Shown here: positions 1-64,000 of the stretch, one piece after another
How positions within the stretch are numbered: the first letter of the stretch is position 1
How the letters are laid out: the number at the start of each line of letters is the position of its first letter
Assembly: GCA_964490365.1 (NCBI GenBank)
Contig: CAZBAG010000001.1
Span: forward strand, 56,459-120,458
Length of the DNA: 64,000 nucleotides
Origin: an uncultured Candidatus Saccharibacteria bacterium
GTDB taxonomy: Bacteria > Patescibacteriota > Minisyncoccia > Phycocordibacterales > CSBR16-119
Direction: 5' to 3'
Position numbers and translations under genes: made by a program
Notes under the pieces: generated by a model
Told to the model about the DNA's origin: nothing
The model's database searches: none
What the model saw: only the letters and a program-made list of their open reading frames with translations

Positions 1-2
1 TT

Positions 3-1064
3 CTTTTAGCATCTGCACTTATTCAAGAACCAGATATTTTATTACTCGACGAACCAACGAATAACCTAGATAAAGCAGGCATTGCTCACCTGACAGATTT
101 TTTGGTGCACTATCAAAAAACAGTGATTGTGATTTCTCACGACGCCCATTTCTTAAATGCCTTTACTGACGCCGTTCTCTATCTTGATGTCTATACGCGA
201 AAAATCGAACAGTATGTTGGGAACTATACTGATGTACGTGATCAGATTGCAGCTCGAATGGAAAGAGAAAATAGAAAGAACGCACTTTTGGCAAAAGAAA
301 TTCAAGCAAAAAAAGATCAAGCAAATAAATTTGCTATGAAAGGAGGAAACTTGCGTGCAGTAGCAAAAAGAATGCGAGATCTCGCAGAAGAGCTCGAAGA
401 AGAGAAGGTGGATGTACGGAAAGAAGATAAAACCATAAAAAGTTTCACCATACCGTTTCAGGAAGATCTCAATGGAGATATTTTAACACTCTCATCCGTT
501 TCTCTTTTAAAGAAAGGAAAACCAATAACAAAAAAAGTAAATATTAAAGTACGAAAAAATCACCATCTTTTATTGGCTGGACCAAACGGTATTGGTAAAA
601 GTACACTCCTTGAATCCTTGGCACATGGAAAAGCTGAAGGTGGTCAGATACTTGAAGAAGCTCGAGTGGGATACTATCGACAAGATTTTTCAACACTTGA
701 TTTCAATGAAACTCCTTACAAATCTCTTTCACAATCAATGCTTAAGATATTTGGACGTGTAGATGAGCAGCACATTAGAACTGTGCTTGCTGGCTTTTTA
801 GTACAAGGAGAAATGGTGCATACGAAAATTGGCAGTCTTTCTGAAGGGCAAAAAGGTTTGGTAGCCTTTGCACAACTTGTTATTGAACGACCTGGTCTTC
901 TCATTCTCGACGAGCCAACAAACCATATAAATTTTCGTCACTTACCCGTTATTGCAAAAGCACTTGATGAGTATAAGGGTGCAATGGTACTTGTTTCTCA
1001 CGTTCCAGAATTTGTTGATCAAATCCGCATCGATGAAGTGCTTGATTTAGGAAAAAATAGTTAA
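3..1064 (+). CDS. ABC-F family ATPase (two ABC domains), 5'-partial; the ORF is open to the window edge
   Basis: The frame is continuous from nt 3 (LLASALIQEPDILLLDEPTNNLD...). A second Walker A (GPNGIGKST) and an LSEGQK signature follow, with a charged linker between the ABC domains typical of ABC-F proteins. Confidence 0.8.
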   Translation, partial: LLASALIQEPDILLLDEPTNNLDKAGIAHLTDFLVHYQKTVIVISHDAHFLNAFTDAVLYLDVYTRKIEQYVGNYTDVRDQIAARMERENRKNALLAKEIQAKKDQANKFAMKGGNLRAVAKRMRDLAEELEEEKVDVRKEDKTIKSFTIPFQEDLNGDILTLSSVSLLKKGKPITKKVNIKVRKNHHLLLAGPNGIGKSTLLESLAHGKAEGGQILEEARVGYYRQDFSTLDFNETPYKSLSQSMLKIFGRVDEQHIRTVLAGFLVQGEMVHTKIGSLSEGQKGLVAFAQLVIERPGLLILDEPTNHINFRHLPVIAKALDEYKGAMVLVSHVPEFVDQIRIDEVLDLGKNS

Positions 1065-1172
1065 GGGCTTCTAAAAATATGCTCACTTAAAAGGAAAAAA
1101 GTAGGTCTATTTTAAATTTAAAAGTTTGATATACTATCTCTAGGAAATTTATTAATTTAATGTAAAGAATTC

Positions 1173-1541
1173 ATGAAAAAAGCAAAAGTGTTGTTTTGGA
1201 TTTCAACAAGTCTCATATTTTTATTCGAAGGAGTCTTAGTAGCTTTTACTTCTCACTCAGAAATGTCGATCGCTGGTATTGTGGGCCTCGGATATCCTTT
1301 GTACTTCGTAACGATACTTGCTGTCTTCAAAGTACTTGGATCTCTTGCGCTTATACTGCCAATGGTTCCAGCTCGAGTAAAAGAGTGGGCATATGCAGGA
1401 TTTGCAATTGATTTCATTTGCGCATTCTTGAGTCTCTGGATTGTTGCTGGCGTAAATATTGGATTAGTAGTTCCGACTATTGCAATGATTGTTCTTGTTA
1501 TCTCGTACACGCAATACCATAAACTTCAAAAAGGACGTTAA
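1173..1541 (+). CDS. DoxX-family small integral membrane protein
   Basis: 122 aa with four hydrophobic segments and a DoxX-like pattern. Family assignment is from memory. Confidence 0.55.
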   Translation: MKKAKVLFWISTSLIFLFEGVLVAFTSHSEMSIAGIVGLGYPLYFVTILAVFKVLGSLALILPMVPARVKEWAYAGFAIDFICAFLSLWIVAGVNIGLVVPTIAMIVLVISYTQYHKLQKGR

Positions 1542-1624
1542 TTATTAGTTAATTATATTTGTATGGCAAAAGGTAACAACGCTCGCAAAAAAGAAACCAA
1601 AAAACCAAAGAAAGTGAAATAAAT

Positions 1625-1655
1625 AAAAGCCCGGCATGAATGTCGGGCTTTTATT
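1625..1655 (+). terminator. intrinsic terminator (GCCCGGCA-tgaa-TGTCGGGC followed by TTTTATT)
   Basis: An 8-bp stem with one G-U pair, then a T-run. Confidence 0.7.
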
Positions 1656-1668
1656 ATATAATTCACGA

Positions 1669-1911
1669 ATGAACTATTTTGTGTATATTTTGGAGTGTCA
1701 TGATAAAACTTTGTATGTTGGTTCTACAAACAACCTAGAAAAGAGGCTTCATGCACATAATTATTTAAAATCAGGCGCCCACTATACGAAAATTCGTCGA
1801 CCAGTAGTTTTGCAATATTATGAAAAATACAAAACCTATGCAAAATCGAGAAGTCGAGAAGCAGAGTTAAAAAGGTTACGTAGGGAAGAGAAAATAAAAT
1901 TATATCTTTGA
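1669..1911 (+). CDS. GIY-YIG nuclease-domain protein (UPF0213-like)
   Basis: [28 protein letters not shown] ... [11 protein letters not shown] is a GIY-YIG pattern. Start set at the ATG after the terminator hairpin. Confidence 0.7.
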
Positions 1912-3171
1912 TCCAGCATCATTTCCCGCAACATATCCAGTTGTCCAGCATAGTTGAAGACTGTATCCTCCAGATGGTCGGTCAATATTGAGTAAGTCTC
2001 CAATAATATATAGGTTCGAGTATTTTTTTGATTGCATGGTTTTAACATCAACTTCTTCGAGTGATACGCCGCCAGAAGACACAATTGCCTTGTCCTGTCC
2101 AAGTAATCCACGCACTTCCATCTTCATATGTTTTATTGCCCCCACAAGTGAAATTCTTTCCTTACGAGACAAACTATTGTTGGTAGTTTCTCCAGGAACC
2201 GTTGCTTGTGCACAAACGCTTTCTATGAGCGCTTTTGGAATAAGTCTATCAAGAGAATTTTTAATCATTTTCTTATGCTCATCTTTACACAAGAGCTGAA
2301 GTTTTTCGTTGAGAGTTCCATAGTTTTCATCGGGTAAGAGATCAAGCTCAATATGTACGGGCGCGTATCGTAACAATTCTCGAATATCTTTACTCATGTT
2401 GAGTACTGTTGGCCCAGAAATCCCAAAATGGGTAAATAAAAGTTTACCTTTTCGAATATCTTGTTTTTTGTTGTCTTGAAAGAGTGACAGTTTAATATTT
2501 GTAAGCGTGACACCTTGCAATTTTCTTACCCACGTGTCTTTGATGGTCACTGGAACAAGTGACGCATCGTTGTCTAATACCGTGTGGCCAAGTTTTCTAA
2601 GCCAAGTAAAACCGTCCCCCGTTGATCCTGTTTCGGGTCTGGACATCCCGCCCGTTGCAAGAATAAATTTTTTAGCCTGTATCGTGCTTCCATTTTTAAA
2701 AACAACTTCTTGAATCATGCCATCTTTTTCTACAATATTTTTTACTGGTGCATTTGAAATAATTTTTACACCACATTTTTGTAGTTCGTTTACAAGCACA
2801 TCCCATACTGATTCGGCGCGGTTGGTAACAGGGAAGACGCGCCCTTCGTTTTCAACTTTTGTGTGTAGTCCTCGAAAGTGAAAAAATTCTAGAGATTTTG
2901 AAACTCCAAATTTTGAAAATGGTGAAAAGAGAAACGGCGAAGCGTCTTTATATTTTGAGAGGAGAGTCCGTGTATTAAATTCTGCGTTTGTCATATTACA
3001 ACGACCCCCGCCAGTGATGAGAAGTTTTTTGCCAAGAATATCGTTTTTCTCAATAATGAGAATATCTAGACCGCTGTTGGCTCGAGCGGCTGTTCCTGCC
3101 GCCATCATGCCTGCTGGGCCACCCCCAACTACGACAATATCCCAAAGTGTTCTTGGTTCATGTTTTTCCAT
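1900..3171 (-). CDS. HI0933-like NAD(P)/FAD-dependent flavoprotein (BaiN/YhiN family oxidoreductase)
   Basis: N-terminal [16 protein letters not shown] Rossmann motif and a GGGRCN motif. Length about 420 aa. The 3' end overlaps the GIY-YIG gene by 12 nt. Confidence 0.8.
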
Positions 3172-3193
3172 ACCGAGATAGTAGCACAATTAT

Positions 3194-3221
3194 TTGACAA
3201 TATAAAACTTTGTTGTAATAT
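3194..3221 (+). promoter_or_regulatory. sigma70-like promoter (TTGACA - 16 nt - TAATAT)
   Basis: Consensus -35 at 3194-3199 and a -10-like hexamer at 3216-3221, upstream of the CDS at 3261. Confidence 0.4.
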
Positions 3222-3260
3222 TCATTTTGGACATTCGTACCACAAAACATAACAAGAAAC

Positions 3261-3713
3261 ATGAGCAAAACAGCTCCAACCTGTGTTCGGGTTCGTACAA
3301 ACGAACAAATGGATATTGATCAGCTGGTTATTCGGCGTCGCCAAGACTTTACCCTTGCTGTTACGCTGGGTGATGGAAGTGTTGTAGAAGCTCGTATGCA
3401 ACCACGAGGCAATCTGGTTGCCGGCAAAACACTTGATCTGTCGGCTCATATTTTCATCAACTCTTTGTTGATAAGCGCTTTCTCGCTTAACAAAAAAGAA
3501 TTTGATGTTTCAGATGCCGATGTACTCGTTGGTTTCTTACAGTCAGAAGATTTTCAGGTGAACGGAGATGCTATTGTAGTTCTTCATCCCAAACATCAAG
3601 AGATGGCCCTCATCAACATTTCCACCGACACCTATCCTTGGTCGGCTGTGTTCGAGTCCGTTCGTGAACTTGCTCGTCACAAGTCTGCGGAGAAAGAGCT
3701 CGCGACAGCTTAA
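3261..3713 (+). CDS. hypothetical protein (150 aa), GC-richer than its neighbours
   Basis: Clean ORF bounded by a consensus promoter upstream and a perfect 10-bp terminator downstream. No family recognised. Confidence 0.55.
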   Translation: MSKTAPTCVRVRTNEQMDIDQLVIRRRQDFTLAVTLGDGSVVEARMQPRGNLVAGKTLDLSAHIFINSLLISAFSLNKKEFDVSDADVLVGFLQSEDFQVNGDAIVVLHPKHQEMALINISTDTYPWSAVFESVRELARHKSAEKELATA

Positions 3714-3720
3714 CTCTTTG

Positions 3721-3750
3721 GCCGCACACGCTAGCGTGTGCGGCTTTTTT
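3721..3750 (+). terminator. intrinsic terminator (GCCGCACACG-ctag-CGTGTGCGGC, then TTTTTT)
   Basis: Perfect 10-bp GC-rich stem followed by a T6 run. Confidence 0.85.
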
Positions 3751-3782
3751 GTGGATATGTTTTGGCGTGAAGAGTCGCTTCT

Positions 3783-4817
3783 ATGTATACTTATAGTATG
3801 AACACAAAGATTCCTCCAAAATATTTTTTCTTTACACTTTTTATTCTTGCACTTGCATTTACTATTTTTCTTTTTAAACCGTTTCTTACAGTCTTAGTAC
3901 TCTCGGCTTCATTGGCTCTTGTATTCAGTCCTATCTATAAATGGTTGCAATCAAAAATGCAGTGGCAATCCGGCTGGCTTGCCTCGATACTCACAGTCCT
4001 TCTGTTTGTCGTTGTTCTATGTGGACCACTCTTTCTAGTTGGTAAGCTCGTGTTCCAACAATCAACAGAACTCTATCAATCACTTACTTCAACCTATGAT
4101 TCAAATCAGTTTCTTGAACAACTCGAAGTTCAGATTACAAGTTTTGTTCCAGAAAATATTGATATTGACCTGAAACAACGTGTTGCAGATGTTGTTGCTA
4201 CGCTTTCAGATGATATTGGTAACATATTTAGCTCGACACTTCATACACTCTTTTCTTTCTTATTGGTCTTACTTTCAATGTTTTATTTTCTCAAAGATGG
4301 ACACCGTTGGAAAAAAACAATGATTTCTCTAAGTCCACTTCCTGACACGTACGATAAAAAAGTGGTAACACGACTAACAAAAGCAGTGAATGGGATTTTG
4401 CTCGGATATTTATTTATTGGTTTTGCTCAAGGAGCACTGCTCGGTATTGGTCTTGCAATCTTCGGTGTACCAAATGCTGTTTTGTTTGGCGTGATTGCAG
4501 CGATTGCATCTTTGGTGCCCATGGTTGGTACCGGCCTTGTGGCGATTCCTGTTATTTTATTTTTATTTGCAACCGGGGACACTGCTTCTGCGGTCGGGCT
4601 TTCTATCTGGTCGGGAGTGGTTGTCGGTGCATCTGATGAAATTCTTCGTCCATTGGTTATTGGAAATACACTGAATATTCCACCGCTTCTTGTTCTGTTC
4701 TCTGTGCTCGGGGGTATTGCACTGCTTGGTCCAATCGGAGTGCTTATAGGTCCTCTTGTTATCAGTCTTCTCCACGCACTGATTTCTATTTATAGAGATG
4801 GTGAGGTACTCGAATAA
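3783..4817 (+). CDS. AI-2E family transporter (UPF0118 / PerM-like permease)
   Basis: 344 aa polytopic membrane protein with the AI-2E-like layout and glycine-rich C-terminal TMs. Recognised from memory. Confidence 0.65.
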   Translation: MYTYSMNTKIPPKYFFFTLFILALAFTIFLFKPFLTVLVLSASLALVFSPIYKWLQSKMQWQSGWLASILTVLLFVVVLCGPLFLVGKLVFQQSTELYQSLTSTYDSNQFLEQLEVQITSFVPENIDIDLKQRVADVVATLSDDIGNIFSSTLHTLFSFLLVLLSMFYFLKDGHRWKKTMISLSPLPDTYDKKVVTRLTKAVNGILLGYLFIGFAQGALLGIGLAIFGVPNAVLFGVIAAIASLVPMVGTGLVAIPVILFLFATGDTASAVGLSIWSGVVVGASDEILRPLVIGNTLNIPPLLVLFSVLGGIALLGPIGVLIGPLVISLLHALISIYRDGEVLE

Positions 4818-4859
4818 TCGGTATACTATTCTAGGTTAATTGATTAATACAATAATTTT

Positions 4860-5396
4860 ATGATCACAAAAATAATAGCAGGGGTTTTGGTGTTAGGGAG
4901 TGTTTCTTTTTTTGTTTTTAAAAATGATAAAGCTCCAGCACCTGCTGATACTTCAATAGAAGAATCAGTGCAAGAAAATTCTTCAGAAAGTTTATCAAAA
5001 GACTTCAACGAAAAAACAACATTGGCAAAGCTCGTAGAGAAGGGAGGAAACCACAAATGCACCTTTGGTCACACAACACAAGTTGGCACATCGACTGGTA
5101 CTGTCTATATTTCAGGTAAAAAAATTCGAGGAGATTTTGTAAGTAAAGTATCTATCGCCGAACTCCCAGGTCTTAACGACATTAATTCTTCAATGATCAG
5201 TGATGGGGAATCAATCTATACATGGTCGTCAATGACTCCAGAAGGATACAAAGCTTCGGTTAAACAAGAAACGTCTACGACCACCACACAAACAAATGTT
5301 CCAACTAATCAAGAACTTGATTATAGTTGCACTGCTTGGATGGTTGATGAATCGAAGTTTTCATTGCCGACACACATTACGTTTAAAACAATATAA
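4860..5396 (+). CDS. hypothetical membrane-anchored protein (N-terminal TM, Ser/Thr-rich region)
   Basis: ORF with an N-terminal hydrophobic helix and no recognisable family. Confidence 0.5.
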   Translation: MITKIIAGVLVLGSVSFFVFKNDKAPAPADTSIEESVQENSSESLSKDFNEKTTLAKLVEKGGNHKCTFGHTTQVGTSTGTVYISGKKIRGDFVSKVSIAELPGLNDINSSMISDGESIYTWSSMTPEGYKASVKQETSTTTTQTNVPTNQELDYSCTAWMVDESKFSLPTHITFKTI

Positions 5397-5400
5397 AAGA

Positions 5401-5431
5401 AAAAAGACTTGCATGTTCTGCAGGTCTTTTT
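5401..5431. terminator. bidirectional intrinsic terminator (AAAA-AGACTTGCA-tgttc-TGCAGGTCT-TTTT)
   Basis: 9-bp stem with one wobble, flanked by an A-run and a T-run. It sits between the convergent 3' ends at 5396 (+) and 5439 (-). Confidence 0.7.
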
Positions 5432-5438
5432 GTTTGGC

Positions 5439-5606
5439 TTTATATTACGACGTCCACTTCAACACGTCTTTCTTCGGCAATTGATCTGAGTAGTTGCAGA
5501 GGAAATGGGTGCAGTTGTTTTTTCTTGTTGAGTGGTCCAGTTTTATTTTTCTTTGGAACAATAATGTGCAAACTCGTTCTTGGTTTTTTGCCTGTTGGTC
5601 GCCTCA
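5439..5606 (-). CDS. small basic protein, 55 aa (MRRPTGKKPRTSLHIIVPKKNKTGPLNKKKQLHPFPLQLLRSIAEERRVEVDVVI)
   Basis: Hand-translated. It is under the 60-aa cutoff, so it is absent from the ORF track. It ends at the bidirectional terminator and is divergent from the KA-rich peptide gene across a 270-nt AT-rich spacer. Confidence 0.4.
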
Positions 5607-5873
5607 TGTTATTTTTTTAGTTTTTATTTTAAATCATGTCACAACAAAAGTCATCCTTATGTAATTTTTTTACTTTGAAAAATATTTTTTTAAAAAATAA
5701 AAAAAGTTTTACACAGTTTTTATTTTTTGCTCTATGTTTTTTTTCTAAGAAGAAGTAAAATTTTAGTAACGTTCACTTCAAACAATCTTTCCCTTCAGGC
5801 TTTTGTAAAAGTTTAAAGGAGAACGTAGGTTGATATTATTAGTAGTTTTTAATCACGCAAGTGACTAACTAAC

Positions 5874-5966
5874 ATGGCAAAGAAAAAAGCTGCAAAGAAG
5901 AAAGTAGCTAAAAAAGCTGCAAAGAAAAAAGTGGCAAAGAAAAAAGCTGCTAAGAAGAAGCGATAA
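5874..5966 (+). CDS. 30-aa lysine/alanine-rich peptide (MAKKKAAKKKVAKKAAKKKVAKKKAAKKKR), histone-H1-tail-like low complexity
   Basis: ATG-initiated and built from three imperfect tandem ~25-nt repeats. A terminator follows directly. The poly-F ORF on the opposite strand is its mirror artefact. Confidence 0.4.
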   Translation: MAKKKAAKKKVAKKAAKKKVAKKKAAKKKR

Positions 5967-5986
5967 TTTATCCCACTAACATAGAG

Positions 5987-6010
5987 CCTCGCATGTGCGG
6001 GGTTTTGTGT
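5987..6010 (+). terminator. intrinsic terminator (CCTCGC-atgt-GCGGGG, then TTTTGTGTTTTT)
   Basis: 6-bp GC stem followed by a T-rich tract. Confidence 0.6.
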
Positions 6011-6043
6011 TTTTCTTGTTCTGTTTTTGCTATACTTACAAAT

Positions 6044-6526
6044 ATGGAAACATTTAAATTTATACAAAACGTTTGTACTGTATTAGTTGCATTAGGGGTA
6101 ACATTTTTACTGTTAGGATTTGTACGAGAGCGTGTTGAAGAAACTCCAGCTACGCCAGAAAACATGATTCCTACTGAAGCTGTTTCAGTCGTGAGTACAA
6201 AAGGAGTTGTTATCTATCTTGATCAACCGGCTGAACGTGCTGTCATTACAAGTCCACTTACCATATCAGGAAAAGCACCAGGTAATTGGTTTTTTGAGGC
6301 AAGTGCACCTGTTAGCTTGGAAGATCAAAACGGAAATGTTATCACTGAATCGTATATGACAGCGGAAGGTAATTGGATGACAACAGATCATGTTCCATTT
6401 ACAGGAACCATAACGTTTACACTTTCACCAGGGCTTTCAGAGGGTTACCTAATCTTAAGAAAAGATAATCCATCAGGCGAACCTCAGTTTGATGATGTTG
6501 CAAAAATAAAGATTTTATTCCAGTAA
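6044..6526 (+). CDS. secreted/membrane-anchored protein with a Gmad2-like immunoglobulin-like domain
   Basis: Start set at METFKF, which has an N-terminal TM helix. C-terminal region resembles Gmad2/GerM-type domains; recognised from memory. A TATACT -10 box ends 9 nt before the ATG. Confidence 0.5.
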   Translation: METFKFIQNVCTVLVALGVTFLLLGFVRERVEETPATPENMIPTEAVSVVSTKGVVIYLDQPAERAVITSPLTISGKAPGNWFFEASAPVSLEDQNGNVITESYMTAEGNWMTTDHVPFTGTITFTLSPGLSEGYLILRKDNPSGEPQFDDVAKIKILFQ

Positions 6527-6533
6527 TTAAAAA

Positions 6534-6558
6534 AGAAGACCCTGCTTAAGGGTCTTCT
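6534..6558. terminator. hairpin terminator (AGAAGACCC-tgcttaa-GGGTCTTCT), used by the minus-strand gene
   Basis: Perfect 9-bp stem with an A-run on the plus side, which gives a T-run for the minus-strand transcript. Confidence 0.6.
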
Positions 6559-6947
6559 CTGTTTCCCGTGCTCCATGAAGAAGAAGGTATGTCACTATAG
6601 TGCCATGAATATTTTTTAAAGTCGTACTGGTATCTTCCTCGCGAGTGTTTTGATTTTCTCACTACGAAAAATTTGTTACCAATTGAAGTAATCTTTAACT
6701 TTGTACCTCGTACTGTGTACTTTTCGTTTAACCACTTGCCGATAGTATCGGTTTTCTGGTCAATCAAAAAGAAAAAGTGAGTTGAGTCGGCACATGTGGT
6801 ATGCAAAAGTAATCCATGTCCTAGGGCGCGTACGTATTCTCTTGTTTTTTCTTCGTCGCACAGATTAATGGCTGATCGTATTGGTTTTTGGGCGCAAAGA
6901 AAATTGAACACAAAGATGCTCATGATGAATGTAAGATATGTTTTCAT
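6546..6947 (-). CDS. secreted hypothetical protein (signal peptide MKTYLTFIMSIFVFNFLCAQ)
   Basis: ORF with a convincing signal peptide starting at an internal Met. The stop codon lies inside the terminator loop. Confidence 0.55.
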   Translation of the reverse strand: MKTYLTFIMSIFVFNFLCAQKPIRSAINLCDEEKTREYVRALGHGLLLHTTCADSTHFFFLIDQKTDTIGKWLNEKYTVRGTKLKITSIGNKFFVVRKSKHSRGRYQYDFKKYSWHYSDIPSSSWSTGNREDP

Positions 6948-7056
6948 GGTGGAATGTTTAAAAGTGCTTTGTAGATTAGTATAAAAAGAAATTAACATTT
7001 TGACAAAAAACTTTTAAATAGTTACAAATAAAAAAGAACCATAAAAACTTGCACAC

Positions 7057-7191
7057 ATGCTTGCTCTTCAAATCCTTGCTCTCGTTCTTCTTCTGTCGTC
7101 GCCATATCTGACACTCTCTTTCATTATGTGGAATTCAGCCCGTGAACTAAAGAAAGAGAGTTTCGACAGTCCAGGAGCCCCTTCACCATGA
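7057..7191 (+). CDS. candidate 44-aa membrane micro-protein (MLALQILALVLLLSSPYLTLSFIMWNSARELKKESFDSPGAPSP)
   Basis: Hand-translated. TTGACA at 7000-7005 and a -10-like element lie upstream, and the stop codon sits in the loop of a GC hairpin terminator. It could instead be an sRNA. Confidence 0.3.
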   Translation: MLALQILALVLLLSSPYLTLSFIMWNSARELKKESFDSPGAPSP

Positions 7192-7210
7192 GGGGCTCTT
7201 TCTAGATTTT
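7175..7210 (+). terminator. intrinsic terminator (GAGCCCC...GGGGCTC, then TTTCTAGATTTT)
   Basis: 7-8 bp GC stem with a T-rich tail. Confidence 0.6.
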
Positions 7211-7266
7211 ATGTACGATATTTGCTACACTGTTCTTAGATTTATTAATCTTATTCTCTTAATTAT

Positions 7267-7449
7267 ATGGGAACCGTACTAAAGGTCTTGTTGTGGCTCG
7301 GGTGTATTGCAATCGTTGTGTATTTGGTATTTGGGGTGAGCAAGAAAGACGTTGTTGCACCAGATCCAGAAATGACAGGTGGTGCAGGTGGTGAACGAGC
7401 TCAAACTGGTGTAAATATTGATTTCACTTCAGAGCTTTCAGATAACTAA
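7267..7449 (+). CDS. small membrane protein (60 aa, one TM) with its own terminator
   Basis: ORF with a TM helix, followed by the hairpin AAGAGCCC-caaa-GGGCTTTT at 7461-7480. Confidence 0.45.
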   Translation: MGTVLKVLLWLGCIAIVVYLVFGVSKKDVVAPDPEMTGGAGGERAQTGVNIDFTSELSDN

Positions 7450-7460
7450 GTGTTAGATGC

Positions 7461-7484
7461 AAGAGCCCCAAAGGGCTTTTGTCG
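7461..7484 (+). terminator. intrinsic terminator/attenuator upstream of the efflux operon
   Basis: AGAGCCC-caaa-GGGCTTTTGT. Confidence 0.55.
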
Positions 7485-7527
7485 TTATAAATCTGCTAGT
7501 GATATAATAACTCGTATGATACATACA

Positions 7528-8913
7528 ATGTTTAAAAAAATAAATTTTCAAAAAAATAAAAAATATATTATTGGGACGGTAATTTTTATCGCCTTATTAC
7601 TTATTGTTGTAGGTAACAATAATAAAGATGCTGATATTGTTCGAGGGTCTGTTACTCGCGGAACAATTAGTTCAGCTATTCGACTTGCTGGAAAGGTTGA
7701 ATCACTCCAAGATGTCTCACTTCGTTTTAGCATGTCTGGCACTATCCAAGATGTATATGTTGTAGAAGGACAAGAAGTGAAAGAGGGTGATCGGCTCATG
7801 AGTCTCGACAATCGTTCACTCTTTGCCAACCTCCTTGGTGCACAAGCAAATCTTGAATTACAAAAGGCTGAGTCAAAAGTTTCAAACGCAGAGCTCGATC
7901 TTGCTGTACAAAATGCATATACAGATCTTCTTAATAACGATTTGCAGGCATATCCACTCAATTACGATGATGACTACAATCTCGAAGCTCCTGAGGTAGT
8001 TGGGTCTTTTCTTGGCAAAACATCGGGTGAGTATCAGCTTGAGATCTATAGCTCAGCCGCTTCTTCTGGGGCGTCATTTCGCTATAGTGGTTTTGAAAAG
8101 GGATCAGATACTGTTAACAAATATTCACCATCAAAACTCGGTAACTTGGGCCTCTCTCTTCAATTTGACGATGCGAGTAACTATCAAAATACCGATTGGG
8201 TAATTCCAATTCCAAATACACGAAGTTCAAGTTATAGCTCTGCTCTTAATGCATACCAAAGTGCGCTTGCAAGTCGCGATGCAACAGAATCAAATAATGT
8301 TTCAGAGCAGATTACCAGTGCAAGAATCAAACAAGCTGAAGCAGAAGTCGCAAAGATACAAGCTGAGATACATGAGCGCATTCTACGAGCGCCATTTGCC
8401 GGAACTGTTTCGTTCCTTGGTCCAAATAAGGGTGAGATTGCTTCTGCCGATGAAGTTGCTGTTTCTCTCATTTCTCCAAATAACTATAAAATTATTATTC
8501 AAGTTCCTGAGGTTGATCTTTCAGACATTCAAATGAATCAAGTTGCTGATGTTTCGCTTGATGCATATCCAAATCAAACATTTAAAGCACATGTGGTATC
8601 GGTAGATTCCGCCGAAACTATTGTGGACGGAGTTTCAGTCTACGAAGCTACACTTTACTTTGATGAACCATATGCTGAGATTAAATCTGGTATGAGTGCT
8701 ACTGTTGATATTGTTACTAATACTAAAGAAAACGTACTGATGGTCAAAAAACAATTCATTGAAAAAGATGAAGCAGGTGAGTATGTATACGTGTATATGG
8801 AAGGGGAACACATTAAAACATATATCACAACAGGACTTACAGGAACTGATGGTTCAGTAGAAGTGCTCGGCGGTCTCACAGAATCAGACAACCTTATTGG
8901 TAAATTTGAATAA
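7528..8913 (+). CDS. efflux ABC transporter periplasmic adaptor (HlyD/MacA-like membrane fusion protein) with a long insertion in the helical hairpin
   Basis: N-terminal TM, a lipoyl-like SGTIQDVYVVEGQEVKEGDRL motif, beta-barrel/MPD-like C-terminal motifs (RILRAPFAGTV), and a Ser/Asn-rich insert of about 170 aa. Start set at MFKKINF; a TGATATAAT promoter lies at about 7500. Confidence 0.7.
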   Translation: MFKKINFQKNKKYIIGTVIFIALLLIVVGNNNKDADIVRGSVTRGTISSAIRLAGKVESLQDVSLRFSMSGTIQDVYVVEGQEVKEGDRLMSLDNRSLFANLLGAQANLELQKAESKVSNAELDLAVQNAYTDLLNNDLQAYPLNYDDDYNLEAPEVVGSFLGKTSGEYQLEIYSSAASSGASFRYSGFEKGSDTVNKYSPSKLGNLGLSLQFDDASNYQNTDWVIPIPNTRSSSYSSALNAYQSALASRDATESNNVSEQITSARIKQAEAEVAKIQAEIHERILRAPFAGTVSFLGPNKGEIASADEVAVSLISPNNYKIIIQVPEVDLSDIQMNQVADVSLDAYPNQTFKAHVVSVDSAETIVDGVSVYEATLYFDEPYAEIKSGMSATVDIVTNTKENVLMVKKQFIEKDEAGEYVYVYMEGEHIKTYITTGLTGTDGSVEVLGGLTESDNLIGKFE

Positions 8914-8914
8914 T

Positions 8915-10162
8915 ATGTTGACTGCACTACGCGTCGGTTTCTTTCTTGGAATACGTCAAATAAAGAGAGCTAATAAATGGACTACCGCACTCATTATCTT
9001 TATTATGATGCTCACATTTCTTAATCTTGTGGGTGTGTCCGGTATTTTAGTTGGTCTTATTGAGGGGTCAGTAAAAGCAAACCGCGAACAGTATAGTGGT
9101 AATGTACTCCTTACAACACCAAAAGGTGAGTCGTACATAGATGAGAGCGGAAGTATTCTAAGAACGATTGAAACAATTCCCGAAGTAGATACGTACACTG
9201 CTCGTTTTATTGAATCAGCAACGATTGAAGCAAACTATCGAACACGTCGTGATCCGGAAGCCTTGCGTGACAGCGTTGGTGCACAAGTTGCGGGTATTGA
9301 TATTCTTGAAGAAGACAGAGTGACAGGTATTTCCCAATATGTAACCGAGGGCGAATACTTAAATCCTGGTGACGACGAATATGTCCTCATGGGGGCGAAC
9401 ATGATTCAACGCTACGTGTCAGCTTTTGGCGAAGGATTTGATACACTCGACGATATTTTCCCTGGAACACGAATTCGTATTTCAGCAAATGGGAAAACAA
9501 AAGAGTATACCGTGAAGGGAATTATTGACAGTAAGGTTGATCAGACATCATTTCGCATTTTTATGACTGACAAAGAATTTATTCGCTTCTTTGATCGAAC
9601 AAGTCTCAATGTGAACGAAATTGCCGTGTTGGCACAAGAAGGTGTTTCTGAATCAACACTCAAAAATATTTTTGTCAGAAGTGGGTTTGCCGACGAGGCA
9701 AAAGTTCAAACCTCAGAAGAGGCGATTCCTCAATTTCTTACCGACATTAAGTTAGCATTTGCGCTTCTTGGGAACATTATTGGGGGTATTGGTATTATTG
9801 TCGCGTCGATTACGATCTTCATCATTATTTTCATCAATGCGATTACGCGTCGAAAGTATATTGGTATTTTGAAAGCGATTGGTATTGAGGCACGCTCAAT
9901 TCAGTTTGCATATATTTTCCAATCCTTATTCTATGCTGTTTCTGGGGCGTTGCTCGGCATGCTCATTCTATATGGAGTGATGGTTCCAGGCTTCGATGCA
10001 CACCCTATCGATTTTCCGTTCTCTGATGGTATTTTAGTTGCGCCGTTTGATAGCACGATGAGAAAATTCATACTTCTTCTTGTTGTTACTTTTTTTGCCG
10101 GCTTTATTCCTGCATCAATGATTATTAAGAAAAATACTCTCGACTCAATCTTAGGAAGATAA
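8915..10162 (+). CDS. ABC transporter permease, FtsX-like/MacB-type
   Basis: N-terminal TM, a large periplasmic domain, and three to four C-terminal TM helices in an FtsX-like fold. Confidence 0.7.
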   Translation: MLTALRVGFFLGIRQIKRANKWTTALIIFIMMLTFLNLVGVSGILVGLIEGSVKANREQYSGNVLLTTPKGESYIDESGSILRTIETIPEVDTYTARFIESATIEANYRTRRDPEALRDSVGAQVAGIDILEEDRVTGISQYVTEGEYLNPGDDEYVLMGANMIQRYVSAFGEGFDTLDDIFPGTRIRISANGKTKEYTVKGIIDSKVDQTSFRIFMTDKEFIRFFDRTSLNVNEIAVLAQEGVSESTLKNIFVRSGFADEAKVQTSEEAIPQFLTDIKLAFALLGNIIGGIGIIVASITIFIIIFINAITRRKYIGILKAIGIEARSIQFAYIFQSLFYAVSGALLGMLILYGVMVPGFDAHPIDFPFSDGILVAPFDSTMRKFILLLVVTFFAGFIPASMIIKKNTLDSILGR

Positions 10163-10175
10163 TTTTTTGTTACAT

Positions 10176-10853
10176 ATGATTACCGTAAAAAATCTTACAA
10201 AAACATATACGAACGGCAAACTCGAGACACATGTGTTGAAAGGTATTGATCTTGATGTTAAAGCGGGGGAGTTTGTTGCCATTATGGGAAAGTCTGGTGC
10301 TGGAAAATCAACCTTTATGTATCAGATTAGTCTTCTTGATGAACCAACAAGCGGTAGTATTGTTGTTGACGGGGAAGAGGTATTACAGCTTTCAAATAGA
10401 GAGCGAACAAAGTTTCGTTTAGATAGACTTGGCTACGTATTTCAAGACTACGCACTACTTCCAGAACTTACTGCATCCGAAAATGTTCTTATTCCTCTTC
10501 TTATGAAAGGTCAAACACAAGAAGAAGCTGCACAAAAAGCTCGCAAAGCTCTCGCTGAAGTTGGGCTCGAACATCGGGAGCACAACCGTCCGTCACAACT
10601 CTCTGGTGGTGAACAACAACGAGTCTCTATTGCTCGTGCGATTGCTGAGGATCCAAAAATTCTTTTTGCCGATGAGCCAACGGCAAACCTTGATTCTGCA
10701 TCAGGTAATCATATTATTGAAGTCCTTCGCGATTTAAATAAAAAAGGTCAGACAATCGTCATGGTTACGCACGAAAAAGAATATACACTTTACTGTGATC
10801 GCATCATCTATCTTGCAGATGGGAAAATTATAAGGGAAGAAAAGATTAAATAA
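10176..10853 (+). CDS. ABC transporter ATP-binding protein (MacB/LolD-type)
   Basis: Walker A GKSGAGKST, signature LSGGEQQR, Walker B ILFADEPT. Confidence 0.9.
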   Translation: MITVKNLTKTYTNGKLETHVLKGIDLDVKAGEFVAIMGKSGAGKSTFMYQISLLDEPTSGSIVVDGEEVLQLSNRERTKFRLDRLGYVFQDYALLPELTASENVLIPLLMKGQTQEEAAQKARKALAEVGLEHREHNRPSQLSGGEQQRVSIARAIAEDPKILFADEPTANLDSASGNHIIEVLRDLNKKGQTIVMVTHEKEYTLYCDRIIYLADGKIIREEKIK

Positions 10854-10857
10854 TCTT

Positions 10858-11562
10858 ATGGAACACGTAACTATCATCACATCATTTCTGGCTGGGCTTG
10901 TGATGTTTCTTGCGCCCTGTACGCTTCCACTAGTGCCAGGGTTTATTTCCTATATCTCTCACGGTGAGCGCGATAAAGTTCTTCGAAAAGCCATGCTTTT
11001 TTGTCTTGGTTTTTTGCTCACGTTTATGGTGTTTGGTCTTTTTGCAGGAATACTAGGAACACTACTTCTTCCGTATAAACTAGTCATTCAAAAAATTGGG
11101 GCAGTATTTGTTATTATCCTTGGACTCTACATGCTCGGTTTGTTTAATCTGCCTTTTTTCAAAGGGCAAATTTTTGGAGAACAGCTACGAAAAATATTTC
11201 ATTCAAAAACATCACCATTTTTCTTTGGTGTTTCGATTGCGCTTGGGTGGAGTCCGTGTGTTGGACCAGTACTTGCAGGTATTTTTTTCTATGCCACATT
11301 TTCATATAGCATTCTGGGGGCGCTTTGGTTATTTCTTTTTTTCTCACTCGGATTTGTCGTACCGTTTATGCTAATTGCATATCTGGTCGGACGAGGGAAA
11401 AACATATATCTAAACTCATCGAAATGGTTCACCGTGCTTGCCGGACTTATGTTGATTGGCATTGGTGTTCTTCTCTATATAGACAATTTCTATCTCATTA
11501 TTAGCTTCGCCTACAAGCTCTTTGGAGTAATTAACTATGAAGGGATAAACAATCTACTCTAA
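10858..11562 (+). CDS. ccdA: cytochrome c biogenesis / thiol-disulfide transporter CcdA (DsbD family)
   Basis: The two conserved Cys motifs of the CcdA/DsbD transmembrane core are present: LAPCTLPLVPGF and GWSPCVGPVLAG. Confidence 0.8.
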   Translation: MEHVTIITSFLAGLVMFLAPCTLPLVPGFISYISHGERDKVLRKAMLFCLGFLLTFMVFGLFAGILGTLLLPYKLVIQKIGAVFVIILGLYMLGLFNLPFFKGQIFGEQLRKIFHSKTSPFFFGVSIALGWSPCVGPVLAGIFFYATFSYSILGALWLFLFFSLGFVVPFMLIAYLVGRGKNIYLNSSKWFTVLAGLMLIGIGVLLYIDNFYLIISFAYKLFGVINYEGINNLL

Positions 11563-12216
11563 TTCTTCATCTTTTTGTTCAAGGCCTGGGATAATAGTTG
11601 GCATAAATTCGCCAATCTTCGCTATCCACTTCATAAAATTTCTTTGAATATATCGAAATAGAAAAAAGGCGACTACAATTGCAAGAATAAGTAAAAGATA
11701 GTTTTTAAATTGAGCAACACCTTCGCTGATCACTTGTATTTGTTTATGGAAGTAGTTACCAAGTCCTAGAAAAATATTTACATAGACAACGAGAGCCAAA
11801 AAGTCATACATCAGAAATTTTTTCCGACTAATACCAACATGTCCAGCTATGACAGGACCCATAAAACGTAAATAGACTAAAAATCTTGAAAAGAAAATAA
11901 TTTTTTCGATGTGCTTTTCTAAATATTCTTTGTTTTTTAGAATCCCCTTGTTTTCTAGACGTTTTTGAAGTCTGGCGGTCAGCTTACTCCCGCGTTTTGC
12001 CAAACTGTATAAAATATAATCGCTTACGAGCATACCAAGGATAAATAAACCAAGTACAAACGAATAGTGAAATACCCCAATACCCGTAAAATATCCCATT
12101 GTTAAAAGGACCAGTTCTTCGGGAACAGGGATGATGACGTTTGAGAGAAGTGCGAGGATAAAGACTCCTCCATACGTGAGTCCACCCATGGACATCATTA
12201 GATTTGTTTCTTGCAC
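11554..12216 (-). CDS. DedA/VTT-domain family membrane protein
   Basis: SNARE-associated/DedA-like pattern (F.G.P..AG; polytopic), recognised from memory. Confidence 0.6.
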   Translation of the reverse strand: MQETNLMMSMGGLTYGGVFILALLSNVIIPVPEELVLLTMGYFTGIGVFHYSFVLGLFILGMLVSDYILYSLAKRGSKLTARLQKRLENKGILKNKEYLEKHIEKIIFFSRFLVYLRFMGPVIAGHVGISRKKFLMYDFLALVVYVNIFLGLGNYFHKQIQVISEGVAQFKNYLLLILAIVVAFFLFRYIQRNFMKWIAKIGEFMPTIIPGLEQKDEELE

Positions 12217-12284
12217 ATTGGCTATTATACTATGATTTCAAGAAATGATATACTGAGACTATTAGTCCTAATACAATAATATTT

Positions 12285-12752
12285 ATGGATAACAACACAT
12301 CACAAGTAAAAAAGTTTTTCTTCATTACCTTAGCACTAGCAATCATTTTAGTTGGCTTTGTGCTTATAAGAAACAATAAAAAGGCTGGAACTGAAGCTGA
12401 GTATGAAATTGGTCGGGCAATGGTTGATAGTGTTGATGTAGTCCTTAAAGAATCATTCCCAGTGCAGGTTGACGTACTCGTAAAGGGAAATCTTCCTGAC
12501 GGATGTACTGAGCTTGGTGATATTAAGCAACAACTCGTAGCCAAAACATTTAATGTTACGCTTGAAACGCGAAAACTTAAAGATACTGAGGTTATGTGTA
12601 CACAAGCTCTTGTTCCATTTGAAGAAACTATCGCACTTGAAAATGTTGTCGGTATTTCTGCAGGAGAATACACTGTTGATGTAAATGGTATGAAGAAAAC
12701 ATTTACTATGGATGTCGACAACTATATTTCTAACGTTGACCCACTTAAATAG
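12285..12752 (+). CDS. hypothetical membrane-anchored protein
   Basis: ORF with an N-terminal TM helix. Confidence 0.5.
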   Translation: MDNNTSQVKKFFFITLALAIILVGFVLIRNNKKAGTEAEYEIGRAMVDSVDVVLKESFPVQVDVLVKGNLPDGCTELGDIKQQLVAKTFNVTLETRKLKDTEVMCTQALVPFEETIALENVVGISAGEYTVDVNGMKKTFTMDVDNYISNVDPLK

Positions 12753-12758
12753 GGAATT

Positions 12759-13529
12759 ATGAAGTTTAAGGTTTTTATACTCTCACTTTTCTTGGTGCCG
12801 TATACTCTTTTTGCCCAAGGTACTTCTTTAAGGACTGGTTTTGTTGATGGACCAGTGTGGTTTTCGGATGAATCTCTTGTTCTTGGTGAGACTACAAAAA
12901 TCTATACTGCTATTTTTAACGGGGAAGACACAAAACTCTCTGTAAAGGTTGATTTCATTGATGACACAATCGTACTTGGAACAAAAGATATTACTCTTAA
13001 TTCAAATGAAACAAGAGGTATATCGATTGATTGGAAAATAACCACTGGCTCTCATAAGATTTTTGCTCGTATAGCAAGTGCTACGGTAAATGGTAAAACA
13101 GTTCTTTTGGATCGAGATGTTACAGATGCAATTTCATTTTCTGTGACAAAAGAAATTCCAGGAAGTGTGGTGAAGAATGCACTGATGGCGAAATTTTCTA
13201 CTATTCTTGAAGGAGAAGGAACATTTACCCAAAAAGCAGATTCATGGTTTAAGCTGAACTTTAAGAAAAGTGAAGAATTTCGTGAACAAACACTCAAAAA
13301 AATTGAGAACTCAAAAAAGGTCGTAGAAAAAAGACGATTAGAAGAGAAGAACAAAAAAACCAGTGAAAAAATAATTCCAGCGATACATTTCTATGCTTTA
13401 ATTGTTGCGAAGTTTATTTTCTCAGTATCTATTGTGTTCTACTTGTGCGCGATAGCTCTTGCATATTTAGTTTTGTGCACACTCTGGCGAATTCTTAAAA
13501 GAATCTTTCGAAAAAAACACGAGGAATAA
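12759..13529 (+). CDS. hypothetical secreted protein with a C-terminal TM anchor
   Basis: Signal peptide MKFKVFILSLFLVPYTLFAQ, a Lys/Glu-rich segment, then a C-terminal TM helix. Confidence 0.5.
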   Translation: MKFKVFILSLFLVPYTLFAQGTSLRTGFVDGPVWFSDESLVLGETTKIYTAIFNGEDTKLSVKVDFIDDTIVLGTKDITLNSNETRGISIDWKITTGSHKIFARIASATVNGKTVLLDRDVTDAISFSVTKEIPGSVVKNALMAKFSTILEGEGTFTQKADSWFKLNFKKSEEFREQTLKKIENSKKVVEKRRLEEKNKKTSEKIIPAIHFYALIVAKFIFSVSIVFYLCAIALAYLVLCTLWRILKRIFRKKHEE

Positions 13530-13561
13530 AAAAGAAGACCCACGCACTTGGTGCGTGGGTC
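13527..13561 (-). terminator. intrinsic terminator for rpoD (GACCCACGCAC-ttgg-GTGCGTGGGTC)
   Basis: Perfect 11-bp stem. The T-run is on the minus-strand side. Confidence 0.8.
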
Positions 13562-13564
13562 ATA

Positions 13565-14452
13565 CTACCCGAGATATGGACGAAGCTGCTTGGCGTATCC
13601 GCTGTGCTTCAGTCGACGAATGGCCCTCTCCTTTATCTGACGCGCTCGTTCACGAGTTAGGTCAAACTTCTGGCCTATCTCCTCGAGCGTGTGTGGCTGG
13701 TTTCCTCCCAGACCATAATAGAGAAAGAGAGTGGTCTTTTCTTGTTCTCTGCACACTTGAGTGAGTATTCGTTCGACTAACCTTGTCCTTTCATCTTGGT
13801 CAAGTAACTCATAGGTTGTTTTTGAGCTTGAAGGCATAACCTCTAATAGACTTCCCCTTCCTGTAGATTCTTCTCCTTGAGCGGGTGCATCCAAGCTGAC
13901 ATGTCGGCCGTTATTGTTTTCAAGAGATGTCTTCACTTCTTCGTGTGTCATCTCAAGAACTTCTGTAAGCTCTTCTATTGTTGGTGGGCGGTGATGTTCT
14001 TGTTCAAGCTTGGCGAAAGCCTTGTTGATCTTGTTGATCGATCCGATCTTGTTGAGGGGTAATCGAACAACCCGACCTTGTTCAGCAATAGCCTGAAGTA
14101 TTTGTTGGCGAATCCACCATACAGCGTAGCTAATGAACTTGAAACCACGAGTTTCATCAAAACGCCCAACGGCCTTCATTAATCCAAGGTTTCCCTCGTT
14201 GATCAGATCCGGAAGGGTAAGTCCTTTGCCTTGGTACTGTTTTGCAACAGATACTACGAAGCGTAAGTTTGCACTCGCGAGTTTCTCCAGGGCTAACATG
14301 TCACCCTGTTTGATTCGTTGAGCTAATTCGACCTCCTCTTGTGCGGTAATCAACTTCACTTTTCCAATATCCTGAAGATACTTGTCCAAGGACGGTGTCT
14401 CACGATTAGTAACCTGTTTGGTTATCTTAAGCTGACGCATTCGTCGTGCCAT
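13565..14452 (-). CDS. rpoD: RNA polymerase sigma factor, sigma-70 family, RpoD-like short form
   Basis: Regions 2-4 are conserved: a region 1.2-like [10 protein letters not shown] motif, [22 protein letters not shown], and region 4.2 [23 protein letters not shown]. There is no region 1.1. Confidence 0.85.
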
Positions 14453-14554
14453 ATGCTCAGGTTTTAGTGTACTGTTTGTTTGTTATAATACAATTTAATA
14501 TAAAAAAGTCAATATTTTACGGAGTAGGGATAAATACATATAATCTGTCTATAC

Positions 14555-14833
14555 ATGTCACTAAAATCGTTTGTAAAAATAATGCTCGTGGTGTCACTCT
14601 TGCTCATGCCATTTTGGGTTACAGCAATTCTTTTTATTTTTTCAATATTTTATTTTGACTACTTCTATTTTGGTCTTTTGGTCATGTTTGTACTCGATTT
14701 GCTCTATGGATTTGAAACCGTTACACTTCATGGAATTCCAGGTATTGTTTTCTTTTCTTCAGTTATTCTATTCCTTCTCTCTTTTTTAGTAAAACGATTT
14801 ATCACTATTCGTCACAACTATGAAAATTTTTAA
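14555..14833 (+). CDS. small polytopic membrane protein, translationally coupled to the PBP gene; possibly a degenerate MreD-like protein
   Basis: 92 aa with three hydrophobic segments. Its end overlaps the next start by 14 nt, and a TATAAT box lies about 12 nt upstream. Confidence 0.45.
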   Translation: MSLKSFVKIMLVVSLLLMPFWVTAILFIFSIFYFDYFYFGLLVMFVLDLLYGFETVTLHGIPGIVFFSSVILFLLSFLVKRFITIRHNYENF

Positions 14834-16508
14834 AAAGAAACGAATTCAGCGTGATATTGCGCTCGATGAAATATTTATGGACAGTCACAATATGCCAGAC
14901 TTCGATACGCAACAGTTCGAAGGGCGTATTGAAACGCCAATTTCTAAGCGTTCGCTCATTACGCTTTCAATATTTTTTTTCTTAATTATCAGTGTGTTTT
15001 CTGCAAAGCTTCATGTGCTTCAAATTAAAAAAGGTGAAGCATACTACAAAATTAGTGAAAGAAACGCGTTGAATGGTCAGATTATTTTTGCGGACCGAGG
15101 TATTATTTATGATAGAAACGGTGTTGAGCTTGCATGGAATGAAGAAAAAGAGGAAGACGGTACATTTGGTAAACGCGCATATATTCAAAAAGGTGGATTT
15201 GGTGTACTCCTTGGCTATGTTGATATTCCCAAGAAAGATAAATTTGGTTTTTGGTGGCAAGAAAAATTTATTGGTAAAGACGGGCTCGAAAAATATTACG
15301 ATGATTCTTTAAACGGTGAAAACGGTAGTAAGTTTATAGAAAAAAATGCACTGGGTGAAATTGAATCAGAGAATATCGTCAATACTCCAGAGCACGGTGT
15401 TAACTTGAACGTTTCCATTGATTCTCGTTTACAGACTGTCATGTATGACGCTATTGTTGACCTGTCTTCACGTATTGGTTACGAGGGTGGGGCAGGCGTG
15501 ATTATGGACATTTACACGGGTGAAATTATTGTTTCGACAAGTTACCCAGAATATAGTTCGCAAGTCATGTCTGATGGTGAGCCAAATGAAGTCATTCAAG
15601 AATATTTAAACAATACTCGAAAACCATTTCTTAACCGACCAATCTCTGGACTATACTCACCAGGTTCTATTGTCAAACCGTTTGTCGCCATTGGGGCGCT
15701 CCATGAAAATGTCATTACAAAAGATACACGGATTTTAAGTACTGGTTCTATTGAAATTCCAAATCCATATAATCCAGAGCTTTCAACAATCTTTCGTGAT
15801 TGGAAAGAGGAAGGACACGGTTATGTAAATGTGGTTAGAGCGATTGGTGATTCGGTGAATACATTTTTCTATGCTATTGGTGGTGGTTACAAAGGGCAAA
15901 CAGGTCTCGGTATTTCAAAAATCGACGAATACATGAAACTCTTTGGAGTAGGGCAAAAGACAGGAGTTGATATGCAAGGAGAGGTAACAGGTGTTATTCC
16001 AAATCCTGATTGGAAGAAAAGAGTGTTCAAGGGTGATGCCTGGAGGCTCGGAGATACTTATAACACGTCAATTGGTCAGTATGGTTTTCAAGTAACACCT
16101 ATTCAAATGGTTCGCTCAATTGCAATTATTGCCAACGAAGGAGTCATGGTTACTCCAAGTTTTTCACTCGAAAGTATTAGCAAACCACAAAAGATTACCA
16201 AAGATATTTCTCCAGAAAATTATGCACTGGTAAAAGAGGGGATGAGAGATGTGGTGGAGGCTGGTACAGGTATGCTTCTTAATGTTCCGTACGTAAATGT
16301 TGGGGCAAAAACAGGTACCGCGCAAACAGGTGTTGGTAATAAATTTGTAAACTCATGGTCGGTCGGTTTCTTTCCATATGAAGAGCCCCGCTATGCATTT
16401 GTGGTTATGATGGAACGGGGTCCTTCGAAAAATGACTTAAGTTCATCGTTCGTTATGAGGCAAGTTTTTGACTTTATGAACACGACTGCGCCTGAATATT
16501 TCGAATAA
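14820..16508 (+). CDS. class B penicillin-binding protein / peptidoglycan D,D-transpeptidase (PBP2-like)
   Basis: SXXK motif (GSIVKP), SXN motif (DSVN) and KTG motif (AKTGTA), with an N-terminal TM and dimerisation domain. Confidence 0.85.
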   Translation: MKIFKKKRIQRDIALDEIFMDSHNMPDFDTQQFEGRIETPISKRSLITLSIFFFLIISVFSAKLHVLQIKKGEAYYKISERNALNGQIIFADRGIIYDRNGVELAWNEEKEEDGTFGKRAYIQKGGFGVLLGYVDIPKKDKFGFWWQEKFIGKDGLEKYYDDSLNGENGSKFIEKNALGEIESENIVNTPEHGVNLNVSIDSRLQTVMYDAIVDLSSRIGYEGGAGVIMDIYTGEIIVSTSYPEYSSQVMSDGEPNEVIQEYLNNTRKPFLNRPISGLYSPGSIVKPFVAIGALHENVITKDTRILSTGSIEIPNPYNPELSTIFRDWKEEGHGYVNVVRAIGDSVNTFFYAIGGGYKGQTGLGISKIDEYMKLFGVGQKTGVDMQGEVTGVIPNPDWKKRVFKGDAWRLGDTYNTSIGQYGFQVTPIQMVRSIAIIANEGVMVTPSFSLESISKPQKITKDISPENYALVKEGMRDVVEAGTGMLLNVPYVNVGAKTGTAQTGVGNKFVNSWSVGFFPYEEPRYAFVVMMERGPSKNDLSSSFVMRQVFDFMNTTAPEYFE

Positions 16509-16517
16509 TTACCAACA

Positions 16518-16546
16518 TTGACTTAGACCCATAAAATCGCTAGAAT
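16518..16546 (+). promoter_or_regulatory. sigma70 promoter TTGACT - 17 nt - TAGAAT, placed for a leaderless greA mRNA
   Basis: -35 at 16518-16523 and -10 at 16541-16546. The ATG at 16556 is only 10 nt downstream. Confidence 0.55.
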
Positions 16547-16555
16547 TACGCCAAT

Positions 16556-17017
16556 ATGATACGAGAATACATAACAAAAGAGCGAGCACAAGAACTAAAA
16601 GCCGAACTTCTCGAGCTTTCTAGTGTCCGAAGAAAAGAAATTATTGAATCTCTCGAATACGCAAAATCACTCGGAGACCTTTCAGAAAATGCAGAATATC
16701 AACAAGCTCGTGAAGCGCAAGCTATGCTTGAAGATCGAATCCAAGAAATCAATCGAATTCTCAAAGATGCAGAAATTGTTTCAAAGAAAAAAACAGATAC
16801 AGCTGGTATTGGATGTACTGTGGAAGTAAAGAAAAAAGGCGATACAAAATCACGTCACTATATTCTTGTTGGTGAAGGAGAGGCTGATATGGCTCTCGGA
16901 AAGATTTCTTACCAATCTCCACTTGGCGAAGCATTGTTTGGAGCAAAAAAAGGTGAGTCAGTTACCTTTAAAAGTCCAGCAGGTCCTATTGAATATAAAA
17001 TAATTGATATACAATAG
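16556..17017 (+). CDS. greA: transcription elongation factor GreA
   Basis: N-terminal coiled coil (LSENAEYQQAREAQAMLEDRI) plus an FKBP-like C-terminal domain. Size is typical. Confidence 0.9.
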   Translation: MIREYITKERAQELKAELLELSSVRRKEIIESLEYAKSLGDLSENAEYQQAREAQAMLEDRIQEINRILKDAEIVSKKKTDTAGIGCTVEVKKKGDTKSRHYILVGEGEADMALGKISYQSPLGEALFGAKKGESVTFKSPAGPIEYKIIDIQ

Positions 17018-17021
17018 AGTC

Positions 17022-18500
17022 ATGACTCGCTTAGAAGAAATAAAAGAATCTCGACTACACAAGCTCCAAGAACTTGAAAAGGCTGGTATGTTGGCTTTCC
17101 AAGCTGTAACTCGTCGAGATCACACTCTCCAAGAGGTTTCTGAAAAATTTTCAACACTATCAGGCGACTTCTCTGTAGTGGGAAGAGTTATTGCAATTCG
17201 AGGTCAAGGAGCAATACTCTTTGTGGTGTTAAGCGATGGAACCGGGGAGTTCCAGGTGGTATTTAAGCGAGATGTCTTAGGGGAAGATAAACTCGACCTT
17301 TTCACGCGAACAGTTGATATGGGCGATTTTCTTCAGATTCAAGGCGAAGCGTTTACTACTGAACGCGGCGCAGAAAGTATCCTTGTTTCTGATTGGAACA
17401 TGCTTACAAAGTCACTTGCTCCACTTCCAGAAAAATGGGCAGGTCTACAAGATGTTGAAGAAAAATATCGCAAACGATATCTTGATATTCTTTCTGATCA
17501 AGAAGTATTTTCTCGATTTCAAAAACGAAGTGAGATTATAAAATACATACGACAATTTTTTGATACAAAAGGTTTTATGGAAATTGAAACACCAATCCTG
17601 CAAAACCAGGCTGGTGGTGCGATGGCAAAAACGTTTAATACTCATCATAACGATTATGATATGGACATGGTGCTTCGTATCTCTCTTGAGATTGAGCACA
17701 AAATGCTTATGGTTGGTGGTTTTAACAAAATTTATGAAATAGGAAAGAATTTCCGAAACGAAGGATCTGACCCAACCCATTTGCAAGAGTTTACGATGAT
17801 GGAGTGGTACGCTGCGTATATGTCTTTGGAAGAAAATATGCTTCTCACAGAAAATTTGTTAAGGGGCCTTGCACAAGATGTGATGCAAAAAAATGTATTC
17901 ACAGTGTATAACAAAGATAACAACCCTGTGTTGGTTGATTTCGAAAAAACTTGGAACAGGGTACATTTCGCCGATCTTCTGAAAGAAAACGCTGGACTTG
18001 ATATGTTTTCTGCATCTCTTTTTGACATACAAGAAAAAGCAAAAGAGTTTGGCATGGATGAAAAAGAATTATCTCTCACTGGTAGGGCAAATCTTCTTGA
18101 TTTTATTTACAAAAAATCTTCGCGAAATAAGATAGTTCATCCAACATTTGTGATGAACTATCCAACCGATTTAAAACCGCTTGCTGCTCAAAATGGCGAC
18201 GGTACTGCCAATATGTGTCAGCTTATTATTGCGGGTGCGGAGATCACAAACCAATACCAAGAACTGGTAAATCCTCTTCTACAGAGAAAATTACTTGAAA
18301 CTCAATCGAGTGCAAAAGAGGCGGGTGACGAAGAGGCAATGAGTGTTAACGAAGAATTTCTAACTGCCATGGAACACGGTATGCCACCAATGACGGGTTT
18401 CGGTATGGGTATCGATAGACTAGTTGCAATTTTAACTGAACAAAATAATCTTCGAGACACCGTCTTTTTCCCAATCATGAGAAAAAGAGGAGAGGAGTAG
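17022..18500 (+). CDS. lysS: lysine--tRNA ligase (class II)
   Basis: OB-fold N-terminus, then motif 1 (ETPILQ), motif 2 (FRNEG) and motif 3 (GFGMGIDRLVAIL). Start set just after the greA stop. Confidence 0.9.
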   Translation: MTRLEEIKESRLHKLQELEKAGMLAFQAVTRRDHTLQEVSEKFSTLSGDFSVVGRVIAIRGQGAILFVVLSDGTGEFQVVFKRDVLGEDKLDLFTRTVDMGDFLQIQGEAFTTERGAESILVSDWNMLTKSLAPLPEKWAGLQDVEEKYRKRYLDILSDQEVFSRFQKRSEIIKYIRQFFDTKGFMEIETPILQNQAGGAMAKTFNTHHNDYDMDMVLRISLEIEHKMLMVGGFNKIYEIGKNFRNEGSDPTHLQEFTMMEWYAAYMSLEENMLLTENLLRGLAQDVMQKNVFTVYNKDNNPVLVDFEKTWNRVHFADLLKENAGLDMFSASLFDIQEKAKEFGMDEKELSLTGRANLLDFIYKKSSRNKIVHPTFVMNYPTDLKPLAAQNGDGTANMCQLIIAGAEITNQYQELVNPLLQRKLLETQSSAKEAGDEEAMSVNEEFLTAMEHGMPPMTGFGMGIDRLVAILTEQNNLRDTVFFPIMRKRGEE

Positions 18501-18510
18501 AGGAATTTTC

Positions 18511-18545
18511 AAAAAAGCCCCATGACTGTGTCATGGGGCTTTTTA
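18511..18545. terminator. bidirectional intrinsic terminator (AAAAAA-GCCCCATGAC-tgt-GTCATGGGGC-TTTTT)
   Basis: Perfect 10-bp stem flanked by A-runs and T-runs. Confidence 0.85.
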
Positions 18546-18557
18546 GCGCGTCTGGCG

Positions 18558-18761
18558 CTAGTGTTTCGCCGGGAGATCTCTCTCATCTGTCTTTTTCCCA
18601 CCTGGACTATAAGGTACTTGGTCTATTTCCGGAAACAACTGCCCCTGTAAGTCCAAAAGGGTCTGTACATCAGCAGTTAACATTCCGCCTACCAATCCAT
18701 CGTCATTCAGGCCGTAAACACCGGCAGTATTACCCCTCTTGGTGTCGTATGCTTGTTCCAT
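18558..18761 (-). CDS. hypothetical small protein (67 aa, starting MEQAYDTKRGN), GC-richer patch
   Basis: ORF that ends at the bidirectional terminator, which supports its strand. The start is uncertain. The overlapping plus-strand ORF begins inside the terminator and is rejected. Confidence 0.3.
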   Translation of the reverse strand: MEQAYDTKRGNTAGVYGLNDDGLVGGMLTADVQTLLDLQGQLFPEIDQVPYSPGGKKTDERDLPAKH

Positions 18762-18836
18762 TTGGCTTGGGTTTCCAATAATAATACAACATAAATAAAA
18801 AATAGTCAAAAATCATCTTTGTTTTCCACAGATTGA

Positions 18837-18903
18837 GTGGGAAATGGTTTTTGGCTAGTGGGATAAAGTGGTGTATAATTACCTCTAGGTGGGATAAAGT
18901 GGT
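18837..18903 (+). promoter_or_regulatory. mraZ promoter with MraZ operator repeats: GTGG(G/T) boxes at about 10-11 bp periodicity, -35 TTGGCT and -10 TATAAT
   Basis: GTGGG at 18837, 18858 and 18889; GTGGT at 18868 and 18899. Perfect TATAAT at 18874-18879, with TTGGCT 17 nt upstream. Confidence 0.65.
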
Positions 18904-18917
18904 AAGTTGTAAATTAT

Positions 18918-19352
18918 ATGTTAATAGGCGAATACATTCACACAATTGATAACAAAAACAGGGTTTCTCTTCCCGCAAAATTCCGAAAGGAAATGGGGAA
19001 GAGCCTTGTTGTTACTCCAGGTTTGGATAATTGTCTTTTCATATTTACCAAAAAGGAATGGGTTAAGATTTCTGAAAAACTTTCTGAGTTTTCAATGCTC
19101 ACAGCAGACAACAGAAGTTTTAACCGATTTATGTTTGGAGGTGCCACTGAAGTTGATGTCGATTCTATCGGCAGATTTTTGCTTCCAGATTTCTTAAAAA
19201 CTCGTGCAGGGCTTTCTGAAAAAGTAGCGCTTGTTGGTGTACAGAATCGAGTTGAAATTTGGAGTGATACAAAGTGGGCAGAATATAAAAAACTAGTTGA
19301 AAAGCAAGCAGATTCATTAGCAGAAAAATTAGGTGGAGCTGGAATGCTTTAG
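18918..19352 (+). CDS. mraZ: division/cell wall cluster transcriptional regulator MraZ
   Basis: Duplicated SpoVT-AbrB-like halves (IDNKNRVSLPAKFR ... VDSIGRFLLPDFL) and a conserved length. Confidence 0.9.
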   Translation: MLIGEYIHTIDNKNRVSLPAKFRKEMGKSLVVTPGLDNCLFIFTKKEWVKISEKLSEFSMLTADNRSFNRFMFGGATEVDVDSIGRFLLPDFLKTRAGLSEKVALVGVQNRVEIWSDTKWAEYKKLVEKQADSLAEKLGGAGML

Positions 19353-19356
19353 GTTT

Positions 19357-20247
19357 ATGCACAAGACAGTACTTTTACATGAATCAATCGACGCTCTCAA
19401 TCTCACTTCTGGAGAGGTTGTGGTTGACTGTACACTCGGTGCAGGCGGACATACAGAAGAAATCTGCAAGCGTTTTGGTGCTCATGTAAAAATTATTGGA
19501 CTTGATATGGACCAGGACGCAATAGATCGCTCTCAAAAACGTTTGGCTGAATTTAATTGTGATACAACATTTCATCTTTCAAACTTTAGAGATTTTGATT
19601 CAATTTTATCGAACTTGGGAGTGACTGAAGTAGATGGTTTTTTGCTTGATCTCGGGTTTAGCTCATACCAGATTGAAGATTCAGGAAGAGGTTTCTCTTT
19701 TAAGCGAGATGAGCCACTCACTATGACACTCAAGAAGCAGGTAACCGAAAATGATATTACTGCAGAAATGATTGTGAATCATTGGTCAGAAGAAAGCATT
19801 GCAAATATTTTGTATGGTTATGGCAATGAACGATTCTCTCGTCGCATTGCTCATGAAATTGTTGTGTCTCGAGAAAAAATGGCGATCACCACAACGTCTG
19901 ACTTAGTGGCGATTATTGAGCGGGCCGTACCGTTCTTTTATAGAAACGGAAGAATTCATCCTGCCACAAAAACATTTCAAGCGTTGCGTATTGCTGTCAA
20001 CGATGAACTAGGGGCACTTGAAGAATTTTTAGAAAAAGGGTTCGAAGCACTTAAGAAAGATGGAAGAATGGCAGTCATATCATTTCACAGTTTAGAAGAT
20101 AGAATCGTAAAGAATTTTTTTAGAAAAAAGAAGGACGAAGGTGAAGCTCTGATTATCACGAAAAAACCAATTATTCCCGGAGAAGACGAACTAAAAGAGA
20201 ACCCAAGGTCGAGAAGTGCAAAATTAAGAACCTTACAAAAAATATAA
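19357..20247 (+). CDS. rsmH: 16S rRNA (cytosine1402-N4)-methyltransferase RsmH (MraW)
   Basis: HKTVLLHESIDAL ... VDCTLGAGGH ... ISFHSLEDRIVK, in the canonical position after mraZ. Confidence 0.9.
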   Translation: MHKTVLLHESIDALNLTSGEVVVDCTLGAGGHTEEICKRFGAHVKIIGLDMDQDAIDRSQKRLAEFNCDTTFHLSNFRDFDSILSNLGVTEVDGFLLDLGFSSYQIEDSGRGFSFKRDEPLTMTLKKQVTENDITAEMIVNHWSEESIANILYGYGNERFSRRIAHEIVVSREKMAITTTSDLVAIIERAVPFFYRNGRIHPATKTFQALRIAVNDELGALEEFLEKGFEALKKDGRMAVISFHSLEDRIVKNFFRKKKDEGEALIITKKPIIPGEDELKENPRSRSAKLRTLQKI

Positions 20248-20250
20248 CGT

Positions 20251-20562
20251 ATGAATAGTAATCACACACAACCAAAGGGACGATTGAACCATGGACGAGT
20301 ATTTTTCTTTGGTCTTATCTTTTTTGTGATTGTTGCCTTCAGCTTCTATATGTTCTTTTTAGGGCGAACGATCTTTGATCTTGTAGACAGAAAAAATGTT
20401 GAGCAAGAGATCCATCTTGCATCATCTCGTATTTCAGAGCTGGAACTTCAAGTTTTAGATTATAATAACCAAGTAACACTCCAAAAGGCTTATGATCTTG
20501 GCTTTGTTAATAATGGGGATCCAAAATTTGTAAGCAGAAAACAGACGGCGTTACTTAGATAA
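20251..20562 (+). CDS. ftsL: cell division protein FtsL-like (single TM plus coiled coil)
   Basis: Sits between rsmH and ftsI. Has an N-terminal TM and a short coiled coil. Its stop overlaps the ftsI start (TAATG). Confidence 0.6.
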   Translation: MNSNHTQPKGRLNHGRVFFFGLIFFVIVAFSFYMFFLGRTIFDLVDRKNVEQEIHLASSRISELELQVLDYNNQVTLQKAYDLGFVNNGDPKFVSRKQTALLR

Positions 20563-22283
20563 TGAACAAGATACGAAAAGGGTTTTTAATACGAATACGA
20601 GTACTCTCAGCGCTCGTTATTATCGTAGGGCTATTTCTTATTGCTCGATTGTTTCATGTTCAATATGTAAATAGGGAATACTATGTCAATAAAAGTGACA
20701 ATGCCTATGTACAGTCTGTAGATTCCTTTGACCGCGGAGTTATTTATTTTGAAAAAAAAGATGGTACACGTATTTCTGCCGCTACCGTGATGACAAGCTA
20801 TATTCTTGCAGTGCGTCCACGAGATATTCGTGACAAAGAACTTACCTATCAAAAAATTAATGAAATCTTTCCGATCGACAAGAAAGAGTTCATGGAAAAA
20901 GTCTCGAAAGAAAATGACCCATATGAAGAGATTTCTAAAAAAATTCCAAAAGACGTCCGAGACAAAATCATGGAGCTCGACTTGATTGGTGTTGAAATGC
21001 CTCGTCATAAGTGGCGATTTTACCCAGGTGAATCATTGGCTGCACATACGCTTGGTTTTATGGCATACAAGGGTGATGAAATCACTGGACGTTATGGTGT
21101 TGAACGTTTCTATAACGAAACTCTCTCTCGTGGAGAAGAGGATGTTCAAATTAATATTTTTGCCGAACTCTTTTCAAATTTTGGAGACTCTTCATACGAA
21201 GAATCACAGAAAAAAGCAGATATCATCACAACCATAGAGCCAGTCGTTCAAAATTTTGCTGAGCAAGAGTTGTTACGAACGATGAAAAAATTTGGATCGG
21301 AAGCTGCAAACGGTATTATTATTAATCCTCAAAATGGTGAGATCTTGGCGATGGTGCACTTACCATCATTTGATTTAAATAACTTTGGAAGTGTTGAAGA
21401 CGTTTCTGAATATTCAAATCCACTTATTGAAAATGTTTTTGAGTTTGGGTCTGTGGTTAAACCACTTGTTATAGCCGCTGCACTTGATGCTGGCGTTATT
21501 TCTGCAGATACACCTTTCTATGATCCTGGTTTTGTGCAAGTAGAAGATAAGAAAATAGAAAACTTCGACAAAAGGGGGCGGGGTCAAACAACCATGCAAA
21601 CAGTACTTTCAGAGTCGTTAAACACAGGTATGGTGTATTCAATGCGTCAGCTTGGAAAAAGTCGCTTCCGTGAGTATATGTTGTCGTATGGTATTGGTGA
21701 AAAAACCGGTGTTGATTTACCTAATGAAGCAAAAGGGTTGATGTCAAACCTTGAATCACCGCGAGAACTTGAATATGCTACTGCCTCATTCGGTCAGGGT
21801 ATTTCGTTTAGTCCAGTAGTGTTAGTTCGCGCCCTCTCGTCTATTGCAAACGGTGGGTATTTAATTCAACCTCATATTGTAAAAAGATTTGAATATGTTC
21901 AAGGCGAAGCGCAAGATGTTGCTTACAACAAAACAGATGGAAAACGAGTGTTGAAAGAGGGAACCTCTGAGAAAATTTCTCGCATGCTTGTTTCGATTGT
22001 TGATAACACACTAGGGGAAGGTAAGTATAAAATGCCAGGGCACTCAATTGCCGCAAAAACAGGTACGGCTCAGATCCCGAATCCACGAGGCGGCGGATAT
22101 ATTGAAGGGAAAAACCTCCACTCGTTCTTTGGATATTTCCCAGCCTATGACCCAGAGTTTCTTGTGTTTATTTCTAATACCGCGCCAGTAGGGGCTCGTT
22201 TCGCCTCAGAGACACTTACAGAACCATTTATGAATATTGCTCATTTCCTCATTAATTACTACGAAATTCCACCAGACAGGTAG
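20562..22283 (+). CDS. ftsI: peptidoglycan D,D-transpeptidase FtsI (class B PBP, division-specific)
   Basis: SXXK (GSVVKP), SXN (SESLN), KTG (AKTGTAQ), an N-terminal TM, and division-cluster context. Confidence 0.85.
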   Translation: MNKIRKGFLIRIRVLSALVIIVGLFLIARLFHVQYVNREYYVNKSDNAYVQSVDSFDRGVIYFEKKDGTRISAATVMTSYILAVRPRDIRDKELTYQKINEIFPIDKKEFMEKVSKENDPYEEISKKIPKDVRDKIMELDLIGVEMPRHKWRFYPGESLAAHTLGFMAYKGDEITGRYGVERFYNETLSRGEEDVQINIFAELFSNFGDSSYEESQKKADIITTIEPVVQNFAEQELLRTMKKFGSEAANGIIINPQNGEILAMVHLPSFDLNNFGSVEDVSEYSNPLIENVFEFGSVVKPLVIAAALDAGVISADTPFYDPGFVQVEDKKIENFDKRGRGQTTMQTVLSESLNTGMVYSMRQLGKSRFREYMLSYGIGEKTGVDLPNEAKGLMSNLESPRELEYATASFGQGISFSPVVLVRALSSIANGGYLIQPHIVKRFEYVQGEAQDVAYNKTDGKRVLKEGTSEKISRMLVSIVDNTLGEGKYKMPGHSIAAKTGTAQIPNPRGGGYIEGKNLHSFFGYFPAYDPEFLVFISNTAPVGARFASETLTEPFMNIAHFLINYYEIPPDR

Positions 22284-22354
22284 CTGTTGTAATTGTTTTT
22301 CTTTTGTCTACTAAAATTGGTATACTAAACCAGTTATTTTTAGTTACAACACAC

Positions 22355-23566
22355 ATGCAAAATCCATTCGAAAATGCTCTTTTACAACTACGACGAGCTC
22401 ATCATGCAAAATCATTCCCGGAAAGTTTTATTGACCGTCTTGCGCATCCAGATAGACAAGTTCGTATTTCAATCCCTCTTACTATGGATAATGGAACAGA
22501 GAGAATTTTTGAAGGATATCGTGTTGAACACAACAACAAGCGTGGGCCATACAAAGGCGGCATTCGATTTCACCAAGATGCAGATATGCATGAAGTAAAC
22601 GCTCTTGCTCTTTGGATGACACTCAAATGTGCAGTGGCAAATATTCCGATGGGTGGTGGCAAGGGTGGTATTACTGTTGATCCAAAAATACTTTCAAAAA
22701 AAGAACTCGAAGAGCTTTCTCGTGGTTGGGTGCGAGGCATGCTTCCACTTCTTGGTCCGCAAAAAGATGTTCCTGCACCAGATGTAAATACTAATGGGGA
22801 GATAATGTCATGGATGATAGACGAATATGAAAAGCTCACAGGTGAAATGTCTGGTGCAACGTTTACTGGAAAACCTCTTTCGAACAGAGGCTCACAAGGT
22901 CGTGAAGAAGCAACGTCTATGGGTGGCCTGTATGTGTTCAATGCACTCCGTGAAAGTTTAAACCTCGAGGGAACGCTCAAGGTTGTGGTTCAGGGTCTTG
23001 GTAACGTTGGCGGACACGCAGCCTTGCTGTTTGAAGCAGATGGTCATTCTGTTATTGCGCTTTCAGATTCAAAGGGTGCAATTATGAATGAAAGTGGTTT
23101 AAATGTACAGGCGGTCATGGACTACAAAAAGCAAACAGGAAGTGTTGTTGGATTTCCAGGCTCACAGGAAATTTCTCAGGCAGAGCTTTTGACGTTTGCG
23201 TGCGATGTTCTTATTCCATCAGCTCTTGAAAATCAAATCACAGGTGAAAATGCAAAAGATATCAAAGCTAAAGTTGTACTTGAGCTTGCAAATGGTCCAA
23301 CAACACCAGAGGCAGATGATGTTCTGTTTGCGAAGGGTATTCATGTGGTACCAGATATTCTAGCAAATTCAGGCGGAGTGACTGTTTCAACATTTGAATG
23401 GGAACAAAACCTAAAAAATGAAACGTGGACAAAAGAAGACGTACTTGCTCGTCTTAAAGTAAAAATGGAAAAAGAAGCAAATAATGTCTTAGATACTGCT
23501 CGAAAATACGAAACTGATTTGCGTCGGGGAGCATTTATTTTGGCAATGGAAAGGTTGTCAGAATAG
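22355..23566 (+). CDS. Glu/Leu/Phe/Val dehydrogenase family enzyme (glutamate dehydrogenase-like)
   Basis: Catalytic glycine-rich PMGGGKGG motif and a dinucleotide fold GLGNVGG. Start set at MQNPFE, after a TGgTATACT extended -10. Confidence 0.8.
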   Translation: MQNPFENALLQLRRAHHAKSFPESFIDRLAHPDRQVRISIPLTMDNGTERIFEGYRVEHNNKRGPYKGGIRFHQDADMHEVNALALWMTLKCAVANIPMGGGKGGITVDPKILSKKELEELSRGWVRGMLPLLGPQKDVPAPDVNTNGEIMSWMIDEYEKLTGEMSGATFTGKPLSNRGSQGREEATSMGGLYVFNALRESLNLEGTLKVVVQGLGNVGGHAALLFEADGHSVIALSDSKGAIMNESGLNVQAVMDYKKQTGSVVGFPGSQEISQAELLTFACDVLIPSALENQITGENAKDIKAKVVLELANGPTTPEADDVLFAKGIHVVPDILANSGGVTVSTFEWEQNLKNETWTKEDVLARLKVKMEKEANNVLDTARKYETDLRRGAFILAMERLSE

Positions 23567-23605
23567 GGGTATACTATAGGTATTATCATTTATAGAATAA
23601 TTACT

Positions 23606-24631
23606 ATGTCAGAACATAATCATTCGCACGATAAACTAACTCCAAAGTTTTTCTTTCTATCGCTTGGTGTGCTTGTGACACTAGTCGCTAGTGTTGTTGC
23701 TTTTTTGAATCTTGTATTTGGAGCATTGAACAAAAAGTTTCCCGATGCACTGAATTCGTTTTATCAATATGGTTACTCGACATGGGATTACGAAACTATT
23801 CGCGGTGCTTTGGCGACACTCATCATTGTTTTTCCTGTATTTCTTCTCTTGTCATATTTCTGGAAGCAAGCTTCGAATGTAAATCTCGGCCATATCGACT
23901 CAATCATCAGAAAATGGATGATTTACCTCATTCTCTTCCTTTCAGGTATTGTCGTTGTAGTTGATCTAGTAACTCTTGTAAAATATTTCGTGGCAGGTGA
24001 GATTACCAATAGGTTCTTACTCAAAGTTACAGCAACGCTTGTGGTGGCTGTCTTGGCGGGAACATATTACCTCCTTGAAATGAAGAAAAAGAAAGTTTCA
24101 AAAATGATACCAACACTGTTCGCAGTGATGAGTGGTGGGCTTGTACTTCTGGCTATTATCTGGAGTTTCTCTGTGATCGGCTCTCCAAAAGAACAACGCG
24201 CATGGAGACTCGATGATCGTCGAGTTCAAGATCTTCAATCTATTCAATGGCAAGTGATAAGTCACTGGCAACAAAAAGAATCACTTCCAATGAACCTTTC
24301 AGAACTAGCTAATCCACTTTCTGGTTTTATGGTGCCTGTTGATCCAGAATTTGAAAAAGGTCTTACGTATGAATACAACAGAACTGGTGACATGAGTTTT
24401 GAGCTGTGTGCAACATTTTCTGCTGTCATGCCACATGGTTGGCAAGACTACGGCAACGGCGGCGGCGTAACACCTCTGTTTTATGGTGAACGAGATGTCG
24501 CCGTTTCCTCACGTCCGTATCCGGGTATTGGTGGCGACTCTTGGCTCCATGATCAAGGAAGAACATGTTTTGAACGAACGATCGACAGTGACATGTACCC
24601 ACCATTTCCAAAAGAAGATAAGATGTACTAA
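23606..24631 (+). CDS. polytopic integral membrane protein with a C-terminal soluble domain (resembles the DUF5671-type proteins common in Patescibacteria; family uncertain)
   Basis: About six TM helices, then a Trp/Gly-rich C-terminal domain. Confidence 0.5.
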   Translation: MSEHNHSHDKLTPKFFFLSLGVLVTLVASVVAFLNLVFGALNKKFPDALNSFYQYGYSTWDYETIRGALATLIIVFPVFLLLSYFWKQASNVNLGHIDSIIRKWMIYLILFLSGIVVVVDLVTLVKYFVAGEITNRFLLKVTATLVVAVLAGTYYLLEMKKKKVSKMIPTLFAVMSGGLVLLAIIWSFSVIGSPKEQRAWRLDDRRVQDLQSIQWQVISHWQQKESLPMNLSELANPLSGFMVPVDPEFEKGLTYEYNRTGDMSFELCATFSAVMPHGWQDYGNGGGVTPLFYGERDVAVSSRPYPGIGGDSWLHDQGRTCFERTIDSDMYPPFPKEDKMY

Positions 24632-24632
24632 G

Positions 24633-24666
24633 AAAAAAGCCTCGGAATGTTGTTCCGAGGCTTTTG
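24633..24666. terminator. bidirectional terminator (GCCTCGGAA-tgttg-TTCCGAGGC)
   Basis: Perfect 9-bp stem with an A6 run before it and a T4 run after it, between convergent genes. Confidence 0.8.
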
Positions 24667-24678
24667 AATGTTTGGTAG

Positions 24679-25470
24679 CTAGGAGCTTGTTGTTCGCCGT
24701 AATATCCATCCAGTAAAAAGAAATAGAGCACACCAAGCTCCAATGAAAAGAAGAAACCAACCCTTTCCATCAGAAATCAGCCCTGTTGTTCCACAAAGCA
24801 ATAAAGATAAGAATAATGTTATTGGAAAAACATTATCCTTGTTTGCCATGTCTTTAAATAAAAACCAGGTGATTGTTAAAGTTGCAATTGCTGCACTAAT
24901 CACTCCGACCCACCAGCTTGGTACTGGTAGGTAAGCCGTCAATGCTGCTACTGCAAGAAGTATTCCGTAGCTCGCCGAAAGCTTTGTAAGCTTTTGTCTC
25001 TTTGTCATGACGCAAAGACCAAAAAGACAGCAAATTATTACAAAAACCATCAGCAATACCGGCAAGGAGCCTTTCTTGCTTATGTCCGTGTGGTCGTATG
25101 GAGACCCATCTGTAACAATAGTGTTGCTTTGCAATTTATATGACTGAGTACGCAATTTATATCCTATTTGAAACCATGGGTTTTCTAATGGATTAAACTT
25201 GCATTGTAAGACGAGCCAGCCATTTCTTGTGATCTCTATAGACTTTTGCACAGCATCATCAGCACAGAGTTTGGCAAGTTCTTGCTCTGTAAACGAAATA
25301 CCGCCGGGGCTTACTAATCTGATCTTTTTGGTGTATTCGTAACGTTCCCAAGTTCCTGTCGAGTCTTGCTTGAAGATGTAATGTGGCTCTATCTGTTCTG
25401 TATCAAAAGGCTGAGACAGGACTTGCAGACACTGTCCAAATACCAAGAAGAGGAAAAAGAGGTTTTTCAT
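24679..25470 (-). CDS. hypothetical membrane protein (signal peptide, then extracellular domain, then three to four C-terminal TMs)
   Basis: Start set at MKNLFFLFLVFGQCLQVLSQ. Confidence 0.5.
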   Translation of the reverse strand: MKNLFFLFLVFGQCLQVLSQPFDTEQIEPHYIFKQDSTGTWERYEYTKKIRLVSPGGISFTEQELAKLCADDAVQKSIEITRNGWLVLQCKFNPLENPWFQIGYKLRTQSYKLQSNTIVTDGSPYDHTDISKKGSLPVLLMVFVIICCLFGLCVMTKRQKLTKLSASYGILLAVAALTAYLPVPSWWVGVISAAIATLTITWFLFKDMANKDNVFPITLFLSLLLCGTTGLISDGKGWFLLFIGAWCALFLFTGWILRRTTSS

Positions 25471-25551
25471 TGTACGGGTTTTCTTATTTTTAACACGGGT
25501 AACTCGAATTGTCAAATTTATAGAATACTACTCGTGTGGTACTATTTTGGT

Positions 25552-26304
25552 ATGAAAAAAGATACTTCATGGGGAGGTGTTGCCGCGTGGTACGACAAAC
25601 ACCTCGAAAGTGACAACACCTATCATGCCCAGGTTGTTGCACCAAACCTTATCCGTATTGTTGACCTAAAACCGCATGAATCACTCCTTGAGCTTGGTTG
25701 TGGTCAGGGTTACTTTATTCAAAAATTCTCAGAAATTTCAAAGAAGGTAACTGGTGTTGATTTGGGGAAATCGCTTGTTGATATGGCTCGAAAAAGCGTT
25801 CCGTCAGCTAAATTTTTTGTCGGAAATGCCGAGGATGAAAAAATCTTAAAAGGCGAAACATTTGATGTGATTACGATTGTACTAGCGATTCAAAATATGA
25901 AAAATCTAGGTCGTGTAGTTAAAAACCTTAAAAGATTGTTAGCCGATAGTGGGCGAGTGTGTATTGTGATAAACCACCCAACATTTCGTGTTCCTAAAAG
26001 TTCATCATGGGGAATGGACAGTGAACAGAAAATTCAATATCGACGCGTTGATGCATATATGAGCGAGCGTGAAATTCAAATCGACATGACTCCTGGCAGT
26101 AAAACTCATAAAAAGATGACCGTGAGTTATCACCGACCTTTACAAGTATTTTCAAAAGCTTTTAGTAAAGAAGGATTTGCAATTACTAAAATCGAAGAAT
26201 GGATTTCTCACCGAAAAAGTGAAAAGGGTCCACACGCCAAAGCTGAAGATACGGCAAGAAAAGAAATCCCACTCTTCATGTGTTTGGTTCTTAAGAAACT
26301 ATAA
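25552..26304 (+). CDS. class I SAM-dependent methyltransferase
   Basis: Motif I LLELGCGQGYF and a post-I acidic residue. Start set at MKKDTSWGG; the long N-terminal extension in the ORF track overlaps the upstream gene. Confidence 0.75.
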   Translation: MKKDTSWGGVAAWYDKHLESDNTYHAQVVAPNLIRIVDLKPHESLLELGCGQGYFIQKFSEISKKVTGVDLGKSLVDMARKSVPSAKFFVGNAEDEKILKGETFDVITIVLAIQNMKNLGRVVKNLKRLLADSGRVCIVINHPTFRVPKSSSWGMDSEQKIQYRRVDAYMSEREIQIDMTPGSKTHKKMTVSYHRPLQVFSKAFSKEGFAITKIEEWISHRKSEKGPHAKAEDTARKEIPLFMCLVLKKL

Positions 26305-26326
26305 AACCCCGGTACCGGGGTTTTAT
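26303..26326. terminator. bidirectional terminator (AAAA-CCCCGGTACCGGGG-TTTT palindrome)
   Basis: 14-nt perfect palindrome flanked by A-runs and T-runs, between convergent genes. Confidence 0.75.
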
Positions 26327-26331
26327 AGTTT

Positions 26332-26961
26332 CTACTGTGGTGTTGAGAGTGAGCTATTCATGAGAGGGTGCCATTTTTTTAAATGGGTAAAGTTTCCTCC
26401 AAAAATACCTGCATCAATTGTTGCGGTGAGTACTGCTCTCATACATTGATAATCTGTATTAAAGTCGTGTGTTCCTGCAAGCCAGTTAGTTGCACCAAGT
26501 TCACTTTCTTCATCAAGCTGTATCATAATAGCTTCCGCTGTCATCCATTCCACTTTTTCAATTTCAGAATGTTGAAGTTTGAGATCTTCTATATTTCCAT
26601 CAAACACAGTAATAAAATCTCGCACCCAAATTCTACTTAAAATTTTTCGACTTGTTCTCCATGGAATAAGTTGAAAAGCATTTACTTTAAGTCCAATTTC
26701 TTCTTCAACTTCTTTAAGGGCACTGATTTTGAAAGATTCACCTTCAGTAATATGTCCACCAAAGTGTGTTGACCATGCCCCTGGGAATCGTTCTTTGTCG
26801 AGTGATCGCTGGTGACAAAGGATTTCACCTTTTGAGTTGAGTACAAAAATATTTGTAGTTCTGCACCATAGTTTTTTTTCTAATGCCTCTTTACGTGTTA
26901 CATGTTCTCCTGTTGGTTCTCCTGTTTCCGCATCTACAATTTGTAAAAATTCTTGACTCAT
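26332..26961 (-). CDS. NUDIX hydrolase
   Basis: Nudix box GGHITEGESFKISALKEVEEEIGL. Confidence 0.8.
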   Translation of the reverse strand: MSQEFLQIVDAETGEPTGEHVTRKEALEKKLWCRTTNIFVLNSKGEILCHQRSLDKERFPGAWSTHFGGHITEGESFKISALKEVEEEIGLKVNAFQLIPWRTSRKILSRIWVRDFITVFDGNIEDLKLQHSEIEKVEWMTAEAIMIQLDEESELGATNWLAGTHDFNTDYQCMRAVLTATIDAGIFGGNFTHLKKWHPLMNSSLSTPQ

Positions 26962-26985
26962 AAAACTTGTTCTAAAATAATAGTG

Positions 26986-35913: not shown

Positions 35914-37323
35914 ATGAGTGATTCTCAATATAAAGTAACGATTGGGCTCGAAGTCCATGCGGAATTGAAGACGGCTTCAAAGATGTTTTGTGATTGTGTA
36001 AACAATCCAGACGAGGAAAAGCCGAATACCAACATTTGTCCAGTATGTATGGCTCATCCAGGGACTCTGCCGGTCTTGAACAAAAAGGCTATAGAGCACG
36101 TGATAAAAGTCGGACTTGCGATCGGTGCTGATATTGCCAACTTCACTGAATGGGACCGAAAAAACTATTTCTATCCAGATATTCCAAAAGGGTATCAGAT
36201 TTCTCAATACAAATACCCGATCGTTTCCGGCGGTCAGCTTGGCGGAGTAAAGATTACCCGTATTCACTTAGAAGAAGACACGGCAAACAACAAACACACA
36301 GACGAAGCTTCACTTATTGATTTTAATCGGGCTGGTGTGCCTCTCATGGAGCTTGTTACCGAGCCAGTGATTCATTCGGCTGAAGATGCTGGAAAATTTG
36401 GACGTGAACTACAACTGTTACTTCGAACACTTGGTGTGTCAGACGCAAACATGGAAAAAGGAGAAATGCGGGTTGAACTTAACCTGTCTGTTTCTAATAC
36501 AGAAAAATTTGGAACAAAAGTTGAAGTGAAGAATATCAACTCGTTTCGAGCTGTTGAAAAAGCCGCGCGGTTTGAAATAGAACGACATACGAGGCTTCTC
36601 GAAGAGGGAAGAGGAAATGAAATTGTCCAGGAAACTCGTGGTTGGGACGAACATAAAGAAGTAACATTTTCACAACGAACAAAAGAAAACTCAGAAGACT
36701 ATCGATATTTCCCAGAACCAGACTTACCAAAAATGCATTTGCATGAAGTATTTGATTTGGAAAAAATAAAGAGAGAGCTGCCAGAACTTCCATGGCGAAA
36801 GCGTCAGCGATATGAGGCTCTCGGATTAAAATCGGAAGATGTTGAAGTATTTCTCTCTGACTTTGATCTTGCAAATTTCTTTGAAAGTGTGATTGCCGAA
36901 GGGCTCGCAGGAGATACAATTAAAAAGGCGGCTAACTATATATTGTCTGATTTAGTTGGATTACGTTCAGCTCACCCTAATTTTTCATTTCCAAGTGTTA
37001 AAAATTTTGGAAAAATAATAAAAATGCTTGGTTACAACAAGATTAATTCTAGAACAGCAAAAGATTTGATTGCTTTAATTCTTAAAGATGATCAAGATCC
37101 AGAAATATATGCTCATGATCATGGTCTCATTCAAGAATTTGATGAAAATAAACTCAAGGTAATTGCCGAAAAGGTAATTGCTGAAAACTTAAAAGTTGTA
37201 GAAGACTATAAGGCTGGTAATGAAAAATCTATTCAATTTCTTGTTGGTCAATTCATGAAAGAATCAAAAGGAAGTGCGAATCCACAATTAGCGTTACAAA
37301 TATTAAAAGACTTGCTGAATTAG
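35914..37323 (+). CDS. gatB: Asp-tRNA(Asn)/Glu-tRNA(Gln) amidotransferase subunit B
   Basis: YKVTIGLEVHAELKT ... ICPVCMAHPGTLPVLN, with a C-terminal YqeY-like tail. Start set at MSDSQYK. Confidence 0.9.
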   Translation: MSDSQYKVTIGLEVHAELKTASKMFCDCVNNPDEEKPNTNICPVCMAHPGTLPVLNKKAIEHVIKVGLAIGADIANFTEWDRKNYFYPDIPKGYQISQYKYPIVSGGQLGGVKITRIHLEEDTANNKHTDEASLIDFNRAGVPLMELVTEPVIHSAEDAGKFGRELQLLLRTLGVSDANMEKGEMRVELNLSVSNTEKFGTKVEVKNINSFRAVEKAARFEIERHTRLLEEGRGNEIVQETRGWDEHKEVTFSQRTKENSEDYRYFPEPDLPKMHLHEVFDLEKIKRELPELPWRKRQRYEALGLKSEDVEVFLSDFDLANFFESVIAEGLAGDTIKKAANYILSDLVGLRSAHPNFSFPSVKNFGKIIKMLGYNKINSRTAKDLIALILKDDQDPEIYAHDHGLIQEFDENKLKVIAEKVIAENLKVVEDYKAGNEKSIQFLVGQFMKESKGSANPQLALQILKDLLN

Positions 37324-37328
37324 CTAGT

Positions 37329-37904
37329 ATGAAAAAAGTTTACATTGTGCATGGTTGGGATGGGTCTCCGGATGAACCACTGTTTATGTGGCTTGATGCA
37401 AACTTGTCGTTAAAAGGGTATCAAGTAAAAAGACTTCGAATGCCAGATCCAGAAACTCCTATTATTGAACCCTGGCTTGCTACATTACAAAAAGAAGTTG
37501 AGTTAGACGAACACACAATTTTAGTGGGACATAGTGTTGGATGTCAGGCTGTTATGCGATTTTTGGAAGCTCAAAATGAAAGCACTCGCATTGCTGGCAT
37601 GCTTCTTTTGGCTCCATGGATGCATCTTGATCAAACAACAATCGAAGAAGAAGGTGAAGAAGTGATAGAAATTGCACAGCCTTGGATGGAAACTCCAATA
37701 AACTTTGAAAAAGTGAAAAGACTGTCTTCTCAGGTTGTTGCTATTTTTTCTGACAATGATGAATTTGTTCCTGTTTCTGAAGAAACGTTTTTTGCTGAAA
37801 AGCTTGGTGCAAAAACAATAATGGAGCATGAAAAGGGTCACTTTAGTCCGGCAGAAAATATCTCAGAGCTTCCTTCGGCACTCGAAGCTATTTTAAGCTT
37901 TTAA
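37329..37904 (+). CDS. alpha/beta hydrolase, RBBP9/YdeN-like serine hydrolase
   Basis: IVHGW ... GHSVGC nucleophile elbow. About 190 aa. Confidence 0.6.
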   Translation: MKKVYIVHGWDGSPDEPLFMWLDANLSLKGYQVKRLRMPDPETPIIEPWLATLQKEVELDEHTILVGHSVGCQAVMRFLEAQNESTRIAGMLLLAPWMHLDQTTIEEEGEEVIEIAQPWMETPINFEKVKRLSSQVVAIFSDNDEFVPVSEETFFAEKLGAKTIMEHEKGHFSPAENISELPSALEAILSF

Positions 37905-37917
37905 TCTAACATTCTCC

Positions 37918-37943
37918 ACAGCCCCTTCGGGGGCTTTTCTGTT
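37918..37943 (+). terminator. intrinsic terminator (AGCCCC-ttcg-GGGGCT, then TTTTCTGTT)
   Basis: 6-bp GC stem, UUCG loop and a T-run. Confidence 0.7.
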
Positions 37944-37954
37944 AAAATAGAGCT

Positions 37955-38413
37955 ATGAGTCCGGAAGAAAAATCCGTTCAATATTCTGATTTACACGCAA
38001 ATGAACGCTTGCTTGAAATTCAAGCAGAAATTGTTTCCATTGAAAAAAGACTTATTCACGACCAAGCCAATCTTTCAGATGAAGACAGTAATGAGCTTCG
38101 GGCAAGGATAAAATTTCTTGTATCTGAAGAAAAACTAATTCTTGGTCAGCGTGATAGGGAAGAATCACATAGTAAAACGATAGAAGTATCCGATACTCAG
38201 AATCAAACGAAATCCGAGCTCAAACAAATGATAAATTCAGAAATTGCCGAGAATAAGAAAATCGAAGGAGAGCTCCAGCAGATTATTCAGGCAACAAAAG
38301 ACAGAATGTGGTACGAAAAATGGTGGGGGAAATTGATCATCATTGTTGTGGGAGCGGTTCTGGTGAGTTTAATGGGTAGTGAGACAATAAATATTAGTGA
38401 ACTTGTAGGTTAA
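37955..38413 (+). CDS. hypothetical coiled-coil protein with a C-terminal TM anchor
   Basis: ORF, not assigned to a family. Confidence 0.45.
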   Translation: MSPEEKSVQYSDLHANERLLEIQAEIVSIEKRLIHDQANLSDEDSNELRARIKFLVSEEKLILGQRDREESHSKTIEVSDTQNQTKSELKQMINSEIAENKKIEGELQQIIQATKDRMWYEKWWGKLIIIVVGAVLVSLMGSETINISELVG

Positions 38414-38420
38414 TAATGGT

Positions 38421-39452
38421 ATGGATAAAAAAATTAATGTAGCTATAAATGGTTTTGGAAGAATTGGTCGAGCTTTTGTTCGGGTTGCTCTTACTAGACC
38501 AGAACTTAACATTGTCGCAGTGAATGATTTGGGTGACATAGAAAATCTCGCATACCTTTTTAAATATGATACCGCGTACGGTATCTCTCCTTTTGACGTG
38601 CGAGCAGAAAATGGGAATTTAGTTATTGATGGTAAAACTATTAAATATTTCTCAAACACCAAACCAGAGGAGCTTCCCTGGAAAGATTTACAAGTTGATG
38701 TTGTTGTAGAGTCAACAGGATTTTTTACAAGTTTTGATAAGGCAAAAGCACACGTAGATGCTGGAGCAAAACGCGTTGTTATTTCAGCGCCGGCAAAAGG
38801 TGACCCTGTGGCGGGTATTGAAAGTGCAACGGTACTCATGGGTATTAATGATGAAAAGTTGGCAACGTGTCAGATAACTTCAAATGCATCATGCACCACA
38901 AACTCAGCAAGTCCTGTTATTGCTATTCTTGATGAAAAACTTGGTATTGAAAAAGCTATTTTAAACACCGTGCACGCATACACTGCTTCGCAATCTATTG
39001 TAGATGGTCCAAACAAGAAAGATTGGCGAGAGGGTCGTGCAGCAGCTCAAAATATTGTGCCAAGCTCTACCGGCGCGGCCATTGCGGTGACAAAAGCCCT
39101 GCCACAACTCTCTGGTAAATTCGACGGTGTTTCGATGCGTGTACCCGTTGTTGCTGGCTCAATTGCCGACATTACCTTTATCTCAAAACGACCAACAACG
39201 GTAGAAGAAGTAAACATGATTTTAGAACAAGCTGCCGATGATCCGCGTTGGGAAGGTATTTTTACGGCTACACGTGAACAAATCGTTTCCTCAGACATTA
39301 TTGGGGCAAAATTTGCTTCTATAGCCGATTTACTCATGACACGTGTTGTTGATGGCAATCTTGTCAAAGTTTTGGCTTGGTATGATAATGAGATGGGGTA
39401 TACCCACACCTTAGTACGACATGTTCTAAAGTTGGGTCAAAATATTACATAA
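38421..39452 (+). CDS. gap: type I glyceraldehyde-3-phosphate dehydrogenase
   Basis: NGFGRIGR NAD-binding motif, ASCTTN catalytic Cys, WYDNEMGY C-terminal motif. Confidence 0.95.
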   Translation: MDKKINVAINGFGRIGRAFVRVALTRPELNIVAVNDLGDIENLAYLFKYDTAYGISPFDVRAENGNLVIDGKTIKYFSNTKPEELPWKDLQVDVVVESTGFFTSFDKAKAHVDAGAKRVVISAPAKGDPVAGIESATVLMGINDEKLATCQITSNASCTTNSASPVIAILDEKLGIEKAILNTVHAYTASQSIVDGPNKKDWREGRAAAQNIVPSSTGAAIAVTKALPQLSGKFDGVSMRVPVVAGSIADITFISKRPTTVEEVNMILEQAADDPRWEGIFTATREQIVSSDIIGAKFASIADLLMTRVVDGNLVKVLAWYDNEMGYTHTLVRHVLKLGQNIT

Positions 39453-39453
39453 T

Positions 39454-39570
39454 ATGTTTACCGTTCTTTTTGTCATTTTGAAACTTCTAGGATACATCAG
39501 TTTTTCCTGGTGGTGGATTCTGGCAACGCTGATACTCGACAGATTAATTTTAAGTCCAAGAAAGAAATAG
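39454..39570 (+). CDS. 38-aa hydrophobic micro-protein (MFTVLFVILKLLGYISFSWWWILATLILDRLILSPRKK)
   Basis: Hand-translated. It starts 2 nt after the gap stop. Under the ORF-track cutoff. Confidence 0.35.
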   Translation: MFTVLFVILKLLGYISFSWWWILATLILDRLILSPRKK

Positions 39571-39573
39571 CTT

Positions 39574-39705
39574 ATGATACAAGGTGCTCCAAAAAATGAA
39601 AAAGATGAACGAGGATATATCAATCATCACGGTGATTTGACCGAAGATGAGATTTTAGAAGCGGTTAAAAAAAGGCGCGAAAAGAAAAAGGGCGGAAAGA
39701 ATTAA
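39574..39705 (+). CDS. 43-aa charged micro-protein (MIQGAPKNEKDERGYINHHGDLTEDEILEAVKKRREKKKGGKN), SHOCT-like tail?
   Basis: Hand-translated. It starts 4 nt after the previous micro-ORF. Confidence 0.3.
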   Translation: MIQGAPKNEKDERGYINHHGDLTEDEILEAVKKRREKKKGGKN

Positions 39706-39726
39706 TAATTTTTTATATATACGCTT

Positions 39727-40167
39727 ATGTTTGAGAAATGGTTTGGAGGAAAAAATAAAGTAGAAGGAATTAATTCTGATAAAAATTCATTAGAGGATGT
39801 TGCTCATTTCGATGGAACAAAAACAGAAAAAGATTTATTACAAGATGATCACTATTCACAAGATGCATTTGATGTATCTGAAACCAGACAAAAGAAGAAG
39901 GATTTAATGGAAAAAGAAAACGTAAGGTCTTCAACAAATTGGAAAGAACTAAGTACAAAAGTTCAAAATGAAAGAAATAAACCAAAATTGGGAGACAAAA
40001 GATCTGGACTACAAAGAGGTGAATCTTTAGCTGAAGAAGAAAAATCAGGGCAAGAAATATCTGATGAAAATTTAGAAGCTCTGATGGAACATGAAGAAGA
40101 TGCCAAATTTGGAAGAGATCATTATTATCCAGAAGAGTATGAAGAAGATGATAGGAAGGCAGCATAA
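39727..40167 (+). CDS. hypothetical highly charged, low-complexity protein (146 aa)
   Basis: ORF with an Asp/Glu/Lys-rich composition, predicted disordered. Confidence 0.4.
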   Translation: MFEKWFGGKNKVEGINSDKNSLEDVAHFDGTKTEKDLLQDDHYSQDAFDVSETRQKKKDLMEKENVRSSTNWKELSTKVQNERNKPKLGDKRSGLQRGESLAEEEKSGQEISDENLEALMEHEEDAKFGRDHYYPEEYEEDDRKAA

Positions 40168-40201
40168 TCTAAAGATTACTACTAATCATACTTACTAATT
40201 C

Positions 40202-40657
40202 ATGAAAATATTTATCGGAACAGATCATGCCGGGTTTACCATGAAAGAAGAGCTCAAAAAATATGTGCGTGATTTGGGTCATGAAGTTATAGACCAAGGC
40301 GCCCACGAGTTTAATCCGACTGACGACTATCCTGACTTTGTTTCGCTTGTTGCTGAAGGGGTGGTGGCTACCCCTCCAGAAAGTGCGGATGAAGTAAGGG
40401 GTATTGTGCTGGGCGGCACGGGCACAGGAGAAGCTATAGAAGCAAATAGACTTTTGGGTATACGAACTGCTGTGTACTATGGTGGTCCACAAGAAATAGT
40501 AACCCTTGCACGTGAACACAATGATGCAAATATACTTTCTCTAGGAGCTAGGTTTATGAGCTTGAAAGAAGCAGAAGAGGCGATAAAAATTTTTCTAGAA
40601 ACCCCATTTTCCGGAGACGAGAGACATATTAGAAGGATTGTTAAGCTAGATAATTAA
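40202..40657 (+). CDS. rpiB: ribose-5-phosphate isomerase B (RpiB/LacAB family)
   Basis: MKIFIGTDHAGF ... GIVLGGTGTGEAIEANRLLGIRTAV. Confidence 0.85.
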   Translation: MKIFIGTDHAGFTMKEELKKYVRDLGHEVIDQGAHEFNPTDDYPDFVSLVAEGVVATPPESADEVRGIVLGGTGTGEAIEANRLLGIRTAVYYGGPQEIVTLAREHNDANILSLGARFMSLKEAEEAIKIFLETPFSGDERHIRRIVKLDN

Positions 40658-40678
40658 TAATTAAGATTTATATATTAT

Positions 40679-41053
40679 ATGGGATTTGAAAATTTTGAAG
40701 GGACAGAACAAATAAAAGATTTTAATAAAGAGGCCCGTGAGCAAATAGTAGAAGCTTATTTAGAGTTTCAAAGTTTTTATAATGAAATATTAGAAAGATC
40801 TACTAGAAACCCCGGCCTATCAATTGAACCCCATAATGCTTGGCAAATTATAGATCGTCTGGCTTCTGAGTTATGGCAAGTTCAAAGAACCCTCGATACA
40901 TATCCAGAAGAGATTCCAAATCAAGAAGTACAAAATCTGTTAGCTGTTACTCAACGTGTAATGAATAAGGCGCAAGGTTTTTATCATGGAGAATATAATC
41001 TTCTTGATAAAAATGGTAATTGGCTTGAAAATCTAGAACACCTTAAAAAATAA
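40679..41053 (+). CDS. hypothetical protein (124 aa)
   Basis: ORF between rpiB and fba. Confidence 0.45.
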   Translation: MGFENFEGTEQIKDFNKEAREQIVEAYLEFQSFYNEILERSTRNPGLSIEPHNAWQIIDRLASELWQVQRTLDTYPEEIPNQEVQNLLAVTQRVMNKAQGFYHGEYNLLDKNGNWLENLEHLKK

Positions 41054-41069
41054 AAAATTATTTATTCAA

Positions 41070-42077
41070 ATGGATCATATTGAAATTGAAAAACTCAAAA
41101 ATACCGTAGCGCTCATGATGCAAGACGGAAGGGGTATTCTTGCAGCGGATGAAAGTAATACAACCTGCAATAAAAGATTTCAAACGTTAGGTATTCCAGA
41201 AACTGAAGAAGAGCGACGACGATGGCGTGAACTTCTTTTGTGTGCGCCGCTTATGGAAAAATTTGTGAGCGGGGTTATTTTATTTGACGAGACAATTCGT
41301 CAATCTGATTCACAAGGAAAAAAATTTACAGAAGTTTTAAAAGAAAAAGGCGTTCTTGTTGGGATTAAAGTAGATGAGGGTCTCCAAGAATTTATTGATC
41401 ATCCCGGAGAGCATCTCACTCATGGATTAAACGGTCTTCCTGCAAGACTTCAAGAGTACAAATCTCTTGGTGCAACGTTTGCAAAATGGCGAGCTGCGTA
41501 TGCTATTTCGGAAAGAACTCCAAGTGATGACGCTATACGTGAAAACTCAGAGATTCTTGCGAGATATGCTGTGGCGTGCCAAGAGCACGATATTGTCCCT
41601 ATGGTTGAGCCAGAGGTGTTGCTTGATGGAGGTCATTCTCTTGAAACATCAAAAGATGTTACAAAAAAAGTTTTGAAAGGCTTGTTCGAAGCGCTTGAAA
41701 AGTACCATGTTCACTTGGAAGGGTTAATTCTAAAAACAAGTATGGTCTTGTCGGGAAAAGAAAATCAAAACAGAGCTGATGCACAAGCTGTGGGAGAAGC
41801 AACCGTAGAAGTTCTTAAAGAATGTGTACCAGCGGAGGTTGCCGGGGTGGTGTTCCTTTCTGGGGGGCAAACTCCTGACGAGGCAACGGCAAACTTTAAC
41901 GCTATTGCAAAGCACGAACCGTTACCTTGGCCACTTGCTTTTTCTTTCTCACGAGCAATTCAAAATGATGCTTTGGCAACATGGGCTGGAAAAATATCAA
42001 ACGTTGACCTTGCTCGCGCTGCGTATCTAGAACGACTAAAGTCAAACTCAAAAGCTGATCAAGGATTACTAAATTAA
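41070..42077 (+). CDS. fba: class I fructose-bisphosphate aldolase
   Basis: GILAADES N-terminal motif and a Schiff-base Lys region (LEGLILKTSMV). Confidence 0.9.
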   Translation: MDHIEIEKLKNTVALMMQDGRGILAADESNTTCNKRFQTLGIPETEEERRRWRELLLCAPLMEKFVSGVILFDETIRQSDSQGKKFTEVLKEKGVLVGIKVDEGLQEFIDHPGEHLTHGLNGLPARLQEYKSLGATFAKWRAAYAISERTPSDDAIRENSEILARYAVACQEHDIVPMVEPEVLLDGGHSLETSKDVTKKVLKGLFEALEKYHVHLEGLILKTSMVLSGKENQNRADAQAVGEATVEVLKECVPAEVAGVVFLSGGQTPDEATANFNAIAKHEPLPWPLAFSFSRAIQNDALATWAGKISNVDLARAAYLERLKSNSKADQGLLN

Positions 42078-42078
42078 A

Positions 42079-42112
42079 AAATAGGCGTTTAATAATTAAA
42101 AACGCCTATTTG
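42079..42112. terminator. bidirectional AT-rich terminator (ATAGGCGTTT-loop-AAACGCCTAT)
   Basis: Perfect 10-bp stem between convergent genes. Confidence 0.65.
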
Positions 42113-42123
42113 ATTCTTTGATA

Positions 42124-42342
42124 TCACAACTTCTTCAAGATAGTCCCACAGTCAGAACATTCTTCATTTATCCAGTAGTCATCGGCATAGAAGCCACGTC
42201 TGACAGTTTTGGTATTGGTATGCGGACATCTTTGCCTAAGAGCTTTAAGTTCAATCACTAATTCTTCGAATTTCGCATCTAATATCTTTTTACGCCCCCG
42301 AACTTCTTCTACGTTGAGAGGTGACTCTTTATTTTCTGGCAT
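42124..42342 (-). CDS. small Cys-containing protein, possible zinc-ribbon (72 aa)
   Basis: RCPHT ... CSDCG spacing. Confidence 0.4.
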   Translation of the reverse strand: MPENKESPLNVEEVRGRKKILDAKFEELVIELKALRQRCPHTNTKTVRRGFYADDYWINEECSDCGTILKKL

Positions 42343-42446
42343 GTTACTTTGCTTTGGTATACCTTATATCACATAGTCATCAAAAAGCCTAAATCCATGT
42401 CTCGGGTTAAATAAAATAGATTTTATAAATATGTTAAAATGAAATA

Positions 42447-43127
42447 ATGACAGAAATAATACCAGCGATAATGCCAAAAGGTTTAGGGGATTTAGAGGCA
42501 AAAGCTTCTTTGGTATATAAACACGTAAAAACCATTCAACTTGACCTCATGGACGGAGAGTATGTTGAAGCAAAAACATGGCCATTCTTTCTTAAAAATG
42601 CAGAGGATATGGATGGAATTTTGAACGGCAAAGTATTGCCGTTTGCAGAAAGTGTCGACTATGAGCTCGACCTCATGGTGTTGTCTCCTGAACGAGATTT
42701 AAAAAAATATATTGCCATGAGACCGCGCAGGATTATTTTTCATGCACGTTCAATCGAGAATCATGCGTCATTCCTGGAGACACTCAAAAGTTTCGACAAA
42801 GGTGATGAAATAGAATTTGGTGTCGCGATCAGTGCGACAGAAAATTTAGAGTATGCAGATTTTCTTGTAAAAAATTTCAACTTTGTTCAGATTATGGGTA
42901 TTGAAGAAATTGGCAAGCAAGGTGAACTATTTGATGATCGTGTTTTTACACAGATTAAAAGTCTTAAAGAGAAATATCCGGGTGTTATAATCAGTATAGA
43001 CGGAGGGGTGAATCTAGAAAATGCGAAACGACTAAAAGAAGCCGGTGTCGATAGACTTGTATCTGGTTCAACTATTTTTCAAAGTGAAGATAAACAAGAA
43101 ACAATAGCCCAATTAAAAAATGGATAA
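42447..43127 (+). CDS. ribulose-phosphate 3-epimerase-like TIM-barrel protein (Rpe family, non-canonical metal ligands)
   Basis: Alignable to Rpe: IIPAIMPKGLGDL ... LDLMDGEYV ... LDLMV ... IIFHARS ... IDGGVN ... SGSTIF. The two His ligands appear replaced by Gln and Asp. Confidence 0.6.
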   Translation: MTEIIPAIMPKGLGDLEAKASLVYKHVKTIQLDLMDGEYVEAKTWPFFLKNAEDMDGILNGKVLPFAESVDYELDLMVLSPERDLKKYIAMRPRRIIFHARSIENHASFLETLKSFDKGDEIEFGVAISATENLEYADFLVKNFNFVQIMGIEEIGKQGELFDDRVFTQIKSLKEKYPGVIISIDGGVNLENAKRLKEAGVDRLVSGSTIFQSEDKQETIAQLKNG

Positions 43128-43980
43128 TCTATCAGCGCAAAAAGAAAAAGAACTCATGCTCAAGGCGAATGATATACGCCAAAGTATTATTGATATGCTT
43201 GAAGACGCTGGTTCGGGGCACACCGCAGGTCCGCTCGGCATGACAGATATTTTTACTGCTTTCTATTTTCATATTTTAAACCACGATCCAAAACATCCAG
43301 AATGGAGCGAGCGAGATAGGCTTATTCTCTCTAATGGTCACATTGTTCCTGTGCGTTACGCCACTATGGCTCACGCCGGCTATTTGCCTTTGTCAGAGCT
43401 CAAGACACTTCGAAAGTTTGGCTCAAGGCTCCAAGGTCACCCAGAACGTGAAAAACTCCCTGGAATGGAAAACACCTCAGGTCCACTTGGTTCAGGGCTT
43501 TCACAAGCCGCTGGAATAGCTCTATCTGCGCGTATGGACGGCAAAAAGTTCAAAACCTATTGCTTTATGTCTGATGGCGAAATGGACGCTGGAAATATTT
43601 GGGAAGCGGCCATGTTTGCAAGTGCTCACAAACTCTCAAATCTTATTGGTCTGATCGACCGTAACAATATTCAAATTAATGGCATGACAGAACAAGTTAT
43701 GCCGCTTGAACCACTCGCTGATAAATGGCGAGCGTTTGGCTGGAACGTTATTGATATAGACGGACACAACATTGAGGCAATTGTTGACGCAGTCTCAGAA
43801 GCTCATGCTGTTTTTGAGAAACCAACGGTAATCATCGCGCACACTATTCCAGGTAAAGGAATCAAAGAGATTGAGTTTGACTACGAATGGCATGGAAAAC
43901 CGCCAACAAAAGAAGAAGAACAAAAGTTTTTAAAAGAGTTACGAACGCTGCGAGGACAAATTGAAGCAGGGCATAGTTAG
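43120..43980 (+). CDS. transketolase, N-terminal (TPP-binding) subunit of a split enzyme
   Basis: GSGHTAGPLGMTD ... GDGEMDAGNIWEAAMFA ... IGLIDRNNIQI. Confidence 0.9.
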   Translation: MDNLSAQKEKELMLKANDIRQSIIDMLEDAGSGHTAGPLGMTDIFTAFYFHILNHDPKHPEWSERDRLILSNGHIVPVRYATMAHAGYLPLSELKTLRKFGSRLQGHPEREKLPGMENTSGPLGSGLSQAAGIALSARMDGKKFKTYCFMSDGEMDAGNIWEAAMFASAHKLSNLIGLIDRNNIQINGMTEQVMPLEPLADKWRAFGWNVIDIDGHNIEAIVDAVSEAHAVFEKPTVIIAHTIPGKGIKEIEFDYEWHGKPPTKEEEQKFLKELRTLRGQIEAGHS

Positions 43981-44056
43981 TAAAAATTATTAAAAGTTTT
44001 TATTTTTATAGTATGGAAACTAGTAAAAAAAGAATACTTGGTGGTATAGATTACTT

Positions 44057-44467
44057 ATGGTACTTCATGTAATACTAATATTCGTAGGAGTATCTATCTC
44101 ATTTAGTATGGGCTTACTAGATAATATGCCAGAAATAGTTACTTACAGTAAGGTAGACTATTCTAAATCTTATATAGTATGTAATGAAAATAATAAAATT
44201 TACTATTTTGATAAAACAGGCCTTGATATTAGTGAAAATTATTTAGACGTTAGTAGTTTCATAAAAGCCAAGAACATTTGTGGGAAGGGTTCTGATAGTT
44301 TTGAGACCTACATTTCTAGATACGATGAAAAAATAGGCTCGTGGTTAGATGCAGTTTTATATACTTTGCTAGGTTTACTTATAACATTCTCAATAAGTTA
44401 TTTACTTAAGTCGACCTTTAATTTTATTGTATTTAATGAAAAATTTAAATTACCATTTAAAAAGTAA
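44057..44467 (+). CDS. hypothetical membrane protein (136 aa) inserted between the transketolase halves; very AT-rich
   Basis: TM helices at both ends. Asn/Tyr/Lys-rich codon usage. Confidence 0.45.
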   Translation: MVLHVILIFVGVSISFSMGLLDNMPEIVTYSKVDYSKSYIVCNENNKIYYFDKTGLDISENYLDVSSFIKAKNICGKGSDSFETYISRYDEKIGSWLDAVLYTLLGLLITFSISYLLKSTFNFIVFNEKFKLPFKK

Positions 44468-44468
44468 A

Positions 44469-45470
44469 ATGTTAAACGAAAATTCAAAACTTAATAATCA
44501 TGTTTTTGATACTGAGAAACTTGAGCAGGTACCAACTCGAGATGGCTTTGGTCATGGTTTGGTTGAGGCGGGAGAACTTGATCCAAAGGTCGTCGCCCTG
44601 TGCGCAGACTTAGCCGAGTCTACTCGAGCGCATTGGTTTAAAGAAAAATTCCCAGAACGGTATGTTGAACTCGGCGTGGCAGAACAAAATCTTGCAGCTG
44701 TTGCGTCTGGCATGGCTAACTATGGGAAAATTCCATTCATTATGTCGTACGCAGCATTTTCACCAGGAAGAAACAATGAACAGATCAGAACAACTATTTC
44801 TCTAAATAACGTGCCTGTGAAGGTTGTGGGTTGTCACGCGGGTATTTCCGTTGGTCCAGATGGTGCAACACACCAAGCACTTGAAGATATTGCTCTCATG
44901 CGTACACAACCAAATATGACCGTCATTGTTCCTGCAGATTCTGAAGAAGCGAGAAAAGCTACTCTTGCTGTGGCAAAAAATGGTAAGCCAACATATCTTC
45001 GTTTGGGTCGGGACAAGTCGCCAGTCTTCACGACAAAGGAAACACCGTTTCAAATTGGAAAAGCTCAAATTTTGTTTAAATCAAAAAATCCAATCGTCGT
45101 GATTGTTGCTTGTGGAACACTCGTTCACAATGCATTGCTTGCCGCACATGATCTTGAGAAAGAAGGACTAGGAACCGCTGTTATAAATCTTGCAACGATA
45201 AAACCTTTTGATACAAGTATTTTGCCATTTATAAAAGAAGTAGGTGCGTTAGTTACCGCAGAAGAACATCAAATACGAGGTGGTATGGGAAGTGCCGTGG
45301 CAGAAGAGATGGCGAAATATTTTCCAGTACCACAAGAGTTCATTGGTGTTGATGACAGGTTTGGGCAGTCTGGTAATACGAAAGAGCTCATGGCTGAATA
45401 TGGTATGGATGTTGCGCACATTAAGCTTGCCGTGAAAAAAGTTTTCAAAAGAAAAAATGGAGGTATGTAG
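44469..45470 (+). CDS. transketolase, C-terminal (pyrimidine-binding) subunit
   Basis: Start set at MLNENSK. Conserved LGVAEQNL ... MSYAAF ... VGPDGATHQALEDIALMRTQPNMTV motifs. Confidence 0.9.
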   Translation: MLNENSKLNNHVFDTEKLEQVPTRDGFGHGLVEAGELDPKVVALCADLAESTRAHWFKEKFPERYVELGVAEQNLAAVASGMANYGKIPFIMSYAAFSPGRNNEQIRTTISLNNVPVKVVGCHAGISVGPDGATHQALEDIALMRTQPNMTVIVPADSEEARKATLAVAKNGKPTYLRLGRDKSPVFTTKETPFQIGKAQILFKSKNPIVVIVACGTLVHNALLAAHDLEKEGLGTAVINLATIKPFDTSILPFIKEVGALVTAEEHQIRGGMGSAVAEEMAKYFPVPQEFIGVDDRFGQSGNTKELMAEYGMDVAHIKLAVKKVFKRKNGGM

Positions 45471-45475
45471 AAACT

Positions 45476-45503
45476 AAAACCCACAAATGTGGGTTTTAGT
45501 TTT
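45476..45503. terminator. bidirectional terminator (AAACCCAC-aaat-GTGGGTTT)
   Basis: 8-bp stem between convergent genes. Confidence 0.7.
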
Positions 45504-46101
45504 GTTCAAAATTATACCTTTCATTTCCTACAGTTTTTTCTTCGTCCGGAATCTCTTTCTTTATTAGATTTGTTAGTAAGTTTAGAGTCTCTTCTATTTC
45601 TCCAAGTTCTTTATATAGAGGAACAATTTCTATTTCACCTTTTTCAAGATTTTTTCTTAATCTTTCAACTCTATCTTCAGCCCCCCTCATTATTTCTACT
45701 GTAATCATGTCTCTATCTTTCGAAACAAGATCTTTTGCATTTAGGTTTTTTACAGATTTCTCTGCGCCAGACTTACTATATCTTAATTCATTTAAAATTA
45801 TTTGTCTTTCTTTTATCTCTTCTTTTAGTTTTCCGTATTCTATTCTAAGGCTATTTATTCTTTCAGTTAGTTCATTGTCTCTTTTTTCTTCTTCCCAAGA
45901 CCCGTCGTTTGCAACTGCGCCATCTCTATCGATAATTTCTCTTGTTTTAATTTCTTGATTTAAACCTCCAACAAAATCGTTAGAAGAAATATCTCCATGT
46001 ATCTCTAAATCTTTCTGTTTGTTTAAAATTTCTTCTGTACTTCTATCGTTCGGCTCAAAACCTTTTTCGTTTTTGTTAAAAATCTTTTTAAATAGTTCCA
46101 T
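45496..46101 (-). CDS. hypothetical acidic coiled-coil protein (201 aa)
   Basis: Last gene of a three-gene minus-strand operon; 7-nt spacer from the gene upstream. Confidence 0.5.
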   Translation of the reverse strand: MELFKKIFNKNEKGFEPNDRSTEEILNKQKDLEIHGDISSNDFVGGLNQEIKTREIIDRDGAVANDGSWEEEKRDNELTERINSLRIEYGKLKEEIKERQIILNELRYSKSGAEKSVKNLNAKDLVSKDRDMITVEIMRGAEDRVERLRKNLEKGEIEIVPLYKELGEIEETLNLLTNLIKKEIPDEEKTVGNERYNFEQN

Positions 46102-46108
46102 AGATTTT

Positions 46109-46459
46109 TTAGTTTAAATTAGGGTCTATTAATACCGAATCAGGGTGTATCATTTTTAGCATATCTCTTAATTCTTTTACTCTGGCCTCTATTTTTTCAT
46201 CCTGAGGCAGGGATTCGTAGTACTCTAAAGCCTCTTGTATGTCTTGAATTCTTTGTGCAATAGTTTCTGATCCGTCTTTTTCGTTACTGCTTAAAATTTT
46301 ATCTTTAGAGTTATTTTCAACACTAGCATTAAAGTTTAATTGATCTGTGTAATCTTCTAAAGAAAGTTCTTTTTCTGTCAATGAAAAATCTACATGTTCA
46401 TCAATTTTTTCATCCTTTTTAAATTTATTAATCCTTTCTGGCTTTTCAAAAAATCCCAT
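46109..46459 (-). CDS. hypothetical acidic protein (116 aa), N-terminally similar to the downstream 201-aa protein
   Basis: MGFFEKPER here versus KGFEPNDR in the other. Abuts the PfkB gene stop. Confidence 0.5.
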   Translation of the reverse strand: MGFFEKPERINKFKKDEKIDEHVDFSLTEKELSLEDYTDQLNFNASVENNSKDKILSSNEKDGSETIAQRIQDIQEALEYYESLPQDEKIEARVKELRDMLKMIHPDSVLIDPNLN

Positions 46460-46460
46460 A

Positions 46461-47459
46461 TTAATTTATTTTCTTAGGTTTGTAATAGGTTGGTGCTTTT
46501 GCCAGCCATTCCTCCAGCTTTCTTCTCCTTAAAAGACCTTTTTGTGCTCCCACATATTGTACCACGGACATTGAGTTGACTGGCCCCCACATGAGAGCTT
46601 GTTCTACAGGCATTCCCAAAGCCAAAGCCGATGTAAATGTGCTTGAAAATGAATCTCCTGCACCAGTTCGTTCAACTGGTGGTGCTGGGTCGGGATACAT
46701 CGGAATATAGAGCATGTCTTGTCCGTCATACGTGTATGCACCATCTGGGCCGTCGGTAATAACAACTATTTTAGGGCCAAGATTTTTAATGCCCGATAAA
46801 AGATTTTTAATCTCTTTGTCTTTTGAATTGAGTATTTTTTGAGCCTCTTCTTTGTTACAGAAAAAAACGTGAGAGTTTTCATATAAACTTTTTAGTTTCT
46901 CGGCACCTAAACTTATTTGAAATGTTCCCGGTTGGAAAGCAAGTTTTACGTTGTTTTCTTGTACATACTTGGCAATGTCTAATTGATAGTCTAAAGAATT
47001 TTCTGCCAGAGAAGAGAGATATATCCATTCTGGAGCTTCTGAACCGTTTAGAACATCGAGCGTGTAGTTGAATTGTGCGTGTTTAATCAAAATAGTTCGT
47101 TCTGCCTCAAAACTTAATACATAGTGATAGTTAGTCTTAAAACCATCTTGTGTTTGTACAAGATCTGTTTTGATACCGTTTTCCTTAAGCGCGGTGATGC
47201 ATTCTTTTCCATTGTCATCGTTACCAACATGCGTGATGATTGCAGATTCGAGCCCAAGTCTCGACGCAGAGACTGCGGCATTTGGACTGTTGCCAACGGC
47301 TTTTACTACTTCGACATCTTTGTAGGGAATTTTGTCTCCAAATCGCATTGAAATGGTGCAATTGTCGTCATTAATATCACAAGACACCCTTGCATCTTGT
47401 AGCTGGATAAATGCATCAGTAACAATGTCACCAATAGCTAAAAATTTTACACGTTTCAT
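46461..47459 (-). CDS. PfkB-family carbohydrate/nucleoside kinase (ribokinase-like)
   Basis: N-terminal GD motif (LAIGDIVTD) and C-terminal anion-hole motif RTGAGDSF. Start set at MKRVKF. Confidence 0.8.
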   Translation of the reverse strand: MKRVKFLAIGDIVTDAFIQLQDARVSCDINDDNCTISMRFGDKIPYKDVEVVKAVGNSPNAAVSASRLGLESAIITHVGNDDNGKECITALKENGIKTDLVQTQDGFKTNYHYVLSFEAERTILIKHAQFNYTLDVLNGSEAPEWIYLSSLAENSLDYQLDIAKYVQENNVKLAFQPGTFQISLGAEKLKSLYENSHVFFCNKEEAQKILNSKDKEIKNLLSGIKNLGPKIVVITDGPDGAYTYDGQDMLYIPMYPDPAPPVERTGAGDSFSSTFTSALALGMPVEQALMWGPVNSMSVVQYVGAQKGLLRRRKLEEWLAKAPTYYKPKKIN

Positions 47460-47589
47460 TATGAAGATATTGTAACACTTGTATGTAAGTGAGCGGGGAA
47501 TGGAATCCACAGATATTGACAACCATCTTCGAAAAGAGGTAAAATTTTCCTCTGACGTTCTTTTTCACAAACCATCAAAAACCAAAATC

Positions 47590-47922
47590 ATGACGTTGAC
47601 GCGCGCAAACATTCCGAGTATTGTTCCCGACTCACTTCATACTCGGCCCATTGAGGCTGGTGATAGGCCACCTCTTCGCTCAGTGAGTGAAATAAGGCAA
47701 CAGATTCAAACTGTCGAAGCCGAAATACAAGGACACATGAATCTTGTTGCGGCAGCCAGTCGTAGTAGTCGAAAGGGTAGCCCGGCGGGCATCGATCTCA
47801 ACAGGCTTGTTGCCAACGGACGTGGTCCGGCGTTGGAGAAAGCCCGGGAAAAACTTGGAGCGTTGCAAAAGGAATTGAAGGTTGTCGAAGATGGGGAAAA
47901 GTTACTCGTATCCTTCAAATAA
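47590..47922 (+). CDS. hypothetical protein (110 aa from MTLTRANIPS), GC-richer patch, strong terminator; an alternative upstream start at 47479 is possible
   Basis: ORF followed by a perfect 10-bp terminator. Confidence 0.4.
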   Translation: MTLTRANIPSIVPDSLHTRPIEAGDRPPLRSVSEIRQQIQTVEAEIQGHMNLVAAASRSSRKGSPAGIDLNRLVANGRGPALEKAREKLGALQKELKVVEDGEKLLVSFK

Positions 47923-47936
47923 GCTTACAAGGCTTG

Positions 47937-47970
47937 AAAAGCCATCCACATACCAGTGGATGGCTTTTTT
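47937..47970 (+). terminator. intrinsic terminator (AGCCATCCAC-atacca-GTGGATGGCT, then TTTTTT)
   Basis: Perfect 10-bp stem followed by T6. Confidence 0.85.
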
Positions 47971-47978
47971 GCTATACT

Positions 47979-48248
47979 ATGTTCATGAACAACGAAAAAC
48001 CTAAAAATCCACATTTACGAATTGAATATATGAAAGATGGCCTTGGTGAAAAGAGCGACTCAAAGGCTGAAGATATTGATTTTTCAGTTCCACAAGAAAT
48101 TACTCCTGAATTTTTGAGTAAAATAGAATTGTCTAACCCAGAGAAAGAACAAGAAAAAAACGAACTTTTAAAAATGTTAAGCGAAGAAACTGATCTAGAG
48201 AAAAGACAACAAATACAATTCGCATTACGGCAGTTACTTCTATCATAA
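47979..48248 (+). CDS. hypothetical small protein (about 89 aa, starting MFMNNEKPKN)
   Basis: The ORF-track start at 47934 lies inside the terminator hairpin, so the start was moved to the first ATG after the TATACT box. Confidence 0.4.
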   Translation: MFMNNEKPKNPHLRIEYMKDGLGEKSDSKAEDIDFSVPQEITPEFLSKIELSNPEKEQEKNELLKMLSEETDLEKRQQIQFALRQLLLS

Positions 48249-49955
48249 ATGTTTAAAGAAGAACTTAAAAAACTTATACAAGGTGATGTTGAGAACACAC
48301 GAGATGTTCTACAAAAATATAGTCATGACTATAGTATTTTTGAAGTGCCGCCCGAAGTAATTGTCTTTCCAAAAGATTCAGAGGATGTAAAAAATCTTGT
48401 AAAATTTGTAAATAAAAAAAGAGAGCAGGGATATTTCTATGTTTCTCTGACTCCTCGTGGTGCTGGTACGTGTATGTCAGGTGGGTCTTTGAATACATCC
48501 ATTATCATGGATATGGTGCGATATATGGGTGGTGTGCTTGAAGTTAAGACTGTAACGCCATATTCTCAAAAGTCACCAACCAACAAAACCTATAACATTT
48601 CTGGGGAAGCGAGAGTGTTGCCAGGAACGTTCTATCGAGATTTTGAAAAAGAAACCTTAAAGCAAAAGCTTATTATGCCGTGCTATCCAGCATCGAAAAA
48701 TCTTTGCAGTGTTGGTGGTATGGTTGCAAACAATGGAGCAGGAGAAAAAAGCCTCAAGTACGGACAAAATAAAGATTTTGTGAAGAGTCTCAAAGTTGTT
48801 TTAGATGACGGTGAAGAGTACGAAGTTGCTCCCATGACCAAAGAACAGCTTGAGGCTCGGTCTCTCGAAGAGAATTCGTTTGGTCGTATTTGTCGACGTG
48901 TTTGGAATGTTGTAAAAAGAAGCGCGGAAGATATACAAAACAGTAAACCAAAAACATCTAAAAACTCTTCTGGGTATTTGCTGTGGGATGTATGGGACGA
49001 AAACAAAAAACTCTTTGACCTGACCAAGCTTTTTGTTGGAGCACAGGGTACAACAGGTATTATCACAGAAATTACCTACAAACTTGTTTCGACAGAAAAC
49101 CACTCCGATCTTCTTGTTGTCTTTGTAAAAGATTTGAAGCAGGTTCCAGAGCTCACAAAAGAGTTGCTTACGTTTGATCTAGAGAGTCTTGAAGTATACG
49201 ACGACAACACTATAAAATTTGCAGTGAAGTTTTTTAGGAGCTTTTTGAAAGATAAAGGTGTTAGTGGGCTCTTTCGCTACATGATCAACTTCCTTCCAGA
49301 ATTCTTTATGGTTCTTCGTGGTGGTATGCCAAAACTTATTGTACTTGCAGAGTTTGTCTCAAATGATGCTTTTGAAATTCACCAAGAGGCGCTTGCTGCC
49401 GAGCGTCACATAGCACATCTTGGGCTTCGAAGTAGAGTTACAAAATCAGAAGCAGAAAGAAATAAGTATTTTGATATTCGACGAGATAGTTTCAAACTTC
49501 TTTCAGATCACTCAAAGGGTACAAAAACAGCACCTTTCATAGATGACATTGCGATACTTCCAGAATATTTGCCACAATACTTACCAGAACTTATAAAAAT
49601 TTTGGATCGAGAAAAATTGCTCTACACGATTGCGGGGCACTTGGGAAATGGAAACCTTCACATCATTCCACTTATGGATTTTAATAACAGAGCAACTCAA
49701 GAAATTATCGTACGGATTTCGCCTGAAGTGTATGCGCTCGTAAAAAAATATAACGGTACGATAACCGCAGAGCACAATGATGGCATTATACGAACACCGT
49801 TTGTTTCGCTCATGTTTGGTGAAAAAATGTACGGAATATTTTCTGAAATTAAAGAAATATGTGACACGCATAACATCTTTAATCCTGGTAAAAAAGTCGG
49901 AGGAACTCTTGACGATATTCAAAAATATATTGTTCAACCAAAAAAATCTCAGTAA
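48249..49955 (+). CDS. FAD-binding oxidoreductase (PCMH-type FAD-binding domain; GlcD / D-lactate dehydrogenase-like)
   Basis: PRGAGTCMSGGS and CSVGGMVANNAGGEKSLKYG motifs. Confidence 0.7.
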   Translation: MFKEELKKLIQGDVENTRDVLQKYSHDYSIFEVPPEVIVFPKDSEDVKNLVKFVNKKREQGYFYVSLTPRGAGTCMSGGSLNTSIIMDMVRYMGGVLEVKTVTPYSQKSPTNKTYNISGEARVLPGTFYRDFEKETLKQKLIMPCYPASKNLCSVGGMVANNGAGEKSLKYGQNKDFVKSLKVVLDDGEEYEVAPMTKEQLEARSLEENSFGRICRRVWNVVKRSAEDIQNSKPKTSKNSSGYLLWDVWDENKKLFDLTKLFVGAQGTTGIITEITYKLVSTENHSDLLVVFVKDLKQVPELTKELLTFDLESLEVYDDNTIKFAVKFFRSFLKDKGVSGLFRYMINFLPEFFMVLRGGMPKLIVLAEFVSNDAFEIHQEALAAERHIAHLGLRSRVTKSEAERNKYFDIRRDSFKLLSDHSKGTKTAPFIDDIAILPEYLPQYLPELIKILDREKLLYTIAGHLGNGNLHIIPLMDFNNRATQEIIVRISPEVYALVKKYNGTITAEHNDGIIRTPFVSLMFGEKMYGIFSEIKEICDTHNIFNPGKKVGGTLDDIQKYIVQPKKSQ

Positions 49956-50268
49956 CAGAAAAATTTCTGTAATGTTTTAAAACAACTCGCGTCAGTACAT
50001 ATGTAACGTAATGTTATATATGTATGGAACGATTTAAAGAAAATATACAATTAAGACAGAAACAAAACATCGTATCCACGGTACTTATGATTTGTTTTCT
50101 TCTGCTCGCACTCGCATTTTGGAAAGCGGGCGAAAAGACTTTGTTTTCTGACCATACAAACAGAGATATCAGCAATATGGTGAGCCAAAGTTCTGAGTAA
50201 CATCCCTCATATTGGGGATGCTTCATTGCGGGTGGACTTTTTTAGATTTTTGTTTATAATACTCCGAT

Positions 50269-50913
50269 ATGACAACTTTAAACGCAAATGTACGAAACGT
50301 ACTAAACAAATCTGAAAATAAAGCTTTGCGAGAATCAGATAAGATTCCAGCTGTTTTCTATGGATTTAAAAAGGATGTAGCATCGTTATCAGTAGATAAA
50401 AAGGAGTTCTCAGCTGTTTTTAAAGAGGCTGGAGAAACTTCAACAATTACCCTAAAGACTTCAGGCGGTGAGTTCAATGCCATGATTCACGACGTTCAGG
50501 TTGATCCTGTAAACGGGGAAGTGATTCACGTTGATTTTCTTGCTGTTGATATGAATAAACCTATCGAAGTTCCAGTACCACTAGAATTTACTGGTGAATC
50601 GTCTGCGGTAAAGGGCGGTGGAGTATTGGTAAAAGTATTGCACGAAGTATCTGTTTCAGCGCTTCCTGCAAATATTCCACAACACCTTGAAGTTGATATC
50701 TCTAAATTATCTACAATTGATGATACAATAACTCTAGGGGACATTACACTACCAAAAGGCGTGAACTTCACTGAAGAAGATATGTCTGTCGTAGTTGCCT
50801 CTGTAACAGCACAACAAGAAGAATCAGAAACTCCAACAGAAATGAATCTTGACGCGATTGAAGTTGAAAAGAAAGGTAAGAAAGAAGAAGACGGAGAATC
50901 TGAGGCAAAATAA
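50269..50913 (+). CDS. rplY: 50S ribosomal protein L25 / general stress protein Ctc
   Basis: Conserved L25 N-terminal domain plus an acidic C-terminal extension. A TATAAT box ends 8 nt before the ATG. Confidence 0.85.
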   Translation: MTTLNANVRNVLNKSENKALRESDKIPAVFYGFKKDVASLSVDKKEFSAVFKEAGETSTITLKTSGGEFNAMIHDVQVDPVNGEVIHVDFLAVDMNKPIEVPVPLEFTGESSAVKGGGVLVKVLHEVSVSALPANIPQHLEVDISKLSTIDDTITLGDITLPKGVNFTEEDMSVVVASVTAQQEESETPTEMNLDAIEVEKKGKKEEDGESEAK

Positions 50914-50938
50914 TAACCTTGTTGTGTTCATATATTCT

Positions 50939-52303
50939 ATGTTCACAATTCATACTTCACAAAAAAATAATTTTTTCATAAAAAGCATCACACTTTTGCT
51001 CGTGGTGCTTTTTATGTGGACGTCAATTCCACAGGTACAAGCACAGCTTTCAGACGATGAACGAGCGGAACTTGAATCAGAACTAGCAGATCTTGAAAAA
51101 GAGATTAAAGCACAGGAGGCAATTTTATCTGGACAAAAGACTAAGTCTGCATCACTTCAACGAGATATTGCGCTATTGCAGGCTAAAATTACTGCAGCTA
51201 AATCAAAAATCCAGCAAAAAGATCTTCAAATCAAAAAAATTGGCAGTGAAATCAAGAATAAGAATGAGACTATTAATGATTTAAACGAAGATATTAATGC
51301 TGGTAAAGAATCACTCGCGCAACTCATTAAGAAGACCAATGAAATGGACTATGTAACGTTTACTCATGCAGTACTGAGTTCAGAATCAATCTCTGATTTT
51401 TATGGAGACATTAATACCTATTCATCACTGAAAAAATCGGTACAAGATTCAGTAAATCAAGTTCGCGGTGTCAAAGTTGAAACGGAAACAGTTAAGAAAC
51501 AGCTTGAAGTAAAACAAAACGAAGAAATTGATGCTAAAAAGGCAATCGAACAAGAAAAATCTACCGTAGAAAAAAGTGAAAAAGATCAAAAAACTCTTCT
51601 TTCAATCAGTAAAAACCAAGAAGCTGAGTATGCAAAAGTACTTGCTGATCGACAAGCAAAGGCCGCTGGTATTCGAGCAAAACTCTTCGAACTTCGAGGT
51701 CAAGGAGCTATTCCGTTTGGACAAGCATATGAATACGCAAAAGTTGCAAGTAAAGCAACAGGTGTGAGACCAGCATACATTTTGGCGATTTTGAAACAAG
51801 AATCAAATCTTGGTGCCAATGTTGGAACATGTAACAGGCCGGGAGATTCACGAACATGGAAAGATATTATGCCAGGACCTGATAGTGGTTCTTGGAGAGA
51901 TGATCAGTCAGCATTTCTCCGTATTACAAAAAAACTTGGCATGAGCGCGGACGGACAACCACTTTCATGTCCGCTTTCAACAGGTGGTTGGGGTGGGGCA
52001 ATGGGACCTTCTCAGTTTATTCCAACAACATGGGAAAGTTATGAAAATAGAGTTGCCGCGGCTGTTGGCGCAAGCGTAGCAAACCCTTGGAATCCTGCAC
52101 ACGCAGTAACTGCTACAGCGCTCTATGTGAAAGATTTAGGTGCAGCGGCTCAAACCTATACCGCAGAACGTGAAGCCGCGTGTAAATACTATTCAGGACG
52201 AGGATGTACTGCTCCAGGTGTTGTAAATGCCTTTTATGGTAATGCTGTGATGACGCACGCAACTGCTATTCAAAAAGACATTGATGTGTTGGAGAGCTTT
52301 TAG
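50939..52303 (+). CDS. secreted coiled-coil protein with a C-terminal lytic transglycosylase / lysozyme-like (SLT) domain
   Basis: Signal/TM segment, a coiled coil of about 250 aa, then the catalytic motifs AILKQESN and GAMGPSQFIPTTW. Start set at MFTIHTS to avoid overlap with rplY. Confidence 0.6.
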   Translation: MFTIHTSQKNNFFIKSITLLLVVLFMWTSIPQVQAQLSDDERAELESELADLEKEIKAQEAILSGQKTKSASLQRDIALLQAKITAAKSKIQQKDLQIKKIGSEIKNKNETINDLNEDINAGKESLAQLIKKTNEMDYVTFTHAVLSSESISDFYGDINTYSSLKKSVQDSVNQVRGVKVETETVKKQLEVKQNEEIDAKKAIEQEKSTVEKSEKDQKTLLSISKNQEAEYAKVLADRQAKAAGIRAKLFELRGQGAIPFGQAYEYAKVASKATGVRPAYILAILKQESNLGANVGTCNRPGDSRTWKDIMPGPDSGSWRDDQSAFLRITKKLGMSADGQPLSCPLSTGGWGGAMGPSQFIPTTWESYENRVAAAVGASVANPWNPAHAVTATALYVKDLGAAAQTYTAEREAACKYYSGRGCTAPGVVNAFYGNAVMTHATAIQKDIDVLESF

Positions 52304-52320
52304 TTGATATAAAAAAGAAG

Positions 52321-52348
52321 AAAGCCCGCACCGAAGGTGCGGGCTTTC
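52321..52348. terminator. terminator hairpin GCCCGCACC-gaag-GGTGCGGGC (copy 2, identical to 28493-28522)
   Basis: Exact 27-nt match to copy 1, AAAGCCCGCACCGAAGGTGCGGGCTTT. Confidence 0.8.
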
Positions 52349-52360
52349 TGATGAGGGTTC

Positions 52361-52753
52361 CTAGAACCATTCATCAGGGTCAGTCATGTTCCCCATATCG
52401 AGCTCAGCTAGAGCGAGCATTTTGCGCTCCTGAGCTTCTCGGTCAGCGTGATCTACCAACGCATGGTGTGATTCTTCTGGGTTAAGAATCTGATCTCCTC
52501 GATGAGCCGTCTCATGCATCCTACGGAAGAAGTTCTTCCTTCCGTGCGCACGATCGATGGCGTTCATGTCTTCCTCGTGTTCTTGCCAACGTTCCCTCGG
52601 GGTGAGGAAGTTGTTTACAAAATCCTCGTAGTCCTCATGAGCTTGTTCCGCTTCGGCAATTCCTTCTTGAAGTTCTTGTTCAGAGGTCATATGTTCGAGA
52701 GCAACCTCATCGTTCAAACGCTTGGTTTTATTGCGGTTGTATGTCCGTGCCAT
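52361..52753 (-). CDS. hypothetical acidic/His-rich protein (about 130 aa from MARTYNRNK), GC-richer patch
   Basis: ORF ending at the shared hairpin. Confidence 0.45.
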   Translation of the reverse strand: MARTYNRNKTKRLNDEVALEHMTSEQELQEGIAEAEQAHEDYEDFVNNFLTPRERWQEHEEDMNAIDRAHGRKNFFRRMHETAHRGDQILNPEESHHALVDHADREAQERKMLALAELDMGNMTDPDEWF

Positions 52754-52888
52754 AGTGTATATGGTTTGGTGTTTGTACTTGGTTCTTACATATAATATAG
52801 CATATTTAATACTTTTTGTCAATATTAGAGAATATGTTGATTTTAAGCCTTGTCAAAGAAAAACCCGTATGTTAATATCTCTTCTGTT

Positions 52889-53152
52889 ATGAAAAAAGAC
52901 ATTCACCCAGAAAACTATCGACAAGTAATCTTTCAAGACGTTACGTCAGGAGAGATGTTTTTAATTGGTTCAACCGTTAAAACATCTGAAAAGGGTAAGT
53001 TTGAAGGAAAAGAATATGACCTTGTAAAAGTTGAAATCTCTAGTGCTTCACACCCATTTTACACAGGAAAAGAAACAGTACTCGATACTGCAGGACGAGT
53101 AGATAAATTCAAACAACGAGCATCAAAGGTTGCAAAATCTAAGAAAGCGTAA
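52889..53152 (+). CDS. rpmE: 50S ribosomal protein L31 (non-zinc type B-like)
   Basis: [13 protein letters not shown] ... [11 protein letters not shown]. Start set at the internal Met. Confidence 0.85.
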
Positions 53153-53206
53153 ATACAGTACAACTTAAGGAGGGCTTCTCGGCCTTCTTTTTGTTATCAT
53201 ATACCT

Positions 53207-54163
53207 ATGGAACTTAACTTCGAAGAATTAAAATCAAATCACAAGACAAGTTTTCTCGCATCTGAATACGAGCGTCTTGTGCGTGAGAAAGAATCGACAG
53301 AGCAAATGCTTCAAGACGACCCTTCAATGAAAGACATGATAGAAGAGGAGCTCAAGAATATGGATGTACAGATTGAAGGACTAAGAGCTCAGCTCGAAGC
53401 TATTGTTATATCAGAACGGGAAGAAGAAAAATTTCCGAATGAAATTATGCTCGAAGTCAGGGCAGGGGCAGGGGGCGATGAAGCTTCTTTGTTTGCATAT
53501 CAACTTGCCGAAATGTATCAACGGTTTGCAGAAAAGCAGGGTTGGCAATGGAAGACAGAATATGAATCAATGAACGATGTCGGCGGATACAAAGAAGCGG
53601 CGTTTGAAGTGAAAGGAAAAGATGTCTATAAAAAACTTCGTTTTGAAACAGGGGTACATCGAGTGCAACGAATTCCTGCTACTGAAAAGCAAGGCCGCAT
53701 TCACACCTCAACGGCGTCAGTTGCGGTTTTGCCACTCTACAAGAAAACAACAATTGTTTTGAATGAAGCAGATCTTGAATTCGAAACATCTCGTTCTGGT
53801 GGGGCAGGAGGGCAAAACGTAAACAAAGTTGAAACTGCGGTTCGTGTTATTCACAAGCCAACTGGCTTTGATGTTAGATCAACCTCTGAGCGAACTCAAT
53901 TAAAAAACAGAGAGAAAGCGCTTGAGCTATTGCGTTCACGATTACAACAAGCAAAAGATGACGAAGAGGCAAAAAAATATTCCGCAGACAGAGCTTCTCA
54001 AATTGGAACTGCAGATCGTTCAGAAAAAATTCGAACATACAATTTCCCACAAGACCGTTTAACTGATCATCGTATTAAGGAATCGTGGAGTAACTTGCCA
54101 TCGCTCATGCTTGGTAATATTGATTCAGTGATCCAAAGTTTTACAGAAGAATCAGCTTCGTGA
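53207..54163 (+). CDS. prfA: peptide chain release factor 1
   Basis: PAT tripeptide context ([17 protein letters not shown]) and GGQ motif ([17 protein letters not shown]). Confidence 0.85.
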
Positions 54164-54375
54164 TATAGTAGTAGCCAAGAGTGCACCTTTTTGTCTCACC
54201 GACAATGCGGAGGCGGTCAAACTCCTTAGGCCTCCGGTTAGTGTTTACTAACAAAAAGGAGATGTGCTATCTCAGGGAAGCACCCCTGGAGGGGCGGTCG
54301 TACAAAGGACCGCCCCTTAAAGTTTTTATATTGAAATTATTATCTATCTTTGGTATAGTATTTTTTGTCCAGTAC

Positions 54376-54420
54376 GCGCGTGTAGTAGAGCTCGTGGTGC
54401 GGGAAATCGACTGACTTCTT
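54376..54420 (+). other. decayed tRNA-Ile 5'-fragment (pseudo-tRNA)
   Basis: GCGCGTGTAG at 54376-54385 equals tRNA positions 1-10, and AATCGACTGA at 54405-54414 equals the anticodon-stem 5' side. The remainder is not tRNA-like. Confidence 0.5.
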
Positions 54421-54474
54421 ACAGAAGTGGTACACCTTTTGGATAATTTGTTTTTTACAATTTGTTAGTTTCGT

Positions 54475-54547
54475 GCGCGTGTAGCTCAGCTGGTAGAGCA
54501 ATCGACTGATACTCGGTAGGTCCCAGGTTCGACCCCTGGCACGCGCA
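54475..54547 (+). tRNA. tRNA-Ile (anticodon GAT)
   Basis: Hand-folded: acceptor GCGCGTG/CACGCGC, D-arm GCTC-AGCTGGTA-GAGC, anticodon stem ATCGA/TCGGT with loop CTGATAC, T-arm CCAGG-TTCGACC-CCTGG, discriminator A. Confidence 0.85.
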
Positions 54548-54614
54548 CGAAGTTCGTAAATTAAAACAAATTACCTCAAAAGGTTTTACGAAAGTGTCTG
54601 TACACTTTCTCACG

Positions 54615-54648
54615 CGATAGGTCCCAGGTAGGACCCCTGGCACGTGCA
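54615..54648 (+). repeat. direct repeat of the tRNA-Ile 3' portion, about 30 of 35 nt identical, with a degenerate T-loop
   Basis: GCGATAGGTCCCAGGTAGGACCCCTGGCACGTGCA here versus TCGGTAGGTCCCAGGTTCGACCCCTGGCACGCGCA in the tRNA. Confidence 0.6.
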
Positions 54649-54650
54649 CA

Positions 54651-54670
54651 AAACCCCTTGCGGGGTTTTG
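54651..54670 (+). terminator. intrinsic terminator (AAACCCC-ttgc-GGGGTTTT)
   Basis: Short GC stem with flanking A-run and T-run. Confidence 0.6.
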
Positions 54671-54722
54671 TGCTTTCTAAATTAGATATTCAAAAAGCCG
54701 GAATCCTGTGTGGATTCCGGCT

Positions 54723-55304
54723 CTAAGTTCTACGTTGTTTTCTCCACACAAGCCAAGGCTTGGGGAACTGTGGATTCGTGACATTCATGAGTTCAAAATG
54801 GAGATGTGGGCCAGTTGTGTGACCCGTCATTCCAACCCAACCAATGAGTTGTCCTTGTCGAACCCTTTCTCCTTTTGTCACATTCGTATTGCTCATGTGA
54901 CAGTAGAGGGCATAAACACCGAGGCGGTCTTTGATGATCACTCTAATACCAGAGGCACCCTTTCCCCACCCTGACGCAATCACTACTCCACTTGAGGAGG
55001 CGTAAATCGGTGTGCCGATCTCTTCCCTCATGTCGATTGCGTAGCGTTTCCCATCCCAGTGTGATGTCCCAAAAACAGATCCAGGTACCGGGTTTTTGTA
55101 GATGTCAGTAATTGTGACAGGGGTTTTTTCAACCTCGGTGACAAATTGTTCTGGTGCTACATCATTATTACCCGGAGAGTAAGACGATAGAAATCCTACA
55201 CAAAAGAATATTGCCACTAGGGGCAGTATCAATTTGTGAATCTCGTCTCTTTGTTTGGTATGCCTTACAAAATGCCTTCGTCTTATCTTAGGCATTTTTT
55301 GCAA
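54723..55304 (-). CDS. M23 family metallopeptidase (LytM-like)
   Basis: HxxxD (SHWDGKRYAID) and HLH (GPHLHFEL) motifs. GC-richer than the window average. Confidence 0.8.
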   Translation of the reverse strand: MQKMPKIRRRHFVRHTKQRDEIHKLILPLVAIFFCVGFLSSYSPGNNDVAPEQFVTEVEKTPVTITDIYKNPVPGSVFGTSHWDGKRYAIDMREEIGTPIYASSSGVVIASGWGKGASGIRVIIKDRLGVYALYCHMSNTNVTKGERVRQGQLIGWVGMTGHTTGPHLHFELMNVTNPQFPKPWLVWRKQRRT

Positions 55305-56412
55305 GGAGTTTACGCATTGCTTCGAGTCTACTGATATTCTCCATCACTTGCCGAGAGAATTCTGTTTCTTCAGGCAAGGAAATGCCCGAAGCAGATGCAT
55401 AGAGGTTTGCCCACCAGTGAATACTGTTAGGACTCTTGTTTAGGGCATAATGCTCTGCTATGCGTCCGTAGTTGTAGGCTCGTTGCGTAACCTCTGTCGG
55501 ACTAACTACAAGCGTCTCACCCAGTTTTCTGCTCACGACGCTTAATCGTTCGCGCTCCTCTTGTTGACTCAACCCAGTTGGGAGAGTGACAATACTTGCA
55601 AGAACGATAAGCTTGTCATGCTTACCAAGCTTATCTGGTAACATACCGAGGTTGTTACTGTAGCGCTTGAGGTGAGCAAGAGCCTTTTTGAGTTCTTCGT
55701 CAGAGACTCGCTCAGGACTCACTTTCTGCTCGTCGAGCACTGTCACGTCAACAGGACTGTCCTGCGGTTCTTGATTGAGATCGCCAGCATCTTGAGATGT
55801 GAACGGGCTAACCACCACGTCTTCAGCAACAACCGGTTCCAATTGTTCAACCTCGCGGTGAGAATCTGTATCTTCACTCACGAAAACCCCGAAGACCTTG
55901 CCGGACCAGATGGCTATTGTCACGATAATGATTACCGCAACTGCAACAAGCCAATTCTTTTTTAACCAAGTCTTAAGACCACTTTCTTCTTCTTCTTCTT
56001 CTTCTTCTTGAGCCTCAGAACCTTTGGTGTTAGCTGCGTAATTCTTTCCTTGCTCGAAGCCTTCGTTGTGGGCATCTTTCTGGACCTTCACCGCAAACTC
56101 CATCGCTTCTTTTGCGCTGGCAAAGCCATCACTTCTAGAAGATGGTTGCTTGGTTTCAGAGAATTTGCCAGGGATAGTTTGGATATCCTCAGCACCTCCG
56201 CGAAAACCTCCTTGTGGGATAGGCTCGCCGCCATGTCCACAACAGGGAACACTTATAGTTTCTTTGAATACAAGGTTTCCTTTCGGGTCAATGATCTCTG
56301 TGTGATAGTATCCGGGCGCTCTTTGTACTGGCTTAGTCGCACGCTCAGTAAGGGCGTCTGCCAAAGCATCTGTTGGTTTTTCTTGTCCTGGGTTTTTTGT
56401 TGTTCCTGACAT
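55288..56412 (-). CDS. hypothetical membrane protein (374 aa; central TM; poly-Glu tract), GC-richer
   Basis: ORF overlapping the M23 gene start by 17 nt, which indicates an operon. Confidence 0.55.
   Translation of the reverse strand: MSGTTKNPGQEKPTDALADALTERATKPVQRAPGYYHTEIIDPKGNLVFKETISVPCCGHGGEPIPQGGFRGGAEDIQTIPGKFSETKQPSSRSDGFASAKEAMEFAVKVQKDAHNEGFEQGKNYAANTKGSEAQEEEEEEEESGLKTWLKKNWLVAVAVIIIVTIAIWSGKVFGVFVSEDTDSHREVEQLEPVVAEDVVVSPFTSQDAGDLNQEPQDSPVDVTVLDEQKVSPERVSDEELKKALAHLKRYSNNLGMLPDKLGKHDKLIVLASIVTLPTGLSQQEERERLSVVSRKLGETLVVSPTEVTQRAYNYGRIAEHYALNKSPNSIHWWANLYASASGISLPEETEFSRQVMENISRLEAMRKLLAKNA
55984..56007. repeat. (TTC)8 / (GAA)8 trinucleotide microsatellite inside the CDS (encodes E8)
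   Basis: Eight perfect tandem TTC units on the plus strand. Confidence 0.8.
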
Positions 56413-56597
56413 TGTCAGTGTGTTTTTGGTTCTTGTGTAAAAGGACTATTCTCGACTCGCATATTAACATATTTAATCCAAAAAGTCAAGTAATATACGA
56501 ACCCTCTGATAAGTCAAAATACCAAGAAAATAAAGGGTTTTGTACTTGATTATTTGTGTGATACTATGAGGTTGACTCGGTAGGGTCTTTTTACGTT

Positions 56598-56909
56598 ATG
56601 GAAGATAACAAACCACCAACACAACAAAAATATACGGCTGAATATCACAAAGTTACCAGCAAGCTTTTCTATAACTCACTCATTAACATACCTCTCTTTG
56701 CCGTACCTGCCTTTACTGCACTTTTCATAGGAAAACATTTTGACGCCAAATACGGAACAGATAAAAGTATCACCCTGATTCTTTTGTTTATTGCGCTGAC
56801 GTGTTCGTGGGTTATTGTACTTCGTAAAAATGCACGACTCACTCGAGAATATAAAGAAATGCGCCAAAAAATGAAAGAGGGGTCATCAGAAAAAACAGAA
56901 AGTAAATAA
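56598..56909 (+). CDS. small two-TM protein upstream of atpB (AtpI/AtpZ-like)
   Basis: Assigned by position and topology only. Confidence 0.45.
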   Translation: MEDNKPPTQQKYTAEYHKVTSKLFYNSLINIPLFAVPAFTALFIGKHFDAKYGTDKSITLILLFIALTCSWVIVLRKNARLTREYKEMRQKMKEGSSEKTESK

Positions 56910-56917
56910 TAAGTTCT

Positions 56918-57718
56918 ATGGAAGAAGTTTTTAGTTTTAAACGAGATATTGCGAGTATTGGTCCGTCCACTATTTTTGATATTGGTGGTTATCCAATCAC
57001 AAACTCTACTATTTTCATTATTCTCATCCTCATCCTTCTTATTATATTTACTATTATTCTTACTCGTACCAAAAGTCTTGTTCCGGGAAAAGTACAAGCT
57101 TTCTTTGAAATCGTATACGAAGCGATTCACCGACAAATTAGTACTATTACAGGGAATAATTATCACACAAAAAGAGTCTTTCCAATTATTGCCTCAATAT
57201 TTTTGTTTGTCGGTGTTTCAAACTATTTGGGAATGATTCCGGGACTTTCTAGTATTACCTTTGATGGAAAATCAATTCTCAGAACAGCAACAGGTGACTT
57301 TAACACCACCTTCGGTCTTGCATTTGGAGTTTTAGTAGTTCTTCATCTGGTTTCTATAAGAGATTTTGGAATTTTAGGTTATGTTGGGAAATATATCCCG
57401 GCTAAACAGCTCAGGGAAGATATTAGAAGGGGGGTATTGAGTCCTGTCTATGTTTTCGTTACAATATTGATCGCCTGCCTTGATATTGTGGGAGAATTTG
57501 CAAAAGTCATTTCCATATCACTTCGTCTGTTTGGAAATATGTATGCAGGAGATGTTTTGACTACAATTTTGATTGGAATCTTTGCCTTTGTTTTACCCTC
57601 ATTTTGGGTTGCATTCGGGTTACTTGGAGCACTTATTCAAACCATTGTTTTTGGTTCTCTTATAACCGTCTTCTATATGCAGGCTGCTGGACCAGAGCCG
57701 GGGACAAAACCGAAGTAG
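56918..57718 (+). CDS. atpB: F0F1 ATP synthase subunit a
   Basis: Conserved Arg in SLRLFGNMYAGD, and a 5-TM topology. Confidence 0.9.
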   Translation: MEEVFSFKRDIASIGPSTIFDIGGYPITNSTIFIILILILLIIFTIILTRTKSLVPGKVQAFFEIVYEAIHRQISTITGNNYHTKRVFPIIASIFLFVGVSNYLGMIPGLSSITFDGKSILRTATGDFNTTFGLAFGVLVVLHLVSIRDFGILGYVGKYIPAKQLREDIRRGVLSPVYVFVTILIACLDIVGEFAKVISISLRLFGNMYAGDVLTTILIGIFAFVLPSFWVAFGLLGALIQTIVFGSLITVFYMQAAGPEPGTKPK

Positions 57719-57785
57719 TGGTAGATCAACATTATTTATTAGTAAATTATTAATTAGTTTCGCTAACGCGATTAAATAAAATTTT

Positions 57786-58001
57786 ATGGAAGCAGAAGCA
57801 GCAAAATATATAGCAAAAGGTATGATTATTCTTTCAATGTTAGCAACAGCGATCGGGGAGGGTATGGTTGCAGCAAAAGCAATGGAAGCCATTGGTAGAA
57901 ATCCGGAAGCAGGAGACTCAATTTTTACCAAAATGATTGTGGGGATGGCGATTTGTGAATCAACAGCGATTTATGCGCTTGTTGCATTCTTTATTATCTA
58001 A
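57786..58001 (+). CDS. atpE: F0F1 ATP synthase subunit c
   Basis: Two-helix hairpin, AIGRNPE loop, and a conserved Glu in AICESTAIYALV. Confidence 0.9.
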   Translation: MEAEAAKYIAKGMIILSMLATAIGEGMVAAKAMEAIGRNPEAGDSIFTKMIVGMAICESTAIYALVAFFII

Positions 58002-58006
58002 AAAGT

Positions 58007-58498
58007 ATGATTGGTGAAGTACTGGGAAAACTTGGATTTGACTGGAAGGTTGCACTCGCCAACCTGGTAAACTTTCTTATTATCTATTTTTTACTTCGCA
58101 ATGTCGTATTTAAAAAACTAGGTCACGCCATCAAAGAGCGTCAAGAAAAAATCCAAAAGGGTCTAGAAGATGCGCGACGAGCTGAAAGTGCTCTTGTAGT
58201 AGCTGAATCTGAAAAAGATTCTATTCTTAAAGATGCCCATAAAGAATCAAGGGGTATCACCGAAGAAGCTACTCTTCAGGCTAAGAATATTATCGCATTG
58301 GCAAAAAAAGAAGGATTGCAAGAAGTTGATAAGATGAAAGAATCAGCTCTTCTTGATATTAAAAAACTGACCAACGAAACGGAGAAAAAATTACAGAAAG
58401 ATTTTGTAAATATGGTACTTGATGGAGTTGAAAAAGTATCACTCAATCAAATGGATAAACAAAAATCACAAGCATTTACTGAAAGTTTATTGCGATAG
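58007..58498 (+). CDS. atpF: F0F1 ATP synthase subunit b
   Basis: N-terminal TM plus a long charged helix, in the canonical position. Confidence 0.8.
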   Translation: MIGEVLGKLGFDWKVALANLVNFLIIYFLLRNVVFKKLGHAIKERQEKIQKGLEDARRAESALVVAESEKDSILKDAHKESRGITEEATLQAKNIIALAKKEGLQEVDKMKESALLDIKKLTNETEKKLQKDFVNMVLDGVEKVSLNQMDKQKSQAFTESLLR

Positions 58499-58501
58499 TT
58501 T

Positions 58502-58885
58502 ATGATTTCCTCTCACGTAATTGCTCGTATGTTGTTACAAGAAATACCTGGTTCAAAAGACCCTGGCATGCTTGTTGAGAATCTTATGGCATATCTTGCG
58601 CAAAACCATCTTTTGCATCTTCTCCCAAACATTATTAAGAAGCTTGAAATTCAAAGAAGAAAACAGATTTTTGATAACACAATTTTTATCACAACCTCAC
58701 ACGAATTTGATGATGCTGTTCTAGAGAAAATAAAAAGCTTTATACCAAAAGGGAAACAGAATACGTTTAAAATTTCGGTCGACAACACTCTTCTCGGAGG
58801 ATTTGTAACCAAAGGTAACAACATGATCCTTGATGCAAGTTTGAAAAGAAATATACAATTTTTACGAGAATCACTAATCCAATAA
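58502..58885 (+). CDS. atpH: F0F1 ATP synthase subunit delta (short form)
   Basis: C-terminal LGGFVTKGNNMILDASLKRNIQFL resembles the delta C-terminal domain. Canonical position. Confidence 0.7.
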   Translation: MISSHVIARMLLQEIPGSKDPGMLVENLMAYLAQNHLLHLLPNIIKKLEIQRRKQIFDNTIFITTSHEFDDAVLEKIKSFIPKGKQNTFKISVDNTLLGGFVTKGNNMILDASLKRNIQFLRESLIQ

Positions 58886-58888
58886 TCT

Positions 58889-60382
58889 ATGCCAAAGACA
58901 GACGAGTTTATAAAAAATTTAAAAGACAAACTAGCTAATTTTAAGCCTGACGTTCTTCATAGTGAGACTGGTCAGGTAGTGAGTGTTTTTGACGGTATTG
59001 CAAAAATATCAGGGCTTCCACACGTGAGAGCATCTGAAATCGTATCTTTTCCAAATGGCACACTAGGACTTACGCTGAATCTCGAAGAGGATTTTGTTGG
59101 AGTTATTATTTTAGGAGATTTCAAACATATTAAAGAGGGCGATATCGTGACACGAACAGAAAAAATTCTCTCCGTGTCGGTTGGAGACGGTATTGTCGGA
59201 CGTGTCGTTGATGCGCTTGCATATCCTATTGATGATAAAGGTGGTATTGGAAAAACTGAAGAAGTGTTGGTTGAAAAAATTGCACCTGGTGTTATGTCTC
59301 GAGAGCCGGTCAATCAACCGGTGCAAACAGGTATTAAATCTATCGATGCTATGATTCCCGTTGGTCGTGGTCAACGAGAGCTTATCATTGGAGATAGGCA
59401 AACTGGAAAAACAGCAATTGCTGTAGATACAATCATTAACCAGAAGGGTCAGAACATGAAATGTGTGTATGTGGCTATTGGTCAAAAACAGTCTAAGATT
59501 GCACGTATTGTTTCAAAGCTTGAGGAAGCAGGAGCAATGGAGTACACAACCGTTGTTGCGGCCAGTGCGTCTGATAGTCCTGCGATGCTCTATCTCGCGC
59601 CGTATACAGGTGTTTCGATTGCTGAGTACTTTATGGATAAGGGAGAAGATGTGCTTGTCGTGTATGATGATTTATCAAAACATGCCGTAGCGTACCGAGA
59701 AATATCACTACTTCTTCGTCGACCTCCAGGACGAGAAGCGTACCCCGGAGATGTATTTTATCTTCACTCAAGACTCCTTGAACGAGCATGTCGGAAAAAT
59801 AAAAACCACGGAGGTGGTTCTATTACCGCTTTACCAATTATTGAAACACAGGCAGGTGATGTGTCTGGGTATATTCCAACAAACGTAATTTCTATTACTG
59901 ATGGTCAGATTTTCCTTGAAACAGATCTATTTTATAAAGGTATTCGACCAGCTATTAATGCCGGTTTGTCAGTGTCTCGAGTGGGAGGTTCGGCTCAAAT
60001 TAAAGCGATGAAAAAAAATGCTGGAACATTAAAGCTGGCCATGGCGCAGTATCGCGAACTTGAATCATTCTCACAGTTTGATTCAGATCTTGATCCAGAA
60101 ACAAAAAAAGTAATTGAACGTGGTAAGCGAGTTACTGAACTTCTAAAACAAGATCAGTTTTCTCCTATGTCGGTTGCATTGCAAGTCGTTTCTATTTTTG
60201 CAATGAATACAGGATTTTTTGACGATACCAAAGTAGAACACGTGAGAAGTCTTGAAAAAGATTTGCATGCGTTTTTGTTGTCACAAAAAAAATCATTACT
60301 CAAAGATATTGAAAAAGATTGGTCTGACGAAATCAAAGATGCAACCGTAGATGCGCTCAAAGACTTTAAAATGAGCATGTAA
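58889..60382 (+). CDS. atpA: F0F1 ATP synthase subunit alpha
   Basis: [11 protein letters not shown] Walker A, with an alpha-type C-terminal domain. Confidence 0.95.
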
Positions 60383-60390
60383 ATGTATAT

Positions 60391-62714
<2,324 letters not shown>

Positions 62715-62723
62715 AAAGACCTC

Positions 62724-63149
62724 ATGTCTCAGAAAAAACTACAGTTAAAGATTATTACTCCCGACTCCATTATTTATGAAGGAGACGATGTTTCCTATGT
62801 AAATGTGATGACAACAGCGGGTGAGCTCACGATTCTTGCCGATCATATTCCACTTATCTCAACAATCAAGACGGGTCAAATTAAAGTTGGTAAAGGAGAT
62901 GACGTATTCGCGCTTGCAGTTTCATCTGGAATTTTAGAAGTACAAAAGGCTGGCAAGGTGGTGATTTTAGCAGAACGTTCTGAGATGGCACATCTTATTG
63001 ATATACAGAGAGCAGATGATGCGTATAATCGGGCTGCAAAAATTCGCGAACAGATTAAAGACGAAGAAGATGTTGATGATGCTAAAGTAAAAGCACTCAT
63101 GGAGAAAGAATTAAATCGAATCAAAGTCGGGAATAAGTGGAAGAAATAA
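62724..63149 (+). CDS. atpC: F0F1 ATP synthase subunit epsilon
   Basis: Beta-sandwich N-terminus plus a helical C-terminus, in the canonical position. Confidence 0.85.
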   Translation: MSQKKLQLKIITPDSIIYEGDDVSYVNVMTTAGELTILADHIPLISTIKTGQIKVGKGDDVFALAVSSGILEVQKAGKVVILAERSEMAHLIDIQRADDAYNRAAKIREQIKDEEDVDDAKVKALMEKELNRIKVGNKWKK

Positions 63150-63528
63150 AAAGCACCTCGTTTGAGGTGCTTTCCAGAAGGTGTATTGTTAGCGAATAGA
63201 CCCAAGTTTCTCCAGTAAATTCTGCCACAATCGGTATTACCTGTCCCTTTGACCAAGCGTTAGGATTGCCTTCATAGTCAAGATCAACAAGAAGGGTGTC
63301 GTGCCAACCATCAACGATCGGTAATACACTCCATTTGTACAAGTGATGTCCATCTGGTTGCCCCAGAAGTACCCCCGCAAATGGTTTGCTGATTTTAATT
63401 ACTTCCAGCTGATGGTAACCGGGCCCAGATTTGTACTCATCCGGCAAGAACTCGTTAACAACAATTGCGAGCGCAACTAAGCAGGCGAGAATTGCAACGA
63501 TTGCAAGAAATAAGCTTCTCCAGAACAT
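63121..63528 (-). CDS. hypothetical membrane-anchored protein; its 3' end reads through the atpC terminator hairpin and overlaps the atpC stop by 29 nt
   Basis: ORF with an N-terminal TM (MFWRSLFLAIVAILACLVALAIVV). The last ~20 codons may be a spurious extension. Confidence 0.4.
   Translation of the reverse strand: MFWRSLFLAIVAILACLVALAIVVNEFLPDEYKSGPGYHQLEVIKISKPFAGVLLGQPDGHHLYKWSVLPIVDGWHDTLLVDLDYEGNPNAWSKGQVIPIVAEFTGETWVYSLTIHLLESTSNEVLFISSTYSRL
63149..63173. terminator. hairpin after atpC (AGCACCTC-gttt-GAGGTGCT, then TTTCC)
   Basis: 8-bp stem with a weak T-run. Confidence 0.55.
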
Positions 63529-63587
63529 GGTTTGGTTTTTCCATTTTATACTAGACAAAATGCAGTAAGTCAAGTAGTATTCTTTCT

Positions 63588-64000
63588 ATGGCAAATTTAT
63601 ATGTTATCGGTACTCCAATAGGTAACCTTCAAGACGTCACACTACGGGCTCTAGAAACGCTTAAAAGTGTTGATTTGGTGTTATGTGAGGATACACGCGT
63701 AACCAAGAAATTACTCTCCCATTACGGCATTTCTGTGCCGACAATGAGTTATCACGCAAACAGTAAGCTCTCAAAACAAGAGAAGATAGTCGACATGCTT
63801 CAAGGGGGTAAAAACCTCGCCCTAGTCTCAGATGCCGGGACACCAGCAATTTCTGATCCAGGTGTGTTGTTGGTGCAGCAAGCAAAAGCAGCCATTGGAG
63901 AAGATTTAAAAGTTATACCAATTCCAGGAGCATCGGCTCTTGTTTCTGCTATTTCTGTTTCTGGTATTCCAAGTCCACAATTTACATTTTATGGATTTAT
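63588..64000 (+). CDS. rsmI: 16S rRNA (cytidine1402-2'-O)-methyltransferase RsmI, 3'-partial; runs off the window and is missing from the ORF track
   Basis: Hand translation: MANLYVIGTPIGNLQDVTLRALETLKSVDLVLCEDTRVTKKLL ... ALVSDAGTPAISDPG. Confidence 0.85.
   Translation, partial: MANLYVIGTPIGNLQDVTLRALETLKSVDLVLCEDTRVTKKLLSHYGISVPTMSYHANSKLSKQEKIVDMLQGGKNLALVSDAGTPAISDPGVLLVQQAKAAIGEDLKVIPIPGASALVSAISVSGIPSPQFTFYGF

Follow-up and report, generated by a model that had tools for sequence, protein, structure and literature searches.

A 320-nt unit, conserved like an RNA gene, encodes a predicted 30-residue lysine/alanine helix in a Paceibacteria-like clade

Introduction

The closest described counterparts of the locus reported here are the tails of the linker histones H1/H5 and the bacterial H1-like proteins, namely Hc1/Hc2 of Chlamydia, BpH of Bordetella, AlgP of Pseudomonas, and the mycobacterial HupB/MDP1 and Ku with their PAKKA tails. 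A second point of reference is given by the mRNAs of ribosomal proteins and of cold-shock proteins (cspA-type), in which a long, highly conserved 5' region precedes a small gene. The genomes of Patescibacteria are minimal, and much of their gene content has no known function.

An earlier note on this DNA had read the locus as a divergent pair of tiny basic genes separated by an AT-rich spacer, a 55-aa gene on the minus strand (here p55) and a 30-aa gene on the plus strand (here KA30). What emerges from the comparison with related genomes is not a divergent pair: it is one 320-nt unit, conserved like an RNA gene, that encodes a predicted 30-residue Lys/Ala helix. Below, the window is the whole 64-kb stretch of DNA that was analyzed.

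Materials and methods

Fifteen comparison loci were taken from an alignment of the family of the 178-aa protein encoded upstream of KA30 (species-representative genomes). Another 20 loci were obtained by looking up individual homologues and the exact KA30 peptide. The comparison with H1 tails draws on general background and on the abstracts of PMC2848022 and PMC3553676, and the comparison with tiny ribosomal proteins on general background and PMC5876184.

Results

Layout of the locus

Gene order is constant in the close clade: an AI-2E transporter and the 178-aa protein are followed, after a p55-like gene in reverse orientation where there is one, by KA30 and a Gmad2-domain protein (Table 1). 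Homologues of the 178-aa protein are annotated as Patescibacteria or Paceibacterota, in agreement with the patescibacterial origin supposed before. Both ORFs hold exactly the peptides that had been quoted for them; the coordinates first reported for KA30 are correct and those for p55 (5439-5606) are off by one base. The ATG of KA30 is its first possible start, with an in-frame TGA at 5862-5864.

The clean terminators said to bracket both ORFs were recovered by a terminator scan, which found four terminator-like sites in a 1.9-kb stretch where 1.0 was expected. The two-way hairpin lies 8 nt past the stop codon of p55 and 4 nt past that of the 178-aa gene (4860-5396, plus strand) and is common to both genes; an equivalent hairpin is kept in relatives L021 and L022. 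Because the stem of the KA30 terminator is rich in G-U pairs, this terminator is plus-strand-specific. Two compensatory changes and many changes from A-U to G-U are seen in this stem among the relatives. The spacer between the ORFs (5608-5873, 266 nt) is indeed AT-rich, with 23.3% GC in a genome of ~38% GC.

Table 1. Coordinates of the features at the KA30 locus, numbered from the first base of the window.
Feature	Position	Strand	Description
Symmetric two-way intrinsic terminator	5401-5431	both directions	13-pair stem AAAAAGACTTGCATGTTCTGCAGGTCTTTTT; A-run on one side, T-run on the other
p55	5440-5607 (including stop codon)	minus	ATG ORF, 55 aa
Promoter-like site for p55	5626-5654	minus	ATGACT, 17 nt, TAAAAT; from consensus scan only
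Conserved 182-nt block upstream of KA30	5692-5873	plus	81-93% identity; putative regulatory DNA and/or structured 5' leader
Invariant inverted repeat	5704-5764	plus	AAAGTTTTRC (5704-5713) and GTAAAATTTT (5755-5764) flanking a variable stretch; from alignments and as RNAalifold outer helix
Candidate long hairpin	5769-5826	plus	RNAalifold; ACGUUC/GAACGU, CCUU/AAGG, AGGCUUU/AAAGUUU
Promoter-like site for KA30	5812-5839	plus	TTTAAA, 16 nt, TG-a-TATTAT; extended -10 element at 5831-5839
Small hairpin	5853-5864	plus	UCAC-GCAA-GUGA; 10 nt before the KA30 start codon
KA30	5874-5966	plus	ATG ORF; 30-aa peptide MAKKKAAKKKVAKKAAKKKVAKKKAAKKKR
KA30 intrinsic terminator	5978-6011	plus	15-bp stem rich in G-U pairs, then U-run; 11 nt after the KA30 stop codon
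Gmad2 extended -10 promoter and start	6028-6046	plus	TGcTATACT (6028-6036), 7 nt before the ATG at 6044

p55 and its distribution

p55 is basic (pI 11.4) and belongs to an orphan family of nine members, for which no relatives are seen outside the clade. Syntenic p55-like ORFs of 48-63 aa lie on the same strand in eight relatives (L002, L003, L011, L022, L031, L034, L035 and L037). The family has the N-terminal motif M-[RK]-x-P-R-x-x-R-P-x-K-K-K-H-x-I-V-P-x-K-P-[RK]-T-G-x-L-N-K-K-K and a variable C-terminal half. Since third-position differences are in excess in the closest pairs (11, 13 and 24 differences at codon positions 1, 2 and 3 in one pair; 5, 8 and 12 in another), p55 is probably a real protein. 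It is on record from a 380-kb NCBI contig and from Logan assemblies. A word-indexed search of 5.8 billion proteins returned only p55 itself, and a full HMMER search of 1.8 billion representative proteins returned p55 and two repetitive proteins. Neither the single sequence nor the nine-member profile matched Pfam, NCBIfam, PHROGs or the PDB, and the AlphaFold2 model is of low confidence (pLDDT 59). A likeness between the IVPxxxxTG motif and ribosomal protein bS18 was considered and dropped, as the spacing differs and no profile match was found.

The idea of a functional divergent pair fails on the distribution of p55. The gene is absent from L005, L006, L019, L021 and L008, where the gap shrinks to 30-110 nt, and is broken in L004, whereas KA30 occurs in every relative. 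Between L021 and L022, whose KA units are identical and whose flanks are nearly so, the difference is an indel of ~185 nt that carries p55. Because p55 is present or absent even between such near-identical genomes, it is not the partner of KA30. It is a separate, optional and fast-evolving accessory gene, situated in the gap between the terminator of the neighboring gene and the KA30 unit.

Coding evidence for KA30

The KA30 peptide (3.3 kDa, pI 11.7) contains 17 Lys, 9 Ala, 2 Val and 1 Arg; 18 of its residues are basic, and it has no acidic residue and no proline. The tandem repeat noticed in its gene was recovered by Tandem Repeats Finder (5881-5959; period 27, 2.8 copies, 80% matches), with a second period of 15. 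KA30 lies between the same two genes in all 14 distinct relatives of the Paceibacteria-like clade. Searches with tblastn, as the earlier note had recommended, and with a profile found the frame conserved at the syntenic site in every clade relative, which sets KA30 apart from a chance ORF. The exact peptide was found on 22 contigs, and there are 14 distinct nucleotide versions. Each locus carries a single copy, and the remainder of the window has none. Peptide identity is 100% for L004, L021 and L022 and 79-93% for L002, L005, L011, L003 and L006; it is far lower for the neighbors, at 41-64% for the 178-aa protein and 69-82% for the AI-2E transporter.

ORF lengths in the relatives are 93, 96, 105 and 114 nt, corresponding to 30, 31, 34 and 37 aa. 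The repeat-based length variation that the earlier note had thought possible does occur, always in frame, but it is minor, most genomes having exactly 30 aa and 100% identity. All indels in the ORF are multiples of 3 despite abundant A-runs, while the adjacent non-coding upstream block carries 1-nt indels. Among copies with an identical peptide (the window, L004 and L021/L022), every variable site is a synonymous third position. The sole frameshifted copy is that of L008, an assembly in which the neighboring genes are frameshifted as well. By the indels in multiples of 3 and the restriction of identical-protein variants to third positions, KA30 is coding, and it is best described as a genuine, strongly conserved, translated single-copy gene. 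Gene annotation handles it badly: the gene is missed in the source genome and is called elsewhere with a false 15-residue TTG extension.

Two overlapping frames were rejected as genes. An antisense ORF of 72 aa (5849-6067, Phe/Ala-rich) is found open in several genomes, though not in one and the same frame, and is for this reason regarded as a by-product of the Lys/Ala codons. An upstream TTG ORF at 5830, behind AAGGAG, does not keep its frame relation to KA30: the two frames differ in the window, L004, L005, L011 and L019, whereas they agree in the other nine. That Shine-Dalgarno-like motifs precede only 1 of 63 ORFs in this genome is a further point against it.

Nucleotide conservation of the unit

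The KA30 unit (5692-6012, ~320 nt), made up of the 182-nt upstream block, the ORF and the terminator, forms an island of conserved nucleotides. The upstream block is 81-93% identical to that of the relatives (window against nine relatives), the ORF 79-96% and the terminator 78-96%, compared with 60-76% for the flanking genes; the p55 region does not align in the same comparison. Fourfold degenerate sites of the flanking genes are only 29-44% identical between the window and the relatives (Gmad2 rows excluded), which amounts to saturation. Where a Lys, Ala or Val residue is conserved, its codon is the same in 81-92% of cases in KA30 versus 35-49% in the flanks, and this excess is significant in four of five comparisons (not in that with L011). 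Over its first 50 nt the ORF shows no variation except at one site in L011. Because the synonymous codons and the 182-nt block are conserved against saturated flanks, the unit is constrained as DNA or RNA in addition to its protein; protein coding alone accounts for neither. The two divergent promoters proposed for the spacer are thus only part of the picture: a promoter-like site is present for each ORF, but the spacer is not just two promoters, since the 182 nt adjoining KA30 are so highly conserved across genomes with saturated fourfold sites.

The unit and its flanking genes have diverged in parallel, with L006 and L011 the most distant in both. As it ranks with the flanks and the unit always occupies the same site, vertical descent under selection is likelier than recent transfer. 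The unit was found in one narrow clade only; among 241 million metagenome records, 2 matched an exact 23-mer from the block. The KA unit did not turn up in two scans of viral contigs, where the single match was a chance 18-mer. With a promoter-like site and a terminator of its own, and with a separate promoter for the gene that follows, the unit is self-contained. It is most likely inherited vertically, at one fixed site in the Paceibacteria-like clade.

Anatomy of the upstream block and the downstream boundary

In a search with a profile HMM, the upstream block occurs once at each locus and nowhere else in the window. Its upstream pattern is promoter-like: an invariant AAAAAAGTTTTRCACAGTTTT, a variable stretch, CTATG and a second variable stretch, followed by near-unbroken conservation from AGTAAAATTTTAGTAACG to the ATG. 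The second arm of the invariant inverted repeat contains TAAAAT (5756-5761), a possible upstream -10 element.

The candidate long hairpin includes two G-U pairs that pair only as plus-strand RNA, and its variation is restricted to the apical loop and an internal loop. As 14 of its 17 pairs never vary, a covariation test is uninformative; two of the remaining three change on one side only, from A-U to G-U. The stability of the leader hairpin is unremarkable (z = -0.86 on the plus strand, z = -1.86 on the minus strand). The fold of the whole unit has z = -3.75, and the bulk of this folding energy may come from the terminator. The small hairpin directly upstream of KA30 carries a GNRA tetraloop (GCAA, GUAA or GUGA) in 13 of 14 relatives and shows one compensatory change, A-U to G-C, in L006.

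Extended -10 elements of the type found within the promoter-like site of KA30 also lie 6-10 nt ahead of many start codons in the window (TGnTAnAAT motifs). Transcription from this site would start near 5846 and give a 5' UTR of ~28 nt. The stretch 5698-5830 would be leader RNA from a promoter further upstream, protein-bound DNA, or both. Neither the block nor the whole unit matched Rfam at gathering thresholds, at which the window holds only two tRNAs, or at E <= 10; the best sub-threshold match was RsmY, with 23.5 bits where its gathering threshold is 57.

On the downstream side, tblastn matches start at residue 18 of the ORF from 5993 (Gmad2). Ahead of the Gmad2 gene, the relatives share TTTGnTATAAT followed by ATGGAAAC. 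Since the extended -10 element is so close to the ATG, the Gmad2 mRNA is likely leaderless. This promoter marks the 3' boundary of the KA30 unit.

Structure prediction and family searches for KA30

AlphaFold2 models KA30 as a single alpha-helix over residues 2-29 (pLDDT 91.7). The predicted helix is continuous, with lysines on all faces, and by helical-wheel reckoning it would have no hydrophobic face, as the Ala and Val positions spiral round it. No match to KA30 was found in Pfam (at E <= 1 and E <= 10), NCBIfam, PHROGs or the PDB chains, the last also searched with phmmer (0 matches at E <= 10). The 34-aa and 37-aa variants match nothing in Pfam or NCBIfam, and the extended 45-aa form from L002 has no protein match at E <= 0.01. 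No description of such a peptide in Patescibacteria was found in the literature.

The earlier note had likened KA30 to histone H1 or Hc1-type tails, and the likeness holds for its Lys/Ala composition but does not extend to any Hc1, linker-histone or other match in Pfam, NCBIfam, PHROGs or the PDB. The globular winged-helix domain of the linker histones H1/H5 (PF00538) is absent, KA30 being only 30 aa long with one predicted helix. The Lys/Ala(/Pro)-rich repetitive basic tail of the linker-histone type is present in the form of the 27-nt tandem repeat, though without proline. The N-terminal domain model of chlamydial Hc1 (PF07432) gave no match. As neither peptide matches any known family, the suggestion of a nucleoid-protein locus is still an analogy based on composition.

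Discussion

The reading that we favor, still tentatively and by analogy, is that the conserved unit encodes a nucleic-acid-binding polycationic helix, KA30, which would be expressed from a tightly constrained regulatory region or leader. Because the chemistry of KA30 is that of linker-histone/Hc1-type tails, charge-driven binding of nucleic acid is taken as the likeliest mechanism. KA30 would then act as a free-standing polycation, in the manner of such a tail minus the globular domain, and its target would most likely be the nucleoid, possibly RNA. Keeping the expression of KA30 under tight control is probably the role of the 182-nt block and of the conserved synonymous sites. The candidate control elements are the extended -10 promoter, the GNRA hairpin in the short 5' UTR, and the upstream hairpin with the inverted-repeat region, which would act as a longer leader RNA or as protein-bound DNA. 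By kind, KA30 would belong with the small polycationic nucleic-acid-binding proteins, which are already known.

KA30 is frozen in length and sequence much as the tiny ribosomal proteins are, and binding to the ribosome or to RNA is therefore kept as the main rival. KA30 would in that case be a tiny basic protein associated with the ribosome or with RNA, in the manner of bTHX, bS22 and bL37, and the block an autoregulatory leader mimicking its RNA binding site. We consider this rather unlikely, even if a near-frozen peptide of 30 aa fits a precise binding pocket, for example in the ribosome, better than it fits a generic polycation. That the peptide keeps 100% identity and a length of 30 aa between genomes whose transporters share only 69-82% identity is a degree of conservation typical of ribosomal proteins of very small size. 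The unit also resembles ribosomal-protein leaders in being monocistronic and in having an extended, conserved 5' region together with the candidate hairpin and the GNRA hairpin. Patescibacteria moreover have reduced ribosomes (PMC9297842). However, the known tiny ribosomal proteins are not simple Lys/Ala repeats, the search of PDB chains at E <= 10 returned no ribosomal chain, and the fold of the leader is weak and without covariation. Nor does KA30 lie near ribosomal genes, its neighbors being a transporter, a secreted or membrane protein and the Gmad2-domain protein.

Somewhat less probable again is a dual-function RNA, in which the ~320-nt unit would mainly be a structured or protein-bound RNA or a riboregulator that also carries a translated Lys/Ala ORF. 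The nucleotide conservation of the whole unit, synonymous sites included, is at the level of an RNA gene, and the near-invariant first 50 nt of the ORF, the G-U pairs that make the helices plus-strand-specific and the z-score of the whole-unit fold all point in this direction. The fold energy may, however, derive mostly from the terminator, as the leader alone is unremarkable; its helices lack covariation, the nearest Rfam family (RsmY) stays far below threshold, and only one copy and no candidate target were found.

KA30 could also be a regulatory leader peptide that senses the supply of lysyl-tRNA or the speed of the ribosome and controls read-through into the Gmad2 gene. The layout of ORF, terminator and gene suits such a role, as do the 17 Lys among 30 codons, the order of KA30 and Gmad2 kept in 14 of 14 relatives, and the position of the stop codon, where a ribosome would cover the 5' foot of the terminator stem. 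We nevertheless regard it as improbable, because a conserved extended -10 promoter belonging to the Gmad2 gene itself lies immediately upstream of its ATG and because, in more distant relatives, this gene is located elsewhere without KA30. In addition, no alternative antiterminator pairing was seen in the RNAalifold or minimum-free-energy folds, the exact Ala/Val positions and the KKKR end would be needless for a sensor, and the downstream gene, which encodes a protein with an Ig-like domain (Gmad2), is unrelated to lysine. The sharp conservation boundaries at 5692 and ~6012 within diverged DNA might also be due to a small cassette that spread recently, by horizontal transfer or gene conversion, instead of to selection. 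This is very improbable, as the unit never changes its site or orientation, occurs once per locus, ranks in divergence with its flanking genes, has no terminal repeats or mobility genes and is absent from viral contigs.

Returning to the nucleic-acid-binding helix that we favor, a 30-codon gene that remains unchanged while the synonymous sites of its neighbors saturate must do something central. KA30 is a simple peptide that can be synthesized chemically, and offers a way to study the compaction or protection of nucleic acids in a reduced bacterium. In the frozen 182-nt block there is, in addition, a candidate for a new regulatory RNA or DNA element. More generally, comparative scans that take small ORFs into account can recover essential-looking genes in uncultured lineages. 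A bolder claim, which we think doubtful, is that the unit is an undescribed ultra-conserved element of a Paceibacteria lineage, under constraint at almost all of its nucleotides and either a dual-function RNA or an RNA-protein autoregulatory module, with the smallest free-standing histone-tail-like polycation known in bacteria as its product. If that were true, KA30 might replace missing nucleoid or ribosomal components in these reduced genomes.

Comparison with known systems

The leaders of ribosomal-protein and cspA-type mRNAs resemble the KA30 unit in their long conserved 5' region, to which candidate hairpins and a presumably high expression may be added. They differ in that the KA30 block has no Rfam match, contains a good promoter within itself (5831-5839) and has leader helices without covariation support. 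With bTHX (26 aa) and the mycobacterial bS22 and bL37, KA30 shares its small size (24-33 aa), extreme basicity and high conservation within the lineage, and these proteins, too, are often overlooked by gene callers. Unlike KA30, which is built of Lys/Ala repeats and matches no PDB chain, they are rich in Arg, Lys and His.

The tails of the H1/Hc1 type share with KA30 the short, Lys/Ala-rich tandem repeats, the very high positive charge and a repeat-based, in-frame variation in length (30-37 aa in KA30), and charge-driven binding of nucleic acid would be expected of KA30 as well. In H1/Hc1-type proteins, however, such a sequence is a tail, whereas in KA30 it is the entire protein, without globular or dimerization domain and without proline. 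The known tails of H1 and Hc2 vary quickly, whereas both the sequence and the length of KA30 are almost frozen. Finally, KA30 differs from the genes of H1/Hc1-type proteins in that it comes with an ultra-conserved upstream block of 182 nt.

Translation initiation in the window

Leaderless or near-leaderless mRNAs seem to be the rule in the genome of the window, since Shine-Dalgarno-like motifs are rare and extended −10 boxes lie close to many ATG codons. Across the whole window, a Shine-Dalgarno-like motif at most 20 nt from the start was found for only one of the 63 long ORFs, whereas many long ORFs carry a TGnTAnAAT extended −10 box 6–10 nt 5' of the ATG (examples in the table).

The start of the Gmad2-domain gene, located downstream of the gene for the 30-aa Lys/Ala peptide (KA30), can be reconsidered on sequence grounds. 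The start of its mechanical ORF falls within the KA30 terminator. As this ORF aligns with its homologues only from residue 18 onward and a conserved promoter lies 5' of the ATG at 6044, the latter is most likely the true start.

Features in the window and in loci of related genomes (L numbers; own coordinates)
Feature	Locus	Position	Strand	Description
Membrane-protein gene	window	1173-1541		DoxX_2
Tiny basic ORF	window	1563-1622	+	19 aa, MAKGNNARKKETKKPKKVK
Terminator of 19-aa ORF	window	about 1626-1653		GC-rich hairpin and T-run
Antisense ORF over KA30	window	5849-6067	−	72 aa, Phe/Ala-rich
KA30 5' UTR segment	window	5864-5878		GACUAACUAACAUGG
KA30 3' UTR segment	window	5972-5984		CCACUAACAUAGAG
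Mechanical Gmad2 ORF	window	5993-6526	+	
Example ATGs with upstream region	window	6044, 27144, 27913, 32139, 37955, 42447		
KA30 ORF with TTG extension	L002	6987-7124		in frame
KA30 ORF with TTG extension	L003	7034-7183		in frame
KA30 ORF with TTG extension	L023	4980-5117		in frame
Region of the p55-like indel	L021	4565-4670		
Region of the p55-like indel	L022	4565-4855		

Spurious ORFs and sequence variation around KA30

In nine relatives, three of which are listed in the table, a TTG located 7 nt 3' of an invariant AAGGAG shares the reading frame of KA30. Gene callers give a 45–49-aa protein there, composed of KA30 and a hydrophobic MILLLVF... extension. This extension is an annotation artefact, as L004, L005, L011, L019 and the window do not keep the frame open between the TTG and KA30. 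The antisense ORF is not a gene either: it is open in several relatives, yet the reading frames differ, which makes it a by-product of the Lys/Ala codons.

The 5' and 3' UTRs of KA30 share the motif ACUAACAU, both copies being almost invariant among relatives; the motif may be a binding site present twice, or a coincidence favoured by the AT-rich composition.

L021 and L022 differ by an indel of ~185 nt that contains a gene resembling p55 (the optional 55-aa basic protein gene) and its promoter region, despite identical KA units (upstream block, ORF and terminator) and near-identical flanks. The breakpoints are located just 3' of the neighbour's terminator and just 5' of the conserved KA block, with no obvious repeats at the indel. 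In the genome-collection locus L008 (6539-7450), the upstream 178-aa gene, KA30 and the Gmad2-domain gene all appear frameshifted, suggesting either that the assembly is error-prone or that the entire region is decaying.

A second tiny basic ORF

The 19-aa basic ORF lies immediately 3' of the membrane-protein gene, labeled DoxX_2 in a record of the same contig, and has its own terminator. Searches of Pfam and NCBIfam returned no match for it. It is kept in L002, L003 and L004, with counterparts reading MAKGQQRSNKEAKKPKKPKAK or MADRSQRSNKEKKKPKKVKAK. The KA30-bearing lineage seems to encode several mini basic proteins that lack annotation.

Follow-up and report, generated by a model that had tools for sequence, protein, structure and literature searches.

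The sequence at positions 18837-18903 of the window, by which we mean the whole 64 kb stretch of DNA analysed here, very probably forms the combined promoter and operator of an mraZ-rsmH-ftsL-like-PBP operon that is bound by MraZ and negatively autoregulated, in an ultra-small bacterium of the Patescibacteria (Paceibacterota/Parcubacteria type). In the proposed model, a sigma-70-type promoter is interleaved with GTGG(G/T) boxes that all lie on one face of the helix, with two boxes in the spacer between the -35 and -10 hexamers, two over roughly +2 to +17 and one just 5' of the -35 hexamer. MraZ, the first product of the operon, would most likely bind these boxes cooperatively as an oligomer, one subunit contacting each box through its beta-sheet 'cradle' (K13, R15, R86). 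Such an oligomer, extending along one face of the DNA, would block RNA polymerase at both the core promoter and the start site, the predicted outcome being negative autoregulation of the division genes. The element is real and ordinary, and represents a known mechanism in a slightly unusual layout.

The features of the control region are given below, where the promoter and transcription start are consensus predictions.

18781-18809, minus strand: divergent promoter-like site TTGACT-17-TATTAT, from the promoter scan.
18822-18830, plus strand: DnaA-box-like element TTTTCCACA, which fits TTWTNCACA and has one mismatch to TTATCCACA.
18837-18841, plus strand: box E (GTGGG), the fifth box, which starts 21 nt 5' of box A; the -35 hexamer separates the two.
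18851-18856, plus strand: -35 hexamer TTGGCT, from the promoter scan, 1 nt before box A.
18858-18872, plus strand: boxes A (GTGGG, 18858-18862) and B (GTGGT, 18868-18872), the first copy of the 15-mer, with 1 nt to spare on each side of the promoter spacer.
18874-18879, plus strand: -10 hexamer TATAAT, at a skipped lattice position between the box pairs.
18887-18888, plus strand: predicted transcription start (A/G), placed 8-9 nt after the -10 hexamer.
18889-18903, plus strand: boxes C (GTGGG, 18889-18893) and D (GTGGT, 18899-18903), the second copy of the 15-mer, at about +2 to +17 of the predicted transcript.

All five boxes are direct repeats on the plus strand with the core GTG(G/T) (TGGGN in the E. 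coli nomenclature) and are located upstream of mraZ, the last of them (box D) ending 14 nt 5' of the mraZ ATG. The 15-mer GTGGGATAAAGTGGT is present in two identical copies, while AGTGGGA recurs at a distance of 21 nt in boxes E and A. Inspection of the sequence confirmed every coordinate that a preliminary description had given, as well as its two 15-mer copies, TTGGCT and the 17-nt spacer. Boxes follow each other at 10 nt within the pairs, and the pairs, 21 nt apart, are in helical phase; the start-to-start spacings are 21, 10, 21 and 10 nt. The repeats are unevenly spaced on a lattice of approximately 10.3-10.5 bp per step (31/3 = 10.3; 21/2 = 10.5), with two lattice positions skipped and these occupied by the -35 and -10 hexamers. 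Boxes A and B take up 15 of the 17 nucleotides between the hexamers of a sigma-70-type promoter (TTGGCT-17-TATAAT) that scored 10 of 12 consensus matches in the promoter scan, and whose TTG and TAnnnT are found at fixed positions in relatives. The array does not contain three or more contiguous boxes with six-nt separation (i.e. a 10-nt period), contiguity being confined to the pairs. This is a difference in layout, with periodicity and phase retained. The label 'textbook' applied in the preliminary description nevertheless goes too far, as the -35 and -10 hexamers divide the boxes into groups of 1 + 2 + 2, whereas the three boxes of E. coli are contiguous and all follow the -10.

On neither strand of the window is GTGGK clustered more densely than in the mraZ box array. 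Five boxes within 67 nt were seen in none of 300 first-order Markov simulations of the window; the maximum obtained was four, reached in two of the 300, and a chance origin of the cluster is excluded. The arrangement GTGG-N6-GTGG occurs at only two places in the window, both of them in the array. Outside mraZ upstream regions it was found three times in 482 kb, and one of these instances is a long-leader mraZ promoter. Because the 15-mers are a single duplicated unit, the five boxes do not represent five independent events within the window sequence, and independent support for them comes from the relatives.

The region was compared with 20 Patescibacteria loci from a genome scan (98-50% MraZ identity) and 80 more from a metagenome scan (96-63%). 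The closest genomes, assembled from metagenomes, are those of Patescibacteria and carry the labels Paceibacterota, Minisyncoccia, Nomurabacteria or Parcubacteria. Both 15-mers, the -10 hexamer and the TTG of the -35 are invariant in eight close relatives of the window, whose sequences vary beside the -35 and over the 9-10 nt leading from the -10 to box C. Among the first 21 sequences, the density of GTGG upstream of mraZ is 27 per kb compared to 2.2 per kb elsewhere (a 12-fold difference), and the spacings between GTGG pairs in that region peak at 10, 21, 31 and 41 nt, with 36, 27, 41 and 16 pairs respectively; the corresponding control gave 0-4 pairs in 360 kb.

Layouts were counted in 89 distinct Paceibacterota-type loci, each with at least 400 nt upstream of mraZ. 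A strict 2+2 layout (6 nt within each pair of boxes and 16-18 nt from one pair to the next) was observed in 67 of the 89, and at least a 1+2 layout (one box before the gap, two after) in 79. Three contiguous boxes are present in six loci, and five are degenerate. The hexamer located 1 nt 3' of box B reads TAnnnT in every one of the 67 strict loci (TATAAT in 37, TAAAAT in 18, others in 12). Boxes A and C are 31 nt apart in 53 loci and 30 nt apart in 17, and a fifth GTGG is found 20 or 21 nt 5' of box A in 40 of the 70 loci with a 2+2 layout. For these 70 loci, the consensus of boxes A/B is GTGGGAtaaAGTGgT and that of boxes C/D is AaGTGGGA.aaAGTGGgA, with the whole promoter described by TTGtat-n-GTGGGAtaaAGTGgT-n-TAtAAT-(9-10 nt)-GTGGGA.aaAGTGGgA. 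The TTG of the -35 is kept in relatives, its consensus TTGtat ending 1 nt before box A. The information content (70 loci) is near maximal for the boxes and low for the sequence between them, and a profile of 69 loci displays a conserved A two nucleotides 5' of box C. The 2+2 layout persists with fixed spacing down to approximately 58% MraZ identity. Apart from the -10, the 16 nt that separate the pairs drift freely. Hence, the comparison with related mraZ promoters that had been proposed as a check in the preliminary description reveals boxes and phasing kept in dozens of genomes with drifting spacers, as expected of an operator conserved in orthologous promoters.

The distance from box C to the mraZ ATG spans 21-258 nt across the loci. 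Furthermore, loci that at first seemed to lack boxes have this operator 200-360 nt upstream, with an extra small ORF intervening. This variable distance, together with the long-leader loci, indicates that the position of the boxes follows that of the promoter and not that of the start codon. The extra ORF, located between the MraZ operator and mraZ in six loci, encodes a basic protein of ~40-45 aa with the motif MKIEKR.Y+V.Y+GK...REKVLVR+ and is conserved in a sub-group of relatives. In that sub-group, heptamer tandem repeats (aaatctt, aaatcct, caactaa) are found after the ORF, just 5' of the mraZ ATG. No such ORF is present between operator and mraZ in the window.

The operon downstream of the control region consists of four genes.

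18918-19352, plus strand: mraZ, 144 aa, Pfam MraZ PF02381 (E = 1.7e-34), two half-domains.
19357-20247, plus strand: rsmH (mraW), 16S rRNA methyltransferase, the second operon gene, Pfam Methyltransf_5 (E = 2.1e-106).
20251-20562, plus strand: small ORF of 103 aa in the FtsL position, with one hydrophobic segment followed by a heptad-like region.
20562-22283, plus strand: penicillin-binding protein (PBP; FtsI/PBP2B-like), the last gene, Pfam Transpeptidase (E = 1.9e-65) with a weak PBP_dimer match.

These genes are encoded on one strand and separated by gaps of 4, 3 and -1 nt. The 103-aa ORF gave no Pfam match, and the label FtsL-like is by position only. The dcw cluster of the window is very short, consisting of mraZ, rsmH, the FtsL-like ORF and the PBP, and is directly followed by an ORF (22304-23566) resembling Glu/Leu/Phe/Val-type dehydrogenases. 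Upstream of mraZ are located a second PBP-like ORF (14820-16508), a GreA-like ORF (16556-17017) and lysS (17004-18500), all of these flanking genes being named from their translations. The gene order lysS to mraZ is kept in many relatives.

The window MraZ was aligned with the MraZ structures 9qlr_J and 1n0e. The alignment with the M. genitalium MraZ chain 9qlr_J is free of gaps over the N-terminal ~100 residues, which include all DNA-contact positions. Residues D11, K13, R15, D82 and R86 are invariant in an alignment spanning the window MraZ to that of E. coli, and the cognate MraZ thus has both DXXXR motifs as well as the base-contacting K13, R15 and R86. The identification of the boxes as an MraZ operator is supported by their core GTG(G/T) and six-nt spacers, which correspond to the published MraZ box (PMC12957436; bioRxiv 10.1101/2022.02.09.479790). 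The further proposal of the preliminary description, that MraZ autoregulation is preserved, is likewise supported at the sequence level by the adjoining mraZ gene, the conserved boxes and phasing, and the full set of DNA-contact residues. Since MraZ has been reported as an activator in M. gallisepticum (PMC12957436), it is the position of the boxes from which we infer the sign of regulation, and that position suggests repression.

The assignment of all five boxes to MraZ in the preliminary description holds well for boxes A-D and is less certain for box E. The DnaA-box-like element TTTTCCACA is part of an imperfect inverted repeat, TTTTCCAC-agattga-GTGGGAAA, in which the right arm GTGGGAAA at 18837 is box E; this box could belong to the upstream inverted repeat instead of the MraZ array. 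The DnaA-box consensus applied (TTATCCACA, or TTWTNCACA) is that of PMC8203912 and may not be the one used by this lineage; by that consensus, the window copy qualifies through its fit to TTWTNCACA. Relatives have agTTATCCACAg at the corresponding position, which contains the perfect DnaA-box consensus. Of 95 distinct loci, 56 have the perfect 9-mer TTATCCACA in the 250 nt that precede mraZ, and its density there is 2.44 per kb compared to 0.021 per kb in the rest of the same loci. The 9-mer occurs in either orientation, sometimes as the tandem TTATCCACTTATCCACA or head-to-head. Six loci contain tandem or head-to-head perfect boxes, while the window has one box with a degenerate partner, GTGGGAAA. 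Between TTATCCACA and box A the distance is either 30-33 nt, with an even spread over these values, or 21-22 nt, whereas the spacings of the box lattice are two-valued. The variants TTATGCACA, found in two loci, fit the N of TTATNCACA. The terminator of the upstream gene often directly precedes TTATCCACA, which indicates that the element is part of the promoter unit of mraZ.

Other places in the window give relaxed DnaA-box matches that mostly fall inside genes and look unlike the mraZ element, and hence there is no sign of a wider regulon in the window. An instance of TTATGCACA at 19355-19363 overlaps the rsmH start codon, fits TTATNCACA and is also present in two of the compared loci; it is probably coincidental with the coding sequence.

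These observations are compatible with a composite control, a reading we put forward tentatively and at somewhat below even confidence, in which boxes A-D are MraZ sites and TTTTCCACA (18822-18830), with or without the GTGGG at 18837, is bound by DnaA. Such an arrangement would let the division operon read the replication status in addition to the MraZ level, and would add to the MraZ explanation as opposed to replacing it. Binding by DnaA is suggested by the 116-fold enrichment of the perfect 9-mer (consensus agTTATCCACAg) at mraZ promoters and its near absence elsewhere. The distance to box A, looser than the box lattice, suggests a separate protein, and the flanks of TTATCCACA (TTAT, in fixed register) are unlike those of boxes A-D. 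The occurrence of both orientations, of tandem copies and of variants that fit TTATNCACA is also in keeping with a DnaA site. A precedent is available from B. subtilis, whose DnaA is reported to bind the yllB(mraZ)/ftsL promoter and to act there as a repressor once replication is arrested (Goranov 2005, cited by PMC2533591, PMC8203912 and bioRxiv 10.1101/2022.02.09.479790). However, the element shares the GTGG core of the MraZ boxes, on the other strand, and in a few loci its reverse form TGTGGATAA takes precisely the place of box E, 20 nt 5' of box A, where it could be bound by MraZ. The window copy is moreover imperfect, and in model organisms an isolated box makes a weak DnaA site. Searches with E. 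coli DnaA and DnaN (tblastn) gave no dnaA or dnaN match in the window or any compared locus, and there is neither dnaA nor an origin in these sequences from which the box of this lineage could be read.

Joint control of the operon by DnaA and MraZ is thus plausible but unproven. A literature search for mraZ together with the DnaA box returned matches only on the author name Mrazek. According to a recent review, a major effect of DnaA as a transcriptional regulator on when cytokinesis takes place has yet to be shown for any species (PMC8203912). It is possible, albeit doubtful, that the Paceibacterota-type division promoter in general is a fixed composite switch, in which a split MraZ operator interleaved with the -35 and -10 hexamers shares one helical face with a perfect DnaA box located ~50-60 nt 5' of the start, initiator and autoregulator acting together. 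If true, division would be tied to replication by conserved, hard-wired control in bacteria that have very few regulators, and a conserved DnaA box at a division promoter would offer a clean system for testing the link between DnaA and cytokinesis.

The upstream CCAC element might alternatively be an inverted MraZ box, such that 18822-18903 would be a six-box MraZ array covering up to eight lattice positions with no second factor involved. The GTGG core is identical, the element is approximately one helical turn (10-12 nt) from box E and two or three turns from box A, and MraZ is known to assemble as octamers (PMC12957436). We nonetheless consider this unlikely, as the subunits in the cryo-EM complex are bound head-to-tail on direct repeats, and an inverted box would need a flipped subunit (PMC12957436). 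In addition, the spacing to the lattice is looser than that between direct boxes, nine of nine positions fit the consensus of another protein, the register of the flanks is off by one nucleotide compared to boxes A-D, and tandem copies with a 9-nt period do not suit a 10-nt lattice. Binding of the upstream element by some other factor accounts for whatever likelihood DnaA and an inverted MraZ box leave over.

It is highly improbable that the boxes act as RNA, be it as a leader structure, a Shine-Dalgarno-like AGGTGGG or a hairpin at 18819-18847, instead of as DNA bound by a protein. The 5' leader would include boxes C and D, AGGTGG is similar to a ribosome-binding site and the hairpin is listed by the scan as terminator-like. 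Boxes A and B are however upstream of the -10 and would be untranscribed, yet they are conserved to the same extent as boxes C and D. A ribosome-binding role for AGGTGGG is ruled out by the range of 21-258 nt between box C and the ATG. The hairpin has a loop of 4-8 nt and arms that do not co-vary across relatives, the left arm being constant (TTATCCAC) and the right arm variable (GTGGGAAA, GTGGATAT, GTGGTATG, GTGGAGGA), and was rejected as an RNA element. Nor does it qualify as an intrinsic terminator, with only three G-C among 11 pairs (G-T pairs being allowed) and a loop of variable length. No Rfam family was detected at the element, using the gathering threshold over the whole window and E <= 1 over 18400-18950. 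That the 15-mers are the remnant of a neutral 31-bp duplication with coincidental GTGG spacing, as the box pairs might suggest in the window alone where they are one duplicated unit, is refuted to near certainty by the conservation data, the 2+2 layout and its fixed spacing being kept to ~58% MraZ identity while the sequence between the pairs diverges.

The divergent promoter-like site at 18781-18809 shares the control region but is probably part of a neighbouring unit. The -35 regions of this site and of mraZ are mirror images in an inverted repeat (18803-18816 and 18844-18857, 86% complementary), and the site is conserved in close relatives and absent in many loci with a terminator directly before TTATCCACA. 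The stretch 18550-18780, between the lysS terminator and the mraZ control region, has a G+C content of 46-50% compared to 39% for the window. It contains a minus-strand ORF of 83 aa (from TTG 18809) or 67 aa (from ATG 18762) for which no Pfam match was found, and the stretch itself gave no Rfam match. As blastn revealed no DNA similarity to 18550-18780 in the relatives, even in the locus with a 98% identical MraZ, this appears to be a variable spot. A symmetric hairpin, AAAAAAGCCCCATGAC-TGT-GTCATGGGGCTTTTT, is located at 18512-18546 after lysS, with an A-run before and a T-run after it, and hence looks like a bidirectional terminator. A Thr_leader Rfam match at 18446-18547 is placed on this lysS terminator hairpin; at 26.8 bits compared to a cut-off of 55 bits, it is regarded as probably spurious.

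Autoregulation of the dcw operon by MraZ is established in E. coli, B. subtilis and mycoplasmas, and its predicted presence in a lineage that is uncultured and genome-reduced serves chiefly to confirm how widespread the mechanism is. Within the literature searched, no paper combined MraZ with Patescibacteria or CPR. Most of ~90 distinct genomes keep the split layout, a 2+2 arrangement that leaves the gaps to the hexamers and frequently includes a fifth box, and it provides a natural test case for the 'flexible oligomer' model of binding derived from cryo-EM work of 2026.

The experimentally studied operators consist of three or four contiguous boxes, and the window operator differs from all those compared. 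In M. genitalium, the MraZ box is GTG(G/T) with 6-nt spacers and is read in the major groove by K13, R15 and R86, with D11 and D82 holding the contact residues in place (PMC12957436). Mutation of the boxes leads to a stepwise loss of repression, and the mapped transcription start is inside the first box (PMC12957436). The window resembles this system in box sequence, AAAGTG(T/G) preceded by an A-tract in M. genitalium corresponding to ATAAAGTGG in the window, in the identical positions of K13, R15, R86, D11 and D82, in a start at or inside a box (as predicted here), in the reduced genome and presumably in the repressor role of MraZ. In contrast, the four boxes of M. genitalium are contiguous and downstream of the -10, whereas the window operator is split. 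Deletion of the central boxes or lengthening of the spacers leaves M. genitalium MraZ with only residual binding, at high protein concentration (PMC12957436). By analogy with this tolerance of spacing, the split operator would be a layout variant of the same kind and not a different system.

The B. subtilis operon has the same content (mraZ-rsmH-ftsL-pbpB), and its three GTGG[A/T]G repeats are needed for repression, which is abolished by either R15A or R86A (bioRxiv 10.1101/2022.02.09.479790). A second input at this promoter, from DnaA, has also been reported. Unlike those of the window, the three repeats of B. subtilis are in a row with 4-nt spacers. In E. coli, three direct repeats of the type GTGGG/TGGGN make up the Pmra operator (Eraso et al. 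2014, J Bacteriol 196:2053, as described in citing papers). In the K-12 sequence, we read TTGACA-18-TAAACT followed by GTGGGaaatt, GTGGGgcaaa and GTGGGaataa, 10-mers that are nearly identical to GTGGGATAAA and GTGGGAAATG of the window. Both operators are located upstream of an mraZ that heads the dcw cluster, have a 10-nt period with boxes reaching the start region, and are associated with a MraZ containing the same DXXXR motifs. While the three E. coli boxes are contiguous and all downstream of the -10, the window has two boxes in the promoter spacer, two after the -10 and one before the -35, with no three of them contiguous.

Follow-up and report, generated by a model that had tools for sequence, protein, structure and literature searches.

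Gene-transfer hotspots are located between core genes, often without mobile-element genes, and show homologous recombination in their flanks (Oliveira, Touchon, Cury and Rocha 2017, PMC5635113). The interval between the two genes of a split transketolase (tktN and tktC), found in a 64,000-nucleotide stretch of DNA from an uncultured Candidatus Saccharibacteria bacterium (hereafter the window), resembles such hotspots in that it concentrates rapid turnover among close relatives without recognisable mobile-element genes, and in that the incongruent identities of its flanking core genes may be signs of homologous recombination. It differs from them in lying inside an operon, between two subunits of one enzyme, and in the nature of its cargo, which consists of between one and three small genes, co-oriented and promoterless, with only a few bases between neighbours. 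The host also differs, being a reduced member of the Patescibacteria that is represented by a genus-like clade of metagenomic contigs with no defined species pangenome. In the contigs compared, which are short and surround the locus, neighbouring operon junctions vary too, so that any excess of turnover at the tkt junction is putative.

Integron gene-cassette arrays are a second point of comparison. As in these arrays, promoterless and co-oriented units are found at one site, behind an upstream promoter, in combinations that differ by strain. Unlike them, the slot between tktN and tktC has no conserved boundary repeats, and there is no integrase in its flanks. Identification of the slot as an integron cassette array was rejected, as no integrase was found in the flanks and the boundaries share no common motif. 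The spacers between most slot units, at 0-5 nt, are also too short to contain attC sites.

The slot, not the gene that occupies it in the window, is the unit of interest here, and it is a new instance of known genome dynamics rather than a new mechanism. The content of the slot in the window, at positions 43981-44468, is probably strain-specific and secondarily acquired, in a junction that is hypervariable within one genus- or family-level clade of Patescibacteria and whose present occupant is frameshifted.

The split transketolase locus and its borders

The plus-strand operon in the window serves the pentose-phosphate pathway and glycolysis and comprises the genes for RpiB, a class-I fructose-bisphosphate aldolase and ribulose-phosphate 3-epimerase, followed by tktN, a 136-codon ORF and tktC (Table 1). 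Both transketolase halves are intact, are found in the usual order and carry the usual Pfam domains. Residues 16-270 of the 286 encoded by tktN match Transketolase_N (PF00456, E 8.3e-61), while the product of tktC matches Transket_pyr (PF02779, E 1.1e-41) and Transketolase_C (PF02780, E 1.6e-25). The near relatives considered here are eleven loci with a tktC 76-95% identical to that of the window, read from their contigs, some of which are short metagenomic contigs. The window tktN is 88-90% identical to those of near relatives over its full length, and the tktC start (MLNEN...) is kept in all of them.

Table 1. Features of the split transketolase operon, given as positions in the window.
Feature	Position	Strand	Basis
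rpiB	40202-40657	+	
Class-I fructose-bisphosphate aldolase (fba)	41070-42077	+	
Ribulose-phosphate 3-epimerase (rpe)	42447-43127	+	
tktN, N-terminal (thiamine-diphosphate-binding) half of split transketolase, intact; left border of the slot	43120-43980	+	PF00456
7-nt direct repeat AGTAAAA, left copy; overlaps the tktN stop TAG (43978-43980)	43979-43985	+	Direct reading
AT-rich 32-nt spacer 5′ of the predicted ancestral start codon	43981-44012	+	
Predicted ancestral ATG with the 19-codon ORF that it now opens, METSKKRILGGIDYLWYFM, ending at TAA 44070-44072	44013-44072	+	Frame translations
A7 homopolymer, site of the frame break	44025-44031	+	
Codons K K N T W W Y R L L, with the invariant WWxR motif of the family	44027-44056	+	
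136-aa ORF: predicted TM1 and TM2 on either side of an extracytoplasmic domain (~75 aa, conserved Cys pair), then a basic C-tail	44057-44467	+	Prediction and homologues
7-nt direct repeat AGTAAAA, right copy; covers the stop codon TAA of the cargo, the single spacer base and the first base (A) of the tktC start codon	44463-44469	+	
tktC, C-terminal half of transketolase (pyrimidine-binding and C-terminal domains), intact; right border of the slot	44469-45470	+	PF02779 and PF02780
15-bp hairpin and trailing U-run; probable bidirectional intrinsic terminator after tktC	45470-45503	.	RNA fold

A scan of one genome per species gave 80 loci with relatives of tktN, 78 of which contained both halves. 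The halves are normally adjacent, as the original prediction had assumed: the median distance from tktN stop to tktC start is -2.5 nt, and it is no more than 30 nt in 56 of the 78 species-level loci. In the distant Patescibacteria L006-L011, in which tktN is 59-67% identical to that of the window, the raw tblastn match-to-match distance is 8-98 nt. Against this background the window is unusual, with halves parted by 488 nt of unrelated coding DNA where an overlap or near-contact is the usual state. Gaps of more than 200 nt were also found in five loci of other phyla (L038, L047, L050, L051 and L080), with no convincing genes inside them. A literature search on split transketolase in Patescibacteria returned nothing relevant.

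The stop codon of the 136-codon ORF had been described as overlapping the tktC start region. It does not; the TAA (44465-44467) is followed by a single A and then by the ATG (44469). A 7-nt direct repeat is present at the two ends of the insert, and cutting one copy together with the intervening 477 nt leaves TAG-TAAA-ATG, which is like the empty sites of relatives L086 and L088. The repeat pair may reflect microhomology-mediated insertion, or it may be a chance occurrence in AT-rich DNA. A repeat search of the locus returned only short, AT-rich, chance-like repeats, and no terminal inverted repeats were found around the insert. Neither a riboswitch nor an sRNA was detected by Rfam over 42000-46500. 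A weak Rfam match to ohsC at 45470-45503 (E 0.4, below gathering) is probably the terminator hairpin.

No plus-strand promoter-like site and no terminator-like site was found within 43981-44468. The only strong terminator hairpin found is that at 45470-45503 (-25.1 kcal/mol, z -5.97), and 0/200 shuffles were as stable. Co-transcription of the ORF with tktC is plausible, since the two share an orientation, are separated by 1 nt and have no terminator ahead of this hairpin. As no promoter or terminator of its own was detected, the occupant would most likely be transcribed with the rpiB-fba-rpe-tkt operon. Shine-Dalgarno motifs are found in 2 of the 54 window ORFs. The listed sequences preceding these ORFs seem AT-rich, and so does the one at 44013. 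The possibility that tktC, which has no such motif, depends on translational coupling to the cargo was rejected, because with the motif in only two ORFs its absence here is nothing special.

Contents of the slot in near relatives

Among the 12 genomes with a tktC at least 76% identical, the tktN/tktC junction is found in eight states, including an empty one (Table 2). The closest species-level relative (L005, tktN 89% identical) has a gap of 559 nt between the halves. Synteny comparison by tblastn (E up to 1e-3) found no homologue of the window ORF at this junction in any of the eleven near relatives, the 95%-identical sister included; the junction is empty in two of the eleven, and unrelated genes are found in the rest. 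It is this phyletic pattern, and not base composition, that argues for secondary acquisition.

Table 2. Content of the tktN/tktC junction in relatives of the window genome.
Locus	tktC identity to window	Content of the junction
L005		DUF6176 protein and CBU_0592-family membrane protein, both unrelated to the window ORF
L085	95%	One unnamed 100-aa ORF
L086	90%	Empty (4 nt)
L087	87%	ORFs of 48, 83 and 123 aa
L088	86%	Empty (1 nt, TAAaATG)
L089	86%	DUF6176 and the 100-aa ORF
L090, L091	84%	CBU_0592 only
L092-L094	84%	CBU_0592 and a 71-nt spacer
L095	76%	67-aa ORF and HD-domain hydrolase

In a quick, unbootstrapped neighbour-joining tree of tktC, the window pairs with L085, which carries a different cargo, and then with L086, which is empty. 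All slot-variable relatives fall in one clade, with the adjacent-halves genomes as outgroups. Given the nature of this tree and the shortness of some contigs, the choice between gain on the window branch and differential loss is a parsimony argument only. Nucleotide homology between the window and L085 (82-85%) breaks at the tktN stop and picks up again at the tktC ATG.

Slot cargo is always co-oriented with the operon, with spacers of 0-32 nt. The right-hand junction TAA-A-ATG is common to most occupied sites and to one empty site (L088), while no boundary motif or repeat common to different cargos was found across the junctions compared. The DUF6176 proteins of L005 and L089 are ~88% identical and the 100-aa ORFs of L085 and L089 ~85% identical (by eye from translations), so that the divergence of both is similar to that of the tkt genes. 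Such values are as compatible with ancestral occupancy of the slot and subsequent losses as they are with repeated gains. A likeness of the 100-aa cargo to MazG was considered but was not confirmed by Pfam, NCBIfam or PDB searches, and this ORF is left unnamed.

The neighbouring rpiB-fba, fba-rpe, rpe-tktN and tktC-pfkB junctions are also variable. Between rpe and tktN, L087 has a 112-aa gene, L088 a 191-aa gene and L089 genes of 150 and 143 aa; L088 has a further gene of 379 aa between fba and rpe, and DUF1653 is found 3′ of tktC in L085 and L095. In the window itself, a 124-aa ORF at the rpiB/fba junction (40679-41053) and a 72-aa minus-strand ORF at the fba/rpe junction (42124-42342) have no counterpart in any near relative. 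Identities between L005 and L088 are mosaic, at 98% in tktN, 72% in rpe and 89% in tktC. Such values may point to recombination, with putative breakpoints near gene junctions, and could instead be due in part to uneven constraint or chimeric assemblies.

The occupant of the slot: composition, family and reading frame

The predicted 136-aa ORF is present between tktN and tktC, with an ATG start and a TAA stop. Its two hydrophobic segments were recovered both as Kyte-Doolittle 19-residue peaks (residues 2-20 and 99-117) and as AlphaFold helices (residues 2-22 and 96-126). The ORF is beyond chance, since its stop-free run extends over 146 codons, whereas the longest run in 20,000 mononucleotide shuffles of the 488-base stretch was 130 and none attained 136. 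The protein had been characterised as rich in Asn, Tyr and Lys, which holds for Lys (the top residues are Ser, Leu, Ile and Lys) and for Tyr (raised, at 7.4%), but not for Asn, which is moderate at 5.9%. Neither the variability of the slot nor the 5′ frameshift described below was part of that prediction.

The stretch 43981-44468 is indeed far more AT-rich than its flanks, with a GC content of 25.6% compared with 44.1% in tktN, 42.4% in tktC and 39.0% in the window, and it is the lowest-GC 488-bp stretch in the 64-kb window. By codon position, GC is 0.32, 0.27 and 0.22 in the ORF, 0.57, 0.38 and 0.37 in tktN, and 0.58, 0.39 and 0.30 in tktC. The deficit thus lies mainly in codon positions 1 and 2, while GC3 is native-like, matching that of two clade-variable minus-strand genes just downstream (0.19 in a 201-aa gene and 0.23 in a 116-aa gene). 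The low GC of the ORF is therefore mostly a consequence of membrane-type amino-acid composition (Ile, Lys, Phe and Tyr), and no donor-genome signature. Slot cargos of relatives are AT-rich as well, at 23-34% GC compared with 42-48% for their tktC. AT-richness is accordingly a weak mark of foreign origin; of the secondary foreign insertion originally proposed for this conserved operon, the lineage-specific insertion stands on the phyletic pattern, and the compositional foreignness does not.

A word-indexed protein search with the 136-aa ORF returned only the ORF itself, on five identical contigs, and known sequences of the exact window gene are identical copies only. A HMMER search of 1.84 billion representatives gave six credible relatives of 156-199 aa (P0122, P0123, P0124, P0125, P0127 and P0130), with E values from 9e-9 to 5e-4 (phmmer; P0122 at E 9.4e-9 over query residues 5-135, P0123 at E 6.4e-8). 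Three further weak HMMER matches were rejected as repeats in large unrelated proteins. Searched against the window by tblastn, the six homologues gave E values of 1.8e-19 to 2.4e-13. The window copy is 31-39% identical to them over the full length, and the invariant residues are all encoded. No further members emerged when 5.8 billion clusters were searched with a profile; the family is thus real but very rare. The occupant belongs to this very rare, unnamed family of predicted two-pass membrane proteins.

The architecture of the six relatives consists of a basic stretch, WW[YFQH]R, TM1, SY[IVL]xC, YxF, A[KQT]xxC, G[STG][WAY], TM2 and Y[LI]xxS...F...F..P. Their N-termini begin with Met-Glu in five of the six and with Met-Asn in P0124. 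Residues W10, W11 and R13 are invariant in alignment A1, while C42, C75, Y115, S119, F130 and P133 are invariant in alignment A2 and kept in the window ORF. The DNA of the window copy shares with the family KK..WWxR, TM1, SYIxC...YxF...AKxxC, GSW, TM2 and YLxxSxFxxxxFxxxFxxP. It differs in being frameshifted in the fifth to seventh codon, in its location between the tkt halves, and in having the shortest outer domain. The single-sequence AlphaFold model is poor (pLDDT 66.6) and a 7-sequence model reaches 78.9, with the loop between the TM helices forming a folded domain of ~75 aa (pLDDT ~90). From these models and the positive-inside rule, the outer domain is predicted to be small and alpha/beta, with two conserved cysteines, and to face outward, with both termini in the cytoplasm.

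Searches of Pfam, NCBIfam and PADLOC with the protein and its homologues returned nothing above noise, and PHROGs gave only a match of E 1e-3 to a TM stretch. There was no match in a PDB sequence search with the family profile, in a viral-contig scan with P0123, or in tblastn searches of phage and plasmid records. The P0130 gene is located in a ~10-kb block of hypothetical genes that adjoins a large serine recombinase and an HTH_17 protein, with housekeeping genes on its flanks, and this block looks like an integrated island. The P0122 gene is found among small unannotated ORFs. Neighbours of the homologue genes gave no PHROG or Pfam matches, and a mobile setting for the homologues is no more than suggested. 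Two identifications of the occupant were rejected. Class II holins are small proteins with two TM helices and a short loop, encoded beside an endolysin in a lysis cassette; the loop of the window ORF is instead a folded domain, and its neighbours are the transketolase halves. A toxin-antitoxin or defence module was rejected on the database results above and because the slot contains a single gene.

Comparison with the homologues places the predicted ancestral start of the occupant gene at ATG 44013, not at 44057. The homologues carry ~15-20 residues before TM1, the invariant WWxR among them. In the window, the WWxR codons are in frame with the 136-aa ORF but 5′ of its ATG, and are closed off by the TAA at 44024-44026. 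The tblastn alignments of all six homologues begin at 44027 or 44030, rather than at 44057. The sequence ATGGAAA (Met-Glu) opens the window copy as well as the homologous genes L096 and L099, and an 18-nt stretch of DNA, ATACTTGGTGGTATAGAT, is identical between the window copy and L096. With one extra A (A8), or after a -1 slip, the frame of ATG 44013 would run on into the long ORF and yield a 151-aa protein, and the repaired translation, METSKKKNTWWYRLLMVLHV..., aligns end to end with the family. As the A7 run is unchanged, with zero mismatches, in four contigs that come from separate assemblies of four sequencing runs, it is no one-off assembly error. The homologous genes L096 and L099 are single uninterrupted ORFs.

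The Met-Glu...KK..WWxR motif lies outside the product of ATG 44057, and the window copy thus lacks the N-terminal feature of the family. The simplest reading of the sequence is a recent one-base deletion in the homopolymer. The long ORF would then be producible only from the internal ATG 44057, without WWxR, or by rare slippage at A7, and the occupant gene would be either newly disabled or at a reduced or altered output. It may already be dead.

Origin of the insert and its significance

Under the preferred reading, in which 43981-44468 is acquired content of a variable slot, the occupant gene would have been gained secondarily on the branch to this genome, and the slot would be a gene-turnover hotspot between core genes. 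Turnover would likely proceed by homologous recombination within the conserved tkt genes on either side. Illegitimate insertion into the slot, with later trimming of spacers, would contribute on occasion, and no dedicated mobile element is indicated. One base would have been lost from the poly-A run near the 5′ end of the window copy. It is quite unlikely that the gene was instead already resident in the slot of the common ancestor of the clade and was lost or replaced everywhere else. Such long residence is suggested for other cargo, as the slot is occupied in most clade members and DUF6176, the 100-aa ORF and CBU_0592 diverge about like tkt. The window gene, however, has left no trace in the eleven relatives, its homologues are found in unrelated contexts of other genomes, and its upstream spacer is an untrimmed 32 nt, compared with 1-5 nt for long-resident cargo. 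The original suggestion, in which the operon was invaded by a toxin gene or a selfish element, is very improbable. The gene is small, hydrophobic, strain-specific and AT-rich, one homologue (P0130) is near a serine recombinase, and a 7-nt direct repeat flanks the insert, all of which would suit such an element. Against it, the single gene in the slot has no antitoxin-like partner; PADLOC, Pfam, NCBIfam, PDB sequences, and phage and plasmid records gave no match to it, and PHROGs only that to a TM stretch; and no transposase, integrase or other mobility gene, terminal inverted repeat or att-like site was found in the slot or next to it. A protein with a predicted extracytoplasmic domain of ~75 aa and a conserved Cys pair is also unlike holins and the short, hydrophobic toxins of type I systems, and the genes found in the slot of relatives seem to encode ordinary small enzymes or membrane proteins.

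The state of the gene is a separate matter. Whether acquired or inherited, it could by now be a pseudogene, decaying since the frameshift at A7 cost it the start codon and the N-terminal motif, with the 136-codon ORF open because the lesion is recent; we regard this as possible, if tentatively. The invariant WWxR codons are still readable yet cut off from any start codon, there being no in-frame ATG, GTG or TTG between the stop at 44024 and 44057, and the L096 and L099 homologues are intact. In addition, the cargo is gone altogether from two relatives, so none of the slot content can be essential. On the other hand, 146 stop-free codons persist in DNA of 27% GC, a length that shuffled sequences did not approach by chance, and all downstream invariant family residues are kept, so any decay must be very recent. 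The in-frame ATG 44057 lies directly before TM1 and could yield a membrane-inserted product, and the A7 allele is fixed in four samples. It is unlikely that A7 serves as a decoding switch, whether by phase variation (A7/A8), transcriptional slippage or -1 ribosomal slippage on AAA AAA, that would give the 151-aa surface protein in a fraction of cells or transcripts. Homopolymer phase variation is typical of genes for surface-exposed proteins, and a domain of this protein is predicted to be exposed on the outside of the cell. A shift of exactly -1 (one extra A) inside the seven-A run is all that is required, and slippage at A/T runs that rescues indels has been documented in general (review, PMC5009743). 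As in the documented cases, a single-base break falls in a poly-A tract near the start of a gene that is otherwise intact, and the genome is reduced and AT-rich. The window tract differs in being short for efficient slippage, in having no stimulatory structure (RNA structure 3′ of the tract is not significant, z -1.2) and in not being conserved in homologues, as the frameshift is absent from L096 and L099. Runs of at least 7 A number 38 in the 64-kb window, and all four sampled contigs have A7, with no A8 variant. A programmed -1 ribosomal frameshift site was rejected, as the 0-frame heptamer is T AAA AAA and not an in-phase X XXY YYZ, downstream structure is lacking and the homologue DNA is uninterrupted.

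A more far-reaching possibility, to which we give little credence, is that the tktN/tktC junction, and perhaps every operon junction, is an active capture site for promoterless, one-orientation cassettes without integrase or attC, combined with an A7 on/off switch for a captured surface protein. Capture might proceed, for example, by transformation and recombination guided by the TAA-A-ATG junction or by AGTAAAA microhomology. If this were true, streamlined Patescibacteria could use the promoters of core metabolism to express accessories, both surface and housekeeping, that are specific to a strain.

Returning to the preferred reading of secondary acquisition into a variable slot, the analysis corrects the gene model of the occupant, with a predicted start at 44013 and a frameshift at A7, and defines a rare, unnamed membrane-protein family that is a candidate for the family databases. 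The locus is compact and well bounded, and its conserved tkt genes are anchors for PCR or read recruitment with which gain, loss and recombination could be measured in uncultivated bacteria. Turnover in the slot is faster than the 5% protein divergence of the flanking genes. In this streamlined Patescibacteria lineage, a core operon of sugar metabolism is subject to accessory-gene turnover, which extends even to the junction between the two subunits of one enzyme.

Translation start of tktC

The C-terminal half of the split transketolase, tktC, begins in the public gene calls (Logan) at the ATG at 44436, giving a product of 344 aa and overlapping the cargo ORF, the two-TM protein gene between the transketolase halves, by 32 nt. 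The sequence beginning MLNEN is conserved in all relatives, which shows that translation truly starts at 44469 rather than 44436. Of the 54 window ORFs that reach 150 aa or more, only two carry GGAG, GAGG or AGGA in the 22 nt preceding their start codon, and the listed sequences upstream of the ORF starts appear AT-rich. The organism seems, on these upstream sequences, not to depend on Shine-Dalgarno initiation.

Variable positions along the operon

The window's 124-aa and 72-aa ORFs are junction inserts. Neither has a counterpart in the loci of the near relatives, in which the genes at the rpiB-fba and fba-rpe junctions abut or different ORFs occupy the site. The tktC-pfkB interval is also variable when the window is compared with the matching region in the near relatives' loci L085-L095. 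Relatives of its 201-aa protein are just 39–80% identical, the 116-aa protein is present only in L090 and L091 of this set, and other relatives have different small ORFs in this interval. The DUF1653 gene, present in two relatives and missing from the window, marks a further variable position in the operon at the 3′-end of tktC.

Features at variable positions of the operon
Feature	Locus	Coordinates	Strand	Position	Remark
124-aa ORF	window	40679-41053	+	between rpiB and fba	
72-aa ORF	window	42124-42342	-	between fba and rpe	weak zinc-ribbon match
201-aa and 116-aa genes	window	45496-46459	-	between tktC and pfkB	GC ~30%
DUF1653 gene	L085	1449-1709		overlaps tktC 3′-end	
DUF1653 gene	L095	4489-4752		overlaps tktC 3′-end	

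A weak Rfam match to ohsC_RNA at 45471-45531 (-) scores below the gathering threshold (27.4 bits against 50; E 0.4). It falls on the terminator hairpin 3′ of tktC and probably reflects nothing more than this structure.

Surroundings of the cargo-protein homologues

P0130, a distant homologue of the cargo protein, is found in locus L101 (4332-16134) within a ~10–12 kb block of hypothetical genes that has a large serine recombinase (552 aa) and an HTH_17 protein at its boundary and is flanked by housekeeping genes (an ABC transporter; purA and guaB). This block is probably an integrated element. Adjoining a second distant homologue, P0122, are two neighbouring small ORFs (L096 3164-3672) with a DTGATGS motif, which together look like a putative split retropepsin-like aspartic protease. 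A 120-aa ORF near P0122 presumably resembles a phage small-terminase or HTH protein.

Mosaic identities of the operon genes

Between the near relatives' loci L005 and L088, identity is 72% for rpe, 98% for tktN and 89% for tktC. The tktN of L095 shares 86–90% identity with every clade member, and its fba, rpe and tktC only 64–78%. The mosaic identities in these three loci suggest possible gene-scale recombination or conversion of tktN.

Follow-up and report, generated by a model that had tools for sequence, protein, structure and literature searches.

A compact operon of Paceibacteria linking a PfkB-family kinase to two distantly paralogous small proteins at a site of cassette exchange

The window, a stretch of 64,000 nucleotides, carries on its minus strand the gene of a PfkB-family kinase followed by two small genes encoding proteins of 116 and 201 aa, which converge on a gene for the C-terminal half of a transketolase (transketolase-C). 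This arrangement is best explained as a compact operon of Paceibacteria (Patescibacteria), comprising a candidate promoter, the PfkB, 116-aa and 201-aa genes, and a terminator that also serves the opposing transketolase-C gene. The sample series SRR10036056-63 contains exactly this locus. The locus contains the following features:

47516..47545, plus strand: promoter-like site for divergently transcribed small genes (TTGACA, 18 nt, TAAAAT; 11/12 matches)
47469..47477, minus strand: candidate extended -10 promoter box TGTTACAAT, read from the sequence, with a putative function
46461-47459, minus strand: PfkB kinase, first gene of the operon, 332 aa from ATG, starting MKRVKF
46109-46459, minus strand: 116-aa gene, product starting MGFFEKPERINKF
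45496-46101, minus strand: 201-aa gene, product starting MELFKKIFNKNEKGFEPNDR
45471..45502, both strands: bidirectional intrinsic terminator (a U-tract on each strand; left arm 45471-45485, right arm 45488-45502)
44427..45470, plus strand: open reading frame (ORF) of the transketolase C-terminal half, the convergent conserved flank closing the slot occupied by the small genes; translation probably begins at the ATG at 44469

A first-pass annotation had proposed three close-packed minus-strand ORFs forming an operon. The frames were recovered as proposed, separated by spacers of 1 nt (46460, between the kinase and 116-aa genes) and 7 nt (46102-46108, between the 116-aa and 201-aa genes), and the operon itself is supported by this tight spacing, the conserved extended -10 box and the single terminator after the last gene. 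No internal terminator was found within the three-gene operon, and no Shine-Dalgarno-like sequence upstream of any of its three genes. The -10 box ends 9 nt before the kinase ATG, suggesting that the mRNA is leaderless or has a very short leader, with a predicted 5' end at about 47460-47462. A TGnTACAAT-like box is kept at an equal distance from the kinase in the relatives L007, L084/L008, L009, L042, L010/L004, L011, L093 and L037; the consensus promoter scan missed the box because a -35 hexamer is absent. A longer kinase ORF with a TTG start, reaching 47522, was rejected since the orthologues all begin MK.VKFLAIGD. On the opposite strand, the TTGACA of the promoter-like site lies in a GTCAATAYCTGTGGAT block conserved among relatives, and the site forms the border of the control region of the operon.

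The terminator is a perfect 15-bp inverted repeat (100% complementary) with folding energies of -19.3 kcal/mol on the minus strand (z -5.2) and -20.9 kcal/mol on the plus strand (z -4.6). The 201-aa gene ends inside one of the arms, which covers its final codon (AAC, Asn) and its stop, and the same hairpin is located 3' of the last slot gene in L009, L010, L004, L084, L089 and L091. Transketolase-C orthologues with the Pfam domains Transket_pyr and Transketolase_C occupy the same position in L001, L004, L084, L089, L090, L091 and L093. No RNA element was identified in the region, the Rfam matches across the whole window being two tRNAs only.

The kinase belongs to the PfkB family, as initially assigned, matching Pfam PF00294 with 122.2 bits (cut-off 25.8, E 3.6e-35), and its translation contains the sequence ERTGAGDSF, which includes the C-terminal signature xTGAGD with the catalytic Asp and is conserved in the L093 kinase. 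No substrate-specific NCBIfam equivalog was assigned, the best being ribokinase with 103.8 bits against a cut-off of 299.65, and the closest solved structures (IolC-like, fructokinase and MJ0406) matched only at E about 1e-11. The gene is part of a sugar-phosphate cluster encoding GAPDH, RpiB, aldolase, Rpe and a split transketolase. To our knowledge, the phylum Patescibacteria usually lacks PFK-1.

The 116-aa protein starts with MGFFEKP, contains SLEDYTDQLN at residues 33-42 and ends with IDPNLN, while the 201-aa protein starts with MELFKKIF, contains SSNDFVGGLN at residues 39-48 and ends with YNFEQN. Their acidic character, claimed earlier, is evident from pI values of 4.55 and 4.93 and from Asp plus Glu contents of 24% and 23%, respectively. 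Both are devoid of Cys, and no signal peptides or transmembrane segments were found in them. Among 5.8e9 proteins, eight homologues of the 116-aa and ten of the 201-aa protein were identified. The dN/dS values relative to the closest relative are 0.185 for the 116-aa gene and 0.111 for the 201-aa gene, compared with about 0.045 for the kinase; the small genes are thus under purifying selection, yet evolve faster than the kinase. The notion that they are chance ORFs in AT-rich DNA, to which we assign next to no probability, could be argued only from the missing annotation and the missing known domains. It is refuted by their retention, with columns that never vary, in at least 8-10 assemblies of independent origin, by dN/dS values of 0.11-0.19 and by the conserved gene junctions.

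Structural models were built by AF2 on shallow family alignments and are of low confidence. The model of the 116-aa protein (pLDDT 61.6) is helix-free before residue 35, poorly predicted at residues 48-63, and forms a helical hairpin at 63-104. That of the 201-aa protein (pLDDT 50) contains helices at residues 69-122, 132-153 and 160-178, and strong heptad periodicity was detected at residues 64-100 and 134-165. The coiled-coil prediction made for both proteins therefore holds for the 201-aa protein, with its heptads and predicted helices, and less well for the 116-aa protein, given its helix-free start, the poorly predicted stretch and the hairpin.

The two distal genes are distant paralogues within one very small, previously undescribed superfamily. 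Their paralogy had been suggested before, from the motifs GFFEKPER and GFEPNDR. The relationship is correct and becomes visible only in sensitive profile and iterative searches, while the motifs are not homologous: the profile alignment instead pairs MGFFEK of the 116-aa protein with MELFKK of the 201-aa protein. A direct BLASTP comparison of the two revealed no similarity (E 5.3), whereas hhalign aligned residues 1-56 with 1-50 at a probability of 84% (E 7.5e-6). In a search of 3,941 ORFs with the profile of the 201-aa family, other slot families ranked at the top (165/166-aa family, E 2.6e-6; 116-aa family, E 2e-3). A jackhmmer search seeded with the 201-aa protein converged on the 201-, 165- and 116-aa families and recruited no unrelated ORFs. 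The evidence for paralogy is moderate and comes from the N-terminal module together with the 165-aa family as an intermediate.

At E<=1e-3, the superfamily has 23 representatives among 1.84e9 proteins. At the N-terminus, its members carry the aromatic-basic peptide M-x-F-F-K/E-K-x-x-P, and around residue 40, where prediction is poor, the acidic motif S-[IL]-E-D-Y-x3-L-N. They also have between one and three heptad helices, which differ in length, and end with a short tail that reads aromatic-x(1-4)-Asn-COOH. An exhaustive search also returned P0035, a TrbI-like protein with SHOCT-like repeats, which matches only the short S-x-D-D-Y-x-x-E-L and was treated as a repeat artefact. Nothing on this small-protein family was found in the literature.

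Comparison with known families gave no assignment. Searches of both small proteins against Pfam, NCBIfam, PADLOC and PHROGs, and of ten more slot proteins against Pfam, produced sub-threshold coiled-coil noise only. Searches of PDB sequence profiles with the 201-aa and 116-aa family alignments retrieved only generic coiled coils of the GCN4 type. The best PADLOC or PHROG match had an E of 0.011, and the viral contigs of IMG/VR contained no relatives of the small proteins.

These searches bear on the earlier suggestion of a PspA/ESCRT-III-like membrane-remodelling pair, and on the related possibility that the two proteins form a division pair of the DivIVA or ZapA type. The small proteins, like PspA, Vipp1 (IM30) and ESCRT-III proteins, are helical and rich in heptads, reach about 200 aa and have an N-terminal peptide containing Phe; the starts MGFFEK and MELFKK presumably bear a superficial likeness to the MGIFSRF/MGLFDRL start of PspA and Vipp1. 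However, neither protein matched PspA_IM30 (PF04012) or Snf7 (PF03357) in Pfam at E<=1, and none of eight other slot families did so at E<=0.1. DivIVA (PF05103) and ZapA (PF05164) were not encountered among the Pfam matches at E<=1, the PDB profile matches or the top 50 Foldseek matches, and the sub-threshold NCBIfam noise included none of the PspA/ESCRT-III, DivIVA or ZapA families. Foldseek comparison with the PDB gave nothing at E<=1e-3, and of all these proteins the top 50 matches included only a CHMP4B hairpin (E 3.3, probability 0.14); this fold test is weak because the pLDDT of the models is only 50 and 62. Instead of the continuous alpha0-alpha1 of PspA, the slot proteins have a Pro within about 7-12 residues of the N-terminal peptide, followed by a poorly predicted acidic segment. 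They measure between 116 and 207 aa and, unlike PspA, Vipp1 and ESCRT-III, they are lineage-restricted, dispensable, and swapped or absent in close relatives. Judged by sequence, the PspA/ESCRT-III-type reading appears largely refuted, and a membrane-remodelling or division role of any of these kinds is most improbable.

The genomic position of the small genes is constant. On all contigs that are long enough, the members lie between the kinase, which is transcribed in the same direction, and the convergent transketolase-C gene. The same arrangement was observed in L093 (and also in L095-L097), despite a kinase only 62% identical and a different upstream neighbourhood. In the close clade and in L093-L097, the small genes start in overlap with the previous gene or 0-7 nt past its stop, and the distance reaches about 20 nt in three lineages that are more remote. 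Conservation beside PfkB kinases holds for every member found, but the members are confined to few Paceibacteria, and the majority of the orthologous kinases lack them.

The content of the slot, however, is highly variable. The number of downstream small genes per operon ranges from one to three, and they are replaced wholesale while the orthologous kinases remain 83-91% identical; in L010, for example, the slot encodes proteins of 165 and 207 aa. Sister kinases that are well supported in the tree (bootstrap 95-100%) are followed by differing slot contents, which are incongruent with that tree, and cassettes can be unrelated even where the kinase genes share about 95% of their DNA sequence. 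The borders of the replacements are sharp. L008 and L084 are 95.7% identical until 4 nt into the gene following the kinase, have nothing in common within the slot, and become similar again, at 96.5%, near the transketolase-C stop. Identity between L010 and L091 stops 16 nt into the next gene, while that between L004 and L091 returns 9 nt before the stop, a distance of three codons (N-Q-N). Thus, whole cassettes have been exchanged among close relatives, with breakpoints in the first and last few codons, so that all cassettes share their start and end codons. The families found at first, middle and last positions combine freely, and in L075 a duplicate of the kinase 3' end borders a 61-aa gene. 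Among the called genes and Pfam matches in about 8 kb on each side of L001 and L004 and about 6 kb of L084, no integrase, transposase or mobile-element gene was found, only housekeeping genes. Since the homology breaks sharply at the borders and an integrase is absent, homologous recombination within the flanking sequences would be the simplest explanation of the exchange.

A site without integrase or transposase, at which conserved borders enclose genes that are not homologous from one relative to the next, is typical of flexible genomic islets of the replacement type; the 'minimal mobile elements' of Neisseria are an example. In both cases close relatives differ in the unrelated content held at one site between conserved core genes. 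In contrast to known islets, the slot is tiny (0.35-1.1 kb, with one to three genes of 50-220 aa), its cassettes lie inside an operon at translational-coupling distance, and they are mutually distant paralogues.

In one reading, a real though doubtful possibility, the small genes are passenger cassettes with functions unrelated to the kinase, and the slot is a small flexible islet of the replacement type that closes the 3' side of a housekeeping operon with constitutive expression. The kinase might then provide transcription and translational coupling only, and the cassettes could be under diversifying or frequency-dependent selection, for example as host-interaction effectors, anti-defence or immunity-like proteins, or stress proteins. 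Such a role is consistent with the differing slots of sister kinases, with the L008/L084 flanks enclosing unrelated genes and breaking at the gene ends, with the free mixing of position families and with the 61-aa gene inside the duplicated kinase 3' end of L075. It also agrees with the presence of other variable small ORFs in the same cluster and with the 170-aa slot protein of L037 (L037_170), a singleton among 5.8e9 proteins. Against it stand the lack of signal peptides and transmembrane segments, the PADLOC and PHROG searches, in which no match passed E 1e-2, the viral contigs, which held no relatives, and the flanks, in which no integrase or mobile-element gene was found. Furthermore, members were never found except directly after this kinase, even at 62% kinase identity.

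The C-terminus of the superfamily is conserved, with Asn terminal in 36 of 37 members, among them every complete one found. The slot proteins of L027, L034 and L037 have no detectable similarity, yet end with L-N encoded by other codons and followed by other stops. Of 16 ORFs ending with LN or QN among the 412 non-overlapping ORFs of the fetched loci, 14 are located in the slot. In these conserved ends Leu is encoded only by TTA or CTA and Asn by AAC in 23 of 27 cases, a bias beyond the amino-acid need. The coincidence of the conserved end codons with the breakpoints, together with this bias, suggests that part of the motif conservation may arise at the DNA or RNA level. Overlap with the terminator explains the C-terminal Q-N of the last gene in several genomes; as the whole cause it fails for internal genes and for L093, where the transketolase stop abuts the stop of the small gene. 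A tmRNA tag was rejected as the motif source, tmRNA being absent from the window, and so was a genome-wide C-terminal 'LN' sorting tag, since aldolase orthologues end with ...KGLL. The aldolase (...GLLN) and GatB (...DLLN) of the window also finish in LN.

Another explanation of the tail is chemical. Pup/UBact and microcin C precursors work through a single C-terminal amide residue that does not vary, Gln/Glu in Pup and Asn in microcin C. By analogy, the terminal Asn of the slot proteins might be a site of post-translational activation or conjugation, making them modifiers or precursors on which the kinase possibly acts; this we consider very unlikely. Its retention in nearly all members, with different codons in distant lineages, the strict adjacency to an ATP-dependent enzyme, and the fast-evolving, acidic and partly disordered nature of the proteins, as in Pup, would fit. 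On the other hand, PfkB enzymes are small-molecule kinases, and neither the operon nor the genes called in the ~8-kb flanks of the relatives include a PafA/Dop-like ligase or ThiF/MccB-like enzyme; PafA/Dop and ThiF-like Pfam domains were likewise absent from the neighbourhoods examined. Proteins of 116-200 aa with coiled coils are unlike the known precursors, which are much shorter, and lack a GGQ/GGE or heptapeptide-like end, while some of the conservation may, to judge from the codon bias, have its cause in the RNA. More improbable still is a new system for activating proteins or peptides, marked by the Asn that persists across families otherwise without detectable similarity. Its logic would be Pup-like or microcin-C-like with different enzymology: the swappable proteins would be carriers whose terminal Asn is activated or modified, by the kinase or by some other enzyme, and cassette exchange would diversify the 'payload'.

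The reading placed first, tentatively and as less than an even chance, is that the small proteins are motif-driven adaptors translated together with the kinase; the passenger reading is its nearly equal rival. The proteins would be non-enzymatic adaptors or tethers made, given the absence of Shine-Dalgarno sequences, by termination-reinitiation coupled to the kinase. Both conserved ends would serve as docking peptides, and the heptad helices as a self-associating spacer free to diverge; conserved ends around a variable middle are what a linear-motif adaptor may be expected to look like. The likeliest client would be the kinase encoded by the same mRNA, which might be tethered or regulated, the aromatic-basic N-terminus, for example, holding it at the membrane. 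Against this reading, the kinase does not need the small proteins, because they are replaced, vary in number and are absent beside most orthologous kinases, and the constant position of the slot could reflect mere vertical inheritance in a syntenic region. The genes may form the 'regulatory or scaffold module' put forward in the first-pass annotation.

A functional analogy, and no more than that, is offered by CP12, a small regulator without fixed structure that links GAPDH to phosphoribulokinase and works via Cys pairs. CP12 resembles the slot proteins in its small size, acidity and partial disorder, in the conservation of its terminal peptides, and in its association with enzymes of central carbon metabolism and a kinase of sugar phosphates. 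However, they share no sequence similarity, and the slot proteins contain heptad helices and no Cys.

Patescibacteria genomes encode many small proteins lacking assigned function, and one set of these can now be recognised by its motifs and its constant place in the genome, and the way in which it evolves is documented. The miniature in-operon cassette site, with exchange breakpoints in the first and last codons, represents a tractable case for gene diversification in reduced, probably naturally competent episymbionts, and equally for asking whether the conserved terminal peptides dock and whether they regulate or localise the kinase. If the cassettes are mere passengers, the value of the site would be confined to specialists in genome evolution. 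In relatives, other variable small ORFs also break up the conserved sugar-phosphate gene cluster.

The first-pass annotation described a minus-strand operon of a PfkB kinase gene and two small ORFs; the positions of all three were confirmed, and the operon is borne out by its compact organisation:

46461-47459, minus strand: PfkB kinase gene, 332 aa from the ATG
46109-46459, minus strand: ORF of the 116-aa protein
45496-46101, minus strand: ORF of the 201-aa protein
47477-47469, minus strand: extended -10 box TGTTACAAT, ending 9 nt 5' of the kinase ATG
45471-45485 / 45488-45502, both strands: perfect 15-bp inverted repeat at the operon end

The three genes are separated by spacers of 1 and 7 nt. 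A longer, TTG-initiated kinase ORF was ruled out as the gene because all kinase orthologues start with MK.VKFLAIGD. The two small proteins lack Cys and are acidic, with pI values of 4.55 and 4.93; they have 8 (116-aa) and 10 (201-aa) homologues with many invariant columns, and their dN/dS values against L084, the closest relative, are 0.185 and 0.111, respectively (0.045 for the kinase). Judged by this conservation, both ORFs are real genes, and the notion that they are non-genes is scarcely credible. Most relatives have a similar extended -10 box at an equal distance from the kinase ATG, and no Shine-Dalgarno-like sequence precedes any of the three genes, from which we infer that the kinase mRNA is leaderless or near-leaderless and that the distal genes rely on termination-reinitiation. 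The inverted repeat has folding energies of -19.3 kcal/mol (minus strand, z -5.2) and -20.9 (plus strand, z -4.6), and on either strand a U-tract comes after it; it is a bidirectional terminator common to the operon and the convergent transketolase-C gene. One arm includes the final codon (AAC) and stop codon of the 201-aa gene. The divergent promoter region contains a GTCAATAYCTGTGGAT block (47500-47521; GTCAATATCTGTGGATTCC in the minus-strand reading), kept in most relatives, which includes the TTGACA -35 box of the plus-strand promoter and whose conserved CTGTGGAT portion could be an operator.

The kinase clearly belongs to the PfkB family (PF00294, E 3.6e-35, Pfam), while no substrate-specific NCBIfam equivalog fits it and the closest solved structures reach only E about 1e-11. 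The surrounding cluster encodes GAPDH, RpiB, class I aldolase, Rpe and a split transketolase. In distant orthologues (L020, L023, L025, L030, L039, L054-L056, L060, L070, L071 and L079) a class II fructose/tagatose-bisphosphate aldolase-like gene, whose product has the N-terminus ...EILLxATREHWSTGHFNASE, lies directly 3' of the kinase, often with overlapping stop and start codons. The enzyme is accordingly a candidate for a sugar-phosphate kinase in this network. The adjoining aldolase-like gene suggests that the product may be a ketose bisphosphate. According to genome surveys (PMC11809585, PMC9166423), it is usual for Patescibacteria to be devoid of PFK-1 and to run glycolysis via the pentose-phosphate pathway. 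The kinase could replace the missing enzyme.

The kinase orthologues compared stem from 33 GTDB genomes and 44 metagenome contigs and belong to Paceibacteria/Parcubacteria-type MAGs. Among them, only a close clade (kinase identity at least 78%, kinase end YYKPKKIN) and a few distant lineages (L027, L034, L037 and L093-L097; identity 49-62% where measurable) have small acidic ORFs immediately 3' of the kinase. In the remaining orthologues the next gene is either the class II aldolase-like gene or already the convergent transketolase-C gene. When 1.84 billion representatives were searched exhaustively with a profile, only 23 proteins matched at E<=1e-3, and all members on long-enough contigs sit in the slot between the kinase and transketolase-C genes; this position is kept in L093 (kinase 62% identical) although the other flank differs. 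The superfamily thus resides strictly behind the PfkB kinase. Scanned viral contigs contained no relatives. In two Paceibacterota MAG loci, L022 (5001-6490) and L036 (5001-6973), the kinase frame is broken by a stop after 223 and 79 aa, respectively, and the slot genes are in fragments, those of L036 including parts of the 116-aa as well as the 201-aa family; either the loci are decaying or the assemblies contain frameshifts.

The two small proteins had been proposed to be paralogues. BLASTP between them detects no relationship (E 5.3). Alignment of the two families by hhalign gives 84% probability over residues 1-56 and 1-50. A search with the 201-aa family profile covered the 3,941 ORFs present in the window and the fetched loci; after its own family, the profile ranked the 165/166-aa slot family highest (E 2.6e-6) and the 116-aa family next (E 2e-3). 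Started from the 201-aa protein, jackhmmer converges on precisely these three families and takes in no unrelated ORF. Paralogy thus holds, but not through the GFFEKPER/GFEPNDR pair originally cited, which is not the homologous alignment; the common portion is an N-terminal module M-x-F-F-K/E-K-x-x-P followed by S-[IL]-E-D-Y-x3-L-N at about residue 35-48. Together these proteins make up a new and very small superfamily whose ends are conserved and whose heptad middle varies. The family motif S-x-E-D-Y-x-x-E-L-N is matched seven times in P0035, a 929-aa TrbI/VirB10-like protein from the exhaustive search with more than ten SHOCT-like repeats (NASVDDYAKELDAAVKAG-ISPATAEKLL), probably a short-motif resemblance only.

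Profile searches of Pfam, NCBIfam, PADLOC, PHROGs and PDB with the small proteins gave nothing above noise. The AF2 models are poor: that of the 201-aa protein (pLDDT 50) has helices at 69-122, 132-153 and 160-178, and that of the 116-aa protein (pLDDT 61.6) a helical hairpin at 63-104 with no helix before residue 35. Foldseek against PDB, a weak test because of this low confidence, yielded no match at E<=1e-3 and none to PspA/Vipp1, DivIVA or ZapA. The suggestion of a PspA/ESCRT-III-like pair is therefore unsupported, and we regard it as very unlikely.

BLASTP sorts the slot proteins into some ten groups, which are freely combined.

Slot contents by locus (sizes in aa)
116+201: window, L084, L091
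165+207: L010, L078
88+205: L089
116+114: L004
55+83+114: L009
55+116+186: L007, L092
61+80+190: L075
220-aa fusion: L008
154+98: L076

In the bootstrapped kinase tree, genomes with unlike slot contents come out as sisters: the window with L007 (98%), and, at 100% each, L008 with L084, L004 with L010 and L091, and L009 with L089. In blastn comparisons, L008 and L084 are 95.7% identical until 4 nt inside the gene after the kinase, have nothing in common in the slot, and resume at 96.5% just before the transketolase-C stop. Between L004 and L091 identity spans the common 116-aa gene, breaks at the last gene and returns 9 nt (N-Q-N) ahead of its stop; between L010 and L091 it stops 16 nt inside the middle gene. 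Cassettes have thus been replaced, and sister kinases with unlike contents and sharp homology breaks mark the slot as a miniature replacement-type islet. The exchange is most simply explained by homologous recombination; the first and last codons are common to the cassettes. The slot is a variant of the known flexible cassette sites and carries an uncharacterised protein family. In L075 (546-572) the kinase 3' end is duplicated over about 28 nt (…ATTACAAACCTAAGAAGATAAATTAGT) between the 61- and 80-aa genes; the direct repeats that thereby flank the 61-aa gene are a footprint of a cassette insertion.

A C-terminal Asn is found in 36 of 37 superfamily proteins, in tails such as Y-D-F-N-Q-N, I-D-P-N-L-N and F-D-P-x-S-N; the lone exception looks truncated. 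Slot ORFs without detectable superfamily similarity (L027_146, L034_168, L037_164 and L037_170) also end in L-N, encoded with differing codons and stop codons. Among 412 non-overlapping ORFs of the loci, 16 have LN/QN ends, 14 of them slot genes. L-N also ends the class I aldolase (…DQGLLN, 41070-42077) and GatB (…LKDLLN, 35743-37323) of the window; at least for the aldolase a shared tag was rejected in favour of coincidence, since its orthologues end …KGLL. Slot genes end almost always in YTA AAC TAA or CAA AAC TAA (45496-45503 and 46109-46116 in the window; L004-L097). In slot genes of the close clade, TTA and CTA are the only final Leu codons (together 25% of window Leu codons) and the final Asn codon is AAC in 23 of 27 (41% in the window), a choice much narrower than genome usage. 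Terminator overlap explains this bias for some last genes, but not for internal genes or L093, and is thus not the full explanation; the DNA of the ends is constrained beyond what the protein demands, a pattern that termination-reinitiation might require or that recombination at the junctions might have made uniform. A role in C-terminal Asn chemistry, for which the near-invariant residue might speak, seems improbable. Our tentative preference is that the small proteins are non-enzymatic adaptors: their terminal peptides would do the work, they would be translated together with the kinase, and the kinase would be the most likely client. The conserved ends and strict location behind the kinase are consistent with such adaptors. 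Nearly as likely, the exchangeable cassettes are passengers that serve an unrelated and diversifying function (effector-, immunity- or stress-type) and use the operon merely for expression.

Two further small genes (47479-48248, plus strand) are divergent from the kinase and upstream of an FAD-linked oxidase gene. Their position is kept across the clade (L001 5611-6377, L004 6261-6879, L084 3848-4500, L089 1858-2487 and L091 1841-2080); neither has a match above noise in Pfam, NCBIfam, PADLOC or PHROG, and ...ALRQLLLS or ...YRALAFS is a frequent C-terminus of the second product. Separate genes encode the N- and C-terminal halves of the transketolase (43120-45470, plus strand), and small ORFs that vary between loci occupy the gap between them (44057-44467): the window has a 136-aa putative membrane protein, L001/L089 have DUF6176 and CBU_0592-like genes, and L084/L090 have others. 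The gap resembles a second variable slot within this one conserved cluster.

What the first reader, a model, noticed from the sequence alone, without database searches (positions are those of the whole stretch)
54376..56590. Decayed copies of tRNA-Ile flanking the intact gene, next to a GC-rich two-gene block: footprint of tRNA-targeted integration or tandem duplication
A 5' fragment (GCGCGTGTAG...AATCGACTGA) lies 100 nt upstream of tRNA-Ile(GAT). A roughly 30/35-identical copy of its 3' end sits 67 nt downstream. A further ACTCGGTAGG match (tRNA positions 36-46) occurs at 56575-56584, which is the far side of the GC-rich block at 54723-56412 carrying the M23 peptidase and the 374-aa membrane protein. 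tRNA 3'-end direct repeats are the classic signature of integrase-mediated island insertion. The GC-rich block may be the decayed cargo of such an island. Alternatively the tRNA region underwent tandem duplications.
Basis: partly seen in the sequence, partly recalled or inferred. Interest (0 to 1): 0.55.

Follow-up and report, generated by a model that had tools for sequence, protein, structure and literature searches.

The report
A tRNA gene nested inside a dead tRNA
The two "decayed copies" are the 5' and 3' halves of an older tRNA-Ile gene that was split in its anticodon loop by a 197-base insert carrying a complete working tRNA-Ile, an arrangement shared with related candidate-phyla bacteria and not the footprint of a genomic island.

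Summary
The tRNA-like fragments are real and far beyond chance. The distal 10-mer is a chance match. The GC-rich block is real but unrelated to the fragments.

The fragments are complementary halves of one tRNA-Ile(GAU): nt 1-35 upstream (54376-54414) and nt 37-73 downstream (54612-54648). Between them lies a 197-nt insert (54415-54611). It consists of a small hairpin, a 47-nt leader, the intact tRNA-Ile (54475-54547), a trailer that pairs with the leader, and a second hairpin. The only strong promoter lies upstream of the outer 5' half, and the only terminator follows the outer 3' half.

The same nest sits at the same prfA-tRNA-M23-atp locus in at least three other Patescibacteria assemblies (L006, L101, L096). 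Partly collapsed forms occur in L093, L105 and L008. Fully simple forms occur in close relatives (L003/4, L084/L102, L109).

The outer halves behave as pseudo-exons: their D arm and T loop are wrecked, they decay differently in each lineage, and they are occasionally gene-converted. Leader and trailer are conserved far above neutral sites.

The break point, 35/36, is the site typical of Patescibacteria tRNA group I introns, but no group I core is detectable.

Nested tRNA-Thr genes in two unrelated relatives show the process recurs. How the nest arose is unresolved.

The parts
54331..54359 (+). Promoter of the whole unit: TTGAAA, 17-nt spacer, TGgTATAGT. It ends 16 nt before the outer 5' half.
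   Evidence: Promoter scan scores 10/12 with an extended -10. The same TTGAAAT...TGGTATAgT element precedes the outer half or the simple tRNA in every relative read.
54376..54414 (+). Outer 5' half (pseudo-exon). It holds tRNA-Ile nt 1-10, a wrecked D-arm region with 4 extra nt, then nt 26-35 (AATCGACTGA). It ends after anticodon nt A35.
   Evidence: Alignment to the tRNA. A homologous segment is present in L006, L101, L096 and L105.
54415..54427 (+). hp1: small hairpin CTTCT-tac-AGAAG at the left end of the insert.
   Evidence: Fold of the window strand. The sequence is invariant in the window, L006, L101, L105 and L086.
54428..54474 (+). Leader: the 5' strand of the long helix that carries the inner tRNA.
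   Evidence: Inverted repeats I1/I2. Minimum-free-energy fold and RNAalifold consensus. hp1 plus leader is 55/60 identical to L006 although 4-fold sites are 43% identical.
54475..54547 (+). Inner, intact tRNA-Ile(GAU), the working gene. No CCA is encoded.
   Evidence: ARAGORN. Rfam tRNA at 69.3 bits. It is 73/73 identical in L006 and L101.
54548..54589 (+). Trailer: the 3' strand of the long helix.
   Evidence: One C-G to U-A double change next to the tRNA.
54590..54609 (+). hp2: hairpin GAAAGTGT-ctgt-ACACTTTC near the right end of the insert.
   Evidence: 100% of cells are paired in 5 sequences, with one double change.
54612..54648 (+). Outer 3' half (pseudo-exon): tRNA nt 37-73. The T loop is mutated (TTCGACC to TAGGACC) and there is a G3:U70 pair in the outer acceptor helix.
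   Evidence: Homologues are present in L006, L101, L096 and L093.
54646..54680 (+). Intrinsic terminator of the unit: a 12-bp stem GCACAAAACCCC/GGGGTTTTGTGC followed by a T-rich tail. It overlaps the end of the outer 3' half.
   Evidence: Perfect inverted repeat I6 and fold. The terminator scan did not list it. The same position is occupied by a terminator in all relatives.
54723..56412 (-). GC-rich two-gene block (M23 peptidase 54723-55304, 374-aa protein 55288-56412). It is a neighbour, not part of the tRNA feature.
   Evidence: It is syntenic and equally GC-rich in relatives.
56575..56584 (+). Distal 10-mer ACTCGGTAGG: a chance match inside the atp operon 5' UTR hairpin. Not part of the feature.

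Best explanation
This is a nested tRNA gene.

An older tRNA-Ile(GAU) gene was interrupted in its anticodon loop. The break falls after A35. Nucleotide 36 reads C on both sides, so the break is at 35/36 or 36/37.

The interruption is a 197-nt insert that brings a complete tRNA-Ile(GAU). That tRNA sits on top of a roughly 40-bp leader:trailer helix. The helix is flanked by one small hairpin at each end of the insert.

Shown:
- the nested anatomy;
- a single strong promoter before the outer 5' half and a single terminator after the outer 3' half;
- conservation of the architecture in other species;
- decay of the outer halves.

Inferred:
- One transcript runs through everything. RNase P cuts out the inner tRNA at its 5' end, and RNase Z or exonucleases plus the CCA-adding enzyme finish its 3' end.
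- The outer halves are non-functional pseudo-exons. They survive because they are short, lie inside the transcription unit, and are intermittently gene-converted by the inner gene.
- The leader:trailer helix and hairpins are kept by selection, most likely as a processing or folding stalk for the embedded tRNA.
- Because the outer and inner halves are direct repeats about 100 nt apart, recombination between them collapses the nest stepwise back to an ordinary tRNA gene. That explains the half-collapsed and simple alleles in relatives.

The event that created the nest is not resolved. It could be a self-inserting tRNA cassette, a degenerate intron that hosts a tRNA, or a template switch.
For: Anatomy:
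- The halves are complementary, nt 1-35 and nt 37-73.
- The flanks of the inner tRNA are inverted repeats.
- The fold gives outer helix, hp1, long stem with cloverleaf, and hp2, with z = -5.9.
- RNAalifold on four nests gives the same structure.

Transcription unit: promoter 54331-54359; terminator hairpin 54646-54673.

Not an assembly artefact: two Logan assemblies are identical as far as they reach, ending at 54503 inside the inner tRNA. Homologous nests are found in L006, L101 and L096 from independent assemblies.

Intermediates:
- L093: promoter, tRNA, trailer, hp2, 3' half.
- L105: 5' half, hp1, leader, tRNA, terminator.
- L007/L108: tRNA plus the start of the trailer.
- L102/L084: a simple tRNA flanked by exactly the outer gene's flanks.

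Phylogeny: nest and simple forms are interleaved on the prfA tree.

Outer halves are dead:
- The joined window halves give no tRNA with ARAGORN at the default threshold.
- T-loop changes are lineage-specific: TAGGACC in the window, TGGGGCC in L096 and L101.
- L006 has an inner-like T arm while its close relative L101 does not, which indicates gene conversion.

Constraint on the insert:
- hp1 plus leader is 60/60 and trailer plus hp2 62/64 identical between L006 and L101, where 4-fold sites are 80% identical.
- The same segments are 55/60 and 55/64 identical between the window and L006, where 4-fold sites are 43% identical.

Flank complementarity is specific to inserted tRNAs: across 78 tRNAs the median duplex energy equals the control, except for the nested ones.
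Against: - There is no expression or processing data.
- The covariation statistics for the leader:trailer helix are weak. Only 4 pairs show double changes across 7 partly incomplete sequences, and 16/500 shuffles reach the covariation score.
- A thermodynamic test of the idea that the helix insulates the inner cloverleaf from the outer halves showed almost no effect: probability 0.015 native against 0.012-0.013 with leader or trailer shuffled.
- The outer acceptor helix is intact in all four nests, with one compensatory change. That could mean it is selected rather than merely gene-converted.
- L003/L004, the closest relatives on the prfA tree, carry a different tRNA-Ile variant in the outer position. 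So loss by simple collapse does not explain every simple allele. Gain or replacement by recombination between lineages must also occur.
Confidence: 0.75

Rival explanations
1. Integrase-mediated genomic island. The GC-rich M23/membrane-protein block is the decayed cargo of an element that integrated at the tRNA-Ile 3' end, and the tRNA fragments are its att repeats.
For: The block is compositionally odd, 47% against 39% GC, and lies next to a tRNA. Its gene content and the size of the M23 protein vary among relatives. It is absent between prfA and atp in the more distant L011.
Against: - The 38-nt 3' repeat is proximal to the block, not distal.
- The distal match is a chance 10-mer that is not conserved.
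- There is no integrase domain or free space for one.
- The block, with the same GC excess, is present in relatives with simple and with nested tRNAs alike.
- The 5' half upstream is not explained by this model.
Confidence: 0.03
2. Tandem triplication of a roughly 100-nt tRNA unit, followed by decay of the 3' half of copy 1 and the 5' half of copy 3.
For: The start-to-start spacings of 99 and 101 nt are nearly equal.
Against: - The supposedly decayed halves show no residual similarity, about 5/38 position matches by eye, while the retained halves are 76-100% identical.
- The two retained halves meet at the same anticodon position.
- The 'decayed' parts are complementary to each other and conserved between species.
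- The equal spacing follows automatically from a symmetric insert placed in the middle of the tRNA.
Confidence: 0.04
3. The outer gene is a live, intron-containing tRNA. Its intervening sequence, a group I or other intron that happens to host a tRNA, is spliced out.
For: - The break is at the 35/36 site where Patescibacteria tRNA group I introns cluster (PMC13011429).
- Divergent introns can escape RF00028 (same paper).
- In L079 an outer tRNA-Thr with the same kind of insert is a perfect cloverleaf.
Against: - For this window, the outer D arm and T loop are destroyed and the joined halves are not recognised as a tRNA.
- The joined anticodon would read GAC, not GAT.
- The 5' exon ends in A or C rather than U, and the insert ends in C rather than G.
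- There is no group I hit even at E<=10 on 541 nt.
- Only about 123 nt of non-tRNA insert are available, too few for a catalytic core.
Confidence: 0.03
4. The whole nest is a selected precursor scaffold. The outer acceptor helix plus the T-like hairpin and the leader:trailer stalk are kept because they direct 5'/3' trimming or stabilise the precursor. On this view the outer halves are functional RNA, though not a tRNA.
For: - The outer acceptor helix pairs in all four nests, with one U-A to C-G double change and otherwise only G.U substitutions.
- Leader and trailer are strongly conserved.
- AATCGACTGA plus hp1 is invariant in five lineages.
Against: - Relatives do well without any of it (L003, L084, L102, L109, L113).
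- The T arm is broken in L101, the whole 5' side is lost in L093, and the 3' side is lost in L105.
- Gene conversion from the inner gene can explain the preserved acceptor strands.
Confidence: 0.15

Closest known systems
Group I introns at anticodon-loop position 35/36 of Patescibacteria tRNA genes (Nakagawa et al. 2026, PMC13011429)
   Same: Same phylum. The gene is interrupted at the same place, in the anticodon loop at 35/36. Close relatives show presence/absence polymorphism with precise empty sites.
   Different: - No group I core is detectable.
- The exon ends in A or C, not U, and the insert ends in C, not G.
- The insert is about 123 nt of non-tRNA sequence plus a whole tRNA.
- The interrupted gene is dead and the insert carries its replacement.
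- Ile(GAU) is not among the tRNAs reported with introns there (Asn, Asp, Tyr, Met, Phe, Thr).
tRNA gene fragments left by integrative elements (att repeats; e.g. van der Gulik et al. 2023, PMC9897764)
   Same: Partial, non-functional tRNA copies lie next to an intact gene of the same identity. The incoming DNA restores the disrupted gene.
   Different: - There are fragments on both sides, 5' and 3', not only a 3' repeat.
- They are about 60 nt from the gene rather than kilobases away.
- There is no integrase and no cargo.
- The 'element' is essentially just the tRNA and a helix.
Disrupted tRNA genes of Archaea (multiple-intron, split and permuted tRNAs; reviews PMC4390854, PMC4033280)
   Same: tRNA genes are interrupted in the anticodon or D loops by short structured inserts. 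Complementary sequences bring the halves together. In L067 and L086 the outer gene carries two inserts.
   Different: This is bacterial. No bulge-helix-bulge motif or splicing endonuclease is known here. The outer gene in this window is a pseudogene rather than a gene that is reassembled.
rRNA-operon processing stalks (long leader:trailer helices cut by RNase III; textbook knowledge, not tested here)
   Same: A stable RNA gene sits at the tip of a long helix formed by its 5' and 3' flanks within one transcript.
   Different: This is not known as a feature of bacterial tRNA genes. In these genomes only the nested tRNAs have it. No cleavage has been shown.

Membership tests
tRNA-targeted genomic island (tyrosine-integrase att sites) | Integrase gene or remnant next to the tRNA | tested here: not met
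   The ORFs between the tRNA and the atp operon are an M23 peptidase and a 374-aa protein with no family. No integrase domain is found, and the block is fully occupied by these two genes.
tRNA-targeted genomic island (tyrosine-integrase att sites) | Direct repeat of the tRNA 3' segment at the far end of the island | tested here: not met
   The 38-nt repeat is on the near side (54612-54649). The far-side match is a 10-mer at chance frequency, 3 observed against 3.5 expected in the window, and is not conserved.
tRNA-targeted genomic island (tyrosine-integrase att sites) | Island present or absent among relatives in step with the repeats | tested here: not met
   The block is present and equally GC-rich in relatives with a simple tRNA (L003, L102) and with a nested tRNA (L006, L101).
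Group I intron-containing tRNA gene (Patescibacteria type) | Interruption inside the anticodon loop (35/36) | tested here: met
   The outer 5' half ends at A35 and the outer 3' half starts at A37, with a C on both sides.
Group I intron-containing tRNA gene (Patescibacteria type) | Group I catalytic core detectable by covariance model | tested here: not met
   No RF00028 match at E<=10 on 6 kb or on 541 nt with lax filters. Caveat: divergent Patescibacteria introns escape RF00028 (PMC13011429), and the tFind model was not available.
Group I intron-containing tRNA gene (Patescibacteria type) | [quoted passage not shown] | tested here: not met
   The sequence reads ...CTGA|C...CTC|AC.
Group I intron-containing tRNA gene (Patescibacteria type) | Joined exons give a canonical tRNA with the expected anticodon | tested here: not met
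   ARAGORN finds no gene in the joined window halves at the default threshold. At the 80% threshold it calls a 'Val-GAC'.
Tandem tRNA gene array or duplication | Head-to-tail whole units with homologous spacers | tested here: not met
   Only complementary halves are repeated. The intervening 60 and 63 nt are unrelated to tRNA sequence and pair with each other.
tRNA pseudogene or gene fragment | Clear homology to a functional tRNA, loss of invariant features, and lineage-specific decay | tested here: met
   The D arm is disrupted and T-loop positions U55 and C56 are changed. The lesions differ between the window, L096/L101 and L093.
Archaeal-type (bulge-helix-bulge) tRNA intron | 3-nt bulge, 4-bp helix, 3-nt bulge at the two junctions, plus a splicing endonuclease | not tested
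   Examined only by eye. The junctions lie in a multiloop next to hp1 and hp2, and no motif search or EndA search was run.

The most novel reading that the evidence does not exclude
The window shows an old, decayed example of an undescribed process in Patescibacteria. A small structured cassette lands in the anticodon loop (35/36) or D loop of a tRNA gene and carries a replacement tRNA of the same identity.

Independent nests exist for tRNA-Thr(UGU):
- In L079 the outer gene is still a perfect cloverleaf.
- In L067 one insert with a tRNA sits in the D loop, and an 'empty' hairpin sits at 35/36.
- L086 shows the same two-insert layout for tRNA-Ile at a different locus.

If the cassette is mobile, this would be a new kind of selfish element. 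If the outer tRNA of young nests is rescued by removing the insert at the RNA level, this would be a new kind of bacterial tRNA intron that hosts a tRNA.
Probability: 0.12. Interest if true: 0.85.

Novelty: new variant of a known kind. Interest (0 to 1): 0.58.

Why it matters
- Annotation. tRNA finders report only the inner gene, and pseudogene or fragment filters would treat the halves as island scars. Nests like this are silently missed or misread as att sites.
- Genome evolution. The locus documents how an essential, probably single-copy tRNA gene in a minimal genome can be disrupted and replaced in one step. Built-in direct repeats then erase the scar, which produces presence/absence polymorphism between close relatives.
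- RNA processing. The insert's leader:trailer helix and terminal hairpins are conserved well above neutral sites. This points to an unrecognised processing or folding requirement.
- Link to known introns. The break point coincides with the phylum's characteristic intron site (35/36), and the pattern recurs in tRNA-Thr. A link between tRNA introns and tRNA gene turnover in these bacteria therefore becomes directly testable.

Tried and rejected
- The first metagenome scan, with a leader-plus-tRNA pattern, found nothing. A second scan with the 60-nt tRNA core gave 18 loci.
- Two viral-contig scans, one for the hp1-leader block and one for the tRNA core, found nothing. There is no sign of a phage origin.
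- Rfam was run at E<=10 on 6 kb and on 541 nt. It found no group I intron, ribozyme or other family in the insert.
- ARAGORN with intron search over all loci was mostly noise: long false introns built on real 3' halves. It did recover the L079 outer tRNA-Thr with a 119-nt insert and the L093 hybrid.
- Insulation hypothesis (the leader:trailer helix protects the inner cloverleaf from mispairing with the outer halves): the partition-function test showed no meaningful effect.
- Origin by two partial tandem duplications, or by self-insertion of the gene with its own flanks, was rejected. The sequences outside the outer halves (promoter and terminator) are unrelated to leader and trailer.
- Small ORFs overlapping the region on either strand were dismissed. 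An indel between L003 and L004 breaks the frame upstream, and the minus-strand ORFs merely read through the tRNA.
- Literature searches for nested or embedded tRNA genes in bacteria returned nothing relevant.
Full report
**What is in the sequence**

The window is from a Patescibacteria (CPR, Paceibacteria-like) genome; the nearest public relatives are MAGs so labelled. Downstream of prfA (53207-54163) ARAGORN and Rfam find one tRNA-Ile(GAU) at 54475-54547/8, scoring 69 bits.

- 54376-54414 matches tRNA nt 1-25 at 19/25, then has 4 extra bases, then matches nt 26-35 at 10/10.
- 54612-54649 matches nt 37-74 at 33/38.
- Their local alignment scores are 29 and 51. The null maxima in 3000 shuffles are 26 and 31, and the maximum over 845 other tiles of the window is 22.

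The distal 10-mer at 56575-56584 exists but is chance.
- Matches to any 10-mer of the tRNA occur 3 times elsewhere in the window against 3.5 expected.
- The homologous atp 5' UTR of L006 does not carry it.

The two fragments are not arbitrary pieces. One stops at anticodon nt A35 and the other starts at A37, so together they make one tRNA split in the anticodon loop. Position 36 reads C on both sides, so the break is at 35/36 or 36/37.

The sequences between the fragments and the intact gene are inverted repeats of each other (54437-54481 against 54540-54580). Folding 54366-54680 gives four elements:
- a closing helix between the outer ends;
- a small hairpin, hp1 (54414-54428);
- a roughly 40-bp leader:trailer helix with the intact cloverleaf at its tip;
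- a second hairpin, hp2 (54590-54609).

The fold has z = -5.9.

The only strong promoter (TTGAAA-17-TGgTATAGT, 54331-54359) ends 16 nt before the outer 5' half. A 12-bp terminator hairpin (54646-54673) starts inside the end of the outer 3' half. A second, 9/12 match (CTTACA-18-GATAAT, 54418-54447) lies inside the leader.

The simplest reading is an older tRNA-Ile gene, with its promoter and terminator, that received a 197-nt insert (54415-54611) containing a complete tRNA-Ile.

**Related genomes**

A prfA-anchored scan of one genome per species gave 80 loci. A scan of metagenomes with the tRNA core gave 18 more. Look-ups of prfA homologues gave 14 more. In the clade with prfA at 78% identity or more, the tRNA-Ile sits at the same place, between prfA and a minus-strand M23 peptidase gene and the atp operon.

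The states found by reading the sequences are:
- Full nest: window, L006, L101 and L096. In L096 part of the 5' side is deleted.
- 5' side collapsed: L093 (promoter, tRNA, trailer, hp2, outer 3' half). A 28-nt GC hairpin is inserted in the dead T arm.
- 3' side lost: L105-107 (outer 5' half with a roughly 100-nt expansion, hp1, leader, tRNA, terminator).
- Leader and trailer retained with a very decayed 5' half: L008. The contig ends shortly after the tRNA.
- tRNA plus the start of the trailer: L007 and L108.
- Simple gene: L003/4, L084, L102-104, L109-114. In L102 and L084 the simple tRNA carries exactly the 5' and 3' flanks of the outer gene of their close relatives L006 and L101.

On a prfA tree, nested and simple states are interleaved. 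Three close pairs differ: window against L003/4, L006/L101 against L084/L102, and L008 against L109. Two Logan assemblies from other samples are identical to the window through the outer half and leader. Both break at 54503, inside the inner tRNA. The nest is therefore not an assembly artefact.

**Dead outer halves, constrained insert**

Joining the window's outer halves gives nothing ARAGORN recognises at the default threshold. The D arm is replaced, T-loop U55 and C56 are changed, and the joined anticodon would be GAC.

The damage is lineage-specific. The T loop reads TAGGACC in the window and TGGGGCC in L096 and L101, and the T stem is broken in L101.

L006 and L101 are close relatives, 80% identical at 4-fold sites. 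Yet L006 has an inner-like T arm where L101 has the decayed one. This is the signature of gene conversion from the inner copy.

The non-tRNA parts of the insert are conserved well above neutral sites:
- hp1 plus leader 60/60 and trailer plus hp2 62/64 between L006 and L101;
- 55/60 and 55/64 between the window and L006, whose 4-fold sites are only 43% identical.

The outer D-arm region diverges much faster (32/44). The conservation is therefore not simply recent transfer of the whole unit.

Structure counts support hp2 and the helix next to the tRNA: 87.8% of cells are paired and 4 pairs have double changes. The statistics are weak with seven partly incomplete sequences. RNAalifold on four nests keeps the outer acceptor helix in all four, with one U-A to C-G double change. 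I cannot tell selection from gene conversion there.

Complementary flanks are not a general property of tRNA genes in these genomes. Across 78 tRNAs the median flank duplex energy equals the control. The outliers are the nested or inserted ones.

**How it most likely works**

One transcript runs from the outer promoter to the terminator. The embedded tRNA is released by the ordinary 5' and 3' tRNA processing enzymes, and CCA is added afterwards because none is encoded. The outer halves are pseudo-exons.

The leader:trailer stalk and terminal hairpins are under constraint, plausibly as a processing or folding device. My one test of a specific idea, that the helix insulates the cloverleaf from the repeated halves, showed no effect. 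The reason for the constraint is therefore open.

The direct repeats formed by outer and inner halves (20-37 nt, about 100 nt apart) provide a ready route to stepwise, precise collapse. This matches the intermediates seen.

Collapse cannot be the whole story. L003/4 carry a different tRNA-Ile variant in the outer position. Allele replacement between lineages probably also occurs.

**The island and tandem readings**

The GC-rich block is real: 47% against 39%, in the top 0.3% of windows. The syntenic block is equally GC-rich (44-49%) in every relative checked, whatever the state of the tRNA. It contains no integrase. It is not bracketed by the tRNA repeat.

A tandem triplication would need complete erasure of one half of each flanking copy and near-perfect retention of the other. 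It would also need both break points to fall at the anticodon, and the erased parts to become mutually complementary and conserved. I reject it.

**Comparison with what is known**

The break point coincides with the 35/36 site at which group I introns of Patescibacteria tRNA genes cluster (Nakagawa et al. 2026, PMC13011429). The insert nevertheless fails the tests for such an intron:
- there is no RF00028 hit, even at E<=10 on 541 nt;
- the exon does not end in U and the insert does not end in G;
- only about 123 nt of non-tRNA sequence are available;
- the joined exons do not make a tRNA.

That paper notes that divergent introns escape RF00028, so an intron ancestry is not excluded.

tRNA fragments left by integrative elements (PMC9897764) resemble the 3' half only. 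I found no report of a bacterial tRNA gene nested in another.

**The phenomenon recurs**

I scanned the 81 tRNAs called in the loci held at that point for flanking partial copies. This turned up nested tRNA-Thr(UGU) genes in unrelated Paceibacteria.
- L079: a sequence-distinct and fully canonical outer tRNA-Thr is interrupted in the anticodon loop by CCAG-CCCCGTAGC...[inner tRNA-Thr]...GCTACTGGGG. The break is at 34/35 or 35/36, which is ambiguous because of a repeated G.
- L067: an outer tRNA-Thr carries a tRNA-bearing insert in the D loop and an 'empty' 39-nt hairpin at the same anticodon position.
- L086: a tRNA-Ile locus in a different genomic context. It has the same two-insert layout, and its hp1-leader block is nearly identical to the window's.

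Something in these genomes repeatedly places a tRNA, flanked by inverted repeats, inside a tRNA gene of the same identity. Whether that is a mobile cassette, an intron lineage that hosts tRNAs, or template switching during replication cannot be decided with the data at hand.

**Verdict**

The fragments and the GC block are real, and the 10-mer is chance.
The fragments are decayed tRNA-Ile copies, but they are neither island att sites nor tandem copies.
- The feature is a nested tRNA gene with decaying pseudo-exons and a conserved structured spacer. It is a new variant among disrupted tRNA genes.
- It is of moderate to good interest, mainly because it is conserved, polymorphic and recurrent, and because it sits at the phylum's characteristic intron site.

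Noticed in passing
window 54170-54328 (+): A conserved non-coding block of about 150 nt lies between the prfA stop and the tRNA promoter. It has its own promoter-like site (54140-54169) and terminator (54289-54318), and invariant motifs AAAAAGGAGAUG and GGGAAGCACCCC. RNAalifold on 8 relatives gives 27 pairs, 17 with compensatory changes. There is no Rfam match. An indel between L003 and L004 rules out an ORF. It is a candidate undescribed small RNA or 3' UTR element. It is absent in L005, L006, L093, L096 and L101.
   Followed up: partly
window 54723-56412 (-), and the syntenic blocks in L003, L006, L101, L102, L105, L007: The M23 peptidase / membrane-protein block is GC-rich (44-49% against 36-41%) in every relative, yet it evolves very fast. 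M23 is about 50% and the membrane protein about 28% identical where prfA is 92% identical. The M23 protein ranges from 193 aa (window) to 520-572 aa (L101, L109, L113). It is an old, hypervariable, compositionally distinct cell-wall module.
   Followed up: partly
L079 7530-7762; L067 8955-9165: Nested tRNA-Thr(UGU) genes. In L079 a canonical outer tRNA-Thr has a 119-nt anticodon-loop insert holding a second tRNA-Thr, and a possible third, outermost remnant (GCCGCCTTAGC) lies upstream. In L067 an outer tRNA-Thr has a tRNA-bearing insert in the D loop plus an empty 39-nt hairpin in the anticodon loop.
   Followed up: partly
L030 ~7857, L041 ~7775, L048 ~7861, L076 ~7454 (minus strand of the loci): The hairpin GCCTG-CCCCGTAGC-loop-GCTACCGGGG also found in the L067 tRNA-Thr insert occurs, in antisense orientation, just upstream of tsf. 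There the RBS and the first roughly 12 codons of tsf (MAV.DEL.KQLRD) are duplicated on either side of it. The layout is old start, hairpin, new start.
   Followed up: no
L016 3035-3180; L044 7777-7883; L066 9100-9135: Other debris lies next to tRNA-Thr genes: two tandem decayed 70-nt tRNA-like repeats (L016), a second aberrant tRNA-like gene (L044), and an isolated 3'-end copy (L066).
   Followed up: no
L101 5400-5560; L102 4640-4830; L005 7150-7300: In one subclade a further decayed tRNA-Ile 3' half plus a trailer copy lies downstream of the unit's terminator. It is preceded by an inverted copy of the T-arm sequence (CCAGGGGTCGAA). This indicates at least a second round of partial duplication at the locus.
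   Followed up: no
L105 5006-5878 (also L106, L107): A class A beta-lactamase-like gene (PF13354) is inserted between prfA and the tRNA-Ile unit in one lineage only.
   Followed up: no
L048 ~8950-9200: An ORF that looked GIY-YIG nuclease-like by eye lies directly upstream of a tRNA-Thr gene. It was not checked against any protein family library.
   Followed up: no
window 51600-52800: A second local GC rise (44.5-49%) covers the 3' end of the SLT-domain gene and a 153-aa minus-strand ORF (52361-52822). That ORF has no convincing family and is poorly conserved in relatives (37-52% identity).
   Followed up: no
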